IMG/VR virus record: IMGVR_UViG_3300042402_002564
Location: 62,001-126,000 of that record
Direction: 5' to 3' (one strand)
DNA: 64,000 nucleotides
Shown in pieces: positions 1 through 64,000 of this stretch. The position numbers and the translations under genes were made by a program. The notes beneath the pieces are model-generated. The model searched no databases. It was not told where the DNA came from and worked only from the letters and a program-made list of their open reading frames with translations. Numbering within the stretch: the first letter of the stretch is position 1; each line of letters opens with the position of its first letter.

Positions 1-2
1 TT

Positions 3-2132
3 GAAGTACCAACAACCATTATGGGTTCTGGGCACAAAGGAACTGGAATAACACCTGGAATTACTCAAGGAACTAGAGTTTGGGGTATTTGGGGTAGCCC
101 TTCCACAAAAACTAATCCTATAATGTTGGGAGTTAAAGTAAATAATGACCAAACAAAATTAGTAAAAACTCAACCAACTAACGCTGCTTTTACTCCTTAC
201 AGTGGATATACTCCTGAAGATACTGTTGCTGGATATGATGTACCTCTAGCAAAAGGATTGCCTTTAGAGGGAATAAATTATCCAAATATATGGAGTATTT
301 CTGATTTAGACATATTAGATGAACCAAAATTTGCTGTTGCTGCACCATCAGACTGTGAAAAAATTCCTTTACGAGGAATTCAAAAAGCAATTCAGGGTTT
401 GATACAGGACATTGAAAAAACTCAACGCCAATTAAAAAGATGGCAAAATGCTGCTCAAGGATGGATTGCTGATAAACAAGCATATATTCAAAAATTAATT
501 GATAAGGCAGCAAAATTTATTGCCAAAGCACTTAAGTGGGTATTTGAAGAAATTAGAAAATTTGTATTAGAACAAATAAATGATAAGACAAAAAAACTTT
601 ATTATCTTGTAAATCCACCAGATAGAGATAAAGTAAAGGCTGCTAAAGACACTGTTGTAGAATTAATTGTTTGTTTGTTTAATAAGTTAATTGCCAACTT
701 AATTAAAATGGTTGGCAGATTCTTATTCAATGCCTTTGATAAGTTTATTACAGTTCCTGAATGTGTTGTTGAGAATTTTATTGGTAATTTGTTGGGAAAT
801 GTGTTGGGTCTTGTTGGGGGACTTGTAGATAAAATACTCGGAACTTTATCATCTATTTTAGGTGCTGTTTTTAGTATTGCTGATGGTATTCTTGGACTTC
901 TTAAAGCAATTCTTGGGTTTTTCTTGTGCGATGAAAAACAAGAATGTCCACAAGCTAAAGAATGGGATATATTTGAAGCAGGAGAACCTGGAGCAATTTT
1001 TGATTTTGATTCTATTATAAGCAAAGCTAAAAGTATTTCTGCTAGTGTAGCTGGATTGTCTAGTATTGATGATTTAAATATCAACTTTTCTAATATGATT
1101 TCTGGTGCAGGATCTGCATTTGACTCTTGTAATACTGGACCAGTATTTTGTGGACCTCCTAGTATTCAAATTTGGGGTGGTGGGGGTTCTGGTGCAGTAG
1201 GAAATGCAATAATAAGTGCTACTGGTGACTTATTGGGTGTTGATATAATTGCTGGTGGATCTGGATATACTGAGGCACCATATGTTAATTTTAAAGATTC
1301 TTGTGGAAAAGGTAAAGGTGGTAGAGGTAGAGTTATAGTTAATGATGATGGCACAGGAAATGGAACTAGTACAGTATCGAATGTAGTTATTTTAGATGAG
1401 GGTTATGGATATCTACCATCACCAAATGGAGATCTTGGTGGTGATGGAAGAACTTGGGCAACAAATAATCAAACAGTTGTTCAGAGAGTAAATGGAAGTT
1501 ATGATGTTCCCTATGATCCAGGTGAAGAAATAACACCAGAACTAAGAGATGGTGATAGAGTAATTAGACCAGAAGATAGAACAATATTAAATACAATTGC
1601 TGTTTTGGGTGGAGGTTCTAATAATCCTATTAATTTTGGACCTACAAATACTGGAATTGCTGGAAGTAGTACTGGTAGTCCAAGTATAGGATTTGCTGGA
1701 ACTGATACTGCATCTAATAATATTGCAACACCACCTATTCCAGGTTCTGGTGTTAATGGTGCAACTGATTTTAAATCTTTCCCAAGAGTTAATGTTGGTT
1801 CTTATCCTGTTATTTTATATCTTTGTGGTATTGACATTGAAAATGCTGGTATAAATTATTCTAGTGAAGATAAAATTGTTATAGAACCAAATACTGGTGG
1901 TGCTGTTGTTGAACCAATTTTTGGACCTTTTGGTGTTTTGACTGGAATTAATATTGTTGATGGTGGAAAAGGATTTACTGAAAGACCAAGTATTTACATT
2001 AATTCTGAAACAGGTTATAATGCAAAATTAAATCCTATATTTTGTGTTAGTAGATTTGGCGATGATACTGAAGGCGAAGTTCCAGAAAATGTTAATGTTA
2101 TTAGAGTAGTAGATTGTGTTGGTAAAGTTTAA
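3..2132 (+). CDS. Baseplate hub gp5-like structural protein (5' truncated by window)
   Basis: The frame is open from the window start. GTRVWGIWG...PIMLG resembles the end of the gp5 OB-fold, followed by a helical region and Gly-rich GGSGY repeats typical of cyanomyovirus baseplate proteins. No lysozyme domain is seen. Confidence 0.6.
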   Translation, partial: EVPTTIMGSGHKGTGITPGITQGTRVWGIWGSPSTKTNPIMLGVKVNNDQTKLVKTQPTNAAFTPYSGYTPEDTVAGYDVPLAKGLPLEGINYPNIWSISDLDILDEPKFAVAAPSDCEKIPLRGIQKAIQGLIQDIEKTQRQLKRWQNAAQGWIADKQAYIQKLIDKAAKFIAKALKWVFEEIRKFVLEQINDKTKKLYYLVNPPDRDKVKAAKDTVVELIVCLFNKLIANLIKMVGRFLFNAFDKFITVPECVVENFIGNLLGNVLGLVGGLVDKILGTLSSILGAVFSIADGILGLLKAILGFFLCDEKQECPQAKEWDIFEAGEPGAIFDFDSIISKAKSISASVAGLSSIDDLNINFSNMISGAGSAFDSCNTGPVFCGPPSIQIWGGGGSGAVGNAIISATGDLLGVDIIAGGSGYTEAPYVNFKDSCGKGKGGRGRVIVNDDGTGNGTSTVSNVVILDEGYGYLPSPNGDLGGDGRTWATNNQTVVQRVNGSYDVPYDPGEEITPELRDGDRVIRPEDRTILNTIAVLGGGSNNPINFGPTNTGIAGSSTGSPSIGFAGTDTASNNIATPPIPGSGVNGATDFKSFPRVNVGSYPVILYLCGIDIENAGINYSSEDKIVIEPNTGGAVVEPIFGPFGVLTGINIVDGGKGFTERPSIYINSETGYNAKLNPIFCVSRFGDDTEGEVPENVNVIRVVDCVGKV

Positions 2133-2716
2133 TGGCAAAGGCTAAAATACATAACCCACTAAGAGTTGGTAATGATTATGGACAAATAAAATTTGGGCAC
2201 ATTAACATTAATAATCATGTTGCTGGTGTAATGATTCGTAATGGTCCCCCAGCACCCGCAGCAGAGCATTACATGCAGTTCATGTCTACTGGGACTATGG
2301 CTGGTGGAACAATTAATAGATGTCCTGGAGTTTATCAAATATGGTGTGGGAATAATCCAGTAACCAATGTATCATTTGTTTTAAATGCTGTTGATGGTGA
2401 CATCATTATTCGTGCTCCAAATGGGCGAATAATGATGGAAGCAAAAAATATTGATATTAGAGCAAATGGTGATAGTAATAAAAGTGGATTTGTAAATATT
2501 GATGCTAATGAAAAAGTAGTCATTCGCTCTAAAAATATTGAAATTAATGCCTCTTCTGTGGCAAAATTTTTCTCCTCTGGATTATGTGAGATAGTTGGCA
2601 AAAATACTTTAAATTTTGCTGGCGGTTTAATTGATTGTGCAGATGGTGCTACATCTGTTAGAAAATCTAAAGGAATATCTAACTTAGAAAATCAAGAAGC
2701 AAGGGACTCGACTTAA
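2132..2716 (+). CDS. Virion/baseplate protein, beta-helix-like (gp5 C-terminal-like)
   Basis: Coupled to the upstream gene (TAATG) and carries repetitive IxIxA/NIxI beta-strand motifs. Confidence 0.45.
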   Translation: MAKAKIHNPLRVGNDYGQIKFGHININNHVAGVMIRNGPPAPAAEHYMQFMSTGTMAGGTINRCPGVYQIWCGNNPVTNVSFVLNAVDGDIIIRAPNGRIMMEAKNIDIRANGDSNKSGFVNIDANEKVVIRSKNIEINASSVAKFFSSGLCEIVGKNTLNFAGGLIDCADGATSVRKSKGISNLENQEARDST

Positions 2717-2717
2717 T

Positions 2718-3497
2718 ATGAAATTACCTGACGTAGAAGTTAAAAAAAGATTATTTGTTGGTGTTGGTGATCCGTCACTTGTACTTGGATTAGGTCCAAC
2801 AGAAATTAGAGGTTCTGCATATGTAGAAGGTCCAGAAGTTGTTGGAGACCCAAAAGTTTTTGGTGCTGGACCAAAAGCTACATTGATGGTTGGTCCAAAT
2901 AAAAACTCAGACTCCCCACCAAATATTATTCCTGGTGCTCTATGTACTGGTAATAATTCACCTTATTCTTTAGGTGTTATTGGAAATGCTGCTATCTTTA
3001 CGCATCTTGATGTAAATGGTAACATCAGTGCTGGTAACAATATTATTGCTCAGGGTGAAGTGATGTCACGTTGCGGTGGGCATATTCTTTCTGCTAAAAA
3101 GAATTTTGACATTCCACACCCAACAAAAGAAGGGTGGAGACTTCGCCATACTTGTCCAGAAGGACCATCTAATGATGTATATTTTCGTGGTAAAACTAAA
3201 AAAAATATTATAGAACTTCCAGAATATTGGTTAAATTTAGTTGATGAAGATTCTATAACTGTTAATTTAACACCGATTGGAATAAATCAAGACCTAGTTG
3301 TTGAGGATATTAAAGACAATAAAATTTATATAAAAAATAACGGATTCCCAATACATTGTTTTTATCATGTTTATGGTGAAAGAAAAGATGGTGAAAAACT
3401 AATTCCTGAATATGAGGGTTCTACCCCTGCTGATTATCCAGGTAATAATGATGAATACTCTGTATCTGGATATCATTATGATATTAAGGAGGATTAA
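2718..3497 (+). CDS. Virion structural protein with C-terminal FDIPHP...EGP...YxRG chaperone-like domain
   Basis: Motif KNFDIPHPTKEGWRLRHTCPEGPSNDVYFRG; paralog of the next gene. Confidence 0.55.
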   Translation: MKLPDVEVKKRLFVGVGDPSLVLGLGPTEIRGSAYVEGPEVVGDPKVFGAGPKATLMVGPNKNSDSPPNIIPGALCTGNNSPYSLGVIGNAAIFTHLDVNGNISAGNNIIAQGEVMSRCGGHILSAKKNFDIPHPTKEGWRLRHTCPEGPSNDVYFRGKTKKNIIELPEYWLNLVDEDSITVNLTPIGINQDLVVEDIKDNKIYIKNNGFPIHCFYHVYGERKDGEKLIPEYEGSTPADYPGNNDEYSVSGYHYDIKED

Positions 3498-3499
3498 AA

Positions 3500-4156
3500 A
3501 TGGCTGAAGAAGGAACTTTTGTATCAAAAAGAGTTGGAAGAAGGAATTGTGGGGATAAAGGTATTAAAGGACCATTCTCTACAAAGTTTGATTATATCTT
3601 AAAGTCCTTAACTGGAGATGATGATTATCCTAAAGAGGCATGTACTCCTTGGATTCATTACAACGTTAAAGTTGGTAATTTAAAAGCAGATCAAATTGTT
3701 CAGGCTGCAGATGTTAAAACTTCTGCAGTGTACTCATTGAATGCAAAGTCTGCTATTTGGGATGCTAAAAAATCTTTTGATATTCAGCACCCAACTAAAC
3801 CAGATCATCGTCTTAGATATATTTGTCTCGAAGGTCCAACAGCAGATGTATATCTGAGGGGTAAACTGATTAATGAGTCATACATTCAACTACCAGATTA
3901 TTGGAAGAATTTTGTTGATATGGACAATTTGGTAATAAATTTAACACCAAATGGGCATTGGCAAGAATTATTTGTTGATAAAATTGAATGGGGAAATAAA
4001 ATCCACATCAAAAATAATGCAGGAACTGCAATTAATTGTGATTATGTTGTATTTGGTGAGCGTATTGATACCACTAAAAATATTTCTGAATACCAAGGCT
4101 TGACACCAGCGGACTATCCAGGAGATAATAGAGAATATAATATCAACGGTAAGTGA
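3500..4156 (+). CDS. Virion structural protein, paralog of 2718..3497
   Basis: KSFDIQHPTKPDHRLRYICLEGPTADVYLRG and a shared C-terminal EYxGxTPADYPGxN. Confidence 0.55.
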   Translation: MAEEGTFVSKRVGRRNCGDKGIKGPFSTKFDYILKSLTGDDDYPKEACTPWIHYNVKVGNLKADQIVQAADVKTSAVYSLNAKSAIWDAKKSFDIQHPTKPDHRLRYICLEGPTADVYLRGKLINESYIQLPDYWKNFVDMDNLVINLTPNGHWQELFVDKIEWGNKIHIKNNAGTAINCDYVVFGERIDTTKNISEYQGLTPADYPGDNREYNINGK

Positions 4157-4830
4157 TGCATAGAGTACATGAAGCATTTCCTCTGATTGTTTATCAGGGA
4201 ATGGTGGAATCTCACGATAAAATTAAAATTTATTTAGAAGAACTTCGTGATTATTGGTTTGATGGATATCAAAATGAAAGTCCAGAGTATTCTGGTAGAA
4301 TTTTTGCACATCAAAATAAAATTTATCGTCCATTTTTTGAAGAACTTCGTACTCATGTAGATAATTATTTTGAATATCTTAATGTAGATTATTCAAAACT
4401 TGATTATCATATCATCAAATCTTGGGTAGGATATCATAAAGATGATGAGACTCCATCAATCAAACCTCATAATCACAATGCATCTGATTTGAGTTTTGTT
4501 TTTTATGTTAAAACTGATGAAACTTCGGATAAATTTTGTGTAGCACAAGAAAAAAATCTTAATGAGTGTGTTGGTGATATGTTCACTGAGGCATTGCAAA
4601 AGAATTTAATCACTGGATATAATCGTTATAATTGTAATGTATACAGTATTACTCCAATAGAGGGAAGTGTAGTAATCTTTCCTAGTAAAATTGGGCATTT
4701 TACTCAAAAATTTACTGAGAGGAAGGGTGAACGTCTTGTGATTCCTGGTGATATTCGTGTTACTTTAAAACCAGAACATCCAGATTATCACCAAGGGTCT
4801 ACTCACCCATCCCAGTGGTTACAACTTTAG
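4153..4830 (+). CDS. 2OG-Fe(II) oxygenase-like protein (TIGR02466-like)
   Basis: SW...PHNH...LSFVFY, EGSVVIFPSKIGH and a distal Arg. Confidence 0.7.
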   Translation: MMHRVHEAFPLIVYQGMVESHDKIKIYLEELRDYWFDGYQNESPEYSGRIFAHQNKIYRPFFEELRTHVDNYFEYLNVDYSKLDYHIIKSWVGYHKDDETPSIKPHNHNASDLSFVFYVKTDETSDKFCVAQEKNLNECVGDMFTEALQKNLITGYNRYNCNVYSITPIEGSVVIFPSKIGHFTQKFTERKGERLVIPGDIRVTLKPEHPDYHQGSTHPSQWLQL

Positions 4831-5539
4831 TGGGTTCATATTTTGTATAAATTTTTTGAACGTTAGACATCCAAGGTTCATCTCTCATTTTCCAATCCAT
4901 ATCATAATCGAGTGTGATATGTGCTGAACCAATATACCTATCGATGTATGATTTGATTAGGGTTTCTCCAATAGAGACATCACCCCAATCATTATCATGC
5001 ATTATTTTTATTTTTGTATATAATTTAAGATACTTCTTCATCCAATAATAATTACCGTGGGCAAAGTAATCAACATAAGAATCTTCTGGATTGCATGGTC
5101 CTGGATGAACCTTCCATACAGGTAAAACTAAATCTTTATCTGATTGAAGATTGAAATTTTTTATTGATAAATCTGCTCTACATTTAATAATAATATCATA
5201 TTCTTTTGGTTCAAAAAGATATAATCCAAGAAAGTTTGTATACCACTGTCTTAGTATTCTATAAGACCATTCTCTTCCATGTGCTTCTAATCCATTTGAT
5301 TTGAATTCAAAATTTGGAAGAGATTCTTTATCTCTAAACAAATAATTTTTTGGTTTATATTTTTCTATTACTTTATTTACATTTACTTGGACTATTTCAG
5401 ACCCCATGTAAAGTTCAGAGTAAGTATATGAACTAATATATACATCTGCCGAATACTTATCAATTATATTTTGTTTTATGTTTTGGAAGTGGTTCTCCCA
5501 ATTCCTCATATATCCAGTTAATAATAGAGCAACTTTCAT
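4799..5539 (-). CDS. Glycosyltransferase-like/polysaccharide-modifying protein
   Basis: MKVALLLTGYMR, YDIIIKCRADL and DYFAHG motifs. This is the only credible minus-strand gene. Confidence 0.5.
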   Translation of the reverse strand: MKVALLLTGYMRNWENHFQNIKQNIIDKYSADVYISSYTYSELYMGSEIVQVNVNKVIEKYKPKNYLFRDKESLPNFEFKSNGLEAHGREWSYRILRQWYTNFLGLYLFEPKEYDIIIKCRADLSIKNFNLQSDKDLVLPVWKVHPGPCNPEDSYVDYFAHGNYYWMKKYLKLYTKIKIMHDNDWGDVSIGETLIKSYIDRYIGSAHITLDYDMDWKMRDEPWMSNVQKIYTKYEPTKVVTTGMGE

Positions 5540-5585
5540 TTCGATTAAAAATGTGATATATATAAATTTATAATGATAATTTAAA

Positions 5586-6362
5586 ATGTCTGAACTTGTA
5601 AATTTATTAACATTAGAAGCATCTCAGTTAGAACAAAATTCTGAAGGACTTCCAGAATATCGTGATAGAGCTGCTGGATTGGCTGCTTCTTATAGATTGC
5701 CATCAAAACAATTTGATGACTTGGCATTAAATCTTTTAACATCTGCAAATGCAGCAAAAGTTACTGCAGTATCTTTAGGTGGTAATACTGGATTAAATAC
5801 TGCATGTTACACTGCAGATACATCTTGGATTACTTCTACATATGGAAGTCTTGTTGCTAGTGTTGGTGTTGCATCTGCAGCGTCTTTAGGTGTTGTTGGA
5901 CTGGGTTCAATATCAATTGCTTATGGTGTAATTAAAGGTGATGTTCTAGAAGCATATACTTATCCAAAAGTGGAGAGTTTGGATGTAAGTGTTGAAAATC
6001 CATTTGTTGGTGAAGGATATGTTACTGTAAATTCTGGTAATTCTGGTATTGGTAAAGATACTAGATATACTATAAATGGTGGATCTGTGATTGGGAATGT
6101 TTTTGCAGTATCCGTGGCAGGAACTTGTGGTGGGTCTACTATTGCGAGTAATGTGTCACCACTAAAAATTCAATACACAAATTCATCTGCTGGAATTTCT
6201 TCTTATAATACTTTAGCAACTAAAGTAAAAAAATATAAGACTGAATATGAATTTCATGTGTGGTCTTATAATAGGAAAATAAAAGAAAATGATGATGATT
6301 CTGCAGATCAAATTGTAGTTGCAGGAATTCTCACCGACCCTGTGTATGGTGGACCATACTAA
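5586..6362 (+). CDS. Probable virion structural protein
   Basis: Gly/Ser/Val-rich 258-aa ORF in the structural region. Confidence 0.45.
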   Translation: MSELVNLLTLEASQLEQNSEGLPEYRDRAAGLAASYRLPSKQFDDLALNLLTSANAAKVTAVSLGGNTGLNTACYTADTSWITSTYGSLVASVGVASAASLGVVGLGSISIAYGVIKGDVLEAYTYPKVESLDVSVENPFVGEGYVTVNSGNSGIGKDTRYTINGGSVIGNVFAVSVAGTCGGSTIASNVSPLKIQYTNSSAGISSYNTLATKVKKYKTEYEFHVWSYNRKIKENDDDSADQIVVAGILTDPVYGGPY

Positions 6363-6397
6363 GGGGGGGTTGACAACCCCCAAAGACCCTGCTATTA
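6362..6397 (+). promoter_or_regulatory. Sigma70-type promoter with -35 inside a GGGGG/CCCCC hairpin
   Basis: TTGACA 6369-6374, 17-nt spacer, TATTAT. Confidence 0.65.
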
Positions 6398-6430
6398 TAT
6401 GGAGGTAAACAACGCAAAACCTTGATAAAT

Positions 6431-6637
6431 ATGATTGATGAAAACATTGATGAATATTTGACTCGTTGCGTTGTTGATACCAGTACACGAACCTTTTTAA
6501 TTTACTCAAATCTGGGTGACGAAAAAGTAATTGAGTGTTCTAATAGTGAAGAGTTCTTAAATGTTCTTTCTTTTGTGAGAGGTGTTCTTGGTGAAGACAT
6601 TCTTGTTTATGCCGATCCTCTTGTAAAGAACAACTAG
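6431..6637 (+). CDS. Hypothetical phage protein
   Basis: ORF immediately upstream of tRNA-Gly. Confidence 0.55.
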   Translation: MIDENIDEYLTRCVVDTSTRTFLIYSNLGDEKVIECSNSEEFLNVLSFVRGVLGEDILVYADPLVKNN

Positions 6638-6638
6638 T

Positions 6639-6709
6639 GCGGGTGTGGTGTAGCGGTAACATACCATCCTTCCAAGTTGTAGTCACGGGTTCGATCCCCG
6701 TCACCCGCT
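6639..6709 (+). tRNA. trnG: tRNA-Gly (TCC)
   Basis: Acceptor GCGGGTG/CACCCGC, anticodon loop CT-TCC-AA, T-arm ACGGG-TTCGATC-CCCGT. Confidence 0.92.
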
Positions 6710-6780
6710 TACCAAAATTTGGATTTAATTCCATTTTTGGTCGAAAAAAATTCCGCCAAAATTTGCTAAAAAACCTTTTT

Positions 6781-6990
6781 ATGAATCCTTATAAAATTTC
6801 TTATAGGAACCTGTGCGAATCTGTAGTTAAAACAACTCCAGAAAATGTTAAAGAAGCAAATGAAGGTTTATTTAACTGTACTATGACATTGCCATCTGCT
6901 GCTAAGCATTGTGGTATGTCTCAAAAAGAAATGAAATTAACTTTTTATGAATATTTAAAGTATAATCCTTCTACTTATAAATTTGATTGA
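6781..6990 (+). CDS. Hypothetical protein, possible small HTH (LPSAAKHCGMSQKEM)
   Basis: Likely true ATG at 6781; the longer ORF overlaps the tRNA. Confidence 0.55.
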   Translation: MNPYKISYRNLCESVVKTTPENVKEANEGLFNCTMTLPSAAKHCGMSQKEMKLTFYEYLKYNPSTYKFD

Positions 6991-7043
6991 GGGGAATATC
7001 TAAAGGGATTGAGCATAACTCTCCGCCCCTCATATATAAATAA

Positions 7044-7325
7044 ATGGTGATTCTTATGAAGTATAGAATCGATACCACATATTGTTGGTATAATAAAGGA
7101 AGTATGATTGTAAAAATGTATTTTATCAATCACATACCATTCACTTTTGATGAACTTCCATCTATCTCTTTAGAAGATCCAGAATTAATCTCTATCGCTG
7201 ACAAAAATAGAAGATACGATCCAGAAGATTTGTATAAAACTTCTTTTTATTTAATTGATGAACAAGCACATCCATGCTTGTTTCCGATAGAACTGGAAAA
7301 TCCAGAAGATCTTCCAGTAGATTAA
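7044..7325 (+). CDS. Hypothetical phage protein
   Basis: ORF preceded by a TATAAATA late promoter. Confidence 0.55.
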   Translation: MVILMKYRIDTTYCWYNKGSMIVKMYFINHIPFTFDELPSISLEDPELISIADKNRRYDPEDLYKTSFYLIDEQAHPCLFPIELENPEDLPVD

Positions 7326-7329
7326 TGTA

Positions 7330-7361
7330 GTAGACCTTATAAATAAAACAACACGGTCTAC
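7330..7361 (+). promoter_or_regulatory. Late promoter TATAAATA inside a translation-blocking hairpin
   Basis: Stem GTAGACC (7330-7336)/GGTCTAC (7355-7361) encloses TATAAATA (7338-7345) and ends just before ATG 7363. Confidence 0.7.
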
Positions 7362-7362
7362 C

Positions 7363-7779
7363 ATGTTAGGAACTTGCTCTTATTGTTCGCAAAAGTTTAA
7401 GTACAAACCATCACAACAAAGTGGTAAGTATTGCTCTAACACTTGTCAGCAAGAGATTCAAAAAAGACAAAGGATTTCTGAGTGGTTATCTGGGGGAAAA
7501 CTTCCAGGTAAAACTACACTAAGAGAATATCTCACAGAAAAACACGGCTATAAATGTTCGTGCTGTGGGATAACTGAATGGAACAATAACCCAATCAGTT
7601 TAGAGGTTGACCATATTGATGGAAACCCCTATAATGATAGTCCTGACAATCTCAGGTTTATCTGTCCTAACTGTCATTCTCAAACACCTACATATAAGGC
7701 AAAGAATAAAGGTAACGGCAGAGTTCATAGACGTGAGAAAGCAAAATTAGATTTTCATAAACAAAAAATATGCTCCTAA
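7363..7779 (+). CDS. HNH (homing) endonuclease with N-terminal zinc finger
   Basis: CSYC...YCSNTC and CSCCG...LEVDHIDGNPYNDSPDNLRFICPNCH. Confidence 0.88.
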   Translation: MLGTCSYCSQKFKYKPSQQSGKYCSNTCQQEIQKRQRISEWLSGGKLPGKTTLREYLTEKHGYKCSCCGITEWNNNPISLEVDHIDGNPYNDSPDNLRFICPNCHSQTPTYKAKNKGNGRVHRREKAKLDFHKQKICS

Positions 7780-7844
7780 AGCATTTAGTGGCGATGTACC
7801 TGACTTGTAATCAGGAGAGGATGGTTCAATTCCGTCTGGGAGCT
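7772..7844 (+). tRNA. trnT: tRNA-Thr (TGT)
   Basis: Acceptor GCTCCTA/TGGGAGC, anticodon arm CCTGA-CTTGTAA-TCAGG, T-arm GATGG-TTCAATT-CCGTC. Confidence 0.9.
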
Positions 7845-7864
7845 TAAGTTTTATAAAACTTCAA

Positions 7865-8020
7865 ATGTCACTAATTTCACAACGAGATCGAGATGTTGCT
7901 ATTGAAGCACTCAATTTTTATATCTTTAGTAAAGGTGTTGATTTTACTGAAGAAAAAAGAATGGAAATCAATGCCCTTATTAATTGGTTGAAGTTGGAGA
8001 AATCTAAGAATGAAAATTAA
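7865..8020 (+). CDS. Small hypothetical protein (51 aa, below track cutoff)
   Basis: MSLISQRDRDVAIEALNFY... read directly from the sequence. Confidence 0.55.
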   Translation: MSLISQRDRDVAIEALNFYIFSKGVDFTEEKRMEINALINWLKLEKSKNEN

Positions 8021-8174
8021 TTTGTGGTATTGTAAAGATATGAATCAGTGGCGTTGGACATTGACTGATGATTATCGTCCCGTTGTCAAACAGGAATCTG
8101 GTCAGCAACCAGAATTAAGAGTTGCCATGAATGATATCGCAACTACTGTAGAATATATGCTTGACAACCATTAA
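8010..8174 (+). CDS. Small hypothetical protein (54 aa)
   Basis: MKINLWYCKDMNQWRWTL... with an upstream GGAG. Confidence 0.6.
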   Translation: MKINLWYCKDMNQWRWTLTDDYRPVVKQESGQQPELRVAMNDIATTVEYMLDNH

Positions 8175-8189
8175 AATTTCTCTTATAAT
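8161..8189 (+). promoter_or_regulatory. Consensus sigma70 promoter
   Basis: TTGACA-17 nt-TATAAT. Confidence 0.8.
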
Positions 8190-8195
8190 TAATAA

Positions 8196-8260
8196 TGCGA
8201 TACTAATTCGCAGTGACCCAAAAAGTGTGACGGTAGAACCCTCCTTGTGAGGGTTTTATT
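8196..8260 (+). ncRNA. Candidate ~60-nt small RNA
   Basis: Lies between the perfect promoter and the AACCCTC/GAGGGTT-T-tract terminator, has a 5' hairpin GCGA/TCGC and contains no ORF. Confidence 0.4.
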
Positions 8261-8323
8261 GTATTTCTATTGCGGATTTTTAAGTGAATAAATAAAACAT
8301 AATAGAAATCTTAGTATAATAAA

Positions 8324-11300
8324 ATGGGTCTCAGTCGCTTAGATAATTTCTTAAAGAATAGTAGAGGTGATATTATATATGTTGATCCCTCAAGTATAGA
8401 TTCAACTGACAGTATTGAGAATCAAGGTAATTCTCTAGTCAGACCCTTTAAAACTATTCAAAGAGCTTTAATAGAAGCAGCAAGATTTTCATATCAAAGA
8501 GGTTTAGATAATGACCGATTTGGTAGAACAACAATTATTGTATATCCAGGTGAGCATTTAATCGATAATAGACCTGGATGGATACCAATTCATGACAATC
8601 CAGTAGCTGGAAATAATTGGTTAACCAGAGGTGGTGCAGTATCTAATGAATTTCCAGAGTTTAACTTAAATTCCAACTTTGATATTAATAATGATACTAA
8701 TGATCTTTATAAAATGAATAGTGTATTCGGGGGTATTATTATTCCTCGTGGTACATCTATTGTTGGTATGGATCTTAGGAAAACTAAAATTAGGGCTAAA
8801 TTTATCCCTAATCCAGAAGATGATACTATTGATAGAACATCAATCTTTAGAGTAACTGGTTCTTGTTATTTTTATCAGTTTACGTTTTTTGACGCAGACC
8901 CAAATAGTGTAGTATTTAAAGATTATGGTCCTACAAAGTTCGTTCCAAATTTTTCACACCATAAACTAACTTGTTTTGAATATGCTGATGGTGTAAATCC
9001 TGTTATTTTCGATGACCAATATATTACATATAAGACTACAAAAACCGATCTAGATTTATATTATGATAAAATCGCACTTGCATATGGTTCATCTAGTGGA
9101 AGATTAATATCTCCAGATTTTCCAACTGATGGTGTAGATGTACAAACAAAAATTGATGAATATAGAATTGTTGGTTCAAAAGGTCAAAATGTTGGTATCA
9201 CCAGCATTAAGGCGGGTGATGGTGTAGTATCTTCGACTACAATCACCGTTGATATTGAAGAACCAATTGGTGGACTAGATGTAGATACTCCAATTAGAAT
9301 CGAAGGTGTACCTACTGCTGGTTATAATGGACAATATGTTGTAAGCACATCTGAAAGTCCTACTCGAATTACCTATAAAACTTCTTCTTCTCCAGCAAAT
9401 CCGCTTCCTACTATTGTAAGTGGAACACCTACATTAAACATTGTAGTTGATACTGTAACATCAGCTTCTCCATATATCTTTAACTGTTCTCTTAGATCAG
9501 TATTTGGTATGTGTGGTCTTCACGCTGATGGTAGTAAAGCCGATGGATTTAAATCCATGGTTGTTGCCCAGTTTACTGGTATCGGTCTACAAAAAGACGA
9601 TAATGCATTCTTAAAATATAATACTACCTCTGGTGTATATGAAGACAAAACTGCAGTATCGAATATTCACACAAATTCTTCTGCGGTATATAAACCAGAA
9701 TACGAAAACTTCCACATTAAAGCATCGAATGATGCATTCTTACAGTTAGTTTCTGTATTTGCTATTGGTTATGCAAATCACTTCTTAGCGGAAAGTGGTG
9801 GTGACCATTCTATTACAAACTCTAACTCAAACTTTGGTGCAAAATCTCTTGTTGCTAGAGGATTTAAAAAAGAAGCGTTCTCAAGAGATGACACTGGATT
9901 TATAACTCATATTATTCCACCACAAGAAATTCAAAGTGAAGATATTAATGTTGAGTATACTTCTATTGACGTAGAAACAACTGTAGGTATTGGAAGTACC
10001 ACAAGATTATATCTTTATAATGAAACTGATTTAGATAATCCACCACTATCAGTTGTTGATGGATACAGAATTGGTTCTAAAATAAATGATGAATTAAAGG
10101 TTCTTCTTAACATTAACGGGCAATCTACTACAAAAACATCTAAAATTATAATGCCAAATACCCAGTCAACTGGGATTTATGAAAGTTCTTCTTATAAAGA
10201 AGCTGTTGTTGGTAGAACAAATATTGGTATTAATAGTATTTCTTCTAATACTTTTACTTTAACTGCACCTCACCAATTCATACAAGGCGAATCTTTAAGA
10301 GTTTTTAGTAGTGATGGTGAACTTCCTGATGGATTAAATCATAATCAGGTTTATTATGCAATTACTGCTGGAATTAATTCTGACCAAATTAAACTTTCCC
10401 AAACATTTAACGATACAATTACTGAAGATGCAGTAACTGTTAACAACAAAGGTGGCATTTTAACAATTGAAAGTAGAGTATCGGATAAAAAGTCTGGTGA
10501 TATTGGGCATCCAATTCAGTTTGATAGTAATATTGGTCAATGGTATCTTACTGTTAGTGGAATATCTAGTTACAATCAAATATACTCTAGTGTTGTTGGT
10601 CTTGGAACTACTACTCTTGGAAGAACAACACCAAGAACATTTATCACTAGAAAGTCTGATACCAGATCATTAATTGATAAAATCTATAAAGTTCGTTATG
10701 TAATTCCAAAAGATTCTGCAGTTATTGCACGACCACCTAGAGATGGATTCGTAATTCAAGAATCTAATACTACTATTGGTGCTACTCAAGAAGAAATTGG
10801 CAAGTACAATAGTGTTGATGCTGTAATTTTAAATAATTCTTCTGAATTAAGAAATTACAGATTTATATCTAATGCAGTTTGGGATTCTGTTGGTATTGCT
10901 ACTCTTACAACTGAAGTTCCACACGAATTATCTGTAGGTTCATTAATTCAAATTAATAACATTAAGTCTGGATTTAACACTACAGGTGTTGGTAATAGTG
11001 GTTTTAATGGTGAATACTTTGTAACTTCAAAACTTTCGAGAAGAGAATTTACAATTGGATTAACTACAAATCCAGGACTATTCCAAAGTGACACCTCTAT
11101 TAGAGACGTAGAGTTACCATATTATAAGAGAGTTAGATTTAATAATACTTTTGTAGTATATAAGTCCGAAGAAATTCAGCAATATGTTCCAAATACAAAA
11201 GATGGTGTTTATCATTTAACTATTATTGATTCTTCAAATTCCCCATCTGTTGAACCATTTACTCAACTAAGATTCTCTCAACCAGTAAAAAATCTTTATC

Positions 11301-14161
11301 CACAACTAGATAGAGATAATATTACTTCTGACCCAGATCCAACAGTATCTTTTGCATTACCTTCTCCATTAGGATTAGTCGAAGTTAATAATCCAGAGAA
11401 TTCTGTTACTAGAGAAAGTATTGTAAAGAGCATTAATGATTTTGCTGTAGGATTTGGATTGACTGATATCCAATCTGCTACTGGATTTGCACATACATTA
11501 TATACTAGAATTGACCATGGATTAAACAGAATTACTAGAGTTGGTATAGTAAGTGCTGGTGAAAATTATGGTTCTGGTTCTGGTTCTATTGAAACTCTTT
11601 ATAATGCTAGGTTAGTAGGATTTGCTGGTTCAACAACTGGCAACTATGCAACTGCAAATATTAAAGTTGATGCTTTAGGTAGAATAACTGATGTTAGAAT
11701 TGTTGATGGTGGTTCTGCGTATGGAATTGGTAATACCCTTTCCGTGGTTGGTGTTGGTACAACATTAGGACATATTGTTGGTGTAGTATCTGTAACCCAA
11801 ATTAATAATGATATTGGTAATGTAATTTCTATAAGTGGACTATATGATAAAGTATTTGATACTTACAATAATCTTTATAGAATTACTGGAATTAACGTAG
11901 GGCAAACAAATCAAATTCAAGTTACTTCTTCTTCTGAAGTAGTTGCCCAATATCCATTTACTGGTTCTACTGCAATTGCTGGTGTTAATACTAATGGATT
12001 AAGTAAAATTAATGCAACTTTTTTAAATACTGTCGAGTCTTATGTAACTGGCAATTCTCTTGGAATCACTTCATTTACTTATAACAACTCTACTGGAATT
12101 GCTAGTGTAACAACATTACAATCTCATGGATTTGTAAATGGTACAAAGTTTAAAATTGGTGGATTTAATCAAAGTCTTTATAATGGTGATTTTATTACCA
12201 CAAAAATTGTTGGATTAAATGATTTTGAATTTAATATTGGTATAGGTACAACTTCTCCAGTATCTTCTGGAATAGCATACATTTATATTCCAGGATTTGC
12301 CGCACAAGGTGGATTATTGGCTGCGGATAATGAAGCAAATTCCAGTAGACTTGTTGCACAATATGCGGGTATTACAACTACTTTGGATGTTGCTTTAGTA
12401 GATCCAACAATCAATACATTGACAGTTACAAATGCATTAAACCGCAATTGGCAAGCTGGGGATTATATTATTGTAAACAAAGAAATAATGCGTATTAGTG
12501 AAACTGTCGTAATTGACACTGCAATAGATGTATTCCGTGGATTGTTTGGAACTTCAAAACAAGTACATCCTGCTGGATCTGTTGTTAGAAGAGTAAGATT
12601 TAAACCAATTGAATTTAGAAGAAACTCTATTCTACGTGCTTCTGGTCATACTTTTGAATATCTGGGTTATGGTCCAGGTAACTACTCTACAGCACTTCCA
12701 GAAAGACAAGATAGACAATTTATTGATGTTGAAAGAGTCTTATCACAGTCTGTAAGTGATGATGGTGGAACTCCAATTTATAATGGATTGGACGATAATG
12801 GTAATACATATACAGTTAATAAACTAACAAATGCTTCTACTGGTCAAGATTTATTAACTAAAGCACCAATCCCAACTGTCAGGGGTGAAGATATTACATC
12901 GAATACACAAGCAGTTGGATTTGATGTAGATTCCACTGATGATTTAACAGTTGCTAGAGGTTTAAAGGTTGAGGGTGGTTCTGAGTCTACTATTATTTCT
13001 GAATTTAACGGTCCCGTAATCTTTACCGAAAAAATAACATCGACTTCTGAAGATGGTATTTTGGCATCATCGTTATTCCTTCAAGGAGAATCGACAACTT
13101 CTAGAAAATATACCGTAGGAATTGCTACTCCACTATTATCTGGTAATGCTGGAGATATTGTTTATAAAGCAGATCCTAATGGCGGTGTTGCTGTTGGATG
13201 GGTTTATACTTTAGAGAATTCCTGGCAAGAATTTGGTCCTATTAAATCTGTAGGAACTGAAAGATATTGTGGTATCTTTAGTGGTGCATTTGTTGGTGAT
13301 GGTTCTGGTCTTGATAATGTATCTGATGTTTGGGTGTTCGATGGTATTGGTATCTCTACCACAAGAGCTGTTGGTATGGGAACAACTACATCTGTTCCAA
13401 GCGTTGCACTATATGTTGGTGGTAATGCAATTTTTGCTGGTGTTACAACAATTAGAACAAATCAGCTAACATTTGATGTTCCAAATGGATTCCTCGTTAA
13501 TACAGGTATAACAACCTTTAATCAGCAAGTTAATGTTAATACATTAAGAGCGATTGGTATTTCTACATTCCAAAATGACGTTATTATTACAACAAATCCA
13601 GCAACAACTGGAGATACTGCAGGTAACTTCTTAAGATTTGTTCAATCTGATACCGCAATTACTTCTGCTTATCAATATGGGGGAATTAATTGGGAGGGTA
13701 ATGATATTGGTAATACTGGAGTAAGAGGATACATTAGGGGTGTTGCCGAAGGTAGTACAGGACAGTTTGCTATTACATTTGGAACCCAACAGTCTGGTCC
13801 TTCCGCACCAATTGAACAATTAAGAATTGCTTCTGATGGTAATATTACTGCTAGTGGAGAAATTACTGCACTATCTGATGAAAGATATAAGACAAATGTG
13901 AAGAATATTGATGACCCTCTCGCTAAAGTTTTACAACTTCGTGGTGTAGAATATGATAGAATCGATAAAGAACAACATACTATTGGACTTATTGCTCAAG
14001 AAGTAGAAAAAGTTCTTCCTGAATTGGTTCACGAAAATCATGAGGGAGTAAAATCAGTTGCATATCAAAACATGGTTGCACTTCTAATTGAGGCAATTAA
14101 AGAGCAACAAAAACAAATTAGTGATTTGAAAGAAGAGGTTGACAAATTGAAGAATGTTTAG
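8324..14161 (+). CDS. Large tail fibre/virion protein with C-terminal peptidase S74 intramolecular chaperone
   Basis: 1945 aa, rich in Gly/Thr/Ser. C-terminus SDERYKTNV...IGLIAQEVEKVLPELV...LLIEAIKEQ. AATAAATA late promoter upstream. Confidence 0.85.
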   Translation: MGLSRLDNFLKNSRGDIIYVDPSSIDSTDSIENQGNSLVRPFKTIQRALIEAARFSYQRGLDNDRFGRTTIIVYPGEHLIDNRPGWIPIHDNPVAGNNWLTRGGAVSNEFPEFNLNSNFDINNDTNDLYKMNSVFGGIIIPRGTSIVGMDLRKTKIRAKFIPNPEDDTIDRTSIFRVTGSCYFYQFTFFDADPNSVVFKDYGPTKFVPNFSHHKLTCFEYADGVNPVIFDDQYITYKTTKTDLDLYYDKIALAYGSSSGRLISPDFPTDGVDVQTKIDEYRIVGSKGQNVGITSIKAGDGVVSSTTITVDIEEPIGGLDVDTPIRIEGVPTAGYNGQYVVSTSESPTRITYKTSSSPANPLPTIVSGTPTLNIVVDTVTSASPYIFNCSLRSVFGMCGLHADGSKADGFKSMVVAQFTGIGLQKDDNAFLKYNTTSGVYEDKTAVSNIHTNSSAVYKPEYENFHIKASNDAFLQLVSVFAIGYANHFLAESGGDHSITNSNSNFGAKSLVARGFKKEAFSRDDTGFITHIIPPQEIQSEDINVEYTSIDVETTVGIGSTTRLYLYNETDLDNPPLSVVDGYRIGSKINDELKVLLNINGQSTTKTSKIIMPNTQSTGIYESSSYKEAVVGRTNIGINSISSNTFTLTAPHQFIQGESLRVFSSDGELPDGLNHNQVYYAITAGINSDQIKLSQTFNDTITEDAVTVNNKGGILTIESRVSDKKSGDIGHPIQFDSNIGQWYLTVSGISSYNQIYSSVVGLGTTTLGRTTPRTFITRKSDTRSLIDKIYKVRYVIPKDSAVIARPPRDGFVIQESNTTIGATQEEIGKYNSVDAVILNNSSELRNYRFISNAVWDSVGIATLTTEVPHELSVGSLIQINNIKSGFNTTGVGNSGFNGEYFVTSKLSRREFTIGLTTNPGLFQSDTSIRDVELPYYKRVRFNNTFVVYKSEEIQQYVPNTKDGVYHLTIIDSSNSPSVEPFTQLRFSQPVKNLYPQLDRDNITSDPDPTVSFALPSPLGLVEVNNPENSVTRESIVKSINDFAVGFGLTDIQSATGFAHTLYTRIDHGLNRITRVGIVSAGENYGSGSGSIETLYNARLVGFAGSTTGNYATANIKVDALGRITDVRIVDGGSAYGIGNTLSVVGVGTTLGHIVGVVSVTQINNDIGNVISISGLYDKVFDTYNNLYRITGINVGQTNQIQVTSSSEVVAQYPFTGSTAIAGVNTNGLSKINATFLNTVESYVTGNSLGITSFTYNNSTGIASVTTLQSHGFVNGTKFKIGGFNQSLYNGDFITTKIVGLNDFEFNIGIGTTSPVSSGIAYIYIPGFAAQGGLLAADNEANSSRLVAQYAGITTTLDVALVDPTINTLTVTNALNRNWQAGDYIIVNKEIMRISETVVIDTAIDVFRGLFGTSKQVHPAGSVVRRVRFKPIEFRRNSILRASGHTFEYLGYGPGNYSTALPERQDRQFIDVERVLSQSVSDDGGTPIYNGLDDNGNTYTVNKLTNASTGQDLLTKAPIPTVRGEDITSNTQAVGFDVDSTDDLTVARGLKVEGGSESTIISEFNGPVIFTEKITSTSEDGILASSLFLQGESTTSRKYTVGIATPLLSGNAGDIVYKADPNGGVAVGWVYTLENSWQEFGPIKSVGTERYCGIFSGAFVGDGSGLDNVSDVWVFDGIGISTTRAVGMGTTTSVPSVALYVGGNAIFAGVTTIRTNQLTFDVPNGFLVNTGITTFNQQVNVNTLRAIGISTFQNDVIITTNPATTGDTAGNFLRFVQSDTAITSAYQYGGINWEGNDIGNTGVRGYIRGVAEGSTGQFAITFGTQQSGPSAPIEQLRIASDGNITASGEITALSDERYKTNVKNIDDPLAKVLQLRGVEYDRIDKEQHTIGLIAQEVEKVLPELVHENHEGVKSVAYQNMVALLIEAIKEQQKQISDLKEEVDKLKNV

Positions 14162-14189
14162 TAAGATTTGACCATAACTATATGGTATT

Positions 14190-15029
14190 ATGAATTTTAC
14201 TATATTATCAAATCCTCCATATCAAGACAATAATAAAGCAAAAAATAATAAACTTTGGTATAAATTTATTGAGTTAGATATTAATCTTCTTCAGACTGGC
14301 GGAACTATGGCAAAAGTTACGCCAGCATCTTTCATTGGAACAACGGGATTCGGTAAAAAGTTTTTTCAAAAATGTCAAACAATTTATAATTTGATTCAGA
14401 TTGACTATACTTCTGATAAGTATTTCACTGAAGGAGTATCAATTTGCTCTTGGATTTTAAAAAAAGAACCATATAAAGGAACTACAAAAGTCATACATGA
14501 GACTGGAATTTATTATTTGGATTTGAGGGATGGTCTTCCTTTATTTGGTGAAGAAAAAATATTGCATTCTATTTTTAACAAAATAGCAAACTCAAATCAT
14601 CCAAGAATACCTCTTAAGATTGGTCAGGATATTCCAAATGATGAATATTGTGATGATGGAAAATATGAGGTTTATGCCTCTGGTAAAAATATTAAAAGAA
14701 CTAATGTTGTTCCAACAACTGGAGATTTATTGAAGTTTGTAGTTCCATACTCGTGCTCATATTCTGGTAGATTTATCACAAATGGATATGTTGGTATGTT
14801 AAACTCGTGGTGCCATATTAAAAATGAAGAGGAGGGAGACCTGCTATCAAAAATTTTTGATGTTCCTCTAATACAATTGTTTGTTGAAAATTATAAAACT
14901 ACTGCTGGATTTGCTGCAGCAGTTAAAAATGCAGAAGTTCCTCTTTTAAAGAATTTTGAAAATGTGCATGAACAATTTGATTTTACACCTGAAGAACTTG
15001 AGTATTTAAAAGATAAAAATGTCATCTAA
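14190..15029 (+). CDS. N6-adenine/N4-cytosine DNA methyltransferase, catalytic (NPPY) plus TRD half, Eco57I-like
   Basis: Begins at motif IV (ILSNPPYQ), then LW..F and VTPASF. No SAM-binding motif I is present. Confidence 0.75.
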   Translation: MNFTILSNPPYQDNNKAKNNKLWYKFIELDINLLQTGGTMAKVTPASFIGTTGFGKKFFQKCQTIYNLIQIDYTSDKYFTEGVSICSWILKKEPYKGTTKVIHETGIYYLDLRDGLPLFGEEKILHSIFNKIANSNHPRIPLKIGQDIPNDEYCDDGKYEVYASGKNIKRTNVVPTTGDLLKFVVPYSCSYSGRFITNGYVGMLNSWCHIKNEEEGDLLSKIFDVPLIQLFVENYKTTAGFAAAVKNAEVPLLKNFENVHEQFDFTPEELEYLKDKNVI

Positions 15030-15438
15030 TAAAAATAAGCATAATGAGTCTTTGGGGTCTAAAGTTGAAAGATCCGACCAAAGAATTTCAGAGACTGGTG
15101 AAGTTTTTACTCCACCAGATTTAGTTAATGAGTTGATTGAGTGTATCGATGAAGATTTATTTAAAAATCCCAATTCAAAATTTCTTGATAACTCTGCTGG
15201 AAATGGAAATTTTATATTTGAATTAAAAACCAAATTATGTAAATATCATGATGAAGATTATGTGTTAAACAATATGCTATATGCTGTTGAATTGATGGAA
15301 GATAATCATAAAGAATTGTGTAAACGATTGGGGGTTCCTACAACACATCCACATTATGTTTGTGCGGATGCCCTTGAATATCACTATCGATTTGATGGTA
15401 CAATAGGTCATCCTACCTTAGACCAATTTTTTAACTGA
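15019..15438 (+). CDS. DNA methyltransferase SAM-binding half
   Basis: GEVFTP (motif X), FLDNSAGNGNF (motif I), LYAVEL (II), CADAL (III). No NPPY. Confidence 0.75.
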   Translation: MSSNKNKHNESLGSKVERSDQRISETGEVFTPPDLVNELIECIDEDLFKNPNSKFLDNSAGNGNFIFELKTKLCKYHDEDYVLNNMLYAVELMEDNHKELCKRLGVPTTHPHYVCADALEYHYRFDGTIGHPTLDQFFN

Positions 15439-15490
15439 CCACCTGCACCACCCGTGCGGGTAAATTTTGCTGTATAATAATTTTATTGAC

Positions 15491-16729
15491 ATGACACCCA
15501 TGAAACTCCGAACTCATCAGTCCGAAGCACTCTCCATCATGAGCAATACCCCCAAAGGTACTATTGTGGTTCCTACTGGCGGTGGCAAGTCCCTGATTGC
15601 CATTATGGATGCTGTGCGTCAGTTTGAGCAAGGAAACAAAACCATTGTGGTGGTTGCTCCTCGTCTCATGCTTGCACGTCAGTTGTCTGCTGAGTTTACA
15701 GAGCACATTACCAATGCTTCTGTGATGCATGTTCACTCTGGTAATGATCTTCCTTATTTTACTACTACAAAACCCAAAGAGATCTTCTCTTGGTGCTATC
15801 GCACTAATGGTAATAAGTTGATTTTTACTACTTATCAATCTTTGTATCGTATTGAGCAGGCAGATATTGTAGTTGATACAATCTATTATGATGAAGCACA
15901 CAACTCGGTCAAAAAGAGTTTTTACCCTACCGTCAAGCATTTCTCTTCTAATGCTAACCGCAGTTATTTCTTCACTGCTACTCCTAAGTATTCTGCTACT
16001 GCTTCCAAACCTGGAATGAACGATGTGGAAGTTTATGGTGGAATCATTTACAATGTTGCTGCTACACGCCTCGTCAACAACGGTTCTATTCTTCCCCCTA
16101 AGATTAACGCAATTAATATCGGTGGTATCCGTCTGAAGGGCGAGGAGGCAGCAGAGAGGGACTGTATGACCCTTCTGGATACCCTGTACAATGAAGAGCA
16201 CATGGAGAAGGTTTTGATTGCTGCTCCTAACACTAAAGTGATGATCCGTATGCTTGCAGAGACTGATTTCTTGAAAGAAGTTCAGTCTATGGGTTATGAC
16301 CTTCTTTGGATTACCAGCAAGCATGGTTCGTTCCTTAACGACAAAAAGATTTCCCGTGAGGAATTCTTTAATCTTGTTCGTGAGTTTGGTGCAGACCCTG
16401 ACAAAAAGTTCATTGTTCTTCACTATTCCATTCTCAGCGAAGGAATCTCTGTTCCTGGTCTGACTTCTTTGATTCTCATGCGTCAGATGAATGTGATTGA
16501 AATGTGTCAGTCTGTTGGTCGCGTCATTCGTCTTCATCTTGATGATGTGAAGCGTATTCAAGAAGGAACTCTTGTTCCTGGTAAACTTCAGGATTACACT
16601 AAATCTTTTGGTTTAGTTCATGTTCCTGTCTACAACAATGTTGGAATTGCTACTGTGAAGCGTCTCCAAAGTATTGTTGATACTGTATTTGTTCAAGGTC
16701 AACCTGCAATCTCTACTATTAAACGATGA
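15491..16729 (+). CDS. Superfamily 2 (DEAH) helicase, ResIII-like
   Basis: PTGGGKS, YYDEAH, FTATP, LSEGISVP and QSVGRVIR. Confidence 0.9.
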   Translation: MTPMKLRTHQSEALSIMSNTPKGTIVVPTGGGKSLIAIMDAVRQFEQGNKTIVVVAPRLMLARQLSAEFTEHITNASVMHVHSGNDLPYFTTTKPKEIFSWCYRTNGNKLIFTTYQSLYRIEQADIVVDTIYYDEAHNSVKKSFYPTVKHFSSNANRSYFFTATPKYSATASKPGMNDVEVYGGIIYNVAATRLVNNGSILPPKINAINIGGIRLKGEEAAERDCMTLLDTLYNEEHMEKVLIAAPNTKVMIRMLAETDFLKEVQSMGYDLLWITSKHGSFLNDKKISREEFFNLVREFGADPDKKFIVLHYSILSEGISVPGLTSLILMRQMNVIEMCQSVGRVIRLHLDDVKRIQEGTLVPGKLQDYTKSFGLVHVPVYNNVGIATVKRLQSIVDTVFVQGQPAISTIKR

Positions 16730-16899
16730 AAGAAGGATTTATTACAAAGGATGGATATGCCGCAGTTCCTTTCGGCAATCAACTCATGGTTATTTACAAT
16801 GGACAGCAGTTGAAAGTTTGTAGAACTGAAAATTCTGCTAGAAAGTTTATTAAAGACCATTCATCTCAACCAAAGTCTGGAACTGTTTTTATTAATTGA
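16726..16899 (+). CDS. Small hypothetical protein
   Basis: MKEGFITKDGYAAVPFG..., ATGA overlap with the helicase stop. Confidence 0.55.
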   Translation: MKEGFITKDGYAAVPFGNQLMVIYNGQQLKVCRTENSARKFIKDHSSQPKSGTVFIN

Positions 16900-16902
16900 A
16901 TT

Positions 16903-17097
16903 ATGAAATCTAAATTTATTTGCGTCTCTCCCATCACAGATAAGGCAAAAGAAAACTTTTCAACTATAATGAATTCTTTTCATTCTTGTCGAGTAAAACA
17001 AGAAAAAAAAGACATGATTTATCTTGAGTCTCTCAATAAAATGTATTATTTTTGGGTAAATAAAAGTAAAGACCCTAACTGGAAAATTGAAAAATAA
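16903..17097 (+). CDS. Hypothetical protein, paralog of 63718..63906
   Basis: Both share V-x-P...KAK..F...C.V...FWVN..KDP.W. Confidence 0.6.
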   Translation: MKSKFICVSPITDKAKENFSTIMNSFHSCRVKQEKKDMIYLESLNKMYYFWVNKSKDPNWKIEK

Positions 17098-17584
17098 TAT
17101 GTGGAAGATAAAATATCTTGAACATGGTTATGCAGATTATTTTGACAAATGGTTACCATTTTTTAAATATAAATCTGATTTAGTTCAAGATAATACGAAC
17201 AATTGTTTATCTAAAAATTGCTTTGCAACAAAAAATCTGTTAAAATTTGTGGGCGATAATGAATTTTTAGATATTATTGAAGAGTTAAAGTCTATTTGTG
17301 AGAAATGTGTAAATAAAGAACTAGAATACTTTTATTTGCATATGATTGATTATGAAAATGGAGGTGAAATGTCATCCCACAAACATGATCATAATGAAGA
17401 CTATAGTTTTATTCTTTATCTTAATTCTTGTGAAGATGGGGATACCCTTCTTCATCTTGATCCTGAAATAAAAATAAAACCAGTTAAAGATAAAATGGTG
17501 TTATTTTCTTCAGATATTGTTCATTCTGCTATTTTTTCTAATAAAAAAAGAATTCTTGTTGGAGGATTAAAACTATGTCTTTAA
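17087..17584 (+). CDS. 2OG-Fe(II) oxygenase-like protein
   Basis: HKHDH, SFILYLN, LFSSDIVH and KRILVG. Confidence 0.65.
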   Translation: MKNNMWKIKYLEHGYADYFDKWLPFFKYKSDLVQDNTNNCLSKNCFATKNLLKFVGDNEFLDIIEELKSICEKCVNKELEYFYLHMIDYENGGEMSSHKHDHNEDYSFILYLNSCEDGDTLLHLDPEIKIKPVKDKMVLFSSDIVHSAIFSNKKRILVGGLKLCL

Positions 17585-18144
17585 ATCGTTCTTTTGAAAT
17601 TCTTCATTTTTCCTATCGACATTGGCCTTCTTATCATGAACAGGGTTGTTATAATCTTAACCTTGTTTTTCGTGCGTCTGATGAAGATGATGAATATTAC
17701 AGCACTAAAGATAGATTTATGTATGAAGCTGAAGAGTGGCATAAATCTGAAATTGTTCAAGACCTTGAGTTAGAACAAAAATATGTTATGGGACTTAATG
17801 TTTTAGACGCAAGAACGGGTAAAGACCTATTAGATGGGTGGAAGGAAGAGAAAGAAAAAGAGGATTTTGATGAGAACGAACTTATTCCAATTGATATTGT
17901 GAATAAGGATGGTATAGAAAGAGAAGATGTTTATATCAAAGGATATCAAAGAAACGAAACTATGATGCTTAATTATATTGAAAAGTTTGATGTATTTCGT
18001 TTCTATGAATTTTTTGAAATTAATCCAGCAACTAAAGGTATTATTGAGTATATTGAGGATTTGAAAAAAATGGAGAATACAGATCCATATTATGCTGGTC
18101 AATTTCTCAGGGCACTTAAATCTTTAGAACTTTGGTGGGATTAG
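17575..18144 (+). CDS. Hypothetical protein
   Basis: 189-aa acidic ORF. Confidence 0.55.
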   Translation: MSLNRSFEILHFSYRHWPSYHEQGCYNLNLVFRASDEDDEYYSTKDRFMYEAEEWHKSEIVQDLELEQKYVMGLNVLDARTGKDLLDGWKEEKEKEDFDENELIPIDIVNKDGIEREDVYIKGYQRNETMMLNYIEKFDVFRFYEFFEINPATKGIIEYIEDLKKMENTDPYYAGQFLRALKSLELWWD

Positions 18145-18174
18145 TCAAATATATAATAAAGATGTTATTTTATA

Positions 18175-18420
18175 ATGTTAACTCAATTACAATTAATCTT
18201 TCTTACTATATTTGCACTTGTTGCCTATGCTATGGTAACAGATCCAAATATAGTAAGATTTTTTGATATTTGCATTAAATTGTTTAAAATAAATATCGAA
18301 AGATTAATTTGGATGATAAGATTTCATCCTTTAGTTACTACTAATCCTGTGAGTCAATGGTTAATGATGCGTAAGTATATGAAGCAGGTGGAAGAAATGC
18401 AAAAAGATTTAAATAAGTGA
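18175..18420 (+). CDS. Small membrane protein
   Basis: N-terminal hydrophobic helix. Confidence 0.55.
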   Translation: MLTQLQLIFLTIFALVAYAMVTDPNIVRFFDICIKLFKINIERLIWMIRFHPLVTTNPVSQWLMMRKYMKQVEEMQKDLNK

Positions 18421-18426
18421 TTTTAT

Positions 18427-19143
18427 ATGGAAGAAGATTTAAGAACTAAACATGCAGACATTTTAAAAGATCCAGAGGGTCCTTTGAATCATTATAATGT
18501 CATATATCCAGATGACCCTAGAACAGAAAATTATTTTGATTTCTGTGGGAATACCATCTATAGGGCATATAATGTATTGAGTTTGGAAGATAGGCAAGGA
18601 CTATTGGAAGAAATTGATGATGAATTATCTAAAAATCCTAATTGGGATTTATCTGTAGAAGCTACTAAAGAACTTAGTATTAGAAAATTAAAAAATAAAG
18701 AGTGTTGGGTTAACTTCTTTAAGATGGTAAAACATCATTTGTATAATTATGCAAAAGTAACAAATAATCCAAAAATTTTAGAATTAAAAATTCAATCTTA
18801 TTGGGCGAAGAGATTGAGAGATGTCTCTGAAGAAAAATATGCAGAAGAATTGTATATAAACTACGGAAACACCCACAGTCATCAGCATTTTGATCTGGGA
18901 TTAATTTTTTACCTACAAAATCCCTCAAGAATTTATGGAACAATAATTGAAAATGATGGGAGGGAAGTTATAATTCCTGGGGATGAAAATTCTTTACTGT
19001 TACATCATTCTGCGGTGAATCATCAACCAGCACATCCACCTCCGATGGTTGCAAAAGATTATTATAGATGTGTCATTGTTGCAGATTTTATGTATCCAGA
19101 TAAAGATAAAAAAATGAGAATCGCAGATGACAGAAAAAGATAA
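18427..19143 (+). CDS. 2OG-Fe(II) oxygenase-like protein
   Basis: HSH...LIFYL...HHSAVNH...YRCVIVADF. Confidence 0.55.
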   Translation: MEEDLRTKHADILKDPEGPLNHYNVIYPDDPRTENYFDFCGNTIYRAYNVLSLEDRQGLLEEIDDELSKNPNWDLSVEATKELSIRKLKNKECWVNFFKMVKHHLYNYAKVTNNPKILELKIQSYWAKRLRDVSEEKYAEELYINYGNTHSHQHFDLGLIFYLQNPSRIYGTIIENDGREVIIPGDENSLLLHHSAVNHQPAHPPPMVAKDYYRCVIVADFMYPDKDKKMRIADDRKR

Positions 19144-19428
19144 AAAAATCTATAAAAATATTTTTAAAAAAATATTAGATAATAAAAAAGATTCCATGAC
19201 CTATGAAGAAGGAACATGGTTAATGGAAAGACCCGAATTGATGGATTTGGCAAAAAAATTAAATGCCAAAGTGAAAATAATGGCTAGATTTCCAGAGTAT
19301 AAAAATACAATAGAAGAAATACTTTTTATTCTTGACTTATCTGACAGGTTTTTAAGATAAGAACAACTTATATGGGGTTGTTTTTTAATCGATCTTTTGC
19401 TATCATAGGCAAATAACAAAGCAGAGTT

Positions 19429-20571
19429 ATGCACTACAAATTTCCAACAATTACAAATTTGGATCAGGTTAAAACTGCCATTGAAGGTTATGATGAATTT
19501 CGCGTAACTAACAAAGGATTTTATACCGTAGTGAATTATGCTGTAGCATTCGATAATACTTTTGATATTGTCGATGAGAATGATGTTAATGGAATGATAC
19601 GTAGAGAATGTAGGGGATTAATTTTTGATGTTGATGGTAATTTAATCTCTCGTCCTTATCATAAATTTTTTAATTTGAATGAAAGGAAAGAAACCCATAT
19701 CGACACAGTTGGATTTGACCTCCACACTGTTCTTGAAAAGATGGATGGATCTATGATTAGACCAATTCCTTCTGAATATGGATTTAGACTCGCCACTAAA
19801 GCTGGGATTACTGATGTTGCAATAAATGCTGAAATTTTTATTTCAGATAAACCAGAGTATGCAAATTTTATTAATCATTGTATTTCTAGAAATCTAACCC
19901 CAATTTTTGAATGGTGCTCTCGTAAAAACAGAATCGTAGTTGATTATCCAGAAGATAAATTAGTTCTTACTGCTTTGAGAAGTATTAAAAATGGTTCTTA
20001 TTGTTCGTATAATAACCTTCGTCTTTTATCTGAACATTATGATATTCCTCTGGTTAAAAAATGGCCAGATAATATGGACATACAACAATTAGTTGAATAT
20101 GTCCGTAATCTTGAAGATGAGGAAGGTATTGTTCTTCGTTTTGATAATGGACATATGTTAAAAATCAAAGCAGAAGAATATGTTCTTCGTCATAAATCTA
20201 AAGAACAAATCAGTCAAGAAAAAAATGTCTTGGAAGTAATCATTGAAGATAAAGTTGATGATGTAATACCATTATTGAGTGATTCTGATGCCAACAGATT
20301 AAAATACTTCCAAAAGGCATTTTGGATTAATGTTGACGAGGTTGCTTTTAATTTAGCAGAAGTTTATCAAAAAGGAAAAAACTATAAAGATAAGAAATCT
20401 TTTGCTGTGGAGTTTGTTCAAAAACTTAGTCCTCACTTGCAACCATTCATGTATGCAATGAATTCTGGAAAAGGTTCTAAGAGTCTTTTGATAGAATCTA
20501 TTAAAAAGTCTACTACTTCACAAACTAAGATTGATCAATCACGTTGGATGTGGGGAAACCTAGTTTGGTAA
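19429..20571 (+). CDS. rnlA: T4 Rnl1-like RNA ligase
   Basis: RECRGLIF, RPYHKFFNLNE, EKMDGS (motif I), FEW, EGIVL and KIKAEEY. Confidence 0.92.
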   Translation: MHYKFPTITNLDQVKTAIEGYDEFRVTNKGFYTVVNYAVAFDNTFDIVDENDVNGMIRRECRGLIFDVDGNLISRPYHKFFNLNERKETHIDTVGFDLHTVLEKMDGSMIRPIPSEYGFRLATKAGITDVAINAEIFISDKPEYANFINHCISRNLTPIFEWCSRKNRIVVDYPEDKLVLTALRSIKNGSYCSYNNLRLLSEHYDIPLVKKWPDNMDIQQLVEYVRNLEDEEGIVLRFDNGHMLKIKAEEYVLRHKSKEQISQEKNVLEVIIEDKVDDVIPLLSDSDANRLKYFQKAFWINVDEVAFNLAEVYQKGKNYKDKKSFAVEFVQKLSPHLQPFMYAMNSGKGSKSLLIESIKKSTTSQTKIDQSRWMWGNLVW

Positions 20572-20575
20572 ATTT

Positions 20576-21052
20576 ATGGAAAACGTATCAATAGAACCAT
20601 ATAAAACAATATTAGTTCTTAACGCAAGTTATGAACCAATAAATTTTTGTAATTGGAAAAGAGCCGTTGTGCTTTTACTAAAAGAGAAAGCACAATTATT
20701 GTCATCTAGAGTCATACGATTGGTAAATTACATAAATTTACCAATTTCTAAAATAATTTCATGCAAACCATCTAGGCATTTAATTTACAAAAGAGATGAC
20801 CACAGATGTCAGTATTGTGGTTCTATAAAACAACTTACAATTGACCACGTAATTCCAAAATCTAAAGGTGGTAAAGATACTTGGGAAAATTTAGTGGTTG
20901 CTTGTATGCCATGTAATACAAAAAAAGGTGATAGAACTCCAGAAGAATGGGGAACTCCTCTATATCAAAAACCAAAAGCATTATATAATAAAATGCTAAT
21001 ATCTTTAAAATCTTCTAATGTTCCTGAATGGAAGGAGTACGTTTATGCCTGA
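20576..21052 (+). CDS. HNH endonuclease (McrA-like, bacterial LVLNASYEP type)
   Basis: RDDHRCQYCG, TIDHVIPKSKGG, WENLVVACMPCNTKKG. Confidence 0.9.
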   Translation: MENVSIEPYKTILVLNASYEPINFCNWKRAVVLLLKEKAQLLSSRVIRLVNYINLPISKIISCKPSRHLIYKRDDHRCQYCGSIKQLTIDHVIPKSKGGKDTWENLVVACMPCNTKKGDRTPEEWGTPLYQKPKALYNKMLISLKSSNVPEWKEYVYA

Positions 21053-21521
21053 ATGTGTAATGTTGTGTGGAATTCCTACTTGTGGGAAGTCCACATATGT
21101 TAAAAAATTACAATCTTTAAACTATTGGAAAGATGCTGTAGTATTATCTACCGACAATTATATTGAGAAGCAGGCACAAAGGATGGGTCTGACTTATAAT
21201 CAAATTTTTGATGATGTGATTGATGATGCAACTCGGGAACTTGAACTTGAGTTCAATATGGCAAAGGACAAGGGAAAAGACATCATTTGGGATCAGACAA
21301 ACTTATCAATTAAGTCCAGAAAGAAAAAACTTTCTAAACTTCCTTCCTATTACAGGAGAGAGGCGGTATACTTTGAAATAACATTGGAGGAAGCACTAAA
21401 ACGAAATGAATGCCGTGAAGGCAAATTCATTCCCAAAAGTATTCTTCATAGAATGTACCATCAGTTTGAATTTCCAACCTTAGAAGAGGGATTTGATTAT
21501 GTTGAAAAAATTAAAGTTTAA
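21045..21521 (+). CDS. Polynucleotide kinase-like P-loop kinase (AAA_33)
   Basis: CGIPTCGKST, STD, WDQTN and KRNECR lid. Confidence 0.85.
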   Translation: MPECVMLCGIPTCGKSTYVKKLQSLNYWKDAVVLSTDNYIEKQAQRMGLTYNQIFDDVIDDATRELELEFNMAKDKGKDIIWDQTNLSIKSRKKKLSKLPSYYRREAVYFEITLEEALKRNECREGKFIPKSILHRMYHQFEFPTLEEGFDYVEKIKV

Positions 21522-21726
21522 ATCTCCATACAATCATCATTTTGAATATACTAGCGATATTGAACGTATCGTAAAAATCTTTGCCGATCGTGGATATGAG
21601 ATTTCACATCAAGATGCTGTTCATGCTTGGGAAGAATTTTCTGACAGTATGTGTGCAGGTTGGATGTGCTTAGGTGAAGATGATGAAGTCTTTCAAGACG
21701 CATTTTATTATTTTGAGGAAGTTTGA
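21499..21726 (+). CDS. Hypothetical protein
   Basis: Small ORF between the kinase and the phosphatase. Confidence 0.5.
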   Translation: MLKKLKFKSPYNHHFEYTSDIERIVKIFADRGYEISHQDAVHAWEEFSDSMCAGWMCLGEDDEVFQDAFYYFEEV

Positions 21727-22190
21727 TGGCAGAAAAAAAGAAAAATTGTTTTATATTTGACTTAGATGGAACGATTTGTAATGTAAGTCATCGTAGACAA
21801 TATGTTGTAACCAAACCACGTAACTGGGATGCTTGGAACAAAGGTCTCATTAATGATGTACCTAACGTAGCAGTTCAAAAGGTATTCCAAGCACTTCGCA
21901 ATGCTAATGATTACGATACTGATTTGATTATTGTTTCTGGTCGCTCAGACGATTATAAAGAACAAACGGTCAAGTGGTTGACTGATAATGAAATCTTTTA
22001 CGATGAAATTTATATGAGAAAGTATAAAGATCATCGGGATGATGCTGTTGTTAAAGCAGAAATTGCTGACGAAATTGAAAAAACTCACCAAATTCTTGGT
22101 GTGTTTGATGACCGTCAGAGGGTTGTGAATATGTGGATTGAGCGTGGTATCTGGGTGTTCGACGTTGGGCAAGGTAAGGGCAATTTTTGA
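21726..22190 (+). CDS. HAD-family 3'-phosphatase (PseT C-terminal domain-like)
   Basis: FDLDGT, VSGR, MR...R.D..VK, FDDR and GNF end. Confidence 0.88.
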   Translation: MAEKKKNCFIFDLDGTICNVSHRRQYVVTKPRNWDAWNKGLINDVPNVAVQKVFQALRNANDYDTDLIIVSGRSDDYKEQTVKWLTDNEIFYDEIYMRKYKDHRDDAVVKAEIADEIEKTHQILGVFDDRQRVVNMWIERGIWVFDVGQGKGNF

Positions 22191-22255
22191 ACTGGCACAT
22201 ACAATCCCACATCTGAGTTTTTTTAACCTATAATCATCTTGTACGAAAATTAACA

Positions 22256-22543
22256 ATGAGTTTTTCCAAAACTGTTTCCGTTTTCGCTGCACTTGCAAGT
22301 ATTTTTGCTGCTGGAGCTACTGGTTGGAAACTTGCAAATTCCCAACAAGAAGTTCCTTTGAATCCATTAGACCAAAAAGTAATGGAGTTGGAAAAAAAGA
22401 TTGAAGAAGTAACAACTGAAAAACCAATTGAGCAAGTGGTACAACCACAAGTAGAATTGCAACCTAAACCAACTATACCTCCAGTACCACCACTACCCCC
22501 GCTTCCAGCACCTACAGAGGACACAAATGAACAAACTCCGTAA
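22256..22543 (+). CDS. Exported/membrane-anchored Pro-rich protein
   Basis: Signal-like N-terminus and Pro-rich tail. Confidence 0.55.
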   Translation: MSFSKTVSVFAALASIFAAGATGWKLANSQQEVPLNPLDQKVMELEKKIEEVTTEKPIEQVVQPQVELQPKPTIPPVPPLPPLPAPTEDTNEQTP

Positions 22544-23570
22544 ACTTGCTTCCATCAAACCTATCACCTATATCAAACCGATTGAAGGTGCTGATGCTAT
22601 TGAGTGTGCTATTGTTGATGGTGGTTGGCCTGTAGTTGTCAAAAAAGGTGAGTATAAGGTTGGGGATATTGCCATCTACCTTGAGATTGATAGTTGGGTG
22701 CCCCACAAACTTGCTCCATTCCTTAGTAAGGGTCAAGAACCCCGTGAGTATAATGGTGTAAAGGGTGAGCGTCTTCGTACTGTTAAACTTCGTGGTCAAG
22801 TTAGTCAGGGTCTTCTGCTGCCGATTGAACTTACGTTCTGGCGTGATATTGGCACGGACCTTACAGAATCTCTGGGTATTCAGAAGTGGGAACCGCCCAT
22901 CCCTGCTCAACTTCAGGGTACGATGAAGGGTAACTTCCCACACTTCATTCCTAAAACTGATCAAGAGCGTTGCCAAAATCTTCGTAAAGACATCTTTGAG
23001 ACTCATAAAGAGGAGATTTATGAAGTCACCGTCAAACTTGATGGTAGTAGCACCACTATCTATGTCAAAGATGGTGAGGTTGGTGTATGTTCGCGGAATA
23101 TTGACCTCATTGAAACTGAGGGCAATAGTTTCTGGAAAGCAGCACGGGAGCAGAATATTATCGAACCTCTTCTTGAATTGTGTAAAGAAAAGGGTGAAGA
23201 ATATGCTATTCAAGGTGAATTGATTGGTGAAGGTATTCAGGGTAATCCTGAAAAAATCAAAGGTCAACGATTCTATTTGTTTGATATTTACAGTATTACC
23301 TGTGGTGAATATTTTAAAGCAAATGTTCGATATAGTATTCTCGATAAACTAAAGATGCTTGGTGCTGATATTGAGCACGTTCCTATTGTTGATGTTGATG
23401 TTCGTGTTGCTCAAGCATACGACAGTATTGATGACCTTCTTGAGTTTGCTGAGGGTCCATCGTTGAATCCTCAGACCAAACGTGAAGGTCTGGTCTTCAA
23501 ATCGTGGGAAAGTGACTTTACTTTTAAAGCAATTTCTAACTCTTATCTCCTAAAGCATAAAGACCGATGA
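22527..23570 (+). CDS. RNA ligase, DRB0094/Rnl5-like with N-terminal OB domain
   Basis: RKLAS...PIEGADAIE, LRGQVSQGLL, FIPKTDQER, KLDGSS, QGELIG, FDI, REGLVFK and KAISN. Confidence 0.88.
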   Translation: MNKLRKLASIKPITYIKPIEGADAIECAIVDGGWPVVVKKGEYKVGDIAIYLEIDSWVPHKLAPFLSKGQEPREYNGVKGERLRTVKLRGQVSQGLLLPIELTFWRDIGTDLTESLGIQKWEPPIPAQLQGTMKGNFPHFIPKTDQERCQNLRKDIFETHKEEIYEVTVKLDGSSTTIYVKDGEVGVCSRNIDLIETEGNSFWKAAREQNIIEPLLELCKEKGEEYAIQGELIGEGIQGNPEKIKGQRFYLFDIYSITCGEYFKANVRYSILDKLKMLGADIEHVPIVDVDVRVAQAYDSIDDLLEFAEGPSLNPQTKREGLVFKSWESDFTFKAISNSYLLKHKDR

Positions 23571-24367
23571 AAGTAAAAGTTGTATCCGATTTACATTTAG
23601 AATGTTGTGAATACGGTCACGGTGTTCCTGACCTTGGAGAGGGAGAAGTCTTAATTCTTGGTGGTGATATTCTCTGTGCTCGACACTTCAAAAAAGACGG
23701 AAACCTTCACAAGGTTTATACCGACTTCTTGAAGAAGTGTGCCGACAACTTCATGCACGTTCTGTATATCGCAGGAAATCATGAAGCATATGGATACAAC
23801 TATGAAGGAACTTGGAATGTTCTCAAAGAAAACCTTCCCAATGGTATTCATCTGATGGAAGATAGTGTAGTGAAGATTGCGGACTGGGTTTTTATTGGTT
23901 CGACTTTTTGGACTGATTTCCGCAATGGAAATGCCCTGGAAATGATGGAAGCAGCACAGTGTATGAATGATTATAAGACCATTCGCATTACTCCAAAGTA
24001 TCGCAAGATGAATCCTGATGATACTTATGCCTTTCATAACAAATCAAAGCAATTTCTACTGGATCAGTTAGAACTTTTTAAAAATCAAAAAATTTGGGTT
24101 CTCACGCACCATGCACCATCTTATCAATCAGTTCATGAGCAGTATAAAACAAGTGGTATTGCGAATGGTGCATATGTCAGCGATCTTGATGATTTTATTT
24201 TAGAACATCCAGAGATTAGAATTTGGTCTCATGGACATACACATAACTCATTTGATTACAAAATTGGTGATTGTAGAGTTGTCTGTAATCCCAGAGGGTA
24301 CTATAATGGATATAATAATTCTGGTTTGAATTTAGATTTTGATCCAAATTTTGAAATTGAGTTATGA
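23567..24367 (+). CDS. Calcineurin-like metallophosphoesterase
   Basis: SDLH, GD, GNHE, THHAP, HGHTH and NPRGY. Confidence 0.92.
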   Translation: MKVKVVSDLHLECCEYGHGVPDLGEGEVLILGGDILCARHFKKDGNLHKVYTDFLKKCADNFMHVLYIAGNHEAYGYNYEGTWNVLKENLPNGIHLMEDSVVKIADWVFIGSTFWTDFRNGNALEMMEAAQCMNDYKTIRITPKYRKMNPDDTYAFHNKSKQFLLDQLELFKNQKIWVLTHHAPSYQSVHEQYKTSGIANGAYVSDLDDFILEHPEIRIWSHGHTHNSFDYKIGDCRVVCNPRGYYNGYNNSGLNLDFDPNFEIEL

Positions 24368-24721
24368 ATTATAAAACTTTTGATGATTGGTTTGATGAAC
24401 TGGAAGGTTATTCTTATCGTTCTGAAAGATTTTGGGATGATTTTGAATACGCAGCAAAAACTAAAGATTATCCCATGATCAAAAAATGGTTGAAGACTGC
24501 ATGGGAAGTGGGATATGAGACATCCGAAAATAAATTTTATGGTGGAACAAAAAATGATTGATACTGCTAGATTTCCTTATCCAAATTTCCCATTTAGATT
24601 AGAATACGAAGAAAACAAAGTTAAAAGAGTTTGTCATTTTGAGTGTAAAGAACATCTCAATAAATATTTGGAACGTCATAAACTTAAAAAGAATAAAGTT
24701 ACAATCGAAACTCGTAAATGA
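24364..24721 (+). CDS. Two small hypothetical proteins (24364..24561, ~24554..24721)
   Basis: Tightly coupled small ORFs. Confidence 0.5.
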
Positions 24722-25551
24722 AAATATTTAAAGTCCCTCACATAGAATTACATGTAACGCATACTTGCAATTTTAGTTGTGAAGGATGTTCTCATTATTC
24801 TAATCATGGACATTCTGGGTCTTTAACTTTAAAAGAATGTGATGAATGGTTGTATTCTTGGAGTAGAAGATTACAACCAGAACTATTCACTATACTTGGT
24901 GGTGAGCCAACTCTTAATAAAAATTTGATTGATATAATTTATCTGGTTCGGATGATGTGGCCAGATACTGCAACTGCTATTGATCTTGTATCAAATGCTA
25001 GTTTTTTACATACACATCCAAATTTACCGCAGGCATTATTGGATACTGACAGTACTTTAGCAATATCTATTCATAGTAAAGTACATGCTGGATATGTAAA
25101 TAAATTTAAAAAAGGTTATAGATTGACAAAAGAATGGAGAAAGCAATACGGAATTAATTTAGAATTTTGGGATTTTACCACAGATACCTGGACTCCTCAA
25201 TATAATGGATTTGGGAATAATATGCTTCCCTATGAAGATAATAATCCAAGAAAGAGTTGGGAGAAGTGTCTATCTAAAAAAGCTCTACAAATACATGAGG
25301 GTAAATTGTGGAAATGTCCACCATTGGCATATTTACCAATGCAAGCAAAAAAATATAATCTTGACAAAAAATGGGATCCTTATTTAAAATATAAACCATT
25401 AGATTCGGATTGTTCTGATCAAGAACTTGAAGAATTTTTAAATAAAGAAGATGAATGTTTTTGTTCTATGTGCCCTGCAAATATGGATAATCCTTATAAA
25501 AAAAATGATCCAACTCTTCCAGTAAGTTATTGGGAGAAGTTAAATTCATGA
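24718..25551 (+). CDS. Radical SAM protein
   Basis: CNFSCEGC (CxxxCxxC), GGEP and C-terminal cysteines. Confidence 0.9.
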   Translation: MKIFKVPHIELHVTHTCNFSCEGCSHYSNHGHSGSLTLKECDEWLYSWSRRLQPELFTILGGEPTLNKNLIDIIYLVRMMWPDTATAIDLVSNASFLHTHPNLPQALLDTDSTLAISIHSKVHAGYVNKFKKGYRLTKEWRKQYGINLEFWDFTTDTWTPQYNGFGNNMLPYEDNNPRKSWEKCLSKKALQIHEGKLWKCPPLAYLPMQAKKYNLDKKWDPYLKYKPLDSDCSDQELEEFLNKEDECFCSMCPANMDNPYKKNDPTLPVSYWEKLNS

Positions 25552-26972
25552 TTACCTGGGGAATATCATCAGAGAGTCATAATGCTGCACTTTCTGTATT
25601 TGTTAATGATAGTCTAGTCTTCGCAAGCGAAAGTGAAAGATTCAGTGGTATAAAAAATGATGCTTATTTAAATAATGGCATTATTGACTATGCACTAAAG
25701 TTTGGAAAACCAGAATTGGTATGCTGGTATGAGAATCCATATAAGAAAACGTTTAGACAACTTCTTGCAGGTCAAGGATGGATTCAGAACGTCAAAAAGT
25801 ATGTTGATGTTCCAATCAAGTATTATGACCATCACTATACTCATGCTTGTGCTGGTTACTTTACCAGTCAGTTTGACGAGTGTTGTGTGGTGGTTATTGA
25901 TGCTATAGGAGAATTCCAAACACTTACTATCTGGGAAGCAAGAGGTAATAAATTAAAACTTAAATTTCAACGTAAATATCCACACAGCGTTGGACTTTGG
26001 TATTCTGCAATGACACAAAGGTGTGGATTAAAACCAAATGAAGAAGAGTATATCCTCATGGGCATGTCTGCTTATGGGGATAAAACACGTTATGAAGATG
26101 ATATCTATAAAGATTTCATAGGATTTAGAACAGCAACCTTTAAAAAGAATTTACATAAAGGATGTGTTGATTGGAGACCAGATATTAAAAACACTTTTGA
26201 TATCGCTGCTGCAACTCAAAACATTTATGAAACAATTTTTAGAGATATTATGCAAGTAGCATCCAATAAAGTAAAAAGTAAAAATTTAGTTCTAATGGGT
26301 GGATGTGCGTTAAATTGTGTTGCAAATCCAATTGCATATTATTATTTTGACAATTTATGGATTATGCCTGCACCTGGAGATAATGGGTCTGCCATTGGTT
26401 CTGTGCTTGCACATAAAAAGAAACATATTGATTGGCATGGACCTTATCTTGGATATTATATTAAATCAGTTGCATCAAACGAAGAAATTGTTAACCACTT
26501 AATGGATTATGGTCTTTGTGGAGTTGCAAGAGGTTGTGCAGAGTTTGGTCCTAGGGCACTGGGGAATCGTAGTTTATTTGCAGACCCTAGAGATCCACAA
26601 ATTAAATCAATGGTCAACAATATTAAACAAAGACAACAGTTTAGGCCATTTGCACCAGTAATTATGGAAGAATATGTACACGATTACTTTAGAATGCCTA
26701 CAAATTCTTCACCATACATGCAATATGCTGTAAAATGTAGATATTCTAAAAAGTTTCCAGCAATTGTTCACATAGATAAAACAAGTAGAGTTCAAACTGT
26801 TAATAGACAACAAAATACAGAACTTTATGATCTTTTAAAGATGTGGAATGAAAAAACAGGTTGTCCTATGTTATTGAATACTAGTTTGAATATTAAAGGG
26901 AAACCGATGGTAAATGATGAAAAAGATTGTAAAGAATGGGAAGAAACTTATGGGGTTAAAATATTCTCATGA
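25548..26972 (+). CDS. Carbamoyltransferase (NodU/CmcH family)
   Basis: ESERFS, HHYTHA, DAIGE, GGCALN, GDNG, EFGPRALGNRS, FRPFAP and LNTSLN. Confidence 0.93.
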   Translation: MITWGISSESHNAALSVFVNDSLVFASESERFSGIKNDAYLNNGIIDYALKFGKPELVCWYENPYKKTFRQLLAGQGWIQNVKKYVDVPIKYYDHHYTHACAGYFTSQFDECCVVVIDAIGEFQTLTIWEARGNKLKLKFQRKYPHSVGLWYSAMTQRCGLKPNEEEYILMGMSAYGDKTRYEDDIYKDFIGFRTATFKKNLHKGCVDWRPDIKNTFDIAAATQNIYETIFRDIMQVASNKVKSKNLVLMGGCALNCVANPIAYYYFDNLWIMPAPGDNGSAIGSVLAHKKKHIDWHGPYLGYYIKSVASNEEIVNHLMDYGLCGVARGCAEFGPRALGNRSLFADPRDPQIKSMVNNIKQRQQFRPFAPVIMEEYVHDYFRMPTNSSPYMQYAVKCRYSKKFPAIVHIDKTSRVQTVNRQQNTELYDLLKMWNEKTGCPMLLNTSLNIKGKPMVNDEKDCKEWEETYGVKIFS

Positions 26973-27706
26973 ATATTATAGATAATTTAAACAATAAAAA
27001 CTTTTTTCCTATTGATAAACCAAATAACAAATTTTGGTATGACCAAGATACAAAAGAACGATATATTCATAATTTAAAAGTTCAACCAGAAGAATGGCAT
27101 TATAGAGATAAAATAGTTTATTATTTGACAAATTCTTTTGGATATAGAACTAAGCCATTTAAAGATATTGATTGGAGAAAATGTATTGTTTTATTTGGGT
27201 GTTCTTACATTTACGGTGTTGGTAGTGCAGAAGATGAAACTGTAACTGGATATTTGGAACAAATAACTGGAATTCCTGTAATTAATATGGGAGCACCTGG
27301 ATCTTCACCAACCTTTTCTTTACATAATTCTGGAATTTTGAGTGCAAAATATCCAAATCCAAAAGCAGTTGTTTATGGTTGGTCTTCTCAATATAGATGT
27401 CCTTTTTATACTAAAAATGAAGTTATTCATTGTGGTAATTGGTTAAAAGATTCTAAAAAAATGGGAGAATCGTGGAATAGTAATGAAGAACATCCTGCAG
27501 TAAATTTAAAATTATCATCTATTATTTCTAAAGAAATGTGGAATAATAGAACAAAATATTATGAATTTACATTCTTTAAGACAGTTTCGGACGTTTTAAA
27601 TTGTGATTATATAAAACAAGTTGATTATGCAAGAGATTTGGGACATTCTGGAAAAGAAACTAATAAAATTGCTGCTGAAACTATTGCTAAAAATTTGAAC
27701 TTGTGA
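26969..27706 (+). CDS. SGNH hydrolase-like protein
   Basis: FGCSYIYG, NMGAPGSS and ARDLGH. Confidence 0.6.
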   Translation: MNIIDNLNNKNFFPIDKPNNKFWYDQDTKERYIHNLKVQPEEWHYRDKIVYYLTNSFGYRTKPFKDIDWRKCIVLFGCSYIYGVGSAEDETVTGYLEQITGIPVINMGAPGSSPTFSLHNSGILSAKYPNPKAVVYGWSSQYRCPFYTKNEVIHCGNWLKDSKKMGESWNSNEEHPAVNLKLSSIISKEMWNNRTKYYEFTFFKTVSDVLNCDYIKQVDYARDLGHSGKETNKIAAETIAKNLNL

Positions 27707-27836
27707 TAAAATTTAATTTTTAAAACAAACACTATGGCAACAAGAACTTATACTCAAAAAGATGGGACTATTTGGGAATGGAAAGAAACTTCCGAACTTC
27801 TCAGCATTCTTGCCCAAATCCATAGCCAAAAAAATA

Positions 27837-28052
27837 ATGAGCAACAAAAATCTAATTGACGAATCATTTTATATCAAACAATCCCAATGGGGAACATGGA
27901 GGTCATTTGATGTAAACGGGAAAGAATTAATCACTGCATTAAATGAAGAGAATTGTATAAGTGCCACAAGATTTTACTTAAAAGGTGTGCAGGAAGGGTG
28001 GAGTAATGTTGATTCTGTTAAATATGAAGGCACTGTGGGTGGCAAATTATAA
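27837..28052 (+). CDS. Hypothetical phage protein
   Basis: Likely start MSNKNLIDE; ends YEGTVGGKL. Confidence 0.5.
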   Translation: MSNKNLIDESFYIKQSQWGTWRSFDVNGKELITALNEENCISATRFYLKGVQEGWSNVDSVKYEGTVGGKL

Positions 28053-28161
28053 TGAGTAATTTAATTCAAAAGATTATTATACATATTAGTGAATATATTG
28101 AAAAAATAAAACTAAAAAGATTAGAGAAAAAAATTAAAAAAGAAGATAACTTCATATATAA

Positions 28162-28968
28162 ATGATAAACCGATTTAACTTAAAATTTAATAATAGAAAT
28201 ATTATTAAATCAATTAGAAATAATCAATTTTTACCCCTTGCAAATCATACAGTTTATAATGAAAATGGATATATACCTGCTAATAGGTTAACTCTAAAGG
28301 GAACTTGGGATTATTCTGGAACAGATAACCAAGAAAAATATTATGAACATTTACAAACACAACCTGAAGATTGGTATTATCGTCATAATAAAGTAAAATA
28401 TACTTTAAATTCTGAAGGATATAGAACTAAGGAATTTGATGAATTAGATTGGAAAAATTCTATCGTTATGTTTGGGTGCTCGTATGTATTTGGAACTGGA
28501 GTTGATGATAAACATACTATTTCTTCTTTTTTAGAGGAGATAACTGGTATTCCCGTTATTAACATGGGTGTAGGTGGGTCATCTATTCAATTGGCACTGC
28601 ATAATTCCATGATTTTAAATGATCGTTATGGACCACCTGCAGCTGTTGTATATGGATGGACTTCATTAATGAGGTATCTTGTATATCACCCACTTTATTT
28701 TGATAATAAAATACCTACAGACAGCGTAAAAGTAAAACCTGCTGAGCATCTGGTTCCTTTTAACATGATGAATGTTAAAATAGTTCGTAATCTTTGGAAG
28801 GATAAATGTAAATATTATGAATTTAGTCTTTTTGATACGACAGCAAAAATTTTAAATTGCGACTTTTATCAACCAAAAGACGATTATGCAAGAGACTTAA
28901 GGCATTGTGGTATAGAATCAAATAAAGAATTTGCAGAACTTATAAATGTAAATTTATCACTATTATGA
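28162..28968 (+). CDS. SGNH hydrolase-like protein, paralog of 26969..27706
   Basis: QPEDWYYR, NSEGYRT, FGCSYVFG and ARDLRH. Confidence 0.6.
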   Translation: MINRFNLKFNNRNIIKSIRNNQFLPLANHTVYNENGYIPANRLTLKGTWDYSGTDNQEKYYEHLQTQPEDWYYRHNKVKYTLNSEGYRTKEFDELDWKNSIVMFGCSYVFGTGVDDKHTISSFLEEITGIPVINMGVGGSSIQLALHNSMILNDRYGPPAAVVYGWTSLMRYLVYHPLYFDNKIPTDSVKVKPAEHLVPFNMMNVKIVRNLWKDKCKYYEFSLFDTTAKILNCDFYQPKDDYARDLRHCGIESNKEFAELINVNLSLL

Positions 28969-29107
28969 ACTATCACATATTAGACCCAACAACTCCCTGG
29001 TATGAATTTTTATCTTATCAAGAATGTTGTCTTAGTTTGGGAGTTCCTTGTAGAATGGGAAGTTTTTTAAGATATCATGCATATTTAAAAGAGATAGGGA
29101 TAAAATA

Positions 29108-29743
29108 ATGATTAAAAATATATTCAATAAATTTTTTGATCGTTTTTTAAAAGATTATGACTTAAAAACTTATAATATAAATTTGGTAGATAGGAAGAAT
29201 GAAAGAATTTCTCTCGCAGATGAAATTGCAAACCTTCATTCTAGAATAAGATATCTTGAAAGAGAAAATGTTTGTATGTCAAATGCAATGTATGAGATGG
29301 AGAACAGACTACAAGCACAAATTGACAAAATTAATCCTACAGTGTTAGATTTAAAGAACTTTAGTTTGGGAGACACTTAATGTACGAGTCTTTAACAGAA
29401 TTCGAAAGAGCACTTGCTCGTTTTGGAGATAAAGTTCAACTGATAGTTGGACTTGAAATTGGAGATAAAATGAGTCCTGAAATTGCATATCAGGAAATCA
29501 AAGAGATGTTGAAAGAACTTAAAAAACTTCGTAAAAAAGAAAAATCTAATTGGGAAGAAGATGACAAATAAAAAAGATAGTTTAAGAGTAACTGAAGAAA
29601 AAGATGGTAGTTTTACCGTTGAATGGGACTCAGATGACCCAGCATACTCTTGGTTAAGTACAAAAACAGAAGAGGAATTGACAGAAATTTTAACAGAGCA
29701 GATTGAAAATTATTTAAATCAACTTAAAAATAATGAGCGATAA
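29108..29743 (+). CDS. Three small hypothetical proteins
   Basis: Coupled ORFs 29108..29380, 29380..29571 and 29561..29743. Confidence 0.5.
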
Positions 29744-29987
29744 AGTAATCAAATGGTCTTTACCTGTACAATATGATCCAGAATCTGGTGATTATTTTAT
29801 CTCTTTTCCAGAAGATCTTTTACATGCTGCAAATTTAAAAGAAGGTGACCAAGTATTTTGGGTTGATAATGGCGACAAGACTTTTACAATAAAAAAAGTA
29901 AAAGAAGATGCACCAAAAACTTATCAGGATATGATTGCTGATGGGTGGGAAATGACTGTAGATGGATTCTGGATAAAGGAGAATTAA
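29733..29987 (+). CDS. AbrB/MazE-like DNA-binding protein
   Basis: YFISFPEDLLHAANLKEGDQVFW...FTIKK fits the swapped-hairpin pattern. Confidence 0.6.
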   Translation: MSDKVIKWSLPVQYDPESGDYFISFPEDLLHAANLKEGDQVFWVDNGDKTFTIKKVKEDAPKTYQDMIADGWEMTVDGFWIKEN

Positions 29988-30032
29988 AATTACAATAAAT
30001 AAGTAAATAAAAGAAAATAATATCGTTATAAA

Positions 30033-30593
30033 ATGGCAGTATTAACCGCAACTGGTATTCTATTTAATGATAGTACGTCATTAAATTCAAGATATGATGT
30101 TATAGCACAATCATCAGTAGCAATTTTTTATCAAGCTTCGGCACCTACTGGGTGGACTAAAGTAACAACACATAATGATAAGGCACTTAGAGTTGTTAGT
30201 GGGACTGGTGGCGGATTTGGATATGGTGGAGTATCTGGTGCAGGAGGAATAACATTTACTTCTGCATTCCCTTCTAATTTAAAAAATCTCAGTATTCCAA
30301 TTAGTGTTAGTGCTGGAATTGCTGGAACAGTTGGTAATACAACTCTTTCTGTTTCGCAAATTCCAAATCATACTCACGATAGCTTAACTGGTGGCACTAG
30401 TTCTGCAGCATCTGGTGGTGCTTCATTTAGAACTCCAGGAACTAATGCTACTGGTGGAGTAGTAAGTCCTACAGGAACAGGAGGAGCACACAACCACCCC
30501 TTTACGGGAAGTGTTGGGATTACTTCAACTGCAACTGGATCTTTGGATTTAAGAGTCCAATATATAGATGTAATTATCTGCAGCTTCGATTAA
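30033..30593 (+). CDS. Short tail-fibre/collar-like protein
   Basis: FYQASAPTGW, TTLSVSQIPNHTH, GGAHNH and VQYIDVIIC. Confidence 0.7.
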   Translation: MAVLTATGILFNDSTSLNSRYDVIAQSSVAIFYQASAPTGWTKVTTHNDKALRVVSGTGGGFGYGGVSGAGGITFTSAFPSNLKNLSIPISVSAGIAGTVGNTTLSVSQIPNHTHDSLTGGTSSAASGGASFRTPGTNATGGVVSPTGTGGAHNHPFTGSVGITSTATGSLDLRVQYIDVIICSFD

Positions 30594-30594
30594 T

Positions 30595-31152
30595 ATGGCA
30601 TCTTTAACTAGTGGCGGGATAAGATTTAGTTTAACTGATTTCACCAATATAATTGAATCTTTTTATTGGATGTATCCTGCGGGGACTAAAAAGGTATTTT
30701 ATCAAGCAGAAGCACCAACTGGTTGGGTAAAAGATACAACTCAAAATAATAAAATGTTAAGAGTTGTTAGTGGAAGTGGTGGAGTTTCTGGTGGAACAAT
30801 TTCAGCATCTAATGCCTTTATATCTACAGGAACTGAAGTATCTTTCCCATTTGCTGGTTCTTATCCCGCAAGTGGTACTGTTGGTAATACTACTCTTTCA
30901 TTAGGACAACTTCCAAATCACACTCATGAAGGAACTATGGGTTCAAATGGAGGTTCTTCTGCAACTCCATTCAGTAATGCTGGTTCTAGAACTGTTTTTG
31001 GTAGTGTTGCGACTAGTGGTATGCTAGAATCTACTGGTGGAGGTTCTCATACACATCCTTGGTCTGGTACACTAAACTTAAATGCTAATATTACTAGCAC
31101 TACAGATCTTAGTGTGCAATATGTTGATGTGATTATTTGCACATTATCATAA
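30595..31152 (+). CDS. Short tail-fibre/collar-like protein, paralog
   Basis: FYQAEAPTGW, QLPNHTH, GGSHTH and VQYVDVIIC. Confidence 0.7.
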   Translation: MASLTSGGIRFSLTDFTNIIESFYWMYPAGTKKVFYQAEAPTGWVKDTTQNNKMLRVVSGSGGVSGGTISASNAFISTGTEVSFPFAGSYPASGTVGNTTLSLGQLPNHTHEGTMGSNGGSSATPFSNAGSRTVFGSVATSGMLESTGGGSHTHPWSGTLNLNANITSTTDLSVQYVDVIICTLS

Positions 31153-31190
31153 ATATGTTATACTAATTATTAAAATCCCGTGTATTAATT

Positions 31191-31532
31191 ATGAAAATTG
31201 AGAATGGAAAATATTGTCCTCTTCTTAAAAAAGATTGTATTGGATTGAAATGTTCTTGGTATACTCAAGTTAGAGGCGTAAATCCTAATACAGGGCAAGA
31301 AGTTGATGAATGGTCGTGTGCTATTACTTGGCTTCCTATGATGTTAATTGAAAATTCTCAGCAACAAAGGTCTACAGGTGCTGCTGTTGAATCATTTAGA
31401 AATGAAATGGTTAAAGCAAATCAAACCAACATTAATGTTTTATCTGCTGCAGCACAAATGCTTCAAGCAACTATGGATGAAAACACAAATAAAATTCTAC
31501 CAACAGATGTAAAAGAGGTAACAGATCAATGA
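31191..31532 (+). CDS. Cys-rich hypothetical protein
   Basis: CPLLKKDCIGLKCSW...CAITWLP followed by a coiled coil. Confidence 0.6.
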   Translation: MKIENGKYCPLLKKDCIGLKCSWYTQVRGVNPNTGQEVDEWSCAITWLPMMLIENSQQQRSTGAAVESFRNEMVKANQTNINVLSAAAQMLQATMDENTNKILPTDVKEVTDQ

Positions 31533-32305
31533 GAGTAACTGTTATTTACCCTGACAAATTTATCAGTGTTGATGGCAAAGGAATGTATTTTGCTGAAAAC
31601 TGGCCTTTTGAGGAAACTGATATTCACGCAATTCAGTGGAATGGAGATAAGGGGGAATTAGAATATACTACACCAATTCCAAATAAAGAAATTACAAATA
31701 AATCAGAAATTAAAAAATATGTAGATTTGTTCACTGAAGGATATCAGAAGTGGATGAAGGAACAAGAGATTCTTGCAGAAATTGAAAAAGAAAAATTGAT
31801 GACATGGGAAGATGCCATGAAGGAACTTGAACTTCAATTAGATGTGATGCAAAAGAATCATGAATTTGAATTGGAACAAATGCTAAAGGAACAAGATAAG
31901 CATTTGGAAGGAGTTAAAGAAGAATTCGAACTACAAGTAGAACAAATCTATAATAAAGTTCAAGAGAATCAACTTAATCTTTATTATGCAGAAAATGCAA
32001 TTGAGGATGAATCTAAAGAAAAAAGTTATGACAGCATGACTATTTTTGATAGTAATATTGATCCATCTCTATTTGATGATAGCTTCGACCCAACAGAGGA
32101 TGATAGTGAAGAAGATGGTGAAGAAACTGAAATTGAAGAGTCTTCAGATATTCAAGACTTTAAAAACTTTGATTTAAGTCTTCTGGAAGATGAATTTAAC
32201 TTAGAAATGCTTTTTGAAGACGAAGACACCCCAATTGTAAATGAAATTGAAGAACTTATTGAACAAGAACAACAAGTAGACGCTGCAGAAATTCCAGACA
32301 ATTAA
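31529..32305 (+). CDS. Tail-fibre-assembly-like protein with acidic C-terminus
   Basis: IHAIQWNG.GELEY N-terminal domain and an Asp/Glu-rich tail. Confidence 0.45.
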   Translation: MRVTVIYPDKFISVDGKGMYFAENWPFEETDIHAIQWNGDKGELEYTTPIPNKEITNKSEIKKYVDLFTEGYQKWMKEQEILAEIEKEKLMTWEDAMKELELQLDVMQKNHEFELEQMLKEQDKHLEGVKEEFELQVEQIYNKVQENQLNLYYAENAIEDESKEKSYDSMTIFDSNIDPSLFDDSFDPTEDDSEEDGEETEIEESSDIQDFKNFDLSLLEDEFNLEMLFEDEDTPIVNEIEELIEQEQQVDAAEIPDN

Positions 32306-32320
32306 TAAACTACTTTTATT

Positions 32321-33487
32321 ATGAATCAATCTTTAGTTGAAAACGGATATATTATAATACCAAATTTTATATGTTCGGAACGTGCAAAAAATTTATCCAA
32401 AGAATTTGCACAAGTATGTAAAGAAAATAATATAGATGGAGATGAGCAAGTTCCGACTTCAAAATCTCAATATGACTATATTTCTTTTTTAGAATTACTT
32501 TGTGAAAAAACTCCTGAAGTATCATCTATTATTGGCGAAACTGTTTTACCAACTTATAGTTATGCTAGAGTATATGAAAAAGGAAGCACTTTACCATCGC
32601 ATACTGACAGAAAAGAATGTGAAATATCAATAACTATCAATTTAGATTCTGATGTATCTTGGCCTATTTGGGTCATGACACCAGATAAAAAGCAAAAAAG
32701 AATCATTTTAAATCCAGGGGATGGTCTTCTTTACTTGGGCATAGATATACCTCATTGGAGAGAAGAATTAAAAGGAAATTATTGCACTCAAGTATTTTTA
32801 CATTATGTAAGAAGTAGAGGACCTAATGTTGCCTTGTATTTTGATAAAGAGAATAGAAAATTTTGCAACTTCAATGAGATTAAAAAAAGTCCAGAAGTGA
32901 TGATAAAAACTGAAAATTATAAGAGTAAAAATCCATTGGATGAATACATTAAAATATATTACTCTGCAATTCCAGATTATGTTTGTGATTTGATTTTAGA
33001 AGAGTATAAAAATTGTGAAGATTGGAATCCAAGTAGAACAGGAAACGGAGAAGTAAATAAATTCGTTCGCAATTGTGATACTATTGGATTGTCGATGGCA
33101 AATGTTATCAACAAAAATTTAGAAACCAGAAAGAAAATCGATACCTTATTATTTGAACATTCTGGTAATACCCTTAAAAAATATGTTGAAGAATTTCCAC
33201 ACTGCCAATTAATTTCTGATAGTGGATATGATCTCTTGAGATATGATATGGGAGGATATTATTCTATTCATACAGATTCTCATAAAACTACACCTAGAAC
33301 AGTGTCCTGTTCTTTTAATTTGAATGATGATTATGAAGGTGGAGAATTTGCATTCTTTGATAGAGAATTAATCATTAAAGCACCAAAAGGGTCTGCAATT
33401 GTATTTCCATCGAATTTTATGTATCCTCATGAAATTATGGAAGTTAAATCTGGATCCAGATATTCTATTGTGACTTGGTTCGTTTAA
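32321..33487 (+). CDS. Tandem two-domain 2OG-Fe(II) oxygenase (prolyl-hydroxylase-like)
   Basis: Domain 1: HTDR...HWRE...QVFLHY. Domain 2: HTD...EGGEF...FPSNFMYPHE...RYSIVTW. Confidence 0.85.
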   Translation: MNQSLVENGYIIIPNFICSERAKNLSKEFAQVCKENNIDGDEQVPTSKSQYDYISFLELLCEKTPEVSSIIGETVLPTYSYARVYEKGSTLPSHTDRKECEISITINLDSDVSWPIWVMTPDKKQKRIILNPGDGLLYLGIDIPHWREELKGNYCTQVFLHYVRSRGPNVALYFDKENRKFCNFNEIKKSPEVMIKTENYKSKNPLDEYIKIYYSAIPDYVCDLILEEYKNCEDWNPSRTGNGEVNKFVRNCDTIGLSMANVINKNLETRKKIDTLLFEHSGNTLKKYVEEFPHCQLISDSGYDLLRYDMGGYYSIHTDSHKTTPRTVSCSFNLNDDYEGGEFAFFDRELIIKAPKGSAIVFPSNFMYPHEIMEVKSGSRYSIVTWFV

Positions 33488-33545
33488 CCGAACATTGACA
33501 GAATAAAAATATTAATCTATTATTAAATTAACTTTATATTAACCA

Positions 33546-34012
33546 ATGGCACTATCAAAATCTGTTGAAGAATCTTTAAGAGAAGCAGAGTCTTCCCTTA
33601 GAAATGCCCTTGCTTTTGCAGCAAGACAAGAAAAACCCTTTGTTGGTAAGCATATTGCCTGTATGATTGCTGACCTTGATGCCCTTATTAAAACTGATGA
33701 ATTAATGGATAAACTTGAGAGTAGACTAAAAGGAGATAAGGGGACGTGGGGACCTTTTGGTGAATAATAAGATTTGTAACATCAATAATTAAGAGACTAT
33801 TAAAAATTCCATAGATAATCATGGAATGTGTTAAAATCAACACAGTTGCACAAAAACAAATGGAATTAACACAAGAAGAGTGGAACGAATTGGTTGCTCT
33901 TAAAGACGCAATTAATTACGATCCATCTCAAGTCCATTATGAAAAAATGGAAAGGTTTACTGAATTATTTGTTAAAACTTTGGAAGGTAAAGGTGACAAT
34001 TGCCCAATGTGA
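33546..34012 (+). CDS. Two small hypothetical proteins
   Basis: ORFs downstream of a TTGACA-17-TATTAT promoter (33495-33523). Confidence 0.55.
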
Positions 34013-34042
34013 TACATAATTAATAAAGGTATCATAAAATAA

Positions 34043-34456
34043 ATGGATACAAATCTTTTCACTCAAACTAGTGATGAAAAATCTATTTTGTTAAAAACAG
34101 GGTTCTTATGTTTAAAATTGACTAAAAATTATTTTAATGAAGTTTCTTCTATTGCTAAGAAATTAATTAGAGATAATATTGATGTAAGAAGTAACAAGTT
34201 CAAATTAAAAGAACTTGATAATTACCTTGATTTGGGTTCTTTTTTTATTGAGGAAACAAAAAAATATTATAAAGTTTATCAATTTACAGATGAATCTGAT
34301 TCAAAAATTCACTGTTTTGTTGATAAAGAGAGTGGTTTAGTTTATAAACCACTCAATAGAAATTCTCCTAATAAAAGAAGAGTGTATGAAATTGATAAGT
34401 GTATATTACATGCTGATTGGAGAGGGTATTATTTGAATGATGTGACACCTCAGTAA
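34043..34456 (+). CDS. Hypothetical protein, paralog of 37503..37958
   Basis: Shared KYxKV...HCFxDK.xG.VYK...ADWxGxY motif. Confidence 0.6.
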   Translation: MDTNLFTQTSDEKSILLKTGFLCLKLTKNYFNEVSSIAKKLIRDNIDVRSNKFKLKELDNYLDLGSFFIEETKKYYKVYQFTDESDSKIHCFVDKESGLVYKPLNRNSPNKRRVYEIDKCILHADWRGYYLNDVTPQ

Positions 34457-34501
34457 CTGTCCACTGCCCCTTGACGGGGCATTTTTTATGGCGTATATTA
34501 C

Positions 34502-35555
34502 ATGAGTAAACCAAGCACACCAATGATTTCTCTTCCAAACTTTGCTGAATTTGCTGAGAGCGTCAATACTGATGAAGAATTGACCGAGAAAAATTATTGT
34601 GACCAACAATCGGTCACAATGGAGTTTACTTATGAAGAGCATGACCTTCTAAATTCCATTCTTTGCCATGCATCCGATGCTATGGATCTTGCTATTCCTT
34701 TTGTTTATGAATTGGAAGAGGATTCGGAAATTCGCCAGCGTTATCATCTGCTAGAACAAATGAAAAATCGTTCTTACGACCTCTGGAAAAACCGTTTCGG
34801 TAATAAGTGATGACTACTTGGAAAGCTGATGTATTTGTCAACTCTCAAGTTGGCAAAATTTCGACAGAAGTTGAAGCGGCAACTTTCTCTGGTGCTAAAG
34901 AACAAATCTATGCAAAGCATGGTGATGTTCAACAAATTTATAATCTGAGGCAAGTATCTTCAGATTCTTCTTCTGGATTTACTTCATCTTCTGGAGGTAG
35001 TACGTCTGGTAGTATTGCCCTTGTAGGTCTTGTTGCTGCTGGTTGGGCATTTATTACGTTTACTCCTTGGATTCTCATGTTTGGTGGTGGAATAGCATCA
35101 ACTTGGATTATTCAAAAACTTCTGAGAACTGATTTGGAATCTGCTTCGGATTCTGGTAATAATGGTGCTGTTGCATTAATTTTAGGCACAGCTATTTTGT
35201 TTGGTGGTGTTGGATTTGTGCAGGGAGAATCTATTCGCAAATCTTTTGAAACCCCAGAAGTTCCATCAACTCAAGTTCAAAAACAACAATGAAGTTTACT
35301 GATCTTAACTTTGAGGAACATTATTTTGGAGGTGTACATGCTGTTCATTTTTTTGAAAATGGATATGGTGTGAGTGTGGTTTGTTTTCCTGGATCATATG
35401 GTTATGAGCAGGGATTGTATGAAGTAGCAATTCTTAAAGGCAATCCAGATAAATTTGAGTTGTGCTATGATACTCCCATCACTGATGATGTTTTTGGTCA
35501 TCGTGATGAGAATGATGTAGAAAACATTATGAAAGAGGTTGCTGATTTATCATGA
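34502..35555 (+). CDS. Three early hypothetical proteins, one with transmembrane helices
   Basis: ORFs 34502..34810, 34807..35292 and 35289..35555 behind an early promoter. Confidence 0.55.
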
Positions 35556-35738
35556 TTGCTCGTATTCTTGGTGTTGGGGCAGGAGTATTTCTAATCCTGT
35601 TCGTTCTTCTCTCAAGGGGACTTCCTGTGCTATTCTTCATCAAGATGTTCCCCCTCATTCTTCTTGTTCTTGTAGCAGCAGCACTAATCTATGCTGGTGT
35701 TACTTCTGACTGATTGTTCTTTATCAATTAACTAAATT

Positions 35739-36557
35739 ATGTCTACTACAAAAATTGCTCTGGGTGCTGGTGCTGCTGTTCTTGCTCTAGTGCTTACTGC
35801 TGGTCAATTCACCACCATCAACACTGGAGAAAATGGTCTCTACGTTGGATTTGATGGTCAGGTGAAGAATGAAGTGCTGACGCCTGGTATTAAATACGAT
35901 GGTTTCGGTTCTATCAAAGTCTTCAACACTCGTAAGATTACGGTACAATCTAACGATTTGACTCCGAAGACTAAAGACAACACCATCATGAAAGATATGG
36001 ATGTTGTGGTTACTTACAGCATTGCTCCCACTTCACTCTATAGCTTCTATACTGGTTACGATATGAGTAACCATGGTGTCAGTGAGAATGGACAGATTGA
36101 ACTGATGTCCACGTTTATCAAGCGTCTGATTACGTCTGCCGTGAACCAATCGGTTGACGAATATGCTGCCCTGGATGTGAACAGCAGTCTGGATAAGATT
36201 CAAGATACCATCAAACAGAATCTGAACCTTGCCCTGGAGAAGAACAACCTTGCTGGTAAGATTGATATTGAATCCGTTGTGGTTGTAAAAGCAGACTTGC
36301 CTGAGGATCTGGTTGCTGCTGTGAATCGTGTGGTGACTGCTCAATCTGCTGAAAAGGAGCAAATTGTGAAGAACCGTACTGCTGAACTGAAAGCAAACGA
36401 GAACAAGTCTCTTGCTTCTACTATCACTCCTCAGTACCTTGAGTACCAACGTAATGAAATCATGAAGGAAGCATTCAAGAATGGTGGCATTGAAAAGATG
36501 ATCATTGTGAATGGTTCTTCGATGAACTTCCTGCCTGGTGGTCTGACTGGTAAGTGA
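35739..36557 (+). CDS. SPFH/band 7 (prohibitin-like) membrane protein
   Basis: N-terminal TM, INTGENG...FDG.V...L.PG, TKDN...DVVVTY and a C-terminal coiled coil. Confidence 0.85.
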   Translation: MSTTKIALGAGAAVLALVLTAGQFTTINTGENGLYVGFDGQVKNEVLTPGIKYDGFGSIKVFNTRKITVQSNDLTPKTKDNTIMKDMDVVVTYSIAPTSLYSFYTGYDMSNHGVSENGQIELMSTFIKRLITSAVNQSVDEYAALDVNSSLDKIQDTIKQNLNLALEKNNLAGKIDIESVVVVKADLPEDLVAAVNRVVTAQSAEKEQIVKNRTAELKANENKSLASTITPQYLEYQRNEIMKEAFKNGGIEKMIIVNGSSMNFLPGGLTGK

Positions 36558-36764
36558 TTATGATTGAACTCCTCGCTAGTGCTATTATTGCTTCAAGCAA
36601 TCAATCTGAGCAAATCAACCGATTCTGTGCTTATGTTGTTGGTATTCCATATGCTAGTGATAACTTCACCGACGAGGAGTGGGGGAGGTTTGAATACTGT
36701 AGGGAACACTTAAAAATTACTGATTAACTTTATTGGGGAGAATGAACTTCTCCCCCTTTATCTT

Positions 36765-37433
36765 ATGTACGAATTTAATGATTTTACTTTTAAATGTTGT
36801 GTTTGGTATTATGCCAAAAGATTGGGAGTAATTGATGCTTTAACCTGGGAAATAATCATTGCCAAATCAACAAATAGTCAATGGATTCCTGGGGATCATT
36901 TTATGGCAGATGTTGTAAATTCAGAATATCTCTGCAACGTCAAGTCATTAAAAAAGAAATTTGCTAAAGGCGATAAACAATCTTTAACTTACGTTCAATG
37001 TAGGGCACCAATTACCAAAGACAGGACATTATTGGACGATGAGTTGGGAAATGAAATTATTTCAACTTTAATTAAAAAAAAGCAAGAAAGTTTTGAACAA
37101 TTTTCTTGTAATGTAATGAAGGATTATATGATTCAACATTGCAGAGATGGTGAAAAATATTTTGCTAGAGTATTCTTGTGTGACCATCCAAATTTTAATG
37201 AGTATGATTTGCAATGGAAAGATGGTGAAGGTAAATTAGAAGGTTCAAAAACTTGGTTTTTAAAACGTGCATATGGAGATTCTAAGCACGGTCAAAACTG
37301 CGTTCACATTAAAAAGGTTTTTGAAAAATCTATGTTAATTGCGGATATTGTTGTTGAATGTCCAGATGAACACAATGTTTCCAATGAATTAATTGTTGAA
37401 GAATATATGAAATATCACCAGGGGGACGGATGA
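36765..37433 (+). CDS. Hypothetical protein, possible restriction-endonuclease-like fold
   Basis: WE...ADV...NVKSLK resembles a PD-(D/E)xK variant. Confidence 0.35.
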   Translation: MYEFNDFTFKCCVWYYAKRLGVIDALTWEIIIAKSTNSQWIPGDHFMADVVNSEYLCNVKSLKKKFAKGDKQSLTYVQCRAPITKDRTLLDDELGNEIISTLIKKKQESFEQFSCNVMKDYMIQHCRDGEKYFARVFLCDHPNFNEYDLQWKDGEGKLEGSKTWFLKRAYGDSKHGQNCVHIKKVFEKSMLIADIVVECPDEHNVSNELIVEEYMKYHQGDG

Positions 37434-37502
37434 ACCACTGTCCACTGGAACGAACCAACCTGAGAACTTTGCCCTATAATAACTTCAGTTCAAACAAAGG
37501 AC

Positions 37503-37958
37503 ATGACCACCACCTTCGCTGAATACTCTGCTTCTGCTGAGGCAAGGAAGGACATTGCAACTGCTGTTCTGGGTCATACGTATGCTCTCTGTGAGGCACT
37601 GCGTCAGAACTACATTGACTATTCCATTCGTAGTCATGAACGTTCTTTACAGCGTCTTGAGGGTAATACTGACACTGGTATTAAATATCACAAAGAACAG
37701 ATTGCTAAACTCAAGCAAGGAACTTGTGATTACGATTTCTACCCCGAGTCTGGTAGAAAGTATCATAAGGTAATCATGAATGCCAATGGTAATAAGTCCG
37801 TTCATTGCTTCATCGACAAGAAAACTGGTGAAGTCTACAAGTCTGCATCATGGAAGGCACCTGCCAAGGGTGTGCGATATGATCTGCGTATCATCAATCA
37901 GCGTGAGTGGTTGCTTCAAAATGCTGATTGGGCAGGTAGTTATCTTTATATGCGTTGA
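37503..37958 (+). CDS. Conserved early phage protein
   Basis: GRKYHKV...VHCFIDKKTGEVYKSASWKAPAKGVRY. Confidence 0.7.
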   Translation: MTTTFAEYSASAEARKDIATAVLGHTYALCEALRQNYIDYSIRSHERSLQRLEGNTDTGIKYHKEQIAKLKQGTCDYDFYPESGRKYHKVIMNANGNKSVHCFIDKKTGEVYKSASWKAPAKGVRYDLRIINQREWLLQNADWAGSYLYMR

Positions 37959-38022
37959 ATATGACAAAAACTGACAAACTTATCTTCATCTCTTCGTTTA
38001 TTTGGTTTCTTCACTGGGGCAC

Positions 38023-38475
38023 ATGTATTACCTCGAAACTTCTGGTTATGGCTATCGAAAGCGAGTCTGTGAGAGCGTTACCGATTGGTTTATGAATCGG
38101 TATATGCCAAGACATCACATTGGTCTTCGCATTGTCCACAAAGGACTTAAACGAGAATTTGTCTATGGTTATTGTGACGTTGATGGTGAAATTAAACGTC
38201 CTCGTGACTTTTTGATTGAACTACAATCGCATATGGACCTTGAGACCTATACAAAAACTTTAATTCATGAGTTAGTTCATGTTCGTCAATGGGTTTTTGG
38301 TGATCTCCGTGATAAAAGGGGAAAGATGTATTATGGTTCCGTAAAAGTGGAAGAACTAGATTATGAAGATCAACCACATGAGATTGAAGCGAGAGAGCAG
38401 GAAGAAACTTTGTATATTACCTATTTGATAGAGACTGGGCAGATGAAATTTAAATCATCCAAATCTAGACTTTGA
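38023..38475 (+). CDS. Zincin-like metallopeptidase
   Basis: HELVH (HExxH) and Y..QPHEIEA. Confidence 0.75.
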   Translation: MYYLETSGYGYRKRVCESVTDWFMNRYMPRHHIGLRIVHKGLKREFVYGYCDVDGEIKRPRDFLIELQSHMDLETYTKTLIHELVHVRQWVFGDLRDKRGKMYYGSVKVEELDYEDQPHEIEAREQEETLYITYLIETGQMKFKSSKSRL

Positions 38476-38480
38476 ACTAT

Positions 38481-38506
38481 AAGGGTGGAATATTCCACCC
38501 TTTTTT
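38481..38506 (+). terminator. Rho-independent terminator
   Basis: AAGGGTGGAA-TA-TTCCACCCTT followed by a T-tract. Confidence 0.8.
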
Positions 38507-38543
38507 GTTAAATAATTAATGAATATTAGTAGTAGATGTATAA

Positions 38544-39488
38544 ATGGAGAAGATAATTTATTGTATTATCAATAAAAATATGAACTCCGAAGATACTGCT
38601 TTTGGGAATAGGATGTATATATGGACTCAACTTTATTATGTGTCTTATAGAACTAATTTTGAGTATAAAATTGCGGTTCAAAAAGAGAAATGGCCAGAAT
38701 TAAAATTTTTAAATTTACCAAATACCATTGCATTAAAAGAAGAATATTTTTGTAAAAATGAAAAAGTATATAAAATTAGTGAAAGTCACCTTAAACTAAT
38801 AATTCATAAAAATAATATTGAGTATTTAAAAACTAATAATTATTGGTATCTAGATGAATGGTTGATCTATGAAGGTCAATATGATAAACTCAATCTTCCA
38901 AATCCATATTCTTTGATAAAATTTAAAAATCCATCTATAAATGATATTTTGAGTGAATATTTCAAATCTTTTGTTTCTATTCACATTAGAAGATATCACG
39001 GAACATATTATACTGAAGATGATTTGAGTGAAATGCCTTTAAATTTAAGGGAACAATATTTAAAAGAATCTTATTTTCCAACAACATTAACACATTACAC
39101 TTATATAAAAGATGCTGTTTATTTTAAAATAATAGAAAAATTAATAAATTCCAATGAAAATGTAAAAATTTACATTAGCACCGATTTACCTTTAAAATTT
39201 TATAAACACTATAAAACAAGATACTTTAAAAAAAATATAAAAGATAAGTATGATTACTACGAAAAATTTAAGAACATTTTAAAGCAATGTTTTACTGATG
39301 ATTATATTGATAATAATAAGAAAATAGTTGAAGATTTATTAGACTTTTTTGTTATTGCTTATTCTAAATTTATCATTATGCCAAATTACTCTACTTGGAG
39401 CAGAATTGCTAAAAAAGTCAAAAATACTAAATGTCTCAACTTACCTATTTCCGAGGTTGCACTAGAACTTTTACAATTTAGGATATGA
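38544..39488 (+). CDS. Fucosyltransferase-like glycosyltransferase (GT11/GT23-like)
   Basis: FGNRM, SIHIRR, IYISTD, D...A.SK and STWS. Confidence 0.65.
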   Translation: MEKIIYCIINKNMNSEDTAFGNRMYIWTQLYYVSYRTNFEYKIAVQKEKWPELKFLNLPNTIALKEEYFCKNEKVYKISESHLKLIIHKNNIEYLKTNNYWYLDEWLIYEGQYDKLNLPNPYSLIKFKNPSINDILSEYFKSFVSIHIRRYHGTYYTEDDLSEMPLNLREQYLKESYFPTTLTHYTYIKDAVYFKIIEKLINSNENVKIYISTDLPLKFYKHYKTRYFKKNIKDKYDYYEKFKNILKQCFTDDYIDNNKKIVEDLLDFFVIAYSKFIIMPNYSTWSRIAKKVKNTKCLNLPISEVALELLQFRI

Positions 39489-39624
39489 CACTTAAAAAAG
39501 TGACCATTGAACCTTTAAATAGGTGTTAAAGATAGTATACTATGAGAGGTTCGATAGAAATGAACCCATTTATTGACAAACCCCAACATTTAACCTAGAC
39601 TAAAAAAGTTCTTTAAATCAAAAA

Positions 39625-40910
39625 ATGAAGTATCTCTACATCGTTGACTATTGGATTCCATTTCCTTCCTCTGAATATGGTGGTCTCTTTAACGTAATTG
39701 CTGAAAGCGATACTGAGTGCCATGATATTCTTTTAGATTGGAGAGAAGAATATGATAGTGAATATGATAGTCGTATTATGGAACGAGTTGTTTCTGCACC
39801 TAAGTTCTTACTCGCAGAAAATCAAGAGTCCCGAATTGTAGAAAGTTTTACCACTTGATATGACACACCATAACGTCTCTCACGCAAACAACATTCTTAA
39901 AGAGTTGAAAGAACAACATCAAAAAAGAATTGAATATCTAGAAAGTAAAATTGAAGACATGCAAACTGAGATTGAAATTCTCAACACCTATCAAAATAGA
40001 ATTTACGACTGTTAATCATTATGAATCTTGAATTAAATGAAATCCGAGAAGATTGTATTACAAATGTAGAAAACTATTTTTGTAGTAGGATTATTGATCA
40101 TATGGATTGTGGCAATCTCTTTGATGCCCAAGCAATTCACGAAGAATTTGTGATTGATGAAGAAGATATTCCCAAAAATTGGTTGTTTTTGAACGACCTT
40201 ACTGGTGATGATTATTGAAGAAGGAAAATTGGTCAAATACAAAGATTATGTTGGAAAAATCAAATTTATTACAACAGAATATTTGACTATATGTAATCCT
40301 GGTTCTCGTTGGGACATTTGTGTTGTTGTTTATTCTACAGATTTTCATTTAATTCATGAAGTACCAAGTAACGTATAAAAATCCTAAAAATAAAGAGGGA
40401 TTTTACTCAAACCAAAAAGCAGTATTTTTAGATGTGTCTGATGCAATTATGTGGCAAGAACATGTTAAAAAACAAGGGGCAATTGATATTGAAATGGTAG
40501 TTGACTTCTCATGAAACTCATTCAAACTTGTGGTTCTTATAATCCAGATGATGGGTACTCTATTTGTATTGCCCTTAGTGAAAGACATGTCATTACATTA
40601 GATGGACTGAATGAAGAAGATATGTTAGAATTAAAGTCTTGCATTGATTGCATGATTTTTGATCTATATGAAGAAGAAGAACTTTATGAAGGAGAATTCT
40701 AAGTCCTTTTGGAGATGGTGGGCAAAGGCATTAGGGGAGAAAGCTTCTAAATGCGATCGAGAGTCGGATACTGTTGCACGTATCCGAACTTTTATTTTTT
40801 TAACTTACTTGATTACTAACTTTTTTATTGTGGCTGGAGTTATCAGACATTGGAATGATTCACCTATAGAAATTAAAATTGAAGTTCTTGATGACCCCAA
40901 AATGATCTAA
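39625..40910 (+). CDS. Run of small hypothetical proteins
   Basis: Contiguous 45-85-aa ORFs behind promoters at about 39487-39601. Confidence 0.5.
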
Positions 40911-40953
40911 CAATAGTCATTATTAAATAAATAAATTATCGTTTTATATTAAT

Positions 40954-42054
40954 ATGATTAAAATAAGATTAGAGCACAATGCAACTGGAAATGGATTGGG
41001 TTATCAAATATCTTCATATGTTTTGCTTAAAAGTCTTGCAAAACACTTTGGGTATGAATACGGTACTGATGAGTTCGAATTCTTAAATTTAAGATCAACT
41101 TTTGAGGGTGTCTCCTTTGATGGTACAACAAGACCTGACACAGAATACGATAAGTTTCTTGAATTTTCGGATAATGAGTCTTTTGATACTATTGTAAGTA
41201 AAGGTCTTGAAGATGAAAGTTTGATATTTGGATATCCAAGTCCAACAAATTTTTACAAAAAGGAATACTTTGAAGAAGTAAAAAAAGATTTGGTATTTCG
41301 TAAAATTATAAAAGATAAGTGTTCAGAATTTGTTAATAAATTTGAAGGACAAGAAATCATATCCTTACACATAAGAAGGGGAGATTTTTTAGATCCAATT
41401 AGCGGAATGTTTGTTTGTGGTGATGATTATTATCAGAACGCATTAAAACTTCTTCCAGAAGATGCAAAAGTTTTTATATTCACAAATGATAAAGAATATG
41501 TAAAAAATAATCCACTCTATCAAGATGACAGATTTGTATTGATAACTGATATCTACAATGACAACCAACCAATTAATTGTGATTATGGCCAATTAATTGA
41601 TAAAATGCTTGATTTTAGTGGTCATTCTAGATTTAATTATAAGTTTGTTATCTCTCAAATTGCAGCAAAAGAAGTACGTACCATAAAATCTATTGTCGAT
41701 GAACTTCATCCAAAATATTTGGAAAAACTAAAAAATAAACTATATAATCATTCATTTGATTTGTGTTTGATGACAATGTGTGATTATCACATTTCAGCAA
41801 ATAGCACATTTGGTATGTGGGGAACGACATTATCTAATAGTAAAAAAGTCATATATCCAAAGTATTGGATGCATGGACATGTACCAAATCCTTTGGAACT
41901 TGAGAGAAAATTGGATCTTGGTGATTATGACCAGACTAAAGATATTGGTGGAGAATTCATGCGTGACCAACAAAAGAATTCTATTGGTATTGAAAATCCA
42001 GACCAAATTATAAGTCAACTAGAAAGTGAAATAAATACTATAAAGGGTGTATAG
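40954..42054 (+). CDS. Alpha-1,2-fucosyltransferase-like glycosyltransferase (GT11)
   Basis: GLGYQ, SLHIRRGDF, YY..AL, IFTND and DLCLMTMCDYHISANSTFGMWG. Confidence 0.85.
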   Translation: MIKIRLEHNATGNGLGYQISSYVLLKSLAKHFGYEYGTDEFEFLNLRSTFEGVSFDGTTRPDTEYDKFLEFSDNESFDTIVSKGLEDESLIFGYPSPTNFYKKEYFEEVKKDLVFRKIIKDKCSEFVNKFEGQEIISLHIRRGDFLDPISGMFVCGDDYYQNALKLLPEDAKVFIFTNDKEYVKNNPLYQDDRFVLITDIYNDNQPINCDYGQLIDKMLDFSGHSRFNYKFVISQIAAKEVRTIKSIVDELHPKYLEKLKNKLYNHSFDLCLMTMCDYHISANSTFGMWGTTLSNSKKVIYPKYWMHGHVPNPLELERKLDLGDYDQTKDIGGEFMRDQQKNSIGIENPDQIISQLESEINTIKGV

Positions 42055-42058
42055 AATC

Positions 42059-43034
42059 ATGTCAGAAAGAGCAGAACGTTTATCTAATCTTTATTTAAAT
42101 ACTTTGGCTCTCACTTCTAGAAGAACCAGGTTAAAAAAACATCAAGTTGGTGCTAAAGCACTTGCAACCTTTTTGTCTGCAGTTATTGATGAATGTGAAA
42201 CAATGACTATGAAAACCAGTAAGGAAATTTATCAGATTATAGATGAGCTTGAAAACATTGATTAATCAGACAGTGTGCCTGGTGTCACAGACAAACCCAA
42301 CGAAGCAAGTCTAGCCCCTATACTGTGGGAGTAATCGACGGAGCACTCCTACGATGTCTCTCTCCTTCCCATCTAGGTCGCATCATACCGCAGCACTGTA
42401 CGATGCCTGTAAACTAATTGTAGACACATATAACAATACAGATCTTCTTGATCTTTATGAGGAAAAAGGTCTTGGTGATGCTTATCAATTATCATCAACA
42501 TGTCGGGAAATCATCAATCTTATTGTTGAGGGGTCTATCAAATGAAACCCTATCCTCTTGGTTTGGACAATCCCTACGTTATCCGTGGTATTATTGGTAG
42601 TTCGCGGTGGGGATTGTATCGTCGTGAACCGTTTGAGAAAGTTGCTGAATTTGCTTCTCAAACACAAGCATACGATGCCCGTCGTGCTATTTTAAAAATT
42701 CAGGGTTATGATTCATGAAGTATTTTATTGGTTTTGGACTTTTTGCAATGGTTGGATGGAATGTTTTTTTGATTCAACGCGATCAAAGTCTTTTCAAAAC
42801 ATATGATGCTTGCACACAATTTACATATCATCCTGATTGCCCTTACAACAAATGAAACCTAAATTTCGCACTGTATTAGAAATGGCACTTGAAGAAGGTG
42901 TTCGATTTGGTTGGAACCGTGCCCATAAACACAATTCTAATCCTGATGTAGATGCTGCTGCTGATGCCATTGTGTCGGAGATTATGAACTCTCTTGACAC
43001 TTGGTTTGAGATGGAGGATGGAGTTTACAAATGA
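42059..43034 (+). CDS. Run of small hypothetical proteins
   Basis: Several coupled small ORFs. Confidence 0.45.
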
Positions 43035-43630
43035 AATATAAAGAATATAATGAACTTGAAGAAAAAGATATTGATTTGATTTGTGATTATCTTTTGAATC
43101 CTTCAACTAATGCAAATCAAGATAAGCAACGAAGAAAAGAACTTTACGATTTAAATATTGTAAAAAAAACAAAAACCAATGAAACAAATCAGAAGTATTT
43201 GAGTGGTCCTCTTGGTGAAGCGATTGTTCGATTATACTTTGATAAAATTGATAAAATTTTTATTCCTAAACCACCAGAAGTAAAATATTTTAATTCACAA
43301 AAAGAATTGATTGTTCTTCGTCCTGATGGTTTGCATGTTAGGGGAGAGTATAACATTTGGATTGAATCTAAAATGAGGTCATATTTTTCTGATGGAACAG
43401 CACATGAAAAAATTCATGGTGTCCCAGAAAAATATTGTCATATGCATGGAAAACTAATGCTATTTCTTCTTGCTGATGATGAGCATAAGTATAATAAAAA
43501 TTGGACTAAACTTCGTCGCGGAGAAATCTTACCACAGAATAAATGTGAAGAATATCATATGTTGGGAGATTTAGAGGTTCTTGACTCTATTGTTCTTGGA
43601 ACAGAAGTTGCAAAAGTTTTAAAAGCATAA
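43031..43630 (+). CDS. PD-(D/E)xK nuclease-like protein
   Basis: LGE, RPDG...WIESK and GTAHEKI. Confidence 0.65.
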   Translation: MKYKEYNELEEKDIDLICDYLLNPSTNANQDKQRRKELYDLNIVKKTKTNETNQKYLSGPLGEAIVRLYFDKIDKIFIPKPPEVKYFNSQKELIVLRPDGLHVRGEYNIWIESKMRSYFSDGTAHEKIHGVPEKYCHMHGKLMLFLLADDEHKYNKNWTKLRRGEILPQNKCEEYHMLGDLEVLDSIVLGTEVAKVLKA

Positions 43631-43655
43631 TAAAATAGTAAAAATATCATTAATC

Positions 43656-44468
43656 ATGAACAAATCCTTTCTCAAATGGGCAGGAAATAAGTATCGGGTT
43701 CTTCAACATATTTTACCCGAAATTCAATTCCCCAATCAATTTATTGAACCTTTTATTGGGTCTGCCTCTGTAACTCTTAATGTTTGTGCAGATACTTATG
43801 TGATTAATGATTTTAATAATGATTTAATTTCATTATATTCTTTTATACTTCACGATAATTCATTTATTGATGATTGTGAAAATTATTTTTATAATAAAAA
43901 CACTGAGGAATTATATTATTCTTGTCGTGAGGAGTTTAATACAACCGATGACAAAAGACTTAAAGCAATGTTGTTTGTCTATTTGAATCGTCATTGTTTC
44001 AATGGACTTACACGTTATAATAAATCTGGTCAGTTTAATGTTCCTTATGGAAAATATAAGTCTCTTTATTTTCCAAAAAAAGAGATGGAAAACTTTAAGA
44101 CAAATTTAAATCAAAGAAGTATTCAGTTATTTTCTGGTGATTTTGCAAATCCGAAAATTTATACTAATCTAACTGAGGATACAGTTGTTTATTTTGACCC
44201 CCCATATCTACCACTGACGAATACCGCAAATTTTAGTGATTATGCAACTGGTGGATTCTCTTATGATGACCAAGTAAGACTTAAAAATTTGGCATTAGGT
44301 CTACAATCTCAGGGAGTAAAAGTTATTATTAGTAATCATGATACTGAGGTGTCTAGAGAATTATATTCTTCTGCTTCTAGAATTCACAGTTTTAATGTTG
44401 GTAGATTTATTGCAGCAAAAGGAGTGTCAAGGCAACCCGTTAAAGAAATACTTGCTGTTTTTTGTTGA
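43656..44468 (+). CDS. dam: DNA adenine methyltransferase (Dam family)
   Basis: FLKWAGNK, EPFIGSASV, LNRHCFNGLTRYN, FNVPYG, DPPY and SNH. Confidence 0.93.
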   Translation: MNKSFLKWAGNKYRVLQHILPEIQFPNQFIEPFIGSASVTLNVCADTYVINDFNNDLISLYSFILHDNSFIDDCENYFYNKNTEELYYSCREEFNTTDDKRLKAMLFVYLNRHCFNGLTRYNKSGQFNVPYGKYKSLYFPKKEMENFKTNLNQRSIQLFSGDFANPKIYTNLTEDTVVYFDPPYLPLTNTANFSDYATGGFSYDDQVRLKNLALGLQSQGVKVIISNHDTEVSRELYSSASRIHSFNVGRFIAAKGVSRQPVKEILAVFC

Positions 44469-44554
44469 GACTCAGACCAATTATCGATCTGGCACACCCC
44501 ACCTTCACAGGTGGGGTGTTTTGCTTTATAATATCAACAGTTAAATCAAAATCC

Positions 44555-47500
44555 ATGTCCAGCAACTCTTCCTCTTCCTCCAGCGGTATCGGTTTTCCTG
44601 GTCTGCTGACTGTTCTGTTTATTGGTCTGAAACTTACTGGTCATATTACTTGGCCCTGGGTCTGGGTTCTTTCTCCCCTGTGGATTAGTGCTTTGATTGG
44701 TCTTACTATTATTGCTATCATTTTGATTGTTGGTGTTGCCTCTGGCATCTGGAAGTGATACGAAAAATTCTTAATCAGTTTCCTGCTCGCTATGGATCTT
44801 ATTCTGCTGAAGGTAACAAAATCCGTAGGACATTCTCCAACGGTTTTAGTTACATCGTAGAAGAATGTAAGTCACCACAAGAAGCACAACGCATCGTAAA
44901 AGATCTCAATCAACTTTTAAGCAAATGACTGAAACCAAAACCTATCCCTATCTGAAGTACATTCCACACTTTGTTGCACTTAGAATAGTTGTACTTGGTC
45001 CGTTTGCCATTGCACAAGCAACGGCAGAGTTCATCTCCAACTCTCTGGACAAAGTGTGCCATAAGATTGATAAATTTCTTCCATCACCTTATGTTGAAAA
45101 GCAAGTAGAATGGGATCAGTTGCCCAAACGAAATCAAGAAGCGATTGAACAACTTGCAAAAGCACGGGACACTACCAAAGAACGAATTCTCATTCAAACT
45201 GTGAAACCATGACTAAAATCCAACTCAAAGCAATCACAGTTACATACACCAGAACTCTCACAGTTTCTCCCACAACTGAAATGTTTGAGGACTGGGAGGA
45301 TTATCCAGATCAAGAAGCATTTGAGAGTTTAGTGCTTAATGAATTGTTTGATAAAATCCATTATGAGATGGGAGGACCTGCAAATCCTATGCCTTACACT
45401 AATGTAGAGCAGTTTGAAACCGTTGAGATTGACTGGGGGAGTGATGAAGAGGAGGATGAAGAATGACTGAAGAACTCCCAGTATCAAACGAATTCGTCAC
45501 ATTTGTAAGAATTCAACTTGACCACGAACAAAAGCAACAACTCAATCGTTTCCTAAATCTCCATTATCTTGGTGATGTGAATTGTAATGAGTATGATGAG
45601 AACTTCAAACTTGTTCCCAAATACCCAGAGAAAGAAACAGAAGAGTTCAAAGATGCTATGTGGAGAGCAGGTATGTGTGTAGATTATCAAGTCAAAGTGG
45701 TTTATGATGTGAATGGTGGTTGTAAATTGGAGTTGCTATGAAGTTATTTCAATACGATAAAAAGGTTTGGGATGATGGTGATACTGACCGCACTTGGCAG
45801 TTTGGTATCATCAACAATAAAACATTACTCTGGGTTCATTATGAAAATCCCAGTCGTTTAGTTTTTAGTGATGGTGGATTACACATCCTATTCTCATTCT
45901 TTACTAATTCTTTATTTGGTGTAGATTTTCAAGTTGCTAAGATTGGTTTGAGTTTCAACTTTTTTACTGAATACTTTGATGGGTGGGATGAATGACTGAC
46001 GAACAAATCCTTGAACTTGTGAGATTTCACTTTGAAGAGGGTGGGTTGAGAGACGATGGTAGTTGTTCTGAATATTTCGGAACTCCTGAAGATTTTATTG
46101 AGTTTGCCCAAGCAATTTATGAAATGGGTAATGAAAATGGTTGGGAAAGTCACCAAGAAAGTGTATACTTGAACTCCTCTTATCCTACTGATTATAACTA
46201 TGACTGACGCAGCATACAAAGTTTGGGAAGCATTCAAAGGTGAATTGATTGTTGAACCCACAGATGATATGAAAGAAGCACTTGCTACTGCTATCCGTGA
46301 GATTGCTGACCAACTTTATTTTGACCCTGATGTAGATTATCTAAATCGTCTTTCCTATAATGTGGAGGCACTATGACTGAACGAGCACAAAAGATTATGA
46401 AAGCATACGAAGCAGAGGATACTTACAACTTTCCAAAAGATGGAGTTGTTGCTGTTATTCGTGCTATTGTGAATGAACATCAATACTATCAGTGTTGTAG
46501 AGACCAGGATATAGAAGATATGGTAGTTGATGCTCGGGTGCTCTATGACCTTGCTGATGAATTGGAGGAACTGAAATGACTGAAACCGACATCTCTAAAG
46601 TTCTCATAGAAGGAGAATACGCAACCATTATGGGTGTGAAATATAAGAGAGTGGAAGAACCAAAGACACCAGCAGAAGAGGCATATAAAGATTGGTGGGG
46701 GGAATATCCTCCAACCAGTCCAGATGCTGATAGAAGAGACATAGCAAGGTGGCATGGTTTTCAAGCAGGTTATTATGCCTCACAAGAACCCAAAAAAGAG
46801 ACACAAAATGACTGACGAACAACTACTCAATTCACTACAAGGAACTATGGCTAAGATTGACCCGTATTCAGTTAAAAAAGAAGCAATTGATGAATATCTT
46901 ATAGACACAATTGAGGAACGACTTACTCGTATTGAAGATAAAGTTGATTTACTCATTACTCAACTTAAAATAGAGTTTTATAAGAAAAATGACTGAACCA
47001 ACACTAAAAATAGGACCATCAGGGTATAAACTGAACCCAGAGAAACTGAAAGGAGCACCTCAAAGTATTCTTCCTTATGTTTGTGGTGCCTTTTATTACA
47101 CCGAAGATTTTGAGTATTTTGATGTAATCAAACCTTATCTTGATATTCCAGAGAAACCTAAAACTCTGGAAGAAATCTCACAAGAGTTTGATGAGAAGAT
47201 TGATAAACGAATTGAGAGTATCAAGCATAAGTTTGCTGAACTCAAATGTCATCAAGAGTATCTTTACAATCAAAGGTTCAATAGAATTATTGAGGACTTT
47301 GAGTATGCGAAGAAGAACGGACAATTCCCACTAAAACCTAAATTTACTATAGGCACTACTCTTTCTGCGAATAGTAATATTACTTCCACTTTTGTAATCA
47401 AACAAGGAAATAAACACGAAGGGTATTATACAATTGGAAATGGTTATTTGAGGTTTTATATGCCTTATAAACCAAATGCTATTACTCGTTGGTTTATGAA

Positions 47501-50500
47501 TAAATGTCTTTCTATTAGATGGGTGGATGAGAAAAATGACTAAACTATCAGCAGCAGACCTTATGGTAATCCATAATACTCTTTATAAAAGTTTGAGTGT
47601 CGTTGGAAATAGTATTTGGACACAAGAAACCAGAGAAAGAGTTATGGATAAGGTGTCTATTATTATGGAAAATATGAACGCAGAAGTTGTCTGTGGTGAT
47701 GTAGAACCTATTGTAGTGAGTGGAGATGTTGGTGGATAGTATTGAAGAAATTCAAAAATACTTGGATGATAATAACATCACCTTTGAAGAGTATATGAGA
47801 GAAAATATGATTACTGATGAAGACAGGAAATATTTTGATAAGATATGGGTGGATGCGATTTATAAGAACTTGGGTGAGGACACTTGAAGAACTGGCACAG
47901 GGGATGCTCTGGGTGCCTCTGTGGGTGCTATAATACTTTCATACACAAAGGAACTCAAATGTTTTCTGAAGAAACTCAAGGCAAACTCTATAAACTTAAG
48001 GAAGAACTCAATTTTTCATCTTCTACTGTTACAGAAGTTTATAAACTGATGAAGGATGCTTATAGAGAAGGATTTGATTATGGATGTGTTCGGTCAAGTG
48101 AAGAAATGGTTTCTCTTGGTGTTCTTGCTGATATGACCGTTCAACAACTTGCTAATCTAATTGGAAGGGAGGACTGACACTTGAAGAACTGGTACAGGGG
48201 ATGCTCTGGGTGCCTCTGGATGCCCTATAATACTCTCATACACACAGACACCTGATGACTGACTTCTCTCAAGAACAATTTGTTGATTTGGGACAAACAC
48301 TCTATGTTGAGTGGTTGAAAACTTGTTCTAATATGCAAAGTGCTACTGAACAAGAACGACGAGAAGTGTTCAAGTTTGGTGCTGAACTTGCATTTGAGGC
48401 AGCAGAAGAGTTTGCTAAAGTATTCCATAATCAAGAGGAGAACTGAAATGTCTATCAGAGCAACTGAACTTCTCAAACTCTTTTCTAAAGCAAAACAACT
48501 TGATTTAAGTGTTGAGGTTTATGAGGACAAAGATGATGATTATGTAATTCGCATTTACGAAATGTTCCGTTCAGAAGGATTTGATGAAAAAATGTTCATC
48601 ACTCAAAAGGGTGAGAGCAACTGGAATAAGGCATCATACACTATTGATGGTATGATGGATATTCTTGATGTACAGTTGGAAGAAAAACGACAAGAGAAAA
48701 TCAAAGAACAAAAACGACAAGAACTTCTTGCTCGTTTGACTGATGAAGAAAAAAAACTTCTGGGGGTAAAATGACTACCGAAGAAAAACTCACACTTCTC
48801 CTCAAGGTTCTCAAAGAAGTAGCAGAGGTAAAACACTGCTATGAAGGTCTATTTGGAGATGATTATACTCCAAGTGCTGGTAGTTATGATGATGCCTTTG
48901 AAGATGGTTGTGCTTATGGTGAGATTACCTTTGCCCGCACTATGTTAGAATGTATTGGTGAAAAGTTTGAATACCCTTGTATGAAAGAAAATGACTGAAC
49001 GAGTAAAATTCAAAAGTATCACACGAGTAATTGACCCAAAGACCCGTATTCATTATCTTGATGCTGTTGATGAGAACGGGTATCACTGGATGGCACAAAT
49101 GGATCATAAAACTGAACCACACCTGTGCTATACTAAGGTATGGTATAAAGACCCGCAACAACCTTATGACGTTTGAAGAAATCCTAGAAGAATACGGACA
49201 GGAAGTATTAGACACATACTACGAACTGTTCCCAGACAAGAATGTATCAAAGTTTGGTGATAGGTGTTGTGGTTTTGTTGGTTCTTATGATGACTTTTTA
49301 GAAGATGTTTATCATTCAACGGGTAGTGATGAACTGGAAACAATTGATGATTTTGCTAATGGAGTGTTTTTAGAGTATTATTACTATGATGAAGGCACAG
49401 GTGTTGGATTTGTATTTTATAATGAGGAACGATGAGGATTGAAATTAACCATATTCCTCAAGACGATCAATATTTTATGAAAATCTATGATGGTCCAGAT
49501 GGGGTGGATGAAGATAGTTTTGTTTGTCGCAATCTTGGGGAATGTTTTGAGCAGATTATAATGTGGAGAACACTAAACGCACAACAGTATGTTGGAGGAA
49601 CTGAAAATGACTGAATTTCAACCAACTCCACAAACACCAGAGCAAGTTGCTGATGGACTTCGTGATGCCTTTAGACAAGCAATCAAAGATGGTGTGATGG
49701 ATGCTACTCCTTATCTTAAACAAATGACTTTCAAATCTGATATTGAAAAGACAGAAGCAGAAATAAAAGTGCTTCAAAAGAAACTGGAACTCCTCAAGGA
49801 GATTGAGAAACATAAATCTCAACCCAAAATGGAATTTAGTTTTGGTGGTAAGTTTGAGGTCGTCTCTTATAATGATGAGGTTTATTATCGTCTTGAATTT
49901 CCTGATGAATTTTATTGGTATAAAAAAAAGTATTCTGATGAGGGTTTGCTGATGGTTGCTATTATTGATGGTGAAACTCTTCGTCTTCTTGAAGGTGTAT
50001 GGTTTAATGATGTGAAGAAGGGGAAGTATGATGATGAACCTTATTGTCCTGATGAACCTCCTGAATATGATGAAGTAGAGTGGGATGAGAAAGACAACCC
50101 AAAACCTATGGATGAGGTTGTGAATAGGTTGATAAAACAACACCAAGCACAAAAACTCTACAATAGATTGTATGATGAACTTGGTTGTAATTTTGATACT
50201 CGTGAACAGATTGTAAATTTGGTTGAAGAATGGTTGCCTGAACCACAATCTGCTGCAGGAAGTCAAAATGTAGATACTGAATTGCTTGTTGATGGATTTA
50301 ATGATTGTTTGCGTAAAATCAAGGGGATGCTACGATGACTGAACGCAACTTTGCCAAAGAACTTTGCCATCACCGCTATATTGATATGGAGGATGGGAAT
50401 GATACTGAAACTATTTGCTATCCTTCTTTGATTTGTATTATCACCGAGTTGTGTGATAGGATTGAGAAACTTGAAAAGAAGTTAGAAAAACAAGAAGAGT

Positions 50501-52267
50501 ATGCTGCGGAGCAAAATGAACAATGATATGCCTTGGGTTAATCTCACACAAGAAGAAGTAGAAGAACTCCGCAACAAAAAACACGAACTCACTGAATACG
50601 GCAAAGAGAAACTGAGGAAACTTATGATGAATCAAGAACCATATCCAGACGAAATGTTTGAAGAGGCAGAACGTCGTGAGAAGAGTAATCGTGTTCTTCA
50701 ACGGTATAATGACTTCTACAATATGGAATGTGCTGGACTTCCTCACGGCACACCTATCACACCAGAACATCAACAAATGATTGCATTTCAATCTATGATT
50801 GATGCTCTACGGTGTGAGAACCTCAATCGTGAGTATAATGAGATTGCAATTAGTGATATTGAGGATTTGATTGCACGATTGGATGAACAAGCAACTGCAT
50901 TTCTTGAAAGAGTGAGAAAGAACAATGAGTGACAAACCATTCTATCGTTTCTTTGCGATTGATTATTGTGCGACTGGTGAAGGTCGTTCATTCTGGTTGA
51001 AGATCTGTCGCAACTATCAAAGAGTTGATGATAGAGACCGTGAATATGAAAAGTTTGCAAAGTTTGTTGATTGCGATCATTATATGCACGGATTTGATGA
51101 ACTCACAGAGAGGGAGTTTCTGGACAAATACACAAGGTTCATTCCATATTTTGTCGCAGAAATGATGCAAAGGAAAGACCAACCAGCATTCACTTGGGAA
51201 ACACATTTACACTTTAATTACTCATAATATATGTCTAAAAACTCTATGGAGAAAACTAAAATGAAAATCGAAACGAAGCGTCAACGACTATTTGATTTTA
51301 TTACTACATGGGAATCTGCTGTTTTTACTGAAAAAGAACATAAAGATAGGTTCTATACGTATCTTGGTTTGATTATTCAGTCTAGACTGATGAGTGACTT
51401 TGTACATCTCAATTCCGAAGATTATCCTGCATATGGAATTTTAGGTGATATTCCACTTTATGAACATATGAATGATTATGATATTGATGAAATTTATAAC
51501 AAATGCTTAAAAAAGACTAACGAGTAAAAATGGAAGTCACTGAACATAATGTTGATGCTGATTGGAACCATCATGAGATTGAAGCATTGATGGCACTGGT
51601 CAAAGGTCAAATGTTACGGGATGACAACGATAAGTTTATTCATTTGTTTTATGCCAAAATCTATGGTAAACTGATGGGAATGAAGCACGAGTTACTATGA
51701 CCAAACTCTGTAAAGATTGTAAGTGGTATCGTAAATCTTGGATAGAACATATCTTTTTTAGAACCAATAGGTATGATATGTGTGCCTCTCCAAATACCAC
51801 TGACGACCTTGTAACTGGTCGTAGACAACGATTTTGTGATATGTTGAGGTCAACTAGATGGGAGATTCTTGATTATTCTTGTGGTCCTGATGGTAGATAT
51901 TGGGAGGCAAAATGAAAGCATTTAAAATATGTTTTGAGTTGTGGAAGCAACTGATGACTTATGATGGTCGTGACCCTGAATGGGACTTTGAAGATTATCA
52001 AGGTATTTTTTGGGATTATCTAAACTACTCTTACATTAGAACAGAGTGGAGTATCAAGAGTGAATGGGAGTGGAAAAAATGACTAAATTAGTAAATTGGA
52101 CTGAAAACCCAGATGAGATTGTACTGGAAGAGGTGAAGTTGTTTCATCTGGAAAGTATGAATGAACGAGCACTGTGGATTGGTGTTTATGGACAAGATGG
52201 TAAGATTTATCATTTGAATATCACTGGTGATCAACTAAAATACTACTGGAGTGATGAAACAGTTTGA
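44555..52267 (+). CDS. Hyperplastic region of about 30 small, translationally coupled hypothetical genes
   Basis: Continuous + strand ORFs with 4- or 8-nt start/stop overlaps and no recognisable families. Confidence 0.6.
47879..48244 (+). repeat. 69-bp direct repeat (47879-47947 and 48176-48244) carrying an early promoter and flanking one gene
   Basis: 62/69 identical; GACACTTGAAGAACTGGYACAGGGG...TATAATACT. Confidence 0.9.
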
Positions 52268-52298
52268 GTAACTAAATATCTAAAAAAGCATTTATAAA

Positions 52299-52727
52299 AT
52301 GGCAATCAATAATACAACTTACCGATTACTTGTAGAGAAATTGGGAAACTCAGATCCTTCCTTATTTGTTGGTAATGAGGGAGAGGTATTTTATGATCCT
52401 GATGCAATATCTCCTATTTTTAAATTATCTGATGGATCTACTCCTGGTGGAATTCCATTTGATCCAAGTGTTATTCAAGACTTAAACGTTACCGATTATC
52501 TGCACATTGCTGGTATTGGTGTATCCCCACCACCATCAACTCAAACAAAACTTTTTGTTGGTGGTGAATCGGAAATTGCTAGTAATTTAAGCGTGAGTGG
52601 AATTGTAACTTCTTTTGGTGGATTTATTAGTGGAATAAGCACTGCAGCAGTTGAAATTACTATTTCTGGAAACAGATTAGTATTTACTGCTGCAGGAATT
52701 GGATCTACATCTTTTATATTGTCCTGA
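52299..52727 (+). CDS. Small virion/fibre-like protein
   Basis: FVGNEGEVFYD...LSDGSTPGG, Gly/Ser-rich, with a late-promoter-like CTAAATA upstream. Confidence 0.55.
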   Translation: MAINNTTYRLLVEKLGNSDPSLFVGNEGEVFYDPDAISPIFKLSDGSTPGGIPFDPSVIQDLNVTDYLHIAGIGVSPPPSTQTKLFVGGESEIASNLSVSGIVTSFGGFISGISTAAVEITISGNRLVFTAAGIGSTSFILS

Positions 52728-52806
52728 TCCACTTACAAAACTGCACATCAGGTGCCTTGCGAGGCACTTTTTTTATGCTATAATTGCTTTATGAAATCAA
52801 AGACCG

Positions 52807-53764
52807 ATGACTCTCCTTGACCGCTACAAAAACTGGACTCGCAAACAGTACAACAAACACTATTTTGAGTATGATTTCAAACCCCATTTCAAGTGGAATC
52901 CATTTGACACTGATAATGATTGGGTCTATGATAATGAGAAGTGGAGAAACTTCATTTGGGGGTGGCAGAGTGTGGGATATGCCTGGGAAGCATGGAGTTA
53001 TTGGATGAGGGATATGAAGTATCAATATAAACTTCCTCATGCGATTTGGTCAGAACTAAATGATGGTTATATGGCAATGTACATTTACTCCTGGACAAAG
53101 AAATGAAGATTTTTTATTATTTTTATCAAGAAGATTATGGTCATGAACTATATCTAAATATCTTCGCTTTTAAGATGTTTAATATATTTCAATTAGAATT
53201 CATGTGGGATGCTTGTCCAACATGGATCCCCTATCTTACGCTATCTTTTTTGGGACATTATGGTAGTCTTATTGGTATTACATTAGGATTTGGTAAATTA
53301 AGGTTCTCTTTTGACTTCCTTGCCTACCAACCCAAAAACTTGGATTATCTTCGTAGGTAGTATGGCAAAGATTAAATACTTCTTCTTAGATTTGTGGTAT
53401 AAGTATAAATCATGGAGATTTGAACGTAAGTGTATTAAACATCTTGGTATGAAGCCACAAAAAATGTATGTGACCAAAGAGCAATATGATGCTTTGGTTG
53501 AAGCAATCAACAAACCACCAGACCCTAAAGTAGTAGAAAGATTTAAAGAAATTATGAATAGAAAAGCACCTTGGGAAGATTAGTATGAAGGTTCCAACTA
53601 AAGCAGAACTAATACATCTTAAAATTCAAGCAGCAATGCGAGAGAAGAATTTTCCTGATGATGAGATTAAATACTTAGGTGAACGTGAAGGAACACATTG
53701 GTATCTTGTTGCTGGGAAATATGAAGTTCCAGTAGAAGATATTGTCGAATTTGAGGGAACATAA
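52807..53764 (+). CDS. Four small hypothetical proteins
   Basis: ORFs behind an early promoter at 52727-52784. Confidence 0.5.
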
Positions 53765-54138
53765 TGAACAATCAATACGATAGAGAAGAAGAACAAATAG
53801 AGTATACATTTAATGTAAACACTTCTGGAATGATTGAGATTGAATCCAAATCAATTCCAACTACAGAAACAATTATTAACAATGCTGCAGAGAAGGCAGC
53901 AAAAATTTTAAATGTTGACATAACCAATATAGATAAGATTAAGTTTTTAAGATTGTATCTTGCACTTTACTCATTGTGTGGATATAATAAAGAAAATCAA
54001 TCTGAGGGAGATAATATGATGCGTTGGTGGTTAAATACTGATAATAAACATCTTGGTTATGTTCCAGCAAATTATCTTCAACATCCAATTCAAATGGATG
54101 AAATTATTCGTTACTTAGAATCATTTAACAATCATTAA
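53764..54138 (+). CDS. Xre/MbcA/ParS-like antitoxin C-terminal domain protein
   Basis: FLRLYLALYSL...MRWWLNTDNKHLGYVPANYL...IIRYLE matches the W-L-x-x-x-N-x-x-L-G-x-x-P pattern. Confidence 0.65.
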   Translation: MNNQYDREEEQIEYTFNVNTSGMIEIESKSIPTTETIINNAAEKAAKILNVDITNIDKIKFLRLYLALYSLCGYNKENQSEGDNMMRWWLNTDNKHLGYVPANYLQHPIQMDEIIRYLESFNNH

Positions 54139-54145
54139 TTCAATT

Positions 54146-54692
54146 ATGCTCTCTACACAATACCGTCTTAAACTTCAGGCAATCTGCGATAAAATTGTTA
54201 ATCAAGAATCTGTAGATTTACATGATATGATTTGGGCAGAGAAACTTGCAAAAGTAAATCGAACTGCTGCAACAATGCTACGTCAGGCACGAAGAACCGC
54301 AGAGAATCCAGATATGCAAGAAGGAGATTTAGATGATTTTTTAAATCAACTTGATATTGGTGGTATTGGGCATGAGCGTAAAGGTATTCGCAGATTTGAT
54401 ACTGTTGATGAAATTGTAGACTTTTTTACGGAGGATAAACCCGATGACTGGAGACAGAGAGACTAAATCAACTGAGAGTTATGAACAACTTATTGAAAGG
54501 TTCAATAAGAGGACAACTCAATTAGAGATACGAAAAGAACAACTTCATCCCATGTATTCTGAATACGTTCAAATTGAAAGAGATTTAGAACGTTTACGTG
54601 GTTCCTTACAGGTTGCCGAATATCTTGCTTATGGTACATTACCAGGTGATGGTAATCATGATGGTATGAGACATCATAAACCGAGGAGATGA
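54146..54692 (+). CDS. Two hypothetical proteins
   Basis: ORFs 54146..54466 and 54444..54692. Confidence 0.55.
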
Positions 54693-54696
54693 TGTC

Positions 54697-54897
54697 ATGA
54701 AGACACTTCAAGATTTTTTGTCAGAGGAAGAAAAGTCTTCCAAAAGAACAGCAGAATATCAAAATGAACCAAAGGGTAATGAGAAGTGCTCTAATTGTAA
54801 TATGTGGCGAGAACCAAATGAATGTACTGCTGTAAAAGGAAAAATCTCTCCCGATGGTTGGTGTAAGTGGCATCAGTATGACCGAAAAAATCAGTGA
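54697..54897 (+). CDS. High-potential iron-sulfur protein (HiPIP)-like
   Basis: YQ..P...C-x2-C-x8-C-x12-C with VKGKISPDGWC; RBS GAGGAG. Confidence 0.8.
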   Translation: MKTLQDFLSEEEKSSKRTAEYQNEPKGNEKCSNCNMWREPNECTAVKGKISPDGWCKWHQYDRKNQ

Positions 54898-55335
54898 TTG
54901 GGATTTAATGAAGAAGGGAGATTCTGTAACTTTTCTCAGTTGTAGTACCTTCCAAATTCAATGGGGTAATAATGACGACCCATATCCAATTTTAGAAGAA
55001 GGTAAGATTTATACTGTTGAAGATGTAAGAATACATAGTTTACACACCAAAATCAAACTAATTGGTTATGATGGGTGGTATAATAGTGTTTGTTTTATAA
55101 GGAACGAATTATGAATGCAATTTTATGGAGTGGTACATTAGACAATCGTTATGAATGTACTGTAGAGCATACATCTCAATACAAAGGTCAATTACGTATC
55201 TTTGATAATCAGAACAACTCAGTTCTTTTGATTGAAGAAGTTGGTGTATCTTATGGTGCAACCTTTGGTGCTGATATGGGTGATGTATCTGATTGGCAAA
55301 ATCGCTGTGCAGAGTTTATTGATTCAATGACATGA
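54878..55335 (+). CDS. Two small hypothetical proteins
   Basis: Coupled ORFs. Confidence 0.5.
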
Positions 55336-55871
55336 GTGATATTCAAATTTATGATGATTATCTACCAGAGAATTATTTTAATCATCTACAAAATATTCTA
55401 TTGCATAAAGACCCAAACTTTGCATGGTATTATAATGATAATGTAGTCGATGAGAATGATCAGGACTTCCAATTTGTACATGTGTTCTATAAGAATCATG
55501 TACCAAATAGTCCTTATTTTAATGAACTCTCATTTGCGATTCAATCATTAAATCCATTGTCATTGATACGCATTAAGGCAAATCTATTACCACGTACACC
55601 AGAACATATTGAACATGGTATGCATGTAGATGTTCCTGATTCTGATTGTTCACATCTAAAGACTGCAATTCTATACATGAATACCAATAATGGTTATACA
55701 CTGTTTGAGGATGGTACAAAGGTCAATAGTGTGGCAAATCGTATGGTCATCTTCCCTACGCAAATGCATCATACTGGTGCCACATGTACGGATGAGAAGG
55801 TAAGAATAGTCATTAACTTTAATTACCTGTGCCAATCACAATTCAATTTACCAGGAATTCAAAATGGATAA
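55332..55871 (+). CDS. 2OG-Fe(II) oxygenase
   Basis: RIKANL, HVD, TAILYMNTNNGYT, HTG and RIVINFNY. Confidence 0.85.
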   Translation: MSDIQIYDDYLPENYFNHLQNILLHKDPNFAWYYNDNVVDENDQDFQFVHVFYKNHVPNSPYFNELSFAIQSLNPLSLIRIKANLLPRTPEHIEHGMHVDVPDSDCSHLKTAILYMNTNNGYTLFEDGTKVNSVANRMVIFPTQMHHTGATCTDEKVRIVINFNYLCQSQFNLPGIQNG

Positions 55872-56334
55872 TTTAGAGCAAAATGCCTTATGGGTCATCA
55901 TGGACCCCTGGTATCCTACACCATACAAATGGGATTTAGAACAATATCCAAACATTGATGAATTGAATGAAGTTGTATTGGATAGAATTATAGATTATAT
56001 TCCAAACTTAAAGCATGTTTGTATCTCCTGCCCATTAACCATTATGGAGGACGATAAGGTTAAAGCAGTCACAGCACATCCAAAAGTATCTCATCTTCAT
56101 AATTTAGAAAACAGTGTATTTAAGTTATACTTTTATATGAAGAAGCATAATCTGAAGTCCATTGTGTATTGTGGATTTCATTATGGACGTTGTATTTTAG
56201 ACAAAGACGACGGGGCAATGAATATGTCAAAGCATTGTGATGTATGGGTTAAAAAAGACTTATGTGGATTGTATCCAGAAGATGATTGGGAATCAACAGA
56301 CAAAGAAACACTTAAGTATGCAAAAATAATTTGA
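55864..56334 (+). CDS. Isochorismatase/cysteine-hydrolase-like protein
   Basis: VIMDPW and YCGFHYGRCI. Confidence 0.45.
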   Translation: MDNLEQNALWVIMDPWYPTPYKWDLEQYPNIDELNEVVLDRIIDYIPNLKHVCISCPLTIMEDDKVKAVTAHPKVSHLHNLENSVFKLYFYMKKHNLKSIVYCGFHYGRCILDKDDGAMNMSKHCDVWVKKDLCGLYPEDDWESTDKETLKYAKII

Positions 56335-56362
56335 TTCAAAATAAATACTTCTTAAAAAGTAT

Positions 56363-57328
56363 ATGAGTAAGACCTATACAGAGAGAATGCAGTATTTAAA
56401 CCGAACTGGTTTGTTCAGTGGTATTACTCATGCCCTTTTAGAAGATAAGGTTAGGAATAATTTTTATAGTGATATTTTAAAAAGTGCAAAAGGTAAACGT
56501 GTTGTTGATGTAGGTTCTGGGAGTGGACTCTTAGGATTCCTAGCATTAAAGCACGGGGCAGAACATGTTACTTTTATAGAACAGGATAAGGTATCATCAA
56601 ATCATATTATGAATGTGATTCGTAGGATGAAGATTGATGAATCAAAGTATCGTGTGATTAATGATGAATTTGTTGCAAGTCGTTGGGATGAATATGAACT
56701 CATTAATCCTGATATGATTGTACATGAAATTATTGGTAATTTTATTTGGAATGAAACAATGACTTGTGCATTTGATGTTCATTTACCAAATGTAGAGATT
56801 ATACCAAGTTCTTATCAATTAAAGTATAGTATTGTTCCACTTACTGATGAAGGATTTAAATTCTTTTGTGATTATGAGAATAGGAATGCAAAGAATAAAC
56901 CAGACCTTGATGTTGATTTAGTAGGGTCTGTATTTGTTGATTATTATACAAAGGTCTTAAGTCTTTATAATACTGAGGTTAGTACAAAACCATCAATATT
57001 GAATCATATAAGAGATAAGGATATTTTAAATGATATCTATTCTAAGGCAATTCATCATTATGACCATGTAGTGAATATTAATGATGAGAATGACTTTAAT
57101 CATAAAAGAAGAGTTAAATTCAAGTTACCTAAAACAAAACGTCCTTATTTAATTCTATGTGAACCATTTGTTCATCATGGTGAGTATACACTTGAGTTTA
57201 AGTCTACCTCATCATTTAATGGTTATAATCAACCTATCTTAGTTCCACCTAATTTAAAGTGTAAGTATTATGAATATGTTTTTGATATTCAACATACTTA
57301 TACGAAGATAGATAATTATTATGCGTAA
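56363..57328 (+). CDS. Class I SAM methyltransferase, PRMT-like
   Basis: LLEDKVRNNFY, VVDVGSGSGLL, FIE and DMIVHEIIGNFIWNE. Confidence 0.8.
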   Translation: MSKTYTERMQYLNRTGLFSGITHALLEDKVRNNFYSDILKSAKGKRVVDVGSGSGLLGFLALKHGAEHVTFIEQDKVSSNHIMNVIRRMKIDESKYRVINDEFVASRWDEYELINPDMIVHEIIGNFIWNETMTCAFDVHLPNVEIIPSSYQLKYSIVPLTDEGFKFFCDYENRNAKNKPDLDVDLVGSVFVDYYTKVLSLYNTEVSTKPSILNHIRDKDILNDIYSKAIHHYDHVVNINDENDFNHKRRVKFKLPKTKRPYLILCEPFVHHGEYTLEFKSTSSFNGYNQPILVPPNLKCKYYEYVFDIQHTYTKIDNYYA

Positions 57329-57338
57329 GATGTTTTAA

Positions 57339-58304
57339 ATGGCAAAATATTCGGAACGAATGATTCATGAGAATCAAAGACCAAATGGTTATAATGGCAT
57401 TTGTTTTGGTCTATTAGAAGATGCCGCAAGAAATAAGTTTTATGATGAATCACTCAAAAGAGCAAAGGGTAAACGTGTTGTTGATGTAGGTTCTGGTAGT
57501 GGATTGTTAGGGTTTTTAGCATTAAAACACGGGGCAAAGCATGTTACTTTTATTGAGCAGAATATTGTATCTTATTCTCATATCAGAAGAGTATCTGAAA
57601 TCATGAAGATTGATAAGTCCCGTTATCGTATCATTAATGATGAATTTGTTGCAAGTCGTTGGGATGAATATGATTTAAAAAACCCCGATATGATTGTACA
57701 TGAATTAGTTGGTAGTTATATTTGGAATGATACAATTGGACAAGCATTTAATCAGTTTATACCAAACGTAGAGATTATACCAAATTTATATGAATTAAAG
57801 TTTAGTATTATTCCTTTAAGCGAATCTGGTTTTAATTACCTTCGTAAGTATCAGAATGAGAAGTCTATTGAGAAGAGAAGATTCCTTGATGTACGTGTTC
57901 CTATTGATAAGAAGTTTATTGCTTATTATGAAAATGTTTTAAATGATTATGATTATGAGATAGGTATCGTTCCTAGAATAATGAGGTCATTGCATGATGA
58001 GTTGTTTAATAAACTATACTCAAAGGATAGAATAGAGTATTATACACATGTATTTGATATTAATAAAGAGAAGGATTATAAGAGTAATACTATTGCATCG
58101 TTTAATTTACCTAAGACAGATAATCCTTATTTAATCTTTATTCATCCGTATCTTCACTCTAAGAAGAATACATTAGACTTTGTAGAGAGTACCTCTTTTA
58201 GTGGTCATCGTAAACCTATACTGATTCCACCTAAAGCGAATTGTAATAAGTTAAGGTATGATGTATTGAAGAATTATATGACGATTGATGATGTAAAAGT
58301 ATAG
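57339..58304 (+). CDS. Class I SAM methyltransferase, PRMT-like paralog
   Basis: LLEDAARNKFY, VVDVGSGSGLL and DMIVHELVGSYIWND; same length as its neighbour (321 aa). Confidence 0.8.
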   Translation: MAKYSERMIHENQRPNGYNGICFGLLEDAARNKFYDESLKRAKGKRVVDVGSGSGLLGFLALKHGAKHVTFIEQNIVSYSHIRRVSEIMKIDKSRYRIINDEFVASRWDEYDLKNPDMIVHELVGSYIWNDTIGQAFNQFIPNVEIIPNLYELKFSIIPLSESGFNYLRKYQNEKSIEKRRFLDVRVPIDKKFIAYYENVLNDYDYEIGIVPRIMRSLHDELFNKLYSKDRIEYYTHVFDINKEKDYKSNTIASFNLPKTDNPYLIFIHPYLHSKKNTLDFVESTSFSGHRKPILIPPKANCNKLRYDVLKNYMTIDDVKV

Positions 58305-58491
58305 TTTTTAATGTTTTTATATTAAAAAATGTATTAAAAAACATATATTAGTGTTTTTAATGTGGTATTATACTAGTGTTATATGGTAGTCTTATACTCT
58401 TATAATCTCTCTTATATCCATTATAATCGTGCCAGATCCTTTGAGTTTTATGCTTATTATACCTCTGGATCCTTGTGATCTTAGGCTGCGT

Positions 58492-58580
58492 ATTATAGCA
58501 CAACCGCGAAAAAATGTCAAGACCCCCGCTCCAAAAACATAAGGACGCGGCATTTTACCATAAGACGCCCCGTGTGTCAA
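58492..58580 (-). promoter_or_regulatory. Two tandem leftward sigma70 promoters
   Basis: On the minus strand: TTGACA-17-TATAAT (58520-58492) and TTGACA-17-TAAAAT (58580-58552). Confidence 0.75.
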
Positions 58581-58588
58581 CTCCCAGA

Positions 58589-58833
58589 ATCTCGACGAGA
58601 ATACACGGTTATATCTCGACTAGATTACATCACGATATAACAGTATCATTATATCTTATAATCTCGACGAGTATATCACATAAGATCTCGTCGAGTCATA
58701 TTACAATATAACATTAGTATTATATCATACAATCTCGACGATACATTGTCACAGTATCATAACATAACTTCATAATTAGTCATAATTATCTCGACGAGTA
58801 TCATATATACCATCAATAAGATCTCGACGAGAT
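58589..58833. repeat. Array of seven ATCTCGWCGAGAT-like palindromes
   Basis: Copies start at 58589, 58613, 58661, 58685, 58732, 58788 and 58821. Confidence 0.92.
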
Positions 58834-58848
58834 GTGCGTCAGATTCCC

Positions 58849-58877
58849 TTGACAGGTCTTGCTGCATCATGTACAAT
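58849..58877 (+). promoter_or_regulatory. Sigma70 promoter
   Basis: TTGACA-17-TACAAT. Confidence 0.7.
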
Positions 58878-58901
58878 GTACACAGTTCGCACAAAGTTCT
58901 C

Positions 58902-60346
58902 ATGGGTAACACCGCATTTATGGAAGCACAAAAGCATAAGTATCGCGTCACTCTAGAACTCGACGTTCTTGGTGACTTCGACCCCCATAATATTAATTGG
59001 GAGAAGCTCTTTGACCTTAATCCTACAGAGAGTGTGAAGTCTTATGTGGAGGACTTGGACTATCCTTGGTAACAGAATATTATACCATAAGGGCATCTAA
59101 TGCGTCAAGTGCTGACGCACCCTTATGTGTATAAGTATTTCAAAGCTGGGGAAGTGACGATGTATTGTCGTCTGCAGGGATACCCTTCCCCTCTTCTGGT
59201 TGTCTGCAAATGATACATCAGAACGCCCGCAAAACCTGCATTGGGTGCCAGTTTGGTGAACCGTCCACCTGTGGCACAAAGACCCAGAAGATGTGGTGTA
59301 CAGTTGCTGGGCAAACGCAATTCGACCGATGATTTTTTTGACATCTACCAATCATGGTTGTGTGTATACTCTGTCTCAAGAGGACGGTGATGAGTTGTAC
59401 TTTGCACCCATCTATGCAAACGGAACTATTAATCTGGAGGAGTTTGCTCCTGTGGATATGAGTACTGTTGACATGGATGACATGGAGGTGTATGATATCC
59501 GTAACCGACTGGTTGCCATGTCCAATATTTGAACTGGCACAAGGGGGTTGACAAGACCCCCACCATCGGTTAAATTTAAATCGTTCACCACTCAACCAAA
59601 CAATGGGAACCCGCTCTCGCATCGGTTACGAACTTCCTGATCACTCCGTGGTTAGTGTTTACTGCCACTGGGATGGTTATGTAGAGAACAACGGTCGCAT
59701 TCTGGTAGAGCACTATCAGAACCGCGATGATGTACAAGAACTGATTGATGGTGGTTCTATGTCTTCTCTTCGCACAACTCATCTGTGGGAGACTGCAGCA
59801 GTACGTGATGAGGATGGTAAGATTGTAGAGAACCCTGATGGTAGTTGGGTTATGTCTCCAACCCGCGATGCACAACCTCTTTATCACACTGAGCGTGGTG
59901 AAGATCTGAATGTGGATCACACTTCATTTGATAAGTTTGTATCAGGTGATTGGGGTGAGGATTATGCTTACCTGTACGACCTCAACGGTAACTGGAAAGC
60001 ATATAAGATTGGGTGGGGACCTGTTGAGCGTGTGGACATCCCCAACTACGTGACAGCGTAGGAACTGGCACACGGGTCCTGGGTCATGACCTAAAACTGA
60101 CCTATACTTCTCTCAGTTCACACCACTCCGCTAATGGCACTCTCAAATCAATCCATGAATAAAATTGCAAGTGCAATGGTTCAAGAGGTTGTTGAGGAAC
60201 TTTATGAGTCCGATGAATGGATGGATTTCCTCTATACTAACATCGGTGGTATCATTGTTGGCAAACTTGGTCAAATTGATGATACTGTCCTGGCAGAATT
60301 GATTATGGGTGTTGCAGACCGTATTAGTCTCAAAGCACACACATAA
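58902..60346 (+). CDS. Early hypothetical genes (58902..59072, ~59329..59532, 59603..60061, 60134..60346)
   Basis: Each sits behind its own promoter. The 59603 ORF has the MGTRSRIG...YCHWDGY motif common in phage early proteins. Confidence 0.6.
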
Positions 60347-60423
60347 TCTCGACTAGATGCGTGTCACGTATCAAATCAATCTCGACGAGATACGTGACAC
60401 ATCATTTGACATCATCTCGATTA
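60346..60423. repeat. Second palindrome cluster plus 12-bp inverted repeat at the tRNA-Leu promoter
   Basis: Copies at 60346, 60379 and a half site at 60414; GTGTCACGTATC/GATACGTGACAC; TTGACA-17-TATCAT at 60406-60434. Confidence 0.85.
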
Positions 60424-60448
60424 TATGTTATCATATAATCAACCACAT

Positions 60449-60532
60449 GGGGATGTGGTGGAATCGGTAGACACAACAGACTTAAAATCTGTCGGAGGCA
60501 ACTCTGTGGGGGTTCAAGTCCCCCCGTCCCTA
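60449..60532 (+). tRNA. trnL: tRNA-Leu (TAA)
   Basis: Acceptor GGGGATG/CGTCCCT, anticodon arm ACAGA-CTTAAAA-TCTGT, long variable arm, GGTTCAAGTCC T-loop, no intron. Confidence 0.92.
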
Positions 60533-60592
60533 TTACCACTCTCAAGGTATATTATACCTGAGGTGGTCCAAACTCTTCTCCTAGAGGCACTC

Positions 60593-60733
60593 ATGCACGA
60601 ATCCACGCTTGATTTGTTTTGCTCTCATGATAATGATAATTTGGATATTGATGATGCTTTCATGTGTGCATTTGAGGAAGAAGCGTCTAAACTGGAAATC
60701 ACAGTAGATTATTATATCGCAGAGTTCCTATAA
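60593..60733 (+). CDS. Small hypothetical protein
   Basis: MHESTLDLF...YYIAEFL with a GAGG RBS. Confidence 0.55.
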   Translation: MHESTLDLFCSHDNDNLDIDDAFMCAFEEEASKLEITVDYYIAEFL

Positions 60734-60814
60734 TATAATGGGGAAGGTGTTTGCCCTAAAAGTTACACTGTTAGATATTAATATTCTATAAAACTAGTGG
60801 GTGGATATTATACA

Positions 60815-60844
60815 GACCTGGGGTGGTGCCCAGGTCTTTTTTTA
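60815..60844 (+). terminator. Rho-independent terminator
   Basis: AGACCTGGG/CCCAGGTCT followed by a T-tract. Confidence 0.75.
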
Positions 60845-60914
60845 TGTTTTGTAACAGACCTCGACAGGGGGTGCTGGTGTGGTATGATTTGAGAGTCAAC
60901 ACGGGAACCTCCCA

Positions 60915-63906
60915 TGTCTCTGGTTTGTGCCTCTGACCTTGCCACCCGCCGCCTGGTGTGGGTGAAGAACAACACCGCCACTGGTGTGCCAGCTGCCGCA
61001 CCGTCCGTCGTCTGGGCAGAGTTCGGTCGCCGTGGTATGATTTGATAGTTCGCAACCGAACCTCATGACCGTCCGCACCAACGTCCTTCCCCTGGATCTC
61101 TGCACTGTCACCCTCACCGAGGCACAGTGGAGCACGATCCGAACTGCTGTGCTCTGCCTCGCTTGTGATTGCCGCATCGCTGGCAAGACCACTGACGCAG
61201 ACTACTATCTGAACGCCTACAACAACCTGAAGGCAGCGATGGGGATGGACGCCTGACCTAGTGGCACAGGGGGACTTGCAAAGGTCCCCCACACCCCCTA
61301 CACTACATTTGTTCATTCAAAAACACCAATGCCAATCAATCTCACCAAAGAAGACCTCAACTTCTACGAAGAAAACTATTCTAATGTCATGCAACTTGGC
61401 ATGATTAACACCTTCGATGAGCGGAGTGATCGGATTCGCTTCCGTTCGATTGCAAAGGCAATTCAGGAGCAAATTGATTCTCTGCAAGTTGAGGATCAAA
61501 AGCGTGTTCCTTTTACAAAGGATGAGATTGTACCTGTTTTTGAAGAGTATCTGTGTTCTTATACTCTCAACGGTCAAGTGAAAGTTTTTGACCGCAAACT
61601 TGCTGCTTCTGGTATTCAATCGTTCCGAAAGAATCCTGTTGCTTCGGTGATGGGTATTCATGGTCAGATTGCATACTACGATCAATACAACGATGTTATC
61701 ACCAAATCGTTTGATCGTGCTGGTAACACTCTGAAGGAGATGCTCCGCCAGTATAATGAAATGATGGGTGTTGAGCGGTTCGCCCTGGACTGATTAACAA
61801 CCCTTATGGGTCAGGGGGTTGACTCCTGACCCATTCCATCCCATACTGTCTTTGTTCACCACTTGAACCTCATGCCCGAAATCACCTGGATTAACGACAT
61901 TCCGATGCCCACAATGTGGGAAGAAGATTATCAAGAAACAGAGTATAAAGATTACGAGGAATCTGATTGGTATAATGACCCTAACTGTGTCATGTCCCGC
62001 CATCATTATTGAACAATGATTGAAGTTCTTGCCGCTTACGTTGTCGGAATGATGCAGGTTGCACCTAATCTCATTCAGACAGATTACCTCAACGAAGACA
62101 AGCAAATCATTTCCGTCACTGAAGTAATCCAAGAGGTTCCACAATCATGACACTCACACACCTCAACTATCAAGAGATTGATGCCCTGATGGCAATTCTT
62201 GAGAGTAGTGATTGGCATTATCTGACTGAACTTGTGGATGCAGACATTCCGCTTCTGTATGACAAACTCACCGAAATGAGGGATGAACTGTGACTGAAAC
62301 TCTCCGACAGTATCACTTCACTGACGAACAGATTGACTTCCTGATGCGAATTGTGCGGAACAATGCACAATTTGAAGATGGTGAAGACCGTGAGTTCATG
62401 GAAGAACTTGCCAATCAAATTGAAGATCAAATCGTCAACCATCCTGACAACGACTGATGACACCTAACGCACCCTACGGTTGCCAAACCTATAAAGATCT
62501 GCTGGTCATGTTACAATCTATGACAGCAGAGCAGTTGGACTGCACTCCTACGGTGTATGATCCTGATGCGGATGAGTATTATCCTATCACCACACTTCTC
62601 ACCGCATCTGACACCAACGACGTGTTAGACTCTGATCATCCCTACCTCTCCTTCTGATGAACCGTTCTGAACTGCAAGACCAACTCATTCAGCAGATGTT
62701 GGATGACATGGATCTCAAGACAATGACCCAACTCTGTTATGATTATCTGGATGAGGGTTATGGTAAGTATTCTGATGAGGAATTGATCACTGAATGTGAA
62801 GAATACTACCCCGATTTGCTTGAAAATCAATAAAGTATAAATTATTACAGGATGGGTTGGTATCCTGATTGTCACCGATACCATAAAACTCTACAGAGTC
62901 TTTCCCGTCCTACCCAATCCCTGAACTGGCACAGACCCCTTGACAGGGTGCCAGGAATCGCTTAATCTAAGAAAACAAGCGGGGGTGAAGCATCCCGCTC
63001 AAAACACTTCACTCAAACCCTTACAATGTGATTTAATTATGTCTCAGTTCGCTTTTACTTCTTCCGCCATCGAAAGCATCTCTGATGTGAATGATGGTAA
63101 AGTGACTATCACCTTCAACGGTGGTCGTGAGTATACCTACGGTGTGCAAGATGTTGAGATGTTCGTGTCTCAACTGAGCACCGTGATTGCCGAACAGCAG
63201 TCCGTGGGTCGTTTTGTAAATAATGCTATCAAAACGGAACAACTGCTCGCAGTGACCGCCGCCTGATAGTATAATACGGGGGGAGGCAACTCCTCCCATC
63301 ACACTACTCCCAAAGAACAATGACTGATTACTTCGACCCTAACGAACAGTTTTCAATCCTTGATCTTATTGATGATTCACAACCTTATGAAGATTTCTCT
63401 CCTGAGGTTAGACAAATGCTTAACGAAGTTGAGTATTACGATGACTACTCTTATGGGGTAGAAGTCGATAATGATTACGACTAATCTCGACTAGTTAATC
63501 ATCATAATCTCGTCGAGATCACGTCATTAAATCTCGACGAGATACGCACACAAATCACTTGAAATTCTTCTCTTTAACATGGAAAATCGTTCGCTCCTGC
63601 TTTCGCTTCTTCGTAAAGGTCAAACTGGTGAAGAAATTCTCCAGATTCTGGAAACTATCATTGGCAGCGATGATGATAGTGATGGTCCTACCCTAAACCC
63701 CATCGATTTCTGATACAATGGAAACTGCATTTGTGACACCCGTATCTAAGAAAGCAAAAAACCGTTTTGCTAATCTTATGGGTGGACTTGATGAGTGTAT
63801 TGTAGAACAACACAAAGGAGACAAAGTGTTCCTCACAAGTGCAAACGGTAAAAACCATTTCTGGGTTAACATTAACAAAGATCCAGACTGGATTGTAGAG
63901 TTCTAA
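60915..63906 (+). CDS. Early region of small hypothetical genes
   Basis: For example 61065..61256, 61329..61793, 62457..62657, 63039..63266 (KTSC-like: SSAIESI...TFNGGREYTY) and 63718..63906. Confidence 0.55.
63484..63543. repeat. Third cluster of three ATCTCGWCGAGAT-like palindromes
   Basis: Copies at 63484, 63507 and 63531 (spacing 23 and 24). Confidence 0.9.
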
Positions 63907-63917
63907 GATTATACCAT

Positions 63918-63943
63918 CCCCCGCCAAGTGCGGGGGTTTTTTT
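63918..63943 (+). terminator. Rho-independent terminator
   Basis: CCCCCGC/GCGGGGG followed by T7. Confidence 0.8.
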
Positions 63944-64000
63944 ATACTTTATAGTATGCTTCCCACCCCTCCCGCCCTCTAGCGTAGGGGCGATGCCCCC

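Follow-up and report, generated by a model that had tools for sequence, protein, structure and literature searches.

The window analyzed here is the whole 64,000-nucleotide stretch at positions 62,001 to 126,000 of the IMG/VR record IMGVR_UViG_3300042402_002564. By its gene content, its source is a T4-like cyanomyovirus of the Kyanoviridae-like kind; its large ORFs match baseplate hub/lysozyme and tail-fiber families of Synechococcus and Prochlorococcus myoviruses, and the freshwater phages S-SRM01 and DSL-LC03 provide the best matches for the small ORFs lying rightward of the repeat array described below. Positions 1-58304 form a tract of plus-strand genes, mostly of 28-39% GC, and the gp5 hub gene stands at the start of the AT-rich plus-strand tract that precedes the early-gene island. 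This island, where GC rises to 43-48% from ~58.5 kb, consists of small ORFs, mostly acidic, that stand behind host-type promoters. It was read past the window end on a near-identical contig, L328 (14393/14398 shared bases), and spans ~11 kb; it starts at 58.3 kb and reaches ~69.2 kb in window-equivalent coordinates, at the start of gp25/gp6, these two baseplate genes marking its right end. The layout is alike in S-SRM01, where an island of 41-42% GC at 85-95 kb comes just before gp25, gp6, and gp7 and has the highest GC content of that genome (42% vs 30-39% elsewhere). The first island gene of the window, driven by the rightward promoter P_R, ends at 59072 and belongs to the PHROG 12516 family; most island ORFs are ORFans, both in the window phage and in S-SRM01. 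When the locus was compared with 50,697 phage records by megablast, nothing matched; relatives were found through proteins and the repeat motif only.

The features of the left edge of the island, together with two smaller clusters found deeper within it, are the following.

58305-58360, no strand: very AT-rich block (8.9% GC), candidate DNA unwinding element
58344-58398, no strand: two imperfect direct repeats of 24-25 bp, overlapping the copy of element B at 58363-58388
58466-58491, minus strand: first ~25 nt of the P_L1 transcript, near-invariant in six aligned phages, no ORF behind
58492-58520, minus strand: leftward promoter P_L1, TTGACA-17-TATAAT, 12/12 sigma70 positions
58552-58580, minus strand: leftward promoter P_L2, TTGACA-17-TAAAAT, 11/12
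58589-58601, plus strand: palindrome copy 1, ATCTCGACGAGAA, 8 bp from the -35 of P_L2, conserved in the six-phage alignment
58613-58625, plus strand: palindrome copy 2, ATCTCGACTAGAT, a subtype also used by phage S-T4
58634-58654 and 58706-58726, no strand: two copies of element B in array spacers, inverted relative to the copy at 58363-58388
58661-58673, plus strand: palindrome copy 3, within a duplicated unit of ~72 bp
58685-58697, plus strand: palindrome copy 4, center T
58732-58744, plus strand: palindrome copy 5, right half degenerate
58788-58800, plus strand: palindrome copy 6, from the motif scan
58821-58833, plus strand: palindrome copy 7, perfect, conserved in the six-phage alignment
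58849-58877, plus strand: rightward promoter P_R, TTGACA-17-TACAAT, 11/12
60346-60391, plus strand: second cluster, two copies (60346, 60379), ending 14 bp upstream of the tRNA-Leu(TAA) promoter
63484-63543, plus strand: third cluster, with copies at 63484, 63507, and 63531, in the intergenic space ahead of a 44-aa ORF at 63579

The preliminary description of this DNA had reported seven copies of ATCTCG(A/T)CGAGAT or close variants. A scan of the whole window with ATCTCGWCGAGAT, allowing up to 2 mismatches, recovers all seven at 58589-58833, with exactly the start-to-start spacings given there (24, 48, 24, 47, 56, and 33 bp). The main array is ~245 bp long, lies between divergent promoters, and has been enlarged by duplication of a ~72-bp unit. 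The five copies outside it (60346, 60379, 63484, 63507, and 63531) had been missed, and they bring the window total to 12, vs 0.75 expected; none of 100 shuffles reaches 12. All 12 copies fall within the island at 58.5-63.6 kb, and none is present in the 58 kb left of the array or in the remainder of the island rightward to gp25 (window and L328). The ATCTCGACTAGAT subtype occurs three times in the window. The array spacers and the AT-rich tract also carry a second AT-rich quasi-palindrome, element B.

Two of the terms first applied to the array hold only in part. The copies were called phased, which is true of the window only loosely (24, 47-48, and 56 bp are not whole turns) and is true of the relatives, where copy spacing peaks at 31-33 and 42-43 bp, i.e., 3 and 4 helical turns. 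They were also called 13-bp palindromes; the repeats are real, but the conserved unit is asymmetric, a logo of 607 sites giving ATCTCGACGAG followed by a weaker "at". Because the center base is biased (A:T = 190:84) and the flanks are asymmetric, a symmetric dimer fits these sites poorly.

The three sigma70 promoters of the preliminary description are all present, the two leftward ones with 12/12 and 11/12 consensus positions and the rightward one with 11/12. So is the gene-free AT-rich tract at 58305-58490 (26.9% GC), which contains only short minus-strand ORFs with TTG starts. P_L1 and P_L2, which are of the sigma70 type and not of the MotA type, fire into this ~190 bp of otherwise ORF-free DNA, which ends in the block of 8.9% GC. 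P_L1 is conserved in S-SRM01, in S-T4, and in the 38 related loci that were anchored on it; P_L2 is limited, among six aligned phages, to the window and its two closest relatives. When the window is aligned with its five closest relatives, P_L1 and the start of its transcript make up a near-invariant block of ~65 bp, and a motif at ~58322-58358, in the AT-rich block, is kept even in distant relatives. In the window, copies 1 and 7 of the palindrome lie close to promoters, copy 7 stopping, on the upstream side, 15 bp short of the P_R -35, and the spacer of the tRNA-Leu(TAA) promoter (60406-60434) carries a half-site only (ATCTCGA at 60414). The other early promoters of the island are of the stem-loop type and lack the motif. 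Promoters resembling the promoter-early stem-loops (PeSL), which Arbiol and colleagues reportedly described from T4-type phages in 2010, lie 1-4 kb from the array. Clustering of GATC, a hallmark of origins, was considered and dropped, as the window is enriched (5 in 576 bp, top 1.7%) and the enrichment is missing in most relatives.

Comparison with related phages places arrays at orthologous positions in S-SRM01, S-T4, and most uncultured relatives. In S-SRM01 the motif recurs in three clusters, of which the first is syntenic, and all 11 exact cores of this genome fall at 85,571-91,005 (5.4 kb) of 240,842 bp. The cultured marine phage S-T4 carries the whole region, and its noncoding copies are of the ATCTCGACTAGAT subtype. 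A scan of IMG/VR for the tandem motif matched more than 120 contigs, most of them due to two copies in an acidic, tyrosine-rich ORF of ~49 aa, which is the first island gene in ~100 relatives; an intact version of this ORF was sought in the window and is absent. Because the scan is biased by the copies in the acidic ORF, a second set of loci, free of motif ascertainment, was chosen through the neighboring protein encoded at 59603-60061. At least three copies stand at the same relative places in 57 of these 78 loci. The loci scored as negative are uninformative on genome-wide absence, because the query gene stands there in another context, and associations between the presence of genes and that of the motif were set aside, since they reflect shared synteny only. 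Phages with differing flanking genes nevertheless have the motif in common. Among the matches listed from 185,579 cellular genomes, the tandem pattern is found mainly in high-GC actinobacteria, proteobacteria, and haloarchaea, and none of the 80 matches listed is a cyanobacterium. Judged by these listed matches, it does not appear to be a host motif. In the searchable literature, neither the motif in a phage context nor DnaA-box modules (see following) and the distribution of the motif in cyanomyoviruses were found, and the motif is unmentioned in the S-SRM01 paper and in the Sullivan 2010 comparison.

Several observations in the relatives bear on the nature of the sites. In 69 loci that carry the acidic ORF, copies stand at about -12, -52, -85, -118, and -152 from its start codon, with two further copies inside the ORF. 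In 88 of 99 distinct loci the main early promoter has the consensus TTGCAT-CTCGTCGAG-N8-TAnAAT, with a TG extended -10, and the copy at -52 overlaps the -35, fills the spacer, and is inverted relative to the neighboring copies. Within the acidic ORFs of the unbiased set, codon choice in LDE tripeptides is very different from that in the rest of the same ORFs: Leu is encoded by CTC in 63/65 cases vs 33/85 elsewhere, Asp by GAC in 62/65 vs 134/387, and Glu by GAG in 57/65 vs 6/42. Therefore, nucleotides, and not amino acids alone, are constrained. The related locus L152 provides an example of replacement of the motif by another one, as it has a different repeat, CAACTAGATT/ATCTAGAT, whose 12 copies are distributed over the three orthologous places and include one in a promoter spacer. 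The counterpart of the third cluster, before the orthologous 44-aa ORF, is thus also made of the different repeat, and L152 retains the AT-rich block, the tandem repeats, the leftward and rightward promoters, and the gene order. Yet another repeat variant is found in the locus L189, upstream of the first island gene.

Taken together, the promoter overlap, the codon bias, and the variant repeats of L152 and L189 point to a sequence-specific DNA-binding protein. The palindromes would then be conserved operator-type sites for this putative protein, which is probably phage-encoded, and the variation among relatives argues for sites that evolve with the phage lineage. The suggestion of a nucleoprotein platform made in the preliminary description is well supported in this respect, by the confinement to the island, the conservation at orthologous places, the codon choice, and the variant repeats. 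In the window the regulation could be of either sign. The layout in most relatives implies repression, but it is not directly applicable to the window, because no copy overlaps the core of P_R there (the nearest one is centered at about -57). In three close relatives (L132, L140, and L142) the last copy is centered at about -40 of a promoter with a -10 only, which looks like activation.

The island encodes a basic protein of 86 aa that might bind these sites (L328 15956-16213, ~1.6 kb past the window end). It is predicted to fold as a winged helix-turn-helix (pLDDT 83), and the solved structures closest to it are those of TFE-alpha, MarR/ArsR-type regulators, and Z-alpha domains (best E of 8e-4, TM of ~0.6-0.68). 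Homologs are found in 15 other loci. Its recognition helix, however, is invariant even in L152 and L189, which have different repeats, and S-SRM01, which has the motif of the window, encodes no more than a very divergent look-alike, by an ORF without annotation (90331-90633) next to the third cluster. Because the helix does not track the motif variants and the look-alike of S-SRM01 is divergent, this predicted protein is a weak candidate. None of the ORFs in the islands of the window phage and S-SRM01 matches a Pfam DNA-binding family. Two other candidates were discarded: small AbrB/SpoVT-like proteins, which on inspection look acidic and arginine-poor and also occur in DSL-LC03, with no motif seen nearby; and the PHROG 12516 protein, which looks acidic and is nearly unchanged in L152 despite the different repeat.

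Features that recall replication origins are found mostly to the left of the palindromes. The 38 relatives anchored on P_L1 show, from left to right, an AT-rich block, boxes or repeats, tandems of ~21 bp, and the leftward promoter. The boxes, TGTGGAAAA, come as 2-4 copies in the same orientation (at least three in 8/38 relatives and at least two in 11/38), and 21 of the 38 loci have instead 2-4 copies of TTGAGAAT/ATTCTCAA repeats; TGTGGAAAA and TTGAGAAT never occur together in one locus. The tandems are 3-6 direct repeats and include a late-promoter-like TATAAAT. As TGTGGAAAA is the reverse complement of TTTTCCACA, these boxes correspond to the DnaA box of cyanobacterial origins, for which DnaA binding was confirmed experimentally (PMC4674748). 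The AT-rich block, the DnaA boxes, and the ~21-bp tandems of the relatives resemble the classical make-up of an iteron-type origin. DnaA boxes can, on the other hand, also serve transcription or titration.

The window itself has a reduced version of this organization. No DnaA box is found in it within one mismatch, the TTGAGAAT repeat is also absent, and its only direct repeats of this kind are the two imperfect ones of 24-25 bp, which stand where relatives have DnaA boxes or TTGAGAAT repeats and the ~21-bp tandems, the palindromes not being regular tandems. The AT-rich region that adjoins an iteron origin is there by composition (8.9% GC), and its sequence is conserved. In the window phage and in S-SRM01 no island ORF was recognized as an initiator or Rep-like gene, though most are ORFans and could include a novel initiator; GC skew gives no inflection, being positive throughout S-SRM01. 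The earlier proposal of an origin has indirect support from the AT-rich block, the repeats, the conserved leftward promoter, and the DnaA boxes of relatives, and against it the missing DnaA box of the window and the uninformative GC skew. As an early origin, the left half with its leftward promoters is plausible. The array itself is more reminiscent of transcription operators: its motif recurs at two further intergenic sites of the island, and in most relatives one copy lies in the core of the main early promoter.

The reading that we prefer, with a probability of roughly one half, is that of an early control region with operator-type sites, possibly doubling as an origin similar to T4 oriE. 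Under this reading, 58305-58880 would open the ~11-kb GC-richer island as its control region. A putative phage protein would bind the copies of ATCTCGACGAG(at) sequence-specifically, and several dimers or one oligomer would occupy the ~245 bp between the divergent host-type promoters. The same protein would also occupy the two smaller clusters deeper in the island and so control early transcription, by repression if one follows the layout of most relatives. The left half would probably be an origin driven by an early promoter, of the T4 oriE or R-loop type; if so, this one protein, bound to its sites, would link initiation with early transcription.

It is also conceivable, although rather unlikely, that the palindromes are themselves the iterons of an origin, where a phage initiator opens the adjacent AT-rich DNA and transcription control is secondary. 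The block of 8.9% GC adjoins the array, the promoters fire into gene-free DNA, and relatives have both DnaA boxes in the same region and whole-turn spacing between copies; T4 oriE would be a precedent. In iteron plasmids the initiator also represses a promoter via inverted repeats (F RepE, pPS10 RepA). However, copies are also found at two other intergenic places and in coding sequence, the separate ~21-bp tandems on the DnaA-box side of relatives look more like classical iterons, none of the island ORFs scanned looks Rep-like, and recombination-dependent initiation of replication dominates in T4-type phages (PMC3016281). Alternatively, the repeats could be conserved recombination boundaries for a PeSL-like shuffling of early-gene cassettes between co-infecting phages. 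The island is plastic, with the clusters placed between its small and variable ORF cassettes, indels of the ~72-bp unit change the number of copies, PeSL-like promoters are nearby, and the motif is common to phages with different flanking genes. Yet this leaves the position in the promoter spacer and the helical spacing unexplained, and exchange needs shared sequences, whereas the motif is swapped for another repeat at all three places of L152; we regard it as improbable.

A role at the RNA level, with neighboring copies pairing into hairpins that act as processing, stabilizing, or pausing signals, is very improbable, although pairs with A/T centers fold at -15 and -19.5 kcal/mol (z of -4.1 and -5.8) and Rfam gives precursor-like hits that are weak and fall far short of the threshold. 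Pairing between two copies of a palindrome is automatic, most neighbors are A/A and fold more weakly (z of -1.0 to -2.6), the sequence is conserved without compensatory changes, the copy in the promoter spacer is upstream of the transcription start, and no U-tract follows the copies. In the Rfam search only the tRNA was above threshold, other hits being sub-threshold and due to chance. If anything even less likely is the binding or titration of a host protein, for example a global regulator, by sites that would work as enhancer-like elements or as a decoy after genome amplification. This would fit with the host-type promoters, with the DnaA boxes of relatives, by which host factors would be recruited at the locus, and with the fact that a convincing phage binder was not found. 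But the motif is not known to match a cyanobacterial regulator site (NtcA, LexA, RpaB, PhoB, Fur, or CRP), no cyanobacterial genome is among the arrays in the matches listed, and L152 uses a different repeat despite flanking proteins that are 73% identical. Finally, the preliminary description had also offered a partition, packaging, or injection-control site, and arrays of short palindromes at a spacing of 3-4 turns formally resemble the F sopC centromere. These roles are unsupported, and we give them almost no weight: we are dealing with a lytic myovirus of the T4 type, none of the island ORFs scanned was recognized as ParA/ParB-like, the array is irregular, and its copies are tied to promoters. 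Packaging in T4-type phages is by headful from permuted concatemers, so that there is no fixed first-entering end.

Among known systems, T4 oriE, which is located in the gene 5 region, is a close one. It has 12-nt iterons whose role is unproven, depends on an early promoter, and sits at a shift of composition (PMC3016281). The present locus is similar in that it belongs to a T4-type phage and has short repeats by an early host-type promoter at a composition shift, also beside baseplate genes. It differs in that the repeats are quasi-palindromic 11-13-mers instead of evenly spaced direct repeats of 12 nt, in that no RepEA/RepEB homolog was recognized, and in the host DnaA boxes of some relatives, which are not described in T4 origins. 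In T4 origins of the R-loop type (oriF, oriG), the transcript of a promoter enters a downstream unwinding element; here two sigma70-type promoters fire into AT-rich DNA that is a candidate for such an element. The iteron origins (lambda ori, P1 oriR, F ori2, and RK2 oriV) share with the relatives the AT-rich block, the DnaA boxes, the ~21-bp tandems, and the promoters, and in those replicons the initiator additionally represses a promoter via inverted repeats. In contrast, the island ORFs here yielded no initiator gene, DnaA boxes and regular 21-bp tandems are missing from the window, and some of the palindromes lie outside the putative origin.

The operators of lambda (OR/OL), P22, 434, and P1 (C1) are likewise (quasi-)palindromes in multiple copies between divergent promoters; they resemble the present sites in the overlap with the -35 and spacer seen in most relatives, and in having dispersed copies at other promoters. 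The differences are that the phage here is a lytic one of the T4 type, without known repressor, that arrays have up to seven copies, some copies lying within coding sequence, and that no copy of the window overlaps a core promoter. The arrays of the relatives, with 5-7 sites set 3-4 turns apart over ~240 bp, also recall those bound by Lrp (pap, ilvIH), ParR (parC), and SopB (sopC), but the site sequence is unrelated, homologs of these proteins were not found among the island ORFs, and the spacings of the window are irregular. With the PeSL, the locus has in common that regulatory cassettes are repeated in plastic early regions of T4-type phages; here, however, the repeated element is a motif resembling a protein site and there is no stem-loop around the -35. 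The kind of element is hence familiar, operator and iteron arrays being found in control and origin regions of phages.

The locus is of interest because the switch-off and timing of the earliest cyanophage genes are poorly understood, and it provides a concrete and conserved cis-element, with a short motif under DNA-level selection and a conserved promoter that transcribes no gene. To our knowledge, T4-like cyanophages lack MotA and AsiA, which T4 uses to reprogram transcription, and we know of no cyanomyovirus origin that has been mapped experimentally. The absence of motA from cyanomyoviruses has been reported, as has a single predicted origin, that of Syn9, the only one on record (PMC2984593). 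A wider proposal, which we consider doubtful, is that a large clade of freshwater and marine T4-like cyanophages shares a theta-type origin at the left edge of the island, fired by an early host-type promoter, organized by a new, phage-specific binder of ATCTCGACGAG, and accompanied by interchangeable accessory modules, DnaA boxes included. If true, cyanomyoviruses would thereby gain their first defined replication origin, and T4-type phages their first origin that recruits host DnaA. The region is present in cultured phages of known hosts, S-T4 (Synechococcus WH7803) and S-SRM01 (freshwater Synechococcus), and binding, transcription, and origin activity are therefore directly testable.

Several T4-like cyanophage contigs related to the window (L017, L037, L039, L073, and L006, among others) contain two to four clustered cyanobacterial DnaA boxes, which are perfect or near-perfect. 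These clusters lie 100–250 bp to the left of the leftward promoter, a position that they share among relatives with the TTGAGAAT repeats, the two types of element being mutually exclusive. Two matches to the tandem palindrome motif lie on a short contig binned as the MAG of an uncultured Rickettsiales (locus L215, 5061-5175), which is probably a wrongly binned cyanophage fragment rather than a bacterial sequence. The other features of the window and of the related sequences are as follows.

Window 6639, tRNA Gly.
Window 7772, tRNA Thr.
Window 56363-57328 and 57339-58304, two tandem paralogous genes directly upstream of the palindrome control region.
Window 59535-59553, 61262-61281, and 62927-62945, and also near 60064 and 61810, stem-loop early promoters.
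Window 60406-60533, early-island gene for tRNA-Leu(TAA), with a near-consensus promoter of its own.
Near-identical contig L328 15956-16213 (window-equivalent ~65558-65815, beyond the window), island-encoded winged-helix protein of 86 aa.
Relative L021 10411-10560, S-SRM01 record ~85650-85790, and S-T4 locus L327 ~2454-2600, acidic ORF of ~49 aa.

The tandem paralogs code for proteins of 321 aa apiece, with 51% identity to each other, and both contain the SAM-methyltransferase motif I. Their precomputed Pfam matches are Cons_hypoth95 and, weakly, PrmA, and they match no PHROG family.

In the early promoters of the second type, TGGCACA precedes a G/C-rich stem-loop, and the −35 element lies within this stem-loop. 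The pattern has three matches in the window, versus 0.3 expected, and the palindrome is absent from the window's promoters of this type. They are similar to the PeSL promoters described in T4-type phages. The promoter of tRNA-Leu(TAA) has two copies of the palindrome upstream and a half-site within its spacer.

In about 100 relatives, the island opens with the acidic ORF, which is tyrosine-rich (MYDDYD...LAYRHYA), lacks annotation in the S-T4 and S-SRM01 records, and is missing from the window. Its composition would fit a DNA mimic or an anti-defence protein, although this is a guess. The winged-helix protein has no match in Pfam, and an unannotated ORF of the S-SRM01 record (90331-90633) is a very divergent look-alike of it. 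An ORF at window ~29721-29900 has at its C-terminal end an AbrB/SpoVT-like domain common to S-SRM01 and DSL-LC03, and the islands of relatives often carry a related stand-alone version, which is acidic and 57 aa long.

The GC content of the early-gene island is 43–48% (window 58500-64000, and on L328 to ~69.2 kb), against mostly 28–39% in the remaining window, and its GC skew is close to zero or negative. The same contrast in GC content is found at 85–95 kb of S-SRM01. Possible causes are that the early genes have adapted to the codon usage of the host or that the island comes from a separate evolutionary source.

What the first reader, a model, noticed from the sequence alone, without database searches (positions are those of the whole stretch)
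60346..63543. The same palindrome recurs in two satellite clusters, one overlapping the tRNA-Leu promoter
Seen: copies at 60346, 60379 and a half site at 60414 (inside the -35/-10 spacer of the tRNA-Leu promoter), plus 63484, 63507 and 63531 with 23-24 bp spacing again. All are intergenic, and I noticed none in the first 58 kb. A 12-bp inverted repeat brackets the 60379 copy. Inference: dispersed clustered sites over about 5 kb suggest a repressor/looping or parS-like system acting on the early region rather than a simple tandem duplication.
Basis: partly seen in the sequence, partly recalled or inferred. Interest (0 to 1): 0.65.

Follow-up and report, generated by a model that had tools for sequence, protein, structure and literature searches.

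The report
Cyanophage early-promoter operator palindrome arrays
A 13-base palindrome (ATCTCG-A/T-CGAGAT) occurs only in three clusters next to the strong early promoters of this 246-kb freshwater T4-like cyanophage. The same clusters recur in over 100 related phage contigs, often inside the promoter core, so it is most likely the binding site of a still unidentified phage regulator.

Summary
In the whole 246.5-kb phage genome the palindrome ATCTCG-W-CGAGAT occurs only at window 58589-58833 (7 copies), 60346-60426 (2 copies plus a half site) and 63484-63543 (3 copies). All lie in a GC-rich island of small early-type genes.

The same 13-mer forms 3-10-copy arrays in S-SRM01, S-T4 and 104 fetched IMG/VR contigs, although the flanking proteins are only 20-50% identical. 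In those relatives it repeatedly sits in two places:
- inside the 17-bp spacer of consensus TTGACA/TATAAT promoters;
- directly on the predicted transcription start.

These are repressor-operator positions. In this window the promoter-proximal full site is 56-57 bp upstream of each predicted start, and the tRNA-Leu promoter carries a half site in its spacer.

Host Cyanobiaceae genomes carry the motif only inside genes, so a phage-encoded binder is likely. I could not identify it: two winged-helix families and an AbrB-like family do not match the distribution of the arrays. The genome has no ParB or ParA. A replication-origin role remains a rival, because some relatives have DnaA boxes at the same locus. 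Arrays are also junctions of cassette swaps between strains.

Best reading: operator arrays, a new variant of a known kind.

The parts
58589..58833 (.). Cluster A. Seven palindrome copies start at 58589, 58613, 58661, 58685, 58732, 58788 and 58821. Centre-to-centre spacing is 24, 48, 24, 47, 56 and 33 bp. The stretch is 31% GC and non-coding.
58492..58520 (-). Leftward consensus promoter P_L2: TTGACA-17-TATAAT, 12 of 12 matches, with TG.
58552..58580 (-). Leftward promoter P_L1: TTGACA-17-TAAAAT, 11 of 12 matches, with TG. The first cluster A site is centred about 50 bp upstream of its predicted start.
58849..58877 (+). Rightward promoter P1: TTGACA-17-TACAAT, 11 of 12 matches. The last two cluster A sites are centred at about -57 and -90.
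58920..59072 (+). g1, a 50-aa acidic protein. It is the gene most often found just downstream of the main array (70 loci; 80 of 106 loci).
60346..60358 (.). Cluster B site 1, ATCTCGACTAGAT, centred at about -89 of the tRNA-Leu promoter. It abuts the stop codon of the upstream ORF.
60379..60391 (.). Cluster B site 2, ATCTCGACGAGAT (perfect), centred at about -56.
60361..60400 (.). 12-nt perfect inverted repeat GTGTCACGTATC / GATACGTGACAC bracketing site 2.
60414..60420 (.). Half site ATCTCGA inside the promoter spacer, centred at about -24. It is a degenerate form of the spacer-embedded (Type I) design seen in relatives.
60406..60434 (+). tRNA-Leu promoter: TTGACA-17-TATCAT, 11 of 12 matches, with extended -10 TG.
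60448..60533 (+). tRNA-Leu (anticodon TAA). The transcription unit ends at the terminator at 60814-60837.
63484..63543 (.). Cluster C. Three copies start at 63484, 63507 and 63531, spaced 23 and 24 bp. The last copy is centred about 57 bp upstream of the start predicted for the weak promoter below.
63559..63587 (+). Weak promoter-like site TTGAAA-17-GAAAAT (9 of 12 matches). It overlaps the start of g17, so its function is doubtful.
63579..63906 (+). g17 (63579-63713) and g18 (63718-63906), followed by the terminator at 63918-63936. In 15 related loci an array lies directly upstream of g18.

Best explanation
The palindrome ATCTCG-W-CGAGAT is the operator of a sequence-specific DNA-binding protein, probably a dimer and most likely encoded by the phage. 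This protein controls the strong host-type (sigma-70-like) promoters of the early-gene island in a clade of T4-like cyanophages.

Proposed mechanism (inferred):
- Several phased copies let the protein bind cooperatively.
- Copies inside a promoter spacer or on the start site block RNA polymerase.
- The likely use is to shut down or gate immediate-early transcription units once the protein accumulates.

In relatives the controlled units are the small acidic ORF gA plus g1, the tRNA-Met/tRNA-Leu cassette, g18 and g21. In this window the units are P1-g1, the tRNA-Leu promoter and g17-g18.

What is shown: motif exclusivity, conservation, and the geometry relative to predicted promoters. What is inferred: that a protein binds, that the effect is negative, and that the binder is phage-encoded. 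In this window only the tRNA-Leu promoter keeps a core (half) site. The full sites sit at -56/-57 and about -90, so a dual activating and repressing role cannot be excluded here.
For: 1. Exclusivity. All 12 full sites and the 1 half site in 246.5 kb lie in three clusters next to promoters.

2. Deep conservation.
- S-SRM01, which is 57-63% identical at the protein level, has 3 clusters and no copy elsewhere in its 240.8 kb.
- S-T4 has 2 clusters.
104 of the fetched loci carry arrays, with 706 sites in all.
- The g1 proteins next to these arrays are only 19-49% identical to this phage's g1.

3. Core-promoter geometry in relatives.
- The site centre falls at -24, inside the spacer of TTGACA-17-TATAAT, in 23 loci forming 17 sequence groups.
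- It falls at -2, overlapping the last bases of the -10 and the start, in 12 loci forming 9 groups.
- A uniform spread would give 5.3 per 5-bp bin, and the neighbouring bins are empty.
- These promoters are already at consensus, so they do not need an activator.

4. The same modules recur. Arrays precede gA/g1, g18, g21 and the tRNA-Met/tRNA-Leu(TAA) cassette.

5. Regular geometry in this window. The promoter-proximal full site is centred 56-57 bp upstream of the predicted start in all three clusters, and the next site at P1 and at the tRNA-Leu promoter lies 33 bp further upstream.

6. Spacing peaks at 24, 31-33, 39-43 and 60-65 bp. Most of these put sites on one face of the helix.

7. No host regulon. 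301 Cyanobiaceae genomes hold about 50 exact 13-mers against about 23 for the reversed control, and 30 of 31 inspected lie inside long ORFs as L-D-E codons.

8. It acts on DNA, not RNA. With a site at -2, transcription starts inside the palindrome. A stem with a 1-nt loop cannot form in RNA.
Against: - No binding protein was identified. The winged-helix protein g24 of this island is absent from S-SRM01, S-T4 and three large array-bearing contigs. A second winged-helix family is present in 2 of 5. An AbrB/MazE-like family is in all 5 positives but also in the array-free P-SSM2 and S-PM2, and it is acidic.
- All promoters are consensus matches only. There are no mapped transcription starts.
- In this window the full sites are upstream of the core promoters, which is also activator geometry.
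- The promoter assigned to cluster C is weak and overlaps the g17 start.
- Metatranscriptome contigs are too sparse to show regulation.
- The model cyanophages S-PM2 and Syn9 lack the motif entirely, so it cannot be a general cyanomyovirus mechanism.
Confidence: 0.55

Rival explanations
1. Replication-origin iterons. The main array (cluster A) would be the loading site of an initiator next to an AT-rich unwinding region, with the flanking promoters supplying activating or priming transcripts. The smaller clusters would be auxiliary or autoregulatory sites.
For: - Cluster A holds 7 phased sites between divergent consensus promoters, and two leftward promoters fire into a 25% GC stretch.
- In DSL-LC03 the syntenic control region has no palindromes but 7 cyanobacterial-type DnaA boxes (TTTTCCACA).
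- Seven array-bearing contigs carry a trio of DnaA boxes plus 21-bp direct repeats about 200 bp upstream of the main array.
- A single theta origin has been predicted for the cyanophage Syn9 (review PMC2984593).
Against: - Sites embedded in promoter spacers and on start sites, sites inside the gA coding sequence, and arrays directly before g18, g21 and tRNAs fit gene control better.
- This genome has no DnaA-box cluster.
- No initiator-like protein co-occurs with the arrays.
- GC skew is monotonic and uninformative.
- The DnaA boxes may mark an origin that is merely adjacent to the operators.
Confidence: 0.13
2. Upstream activator sites. A phage or host protein bound at about -57 and -90 would boost the early and tRNA promoters, as class I activators or Fis-type upstream sites do.
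For: In this window the proximal full site is centred at -56/-57 in all three clusters, and the next site at P1 and at the tRNA-Leu promoter is about 33 bp further upstream. That is upstream of the core promoter.
Against: - The promoters concerned already match consensus at 11-12 of 12 positions.
- In relatives the sites lie in the spacer or on the start, where bound proteins normally block RNA polymerase.
- No host regulon carries this site.
Confidence: 0.1
3. The arrays are mainly recombination substrates. As short conserved repeats flanking gene cassettes, they would drive modular shuffling of the hyperplastic early region, as proposed for PeSL elements, with no dedicated binding protein.
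For: - Co-occurring strains in lake metagenomes have joints exactly at arrays: 60042 to 63525 and 62013 to 63531, plus an extra site copy at 63530/63552.
- The genes downstream of arrays differ between phages.
- Arrays turn over by single sites.
- PeSLs behave this way (PMC2839356, PMC4122927).
Against: - Recombination needs only similarity. It does not explain a palindromic 13-mer kept unchanged across phages whose proteins are 20-50% identical.
- It does not explain the fixed registers at -24 and -2 in consensus promoters.
- Shuffling is more likely a by-product of the repeats.
Confidence: 0.1
4. A parS-like centromere, a packaging (pac) site, an RNA hairpin element, or merely codon repeats of an acidic protein.
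For: - Clustered palindromes resemble parS and pac arrays.
- In most relatives GAT-CTC-GAC-GAG encodes D-L-D-E within the small acidic ORF gA.
Against: - The complete genome has no ParB_N or ParA-type domain.
- Sites occur in other frames, in both orientations and in non-coding DNA. This genome lacks gA yet keeps 7 sites.
- As RNA, the palindrome would form at most a 5-bp stem with a 3-nt loop.
- Some sites are not transcribed as a whole.
- There is no Rfam match.
Confidence: 0.05

Closest known systems
Phage operator arrays with cooperative repressors (lambda OR/OL with CI or Cro; phi29 p4/p6 at the A2b/A2c/A3 promoters). Comparison from general knowledge.
   Same: Short palindromic sites occur in several copies, overlap the core elements of strong sigma-70-type early promoters, and are also placed upstream and at a distance. 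Divergent promoters share one control region.
   Different: - The host phage here is a strictly lytic T4-like myovirus.
- The site is a compact 13-mer whose conserved bases are contiguous.
- Arrays reach 10 copies and extend into a coding sequence in relatives.
- No repressor gene is identified, and none of the known repressor families was found next to the arrays.
Aca-type autoregulators of anti-CRISPR operons (inverted repeats in very strong early promoters). Comparison from general knowledge.
   Same: The logic is the same: consensus-strength immediate-early promoters for small accessory genes carry palindromic operators within the core promoter so that they can be damped after an initial burst.
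   Different: Aca systems have one or two inverted repeats and an HTH gene in the same operon. Here there are arrays of 3-10 sites, several regulated units including tRNAs, and no HTH gene consistently in the operon.
PeSL elements of T4-type phages (Arbiol et al. 2010, PMC2839356; Comeau et al. 2014, PMC4122927)
   Same: They are repeated regulatory motifs with near-consensus TTGACA-N17-TATAAT promoters in hyperplastic regions full of small ORFs, and they act as junctions of cassette exchange between close relatives.
   Different: A PeSL is one stem-loop terminator plus one promoter. The element here is a 13-bp palindrome in multi-copy arrays, placed inside or beside the promoter. Cyanophages are not mentioned in the text of the 2014 paper (term search). 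The GC-rich hairpin-plus-promoter units elsewhere in this island are the closer PeSL analogues.
Iteron-type origins (for example lambda ori bound by O protein, or iteron plasmids with DnaA boxes). Comparison from general knowledge.
   Same: There are arrays of phased sites with dyad symmetry next to AT-rich DNA. DnaA boxes lie at the same locus in some relatives, and flanking transcription is present.
   Different: Sites also sit in promoter cores and before several unrelated genes. No initiator gene is present, and this genome has no DnaA boxes.
T4 MotA boxes at middle promoters. Comparison from general knowledge; review PMC2984593.
   Same: Both are phage-specific DNA elements in the -30 region of promoters that set the timing of transcription in a T4-type phage. 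Cyanomyoviruses lack MotA and AsiA, and their early-to-middle switch is unexplained.
   Different: A MotA box replaces the -35 element, is asymmetric and occurs singly. Here the -35 hexamer is intact and at consensus, and the site is a multi-copy palindrome.

Membership tests
Repressor-operator system | A specific DNA motif confined to regulatory regions and over-represented against chance | tested here: met
   The window has 16 strand-hits against 0.31 expected. In 246.5 kb all hits lie in 3 promoter-linked clusters.
Repressor-operator system | Sites overlap core promoter elements (spacer, -10, start) | tested here: met
   In relatives the site centre is at -24 in 23 loci and at -2 in 12 loci. 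In this window only the half site in the tRNA-Leu promoter spacer qualifies. All promoters are predictions.
Repressor-operator system | A cognate DNA-binding protein is identified | tested here: not met
   The distributions of the g24 winged-helix, second winged-helix, AbrB-like and zinc-ribbon families do not match that of the arrays. The g1 model shows no DNA-binding fold.
Repressor-operator system | Binding lowers transcription | not testable with these tools
   This needs reporter assays or time-course mapping of transcription starts in S-T4 or S-SRM01 infections.
parS/ParB partition system | ParB (ParB_N domain) and ParA ATPase genes in the same replicon | tested here: not met
   PF02195 and PF13614 give no match in the complete genome, while the control genomes do match.
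parS/ParB partition system | Resemblance to the 16-bp parS consensus (TGTTNCACGTGAAACA, quoted from general knowledge) | tested here: not met
   The motif is ATCTCG-W-CGAGAT and bears no resemblance to that consensus.
Iteron or DnaA-type replication origin | Initiator binding sites beside an AT-rich unwinding element | tested here: inconclusive
   A 25% GC stretch lies beside cluster A, and relatives have DnaA boxes at the same locus. This genome has no DnaA-box cluster.
Iteron or DnaA-type replication origin | Replication starts there | not testable with these tools
   GC skew is monotonic. Marker-frequency analysis or 2D gels are needed.
PeSL (promoter-early stem-loop) cassettes | One stem-loop terminator directly followed by one early promoter, repeated between ORFs | tested here: not met
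   The palindrome arrays have no stable stem-loop or terminator. The only terminators predicted nearby are at 60814-60837 and 63918-63936. Other intergenic units of the island do fit this description.
PeSL (promoter-early stem-loop) cassettes | Junctions of insertions, deletions and replacements between close relatives | tested here: met
   Metagenome contigs show joints at 60042 to 63525 and 62013 to 63531, and an extra site copy.
Binding sites of a host transcription factor | The same motif in intergenic regions of host genomes | tested here: not met
   In 301 Cyanobiaceae genomes, 30 of 31 inspected 13-mers lie inside long ORFs, and the excess over the reversed control is only about 2-fold.

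The most novel reading that the evidence does not exclude
A clade of lytic T4-like cyanophages (this lake phage, S-SRM01, S-T4 and more than 100 uncultured contigs) has a dedicated and so far undescribed early-promoter switch. An unidentified phage protein, possibly of a new family, would bind ATCTCG-W-CGAGAT arrays to gate immediate-early transcription, including the phage tRNA-Met/tRNA-Leu cassette. That would fill the place of the MotA/AsiA system these phages lack. The same arrays would double as the breakpoints at which early-gene cassettes are exchanged.
Probability: 0.4. Interest if true: 0.7.

Novelty: new variant of a known kind. Interest (0 to 1): 0.6.

Why it matters
How T4-like cyanophages time early and middle transcription without MotA and AsiA is an acknowledged open question (review PMC2984593). 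A conserved operator sitting in consensus early promoters gives a concrete cis element to work from. Two cultured phage-host pairs carry it: S-T4 with Synechococcus WH7803, and S-SRM01 with KCZYC6. The regulator could therefore be fished out and the switch tested.

The arrays also mark where early-gene cassettes are swapped between co-occurring lake strains. They contain a small acidic ORF that is unannotated in the isolates.

The motif is absent from the usual model phages (S-PM2, Syn9, P-SSM2, S-CRM01). That probably explains why it has gone unnoticed, and it limits how far the mechanism can be generalised.

Tried and rejected
- Host transcription factor or decoy idea: rejected. The motif is not intergenic in 301 Cyanobiaceae genomes.
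- parS: rejected. There is no ParB or ParA.
- Candidate binders by phyletic pattern. g24 winged-helix (model pLDDT 87, MarR/TFE-like fold) is absent from 5 of 5 other array-bearing records and has no hit in isolate phages. The second winged-helix family (unannotated ORF in S-SRM01) is present in 2 of 5. The AbrB/MazE-like 57-aa family is in 5 of 5 positives but also in array-free phages, and it is acidic. The zinc-ribbon ORF upstream of the S-T4 array is absent from this genome.
- g1 structure model: confident (pLDDT 88) but almost without secondary structure, and Foldseek found no match.
- The protein atlas gave nothing informative for g18.
- Pfam and PHROGs gave no function for the island ORFs.
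- RNA-level reading: there is no Rfam family apart from the tRNA, and the leftward transcript region is not unusually structured (z = -1.2).
- Reads: metatranscriptome contigs cover parts of the island but are too sparse, and unstranded, to show starts or regulation.
- Literature: full-text searches for the motif string and for cyanophage palindromes, iterons or promoters found no description. A term search of the S-SRM01 paper found no mention of palindromes or promoters, and its only mentions of repeats are terminal repeats.
- GC skew is uninformative for an origin.
- Complex prediction and the two large protein searches were not used, because no claim here rests on them.

Full report
**Context**

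The window is bases 62001-126000 of a single 246,502-bp contig. IMG/VR classes the contig as complete, with terminal repeats. Its gene content is that of a T4-like cyanomyovirus:
- a tail-fibre protein with an S74 chaperone domain, RNA ligases, a carbamoyltransferase and a 2OG oxygenase;
- a helicase 57% identical to that of Synechococcus phage S-SRM01, family Kyanoviridae;
- a psbA gene 91-93% identical to Cyanobium and Synechococcus genomes.

Near-identical DNA is present in 18 lake or freshwater metagenome runs.

From window 58481 to genome position 128700 there is an island of 45.9% GC, against 33.4% for the rest of the genome. It holds about 26 small plus-strand ORFs, almost all without a Pfam or PHROG function. 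Host-type promoters punctuate it.

**Checking the observation**

The 12-nt inverted repeat around the 60379 copy is perfect, and the spacings are 33/35 bp and 23/24 bp. The half site ATCTCGA at 60414-60420 lies in the 17-bp spacer of a TTGACA...TATCAT promoter (11 of 12 matches, with an extended -10 TG). That promoter ends 14 bp before tRNA-Leu(TAA).

The motif is far beyond chance: 16 strand-hits against 0.31 expected, with 0 of 100 shuffles reaching that. In the whole genome, every hit that keeps the CTCG-W-CGAG core lies in three clusters:
- cluster A, 7 copies at 58589-58833, outside the finding's coordinates;
- cluster B, 2 copies plus a half site at 60346-60426;
- cluster C, 3 copies at 63484-63543.

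It is not met. The sites are non-coding here, because the ORFs overlapping cluster A are singletons among 105 related loci.

**Anatomy in the window**

Cluster A fills the 270 bp between a leftward promoter (58580..58552, 11 of 12 matches) and the rightward promoter P1 (58849-58877, 11 of 12 matches), which precedes g1. A second, perfect leftward promoter lies at 58520..58492.

In all three clusters the promoter-proximal full site is centred 21-22 bp upstream of a -35-type hexamer: TTGACA at 58849, TTGACA at 60406 and TTGAAA at 63559. That is 56-57 bp upstream of the predicted start. At P1 and at the tRNA-Leu promoter the next site lies 33 bp further upstream. The promoter assigned to cluster C is weak (9 of 12 matches) and overlaps the g17 start, so that assignment is doubtful.

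**Comparative evidence**

S-SRM01 carries the same 13-mer in three clusters of the syntenic island and nowhere else in its 240.8 kb. S-T4 has two clusters.

My own estimate of the chance expectation is about a dozen. Of the fetched loci, 104 with phage-like GC content carry arrays of 3-10 sites:
- 706 sites in all;
- 21 loci have two to four arrays, a median of 1.9 kb apart.

The consensus is aATCTCG[A/T]CGAGAt. The central base is A on the gene-sense strand twice as often as T. Spacing peaks at 24, 31-33, 39-43 and 60-65 bp.

The neighbouring g1 proteins are only 19-49% identical to this phage's g1, so the DNA motif is conserved much more strongly than its surroundings. In the nearest relatives (L063, L037) the array upstream of g17 again has three sites, but shifted by one site. 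That pattern indicates turnover under selection for site number.

The model phages S-PM2 and Syn9 have no copy. P-SSM2 and S-CRM01 have one isolated copy each. DSL-LC03 has none in the fetched 16.5-kb syntenic locus.

**What the sites are attached to**

The genes directly downstream of arrays are:
- g1, in 70 loci;
- g18, in 15 loci;
- a g21-like gene, in 12 loci;
- a tRNA-Met/tRNA-Leu(TAA) cassette, in L010, L020, L060, L101 and L108. This is the same association as cluster B here.

I scored strict sigma-70-type promoter matches near arrays and measured site positions relative to the predicted start. Two sharp peaks appear:
- Type I: the palindrome lies inside the 17-bp spacer of TTGACA...TATAAT, centred at -24. 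It occurs in 23 loci forming 17 sequence groups.
- Type II: TTGACA-17-TAGAAT, with the palindrome beginning in the last two bases of the -10 hexamer, centred at -2. It occurs in 12 loci forming 9 groups.

A uniform spread would give 5.3 per 5-bp bin, and the neighbouring bins are empty.

Type I promoters mostly drive a small acidic ORF that I call gA (17 of 23), or tRNAs. They often have a further site between +10 and +25. Sites in the spacer and on the start of promoters that already match consensus are the classical geometry of repression. The tRNA-Leu promoter of this window is a degenerate Type I promoter.

**A twist in relatives**

In 79 loci the 3' part of the main array lies within gA, typically MYDDYD...DLDE...LAY(R/K)HYA. 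There GAT-CTC-GAC-GAG is read as D-L-D-E. Third-codon-position variation, R/K replacements and TGA/TAA stop exchanges show that gA is a real coding sequence.

Sites also occur upstream of gA, in other frames, in both orientations, and before unrelated genes. This genome has lost gA yet keeps seven sites. The DNA motif is therefore primary and the coding use secondary.

**Who binds**

A host factor is unlikely. 301 Cyanobiaceae genomes hold about 50 exact 13-mers against about 23 for the reversed control. Of 31 inspected, 30 lie inside long ORFs, many in one conserved gene as LG(N/H)LDEMGI.

None of the phage candidates fits the distribution of the arrays:
- The island's 86-aa protein g24 folds as a winged helix (pLDDT 87; MarR, TFE-alpha and Z-alpha type matches). 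It is missing from S-SRM01, S-T4 and three large array-bearing contigs.
- A second winged-helix family, which includes an unannotated ORF in S-SRM01, is in 2 of 5.
- An AbrB/MazE-like 57-aa family is in all five positives. It is also in P-SSM2 and S-PM2, is acidic, and in this genome lies 29 kb away.
- A zinc-ribbon ORF next to the S-T4 array is absent here.
- g1 gives a confident model without a recognisable fold.

The binder remains unidentified.

**Rival readings**

*Origin of replication.* In DSL-LC03 the syntenic control region has seven TTTTCCACA boxes instead of palindromes. From general knowledge, that sequence is the cyanobacterial DnaA-box type. Seven array-bearing contigs have a DnaA-box trio and 21-bp direct repeats about 200 bp upstream of the main array, transcribed by a conserved leftward promoter. 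An origin may therefore lie in or beside this control region. However, this genome has no DnaA-box cluster. The core-promoter positions of the palindromes, and their presence before several genes, fit gene control better.

*Activator.* The -57 and -90 geometry in this window allows it. The promoters are already at consensus strength, which argues against a need for activation.

*Recombination substrate.* Contigs from co-occurring strains join 60042 to 63525 and 62013 to 63531, and one adds an extra site copy at 63530/63552. Arrays are therefore cassette junctions, as described for PeSLs (PMC2839356, PMC4122927). Similarity-driven recombination does not explain a fixed palindrome in fixed promoter registers, so I regard shuffling as a consequence rather than the function.

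*parS.* There is no ParB_N or ParA-type domain.

*RNA element.* There is no Rfam hit other than the tRNA. The palindrome cannot form a stable RNA hairpin, and sites at -2 are not transcribed as a whole.

**Novelty**

Full-text searches for the motif and for related keywords found no description. A term search of the S-SRM01 genome paper found no mention of palindromes or promoters, and its only mentions of repeats are terminal repeats. A review states that the mechanism of early and middle transcription in cyanomyoviruses is unclear.

Operator arrays as such are well known. New here are the setting (lytic T4-like cyanophages), the motif, the array architecture that extends into a coding sequence, and the link to phage tRNA promoters and cassette junctions. 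I class it as a new variant of a known kind.

**Limits**

- All promoters are consensus predictions.
- No binding or expression data exist. The two metatranscriptome runs give only sparse, unstranded contigs, with none over clusters A or C.
- Many IMG/VR loci are related to one another, although I counted distinct sequence groups.
- Phyletic profiling covered only a handful of whole genomes.

**Verdict**

Interest is 0.6.

Noticed in passing
window 58481-64000 and on to genome position 128700 (L001 2481-10700): An 8.2-kb island of 45.9% GC sits in a 33.4% GC genome. It holds about 26 small plus-strand ORFs and begins exactly at the palindrome control region. It looks like a host-adapted or horizontally exchanged early-gene module. 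S-SRM01 has the same composition shift.
   Followed up: partly
window 59531-59576, 60064-60110, 61261-61310, 61800-61850, 62925-62965: These intergenic units start with (A)CTGGCAC and place a -35-type hexamer in the loop of a 6-8-bp GC-rich hairpin, followed by a conserved leader (GTTCACCAC). They resemble PeSL promoter/stem-loop cassettes of other T4-type phages.
   Followed up: no
L001 8040-9880 (genome 126040-127880, beyond the window): The second half of the island uses a different repeated intergenic unit: a GC hairpin followed by CCTGTAGGATACT (or TAGAAT) and a conserved 'CTCAAGCGnGGCAAACGGACC' leader. This may be a second promoter class.
   Followed up: no
window 58492-58580, minus strand: Two consensus promoters (12 of 12 and 11 of 12 matches, both with TG) point leftward, against the direction of nearly all genes. 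They fire into a 25% GC non-coding stretch (58305-58480) with TCTTATA repeats. There is no ORF, no Rfam hit and no unusual RNA structure (z = -1.2). This could be a priming or activating transcript for an origin, or a non-coding RNA.
   Followed up: partly
L003 10847-11310 (Synechococcus phage DSL-LC03, OR003938): Seven TTTTCCACA DnaA-type boxes, in both orientations, lie in the syntenic control region of a phage that lacks the palindromes there. The flanks share conserved blocks with this phage and with S-SRM01 (an AT-rich block, ATTCTCA...TGAGAAT, and CATAAGAC repeats).
   Followed up: partly
L023 ~4319-4367, L105 10842-10883, L053 10262-10303 and four more loci: A trio of DnaA-type boxes plus three or four 21-bp direct repeats (TTCTTATTAAATGCCTCTGA) lies about 200 bp upstream of the main palindrome array. 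A conserved leftward promoter (TTGACAAACTGCGCGTCTTATG..TACGCT) transcribes them.
   Followed up: partly
L002 6920-7057 (S-SRM01); L240 2695-2844, minus strand (S-T4); 79 IMG/VR loci: A conserved 45-65-aa acidic, tyrosine-rich ORF (MYDDYD..DLDE..LAY(R/K)HYA) is encoded by the array itself. It is not annotated in either isolate and is absent from this genome. It might be a DNA mimic; this was not tested.
   Followed up: partly
L002 11604-11906 (S-SRM01 record 90334-90636): An unannotated 100-aa ORF has weak MarR/IclR-type helix-turn-helix matches. Homologues occur in five IMG/VR loci.
   Followed up: partly
L002 12291-13000 (S-SRM01): An HNH endonuclease gene on the opposite strand lies directly after the third palindrome cluster. 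It is followed by a GC-rich, possibly structured stretch of about 200 bp. This may be a mobile insertion.
   Followed up: no
window 56363-58304: Two tandem paralogous 321-aa methyltransferase-like genes (RsmD/MTS-type matches) lie immediately upstream of the control region.
   Followed up: no
window 60042-63531: Lake metagenome contigs from co-occurring strains lack or replace the cassettes between arrays. The joints are 60042 to 63525, 62013 to 63531 and 62286 to 62653, and one variant has an extra palindrome copy.
   Followed up: partly
L160 (NYUL01000008.1, a MAG labelled Gammaproteobacteria): This contig carries a psbA gene 93% identical to the phage's psbA. It is probably a mis-binned cyanophage or cyanobacterial contig.
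   Followed up: no
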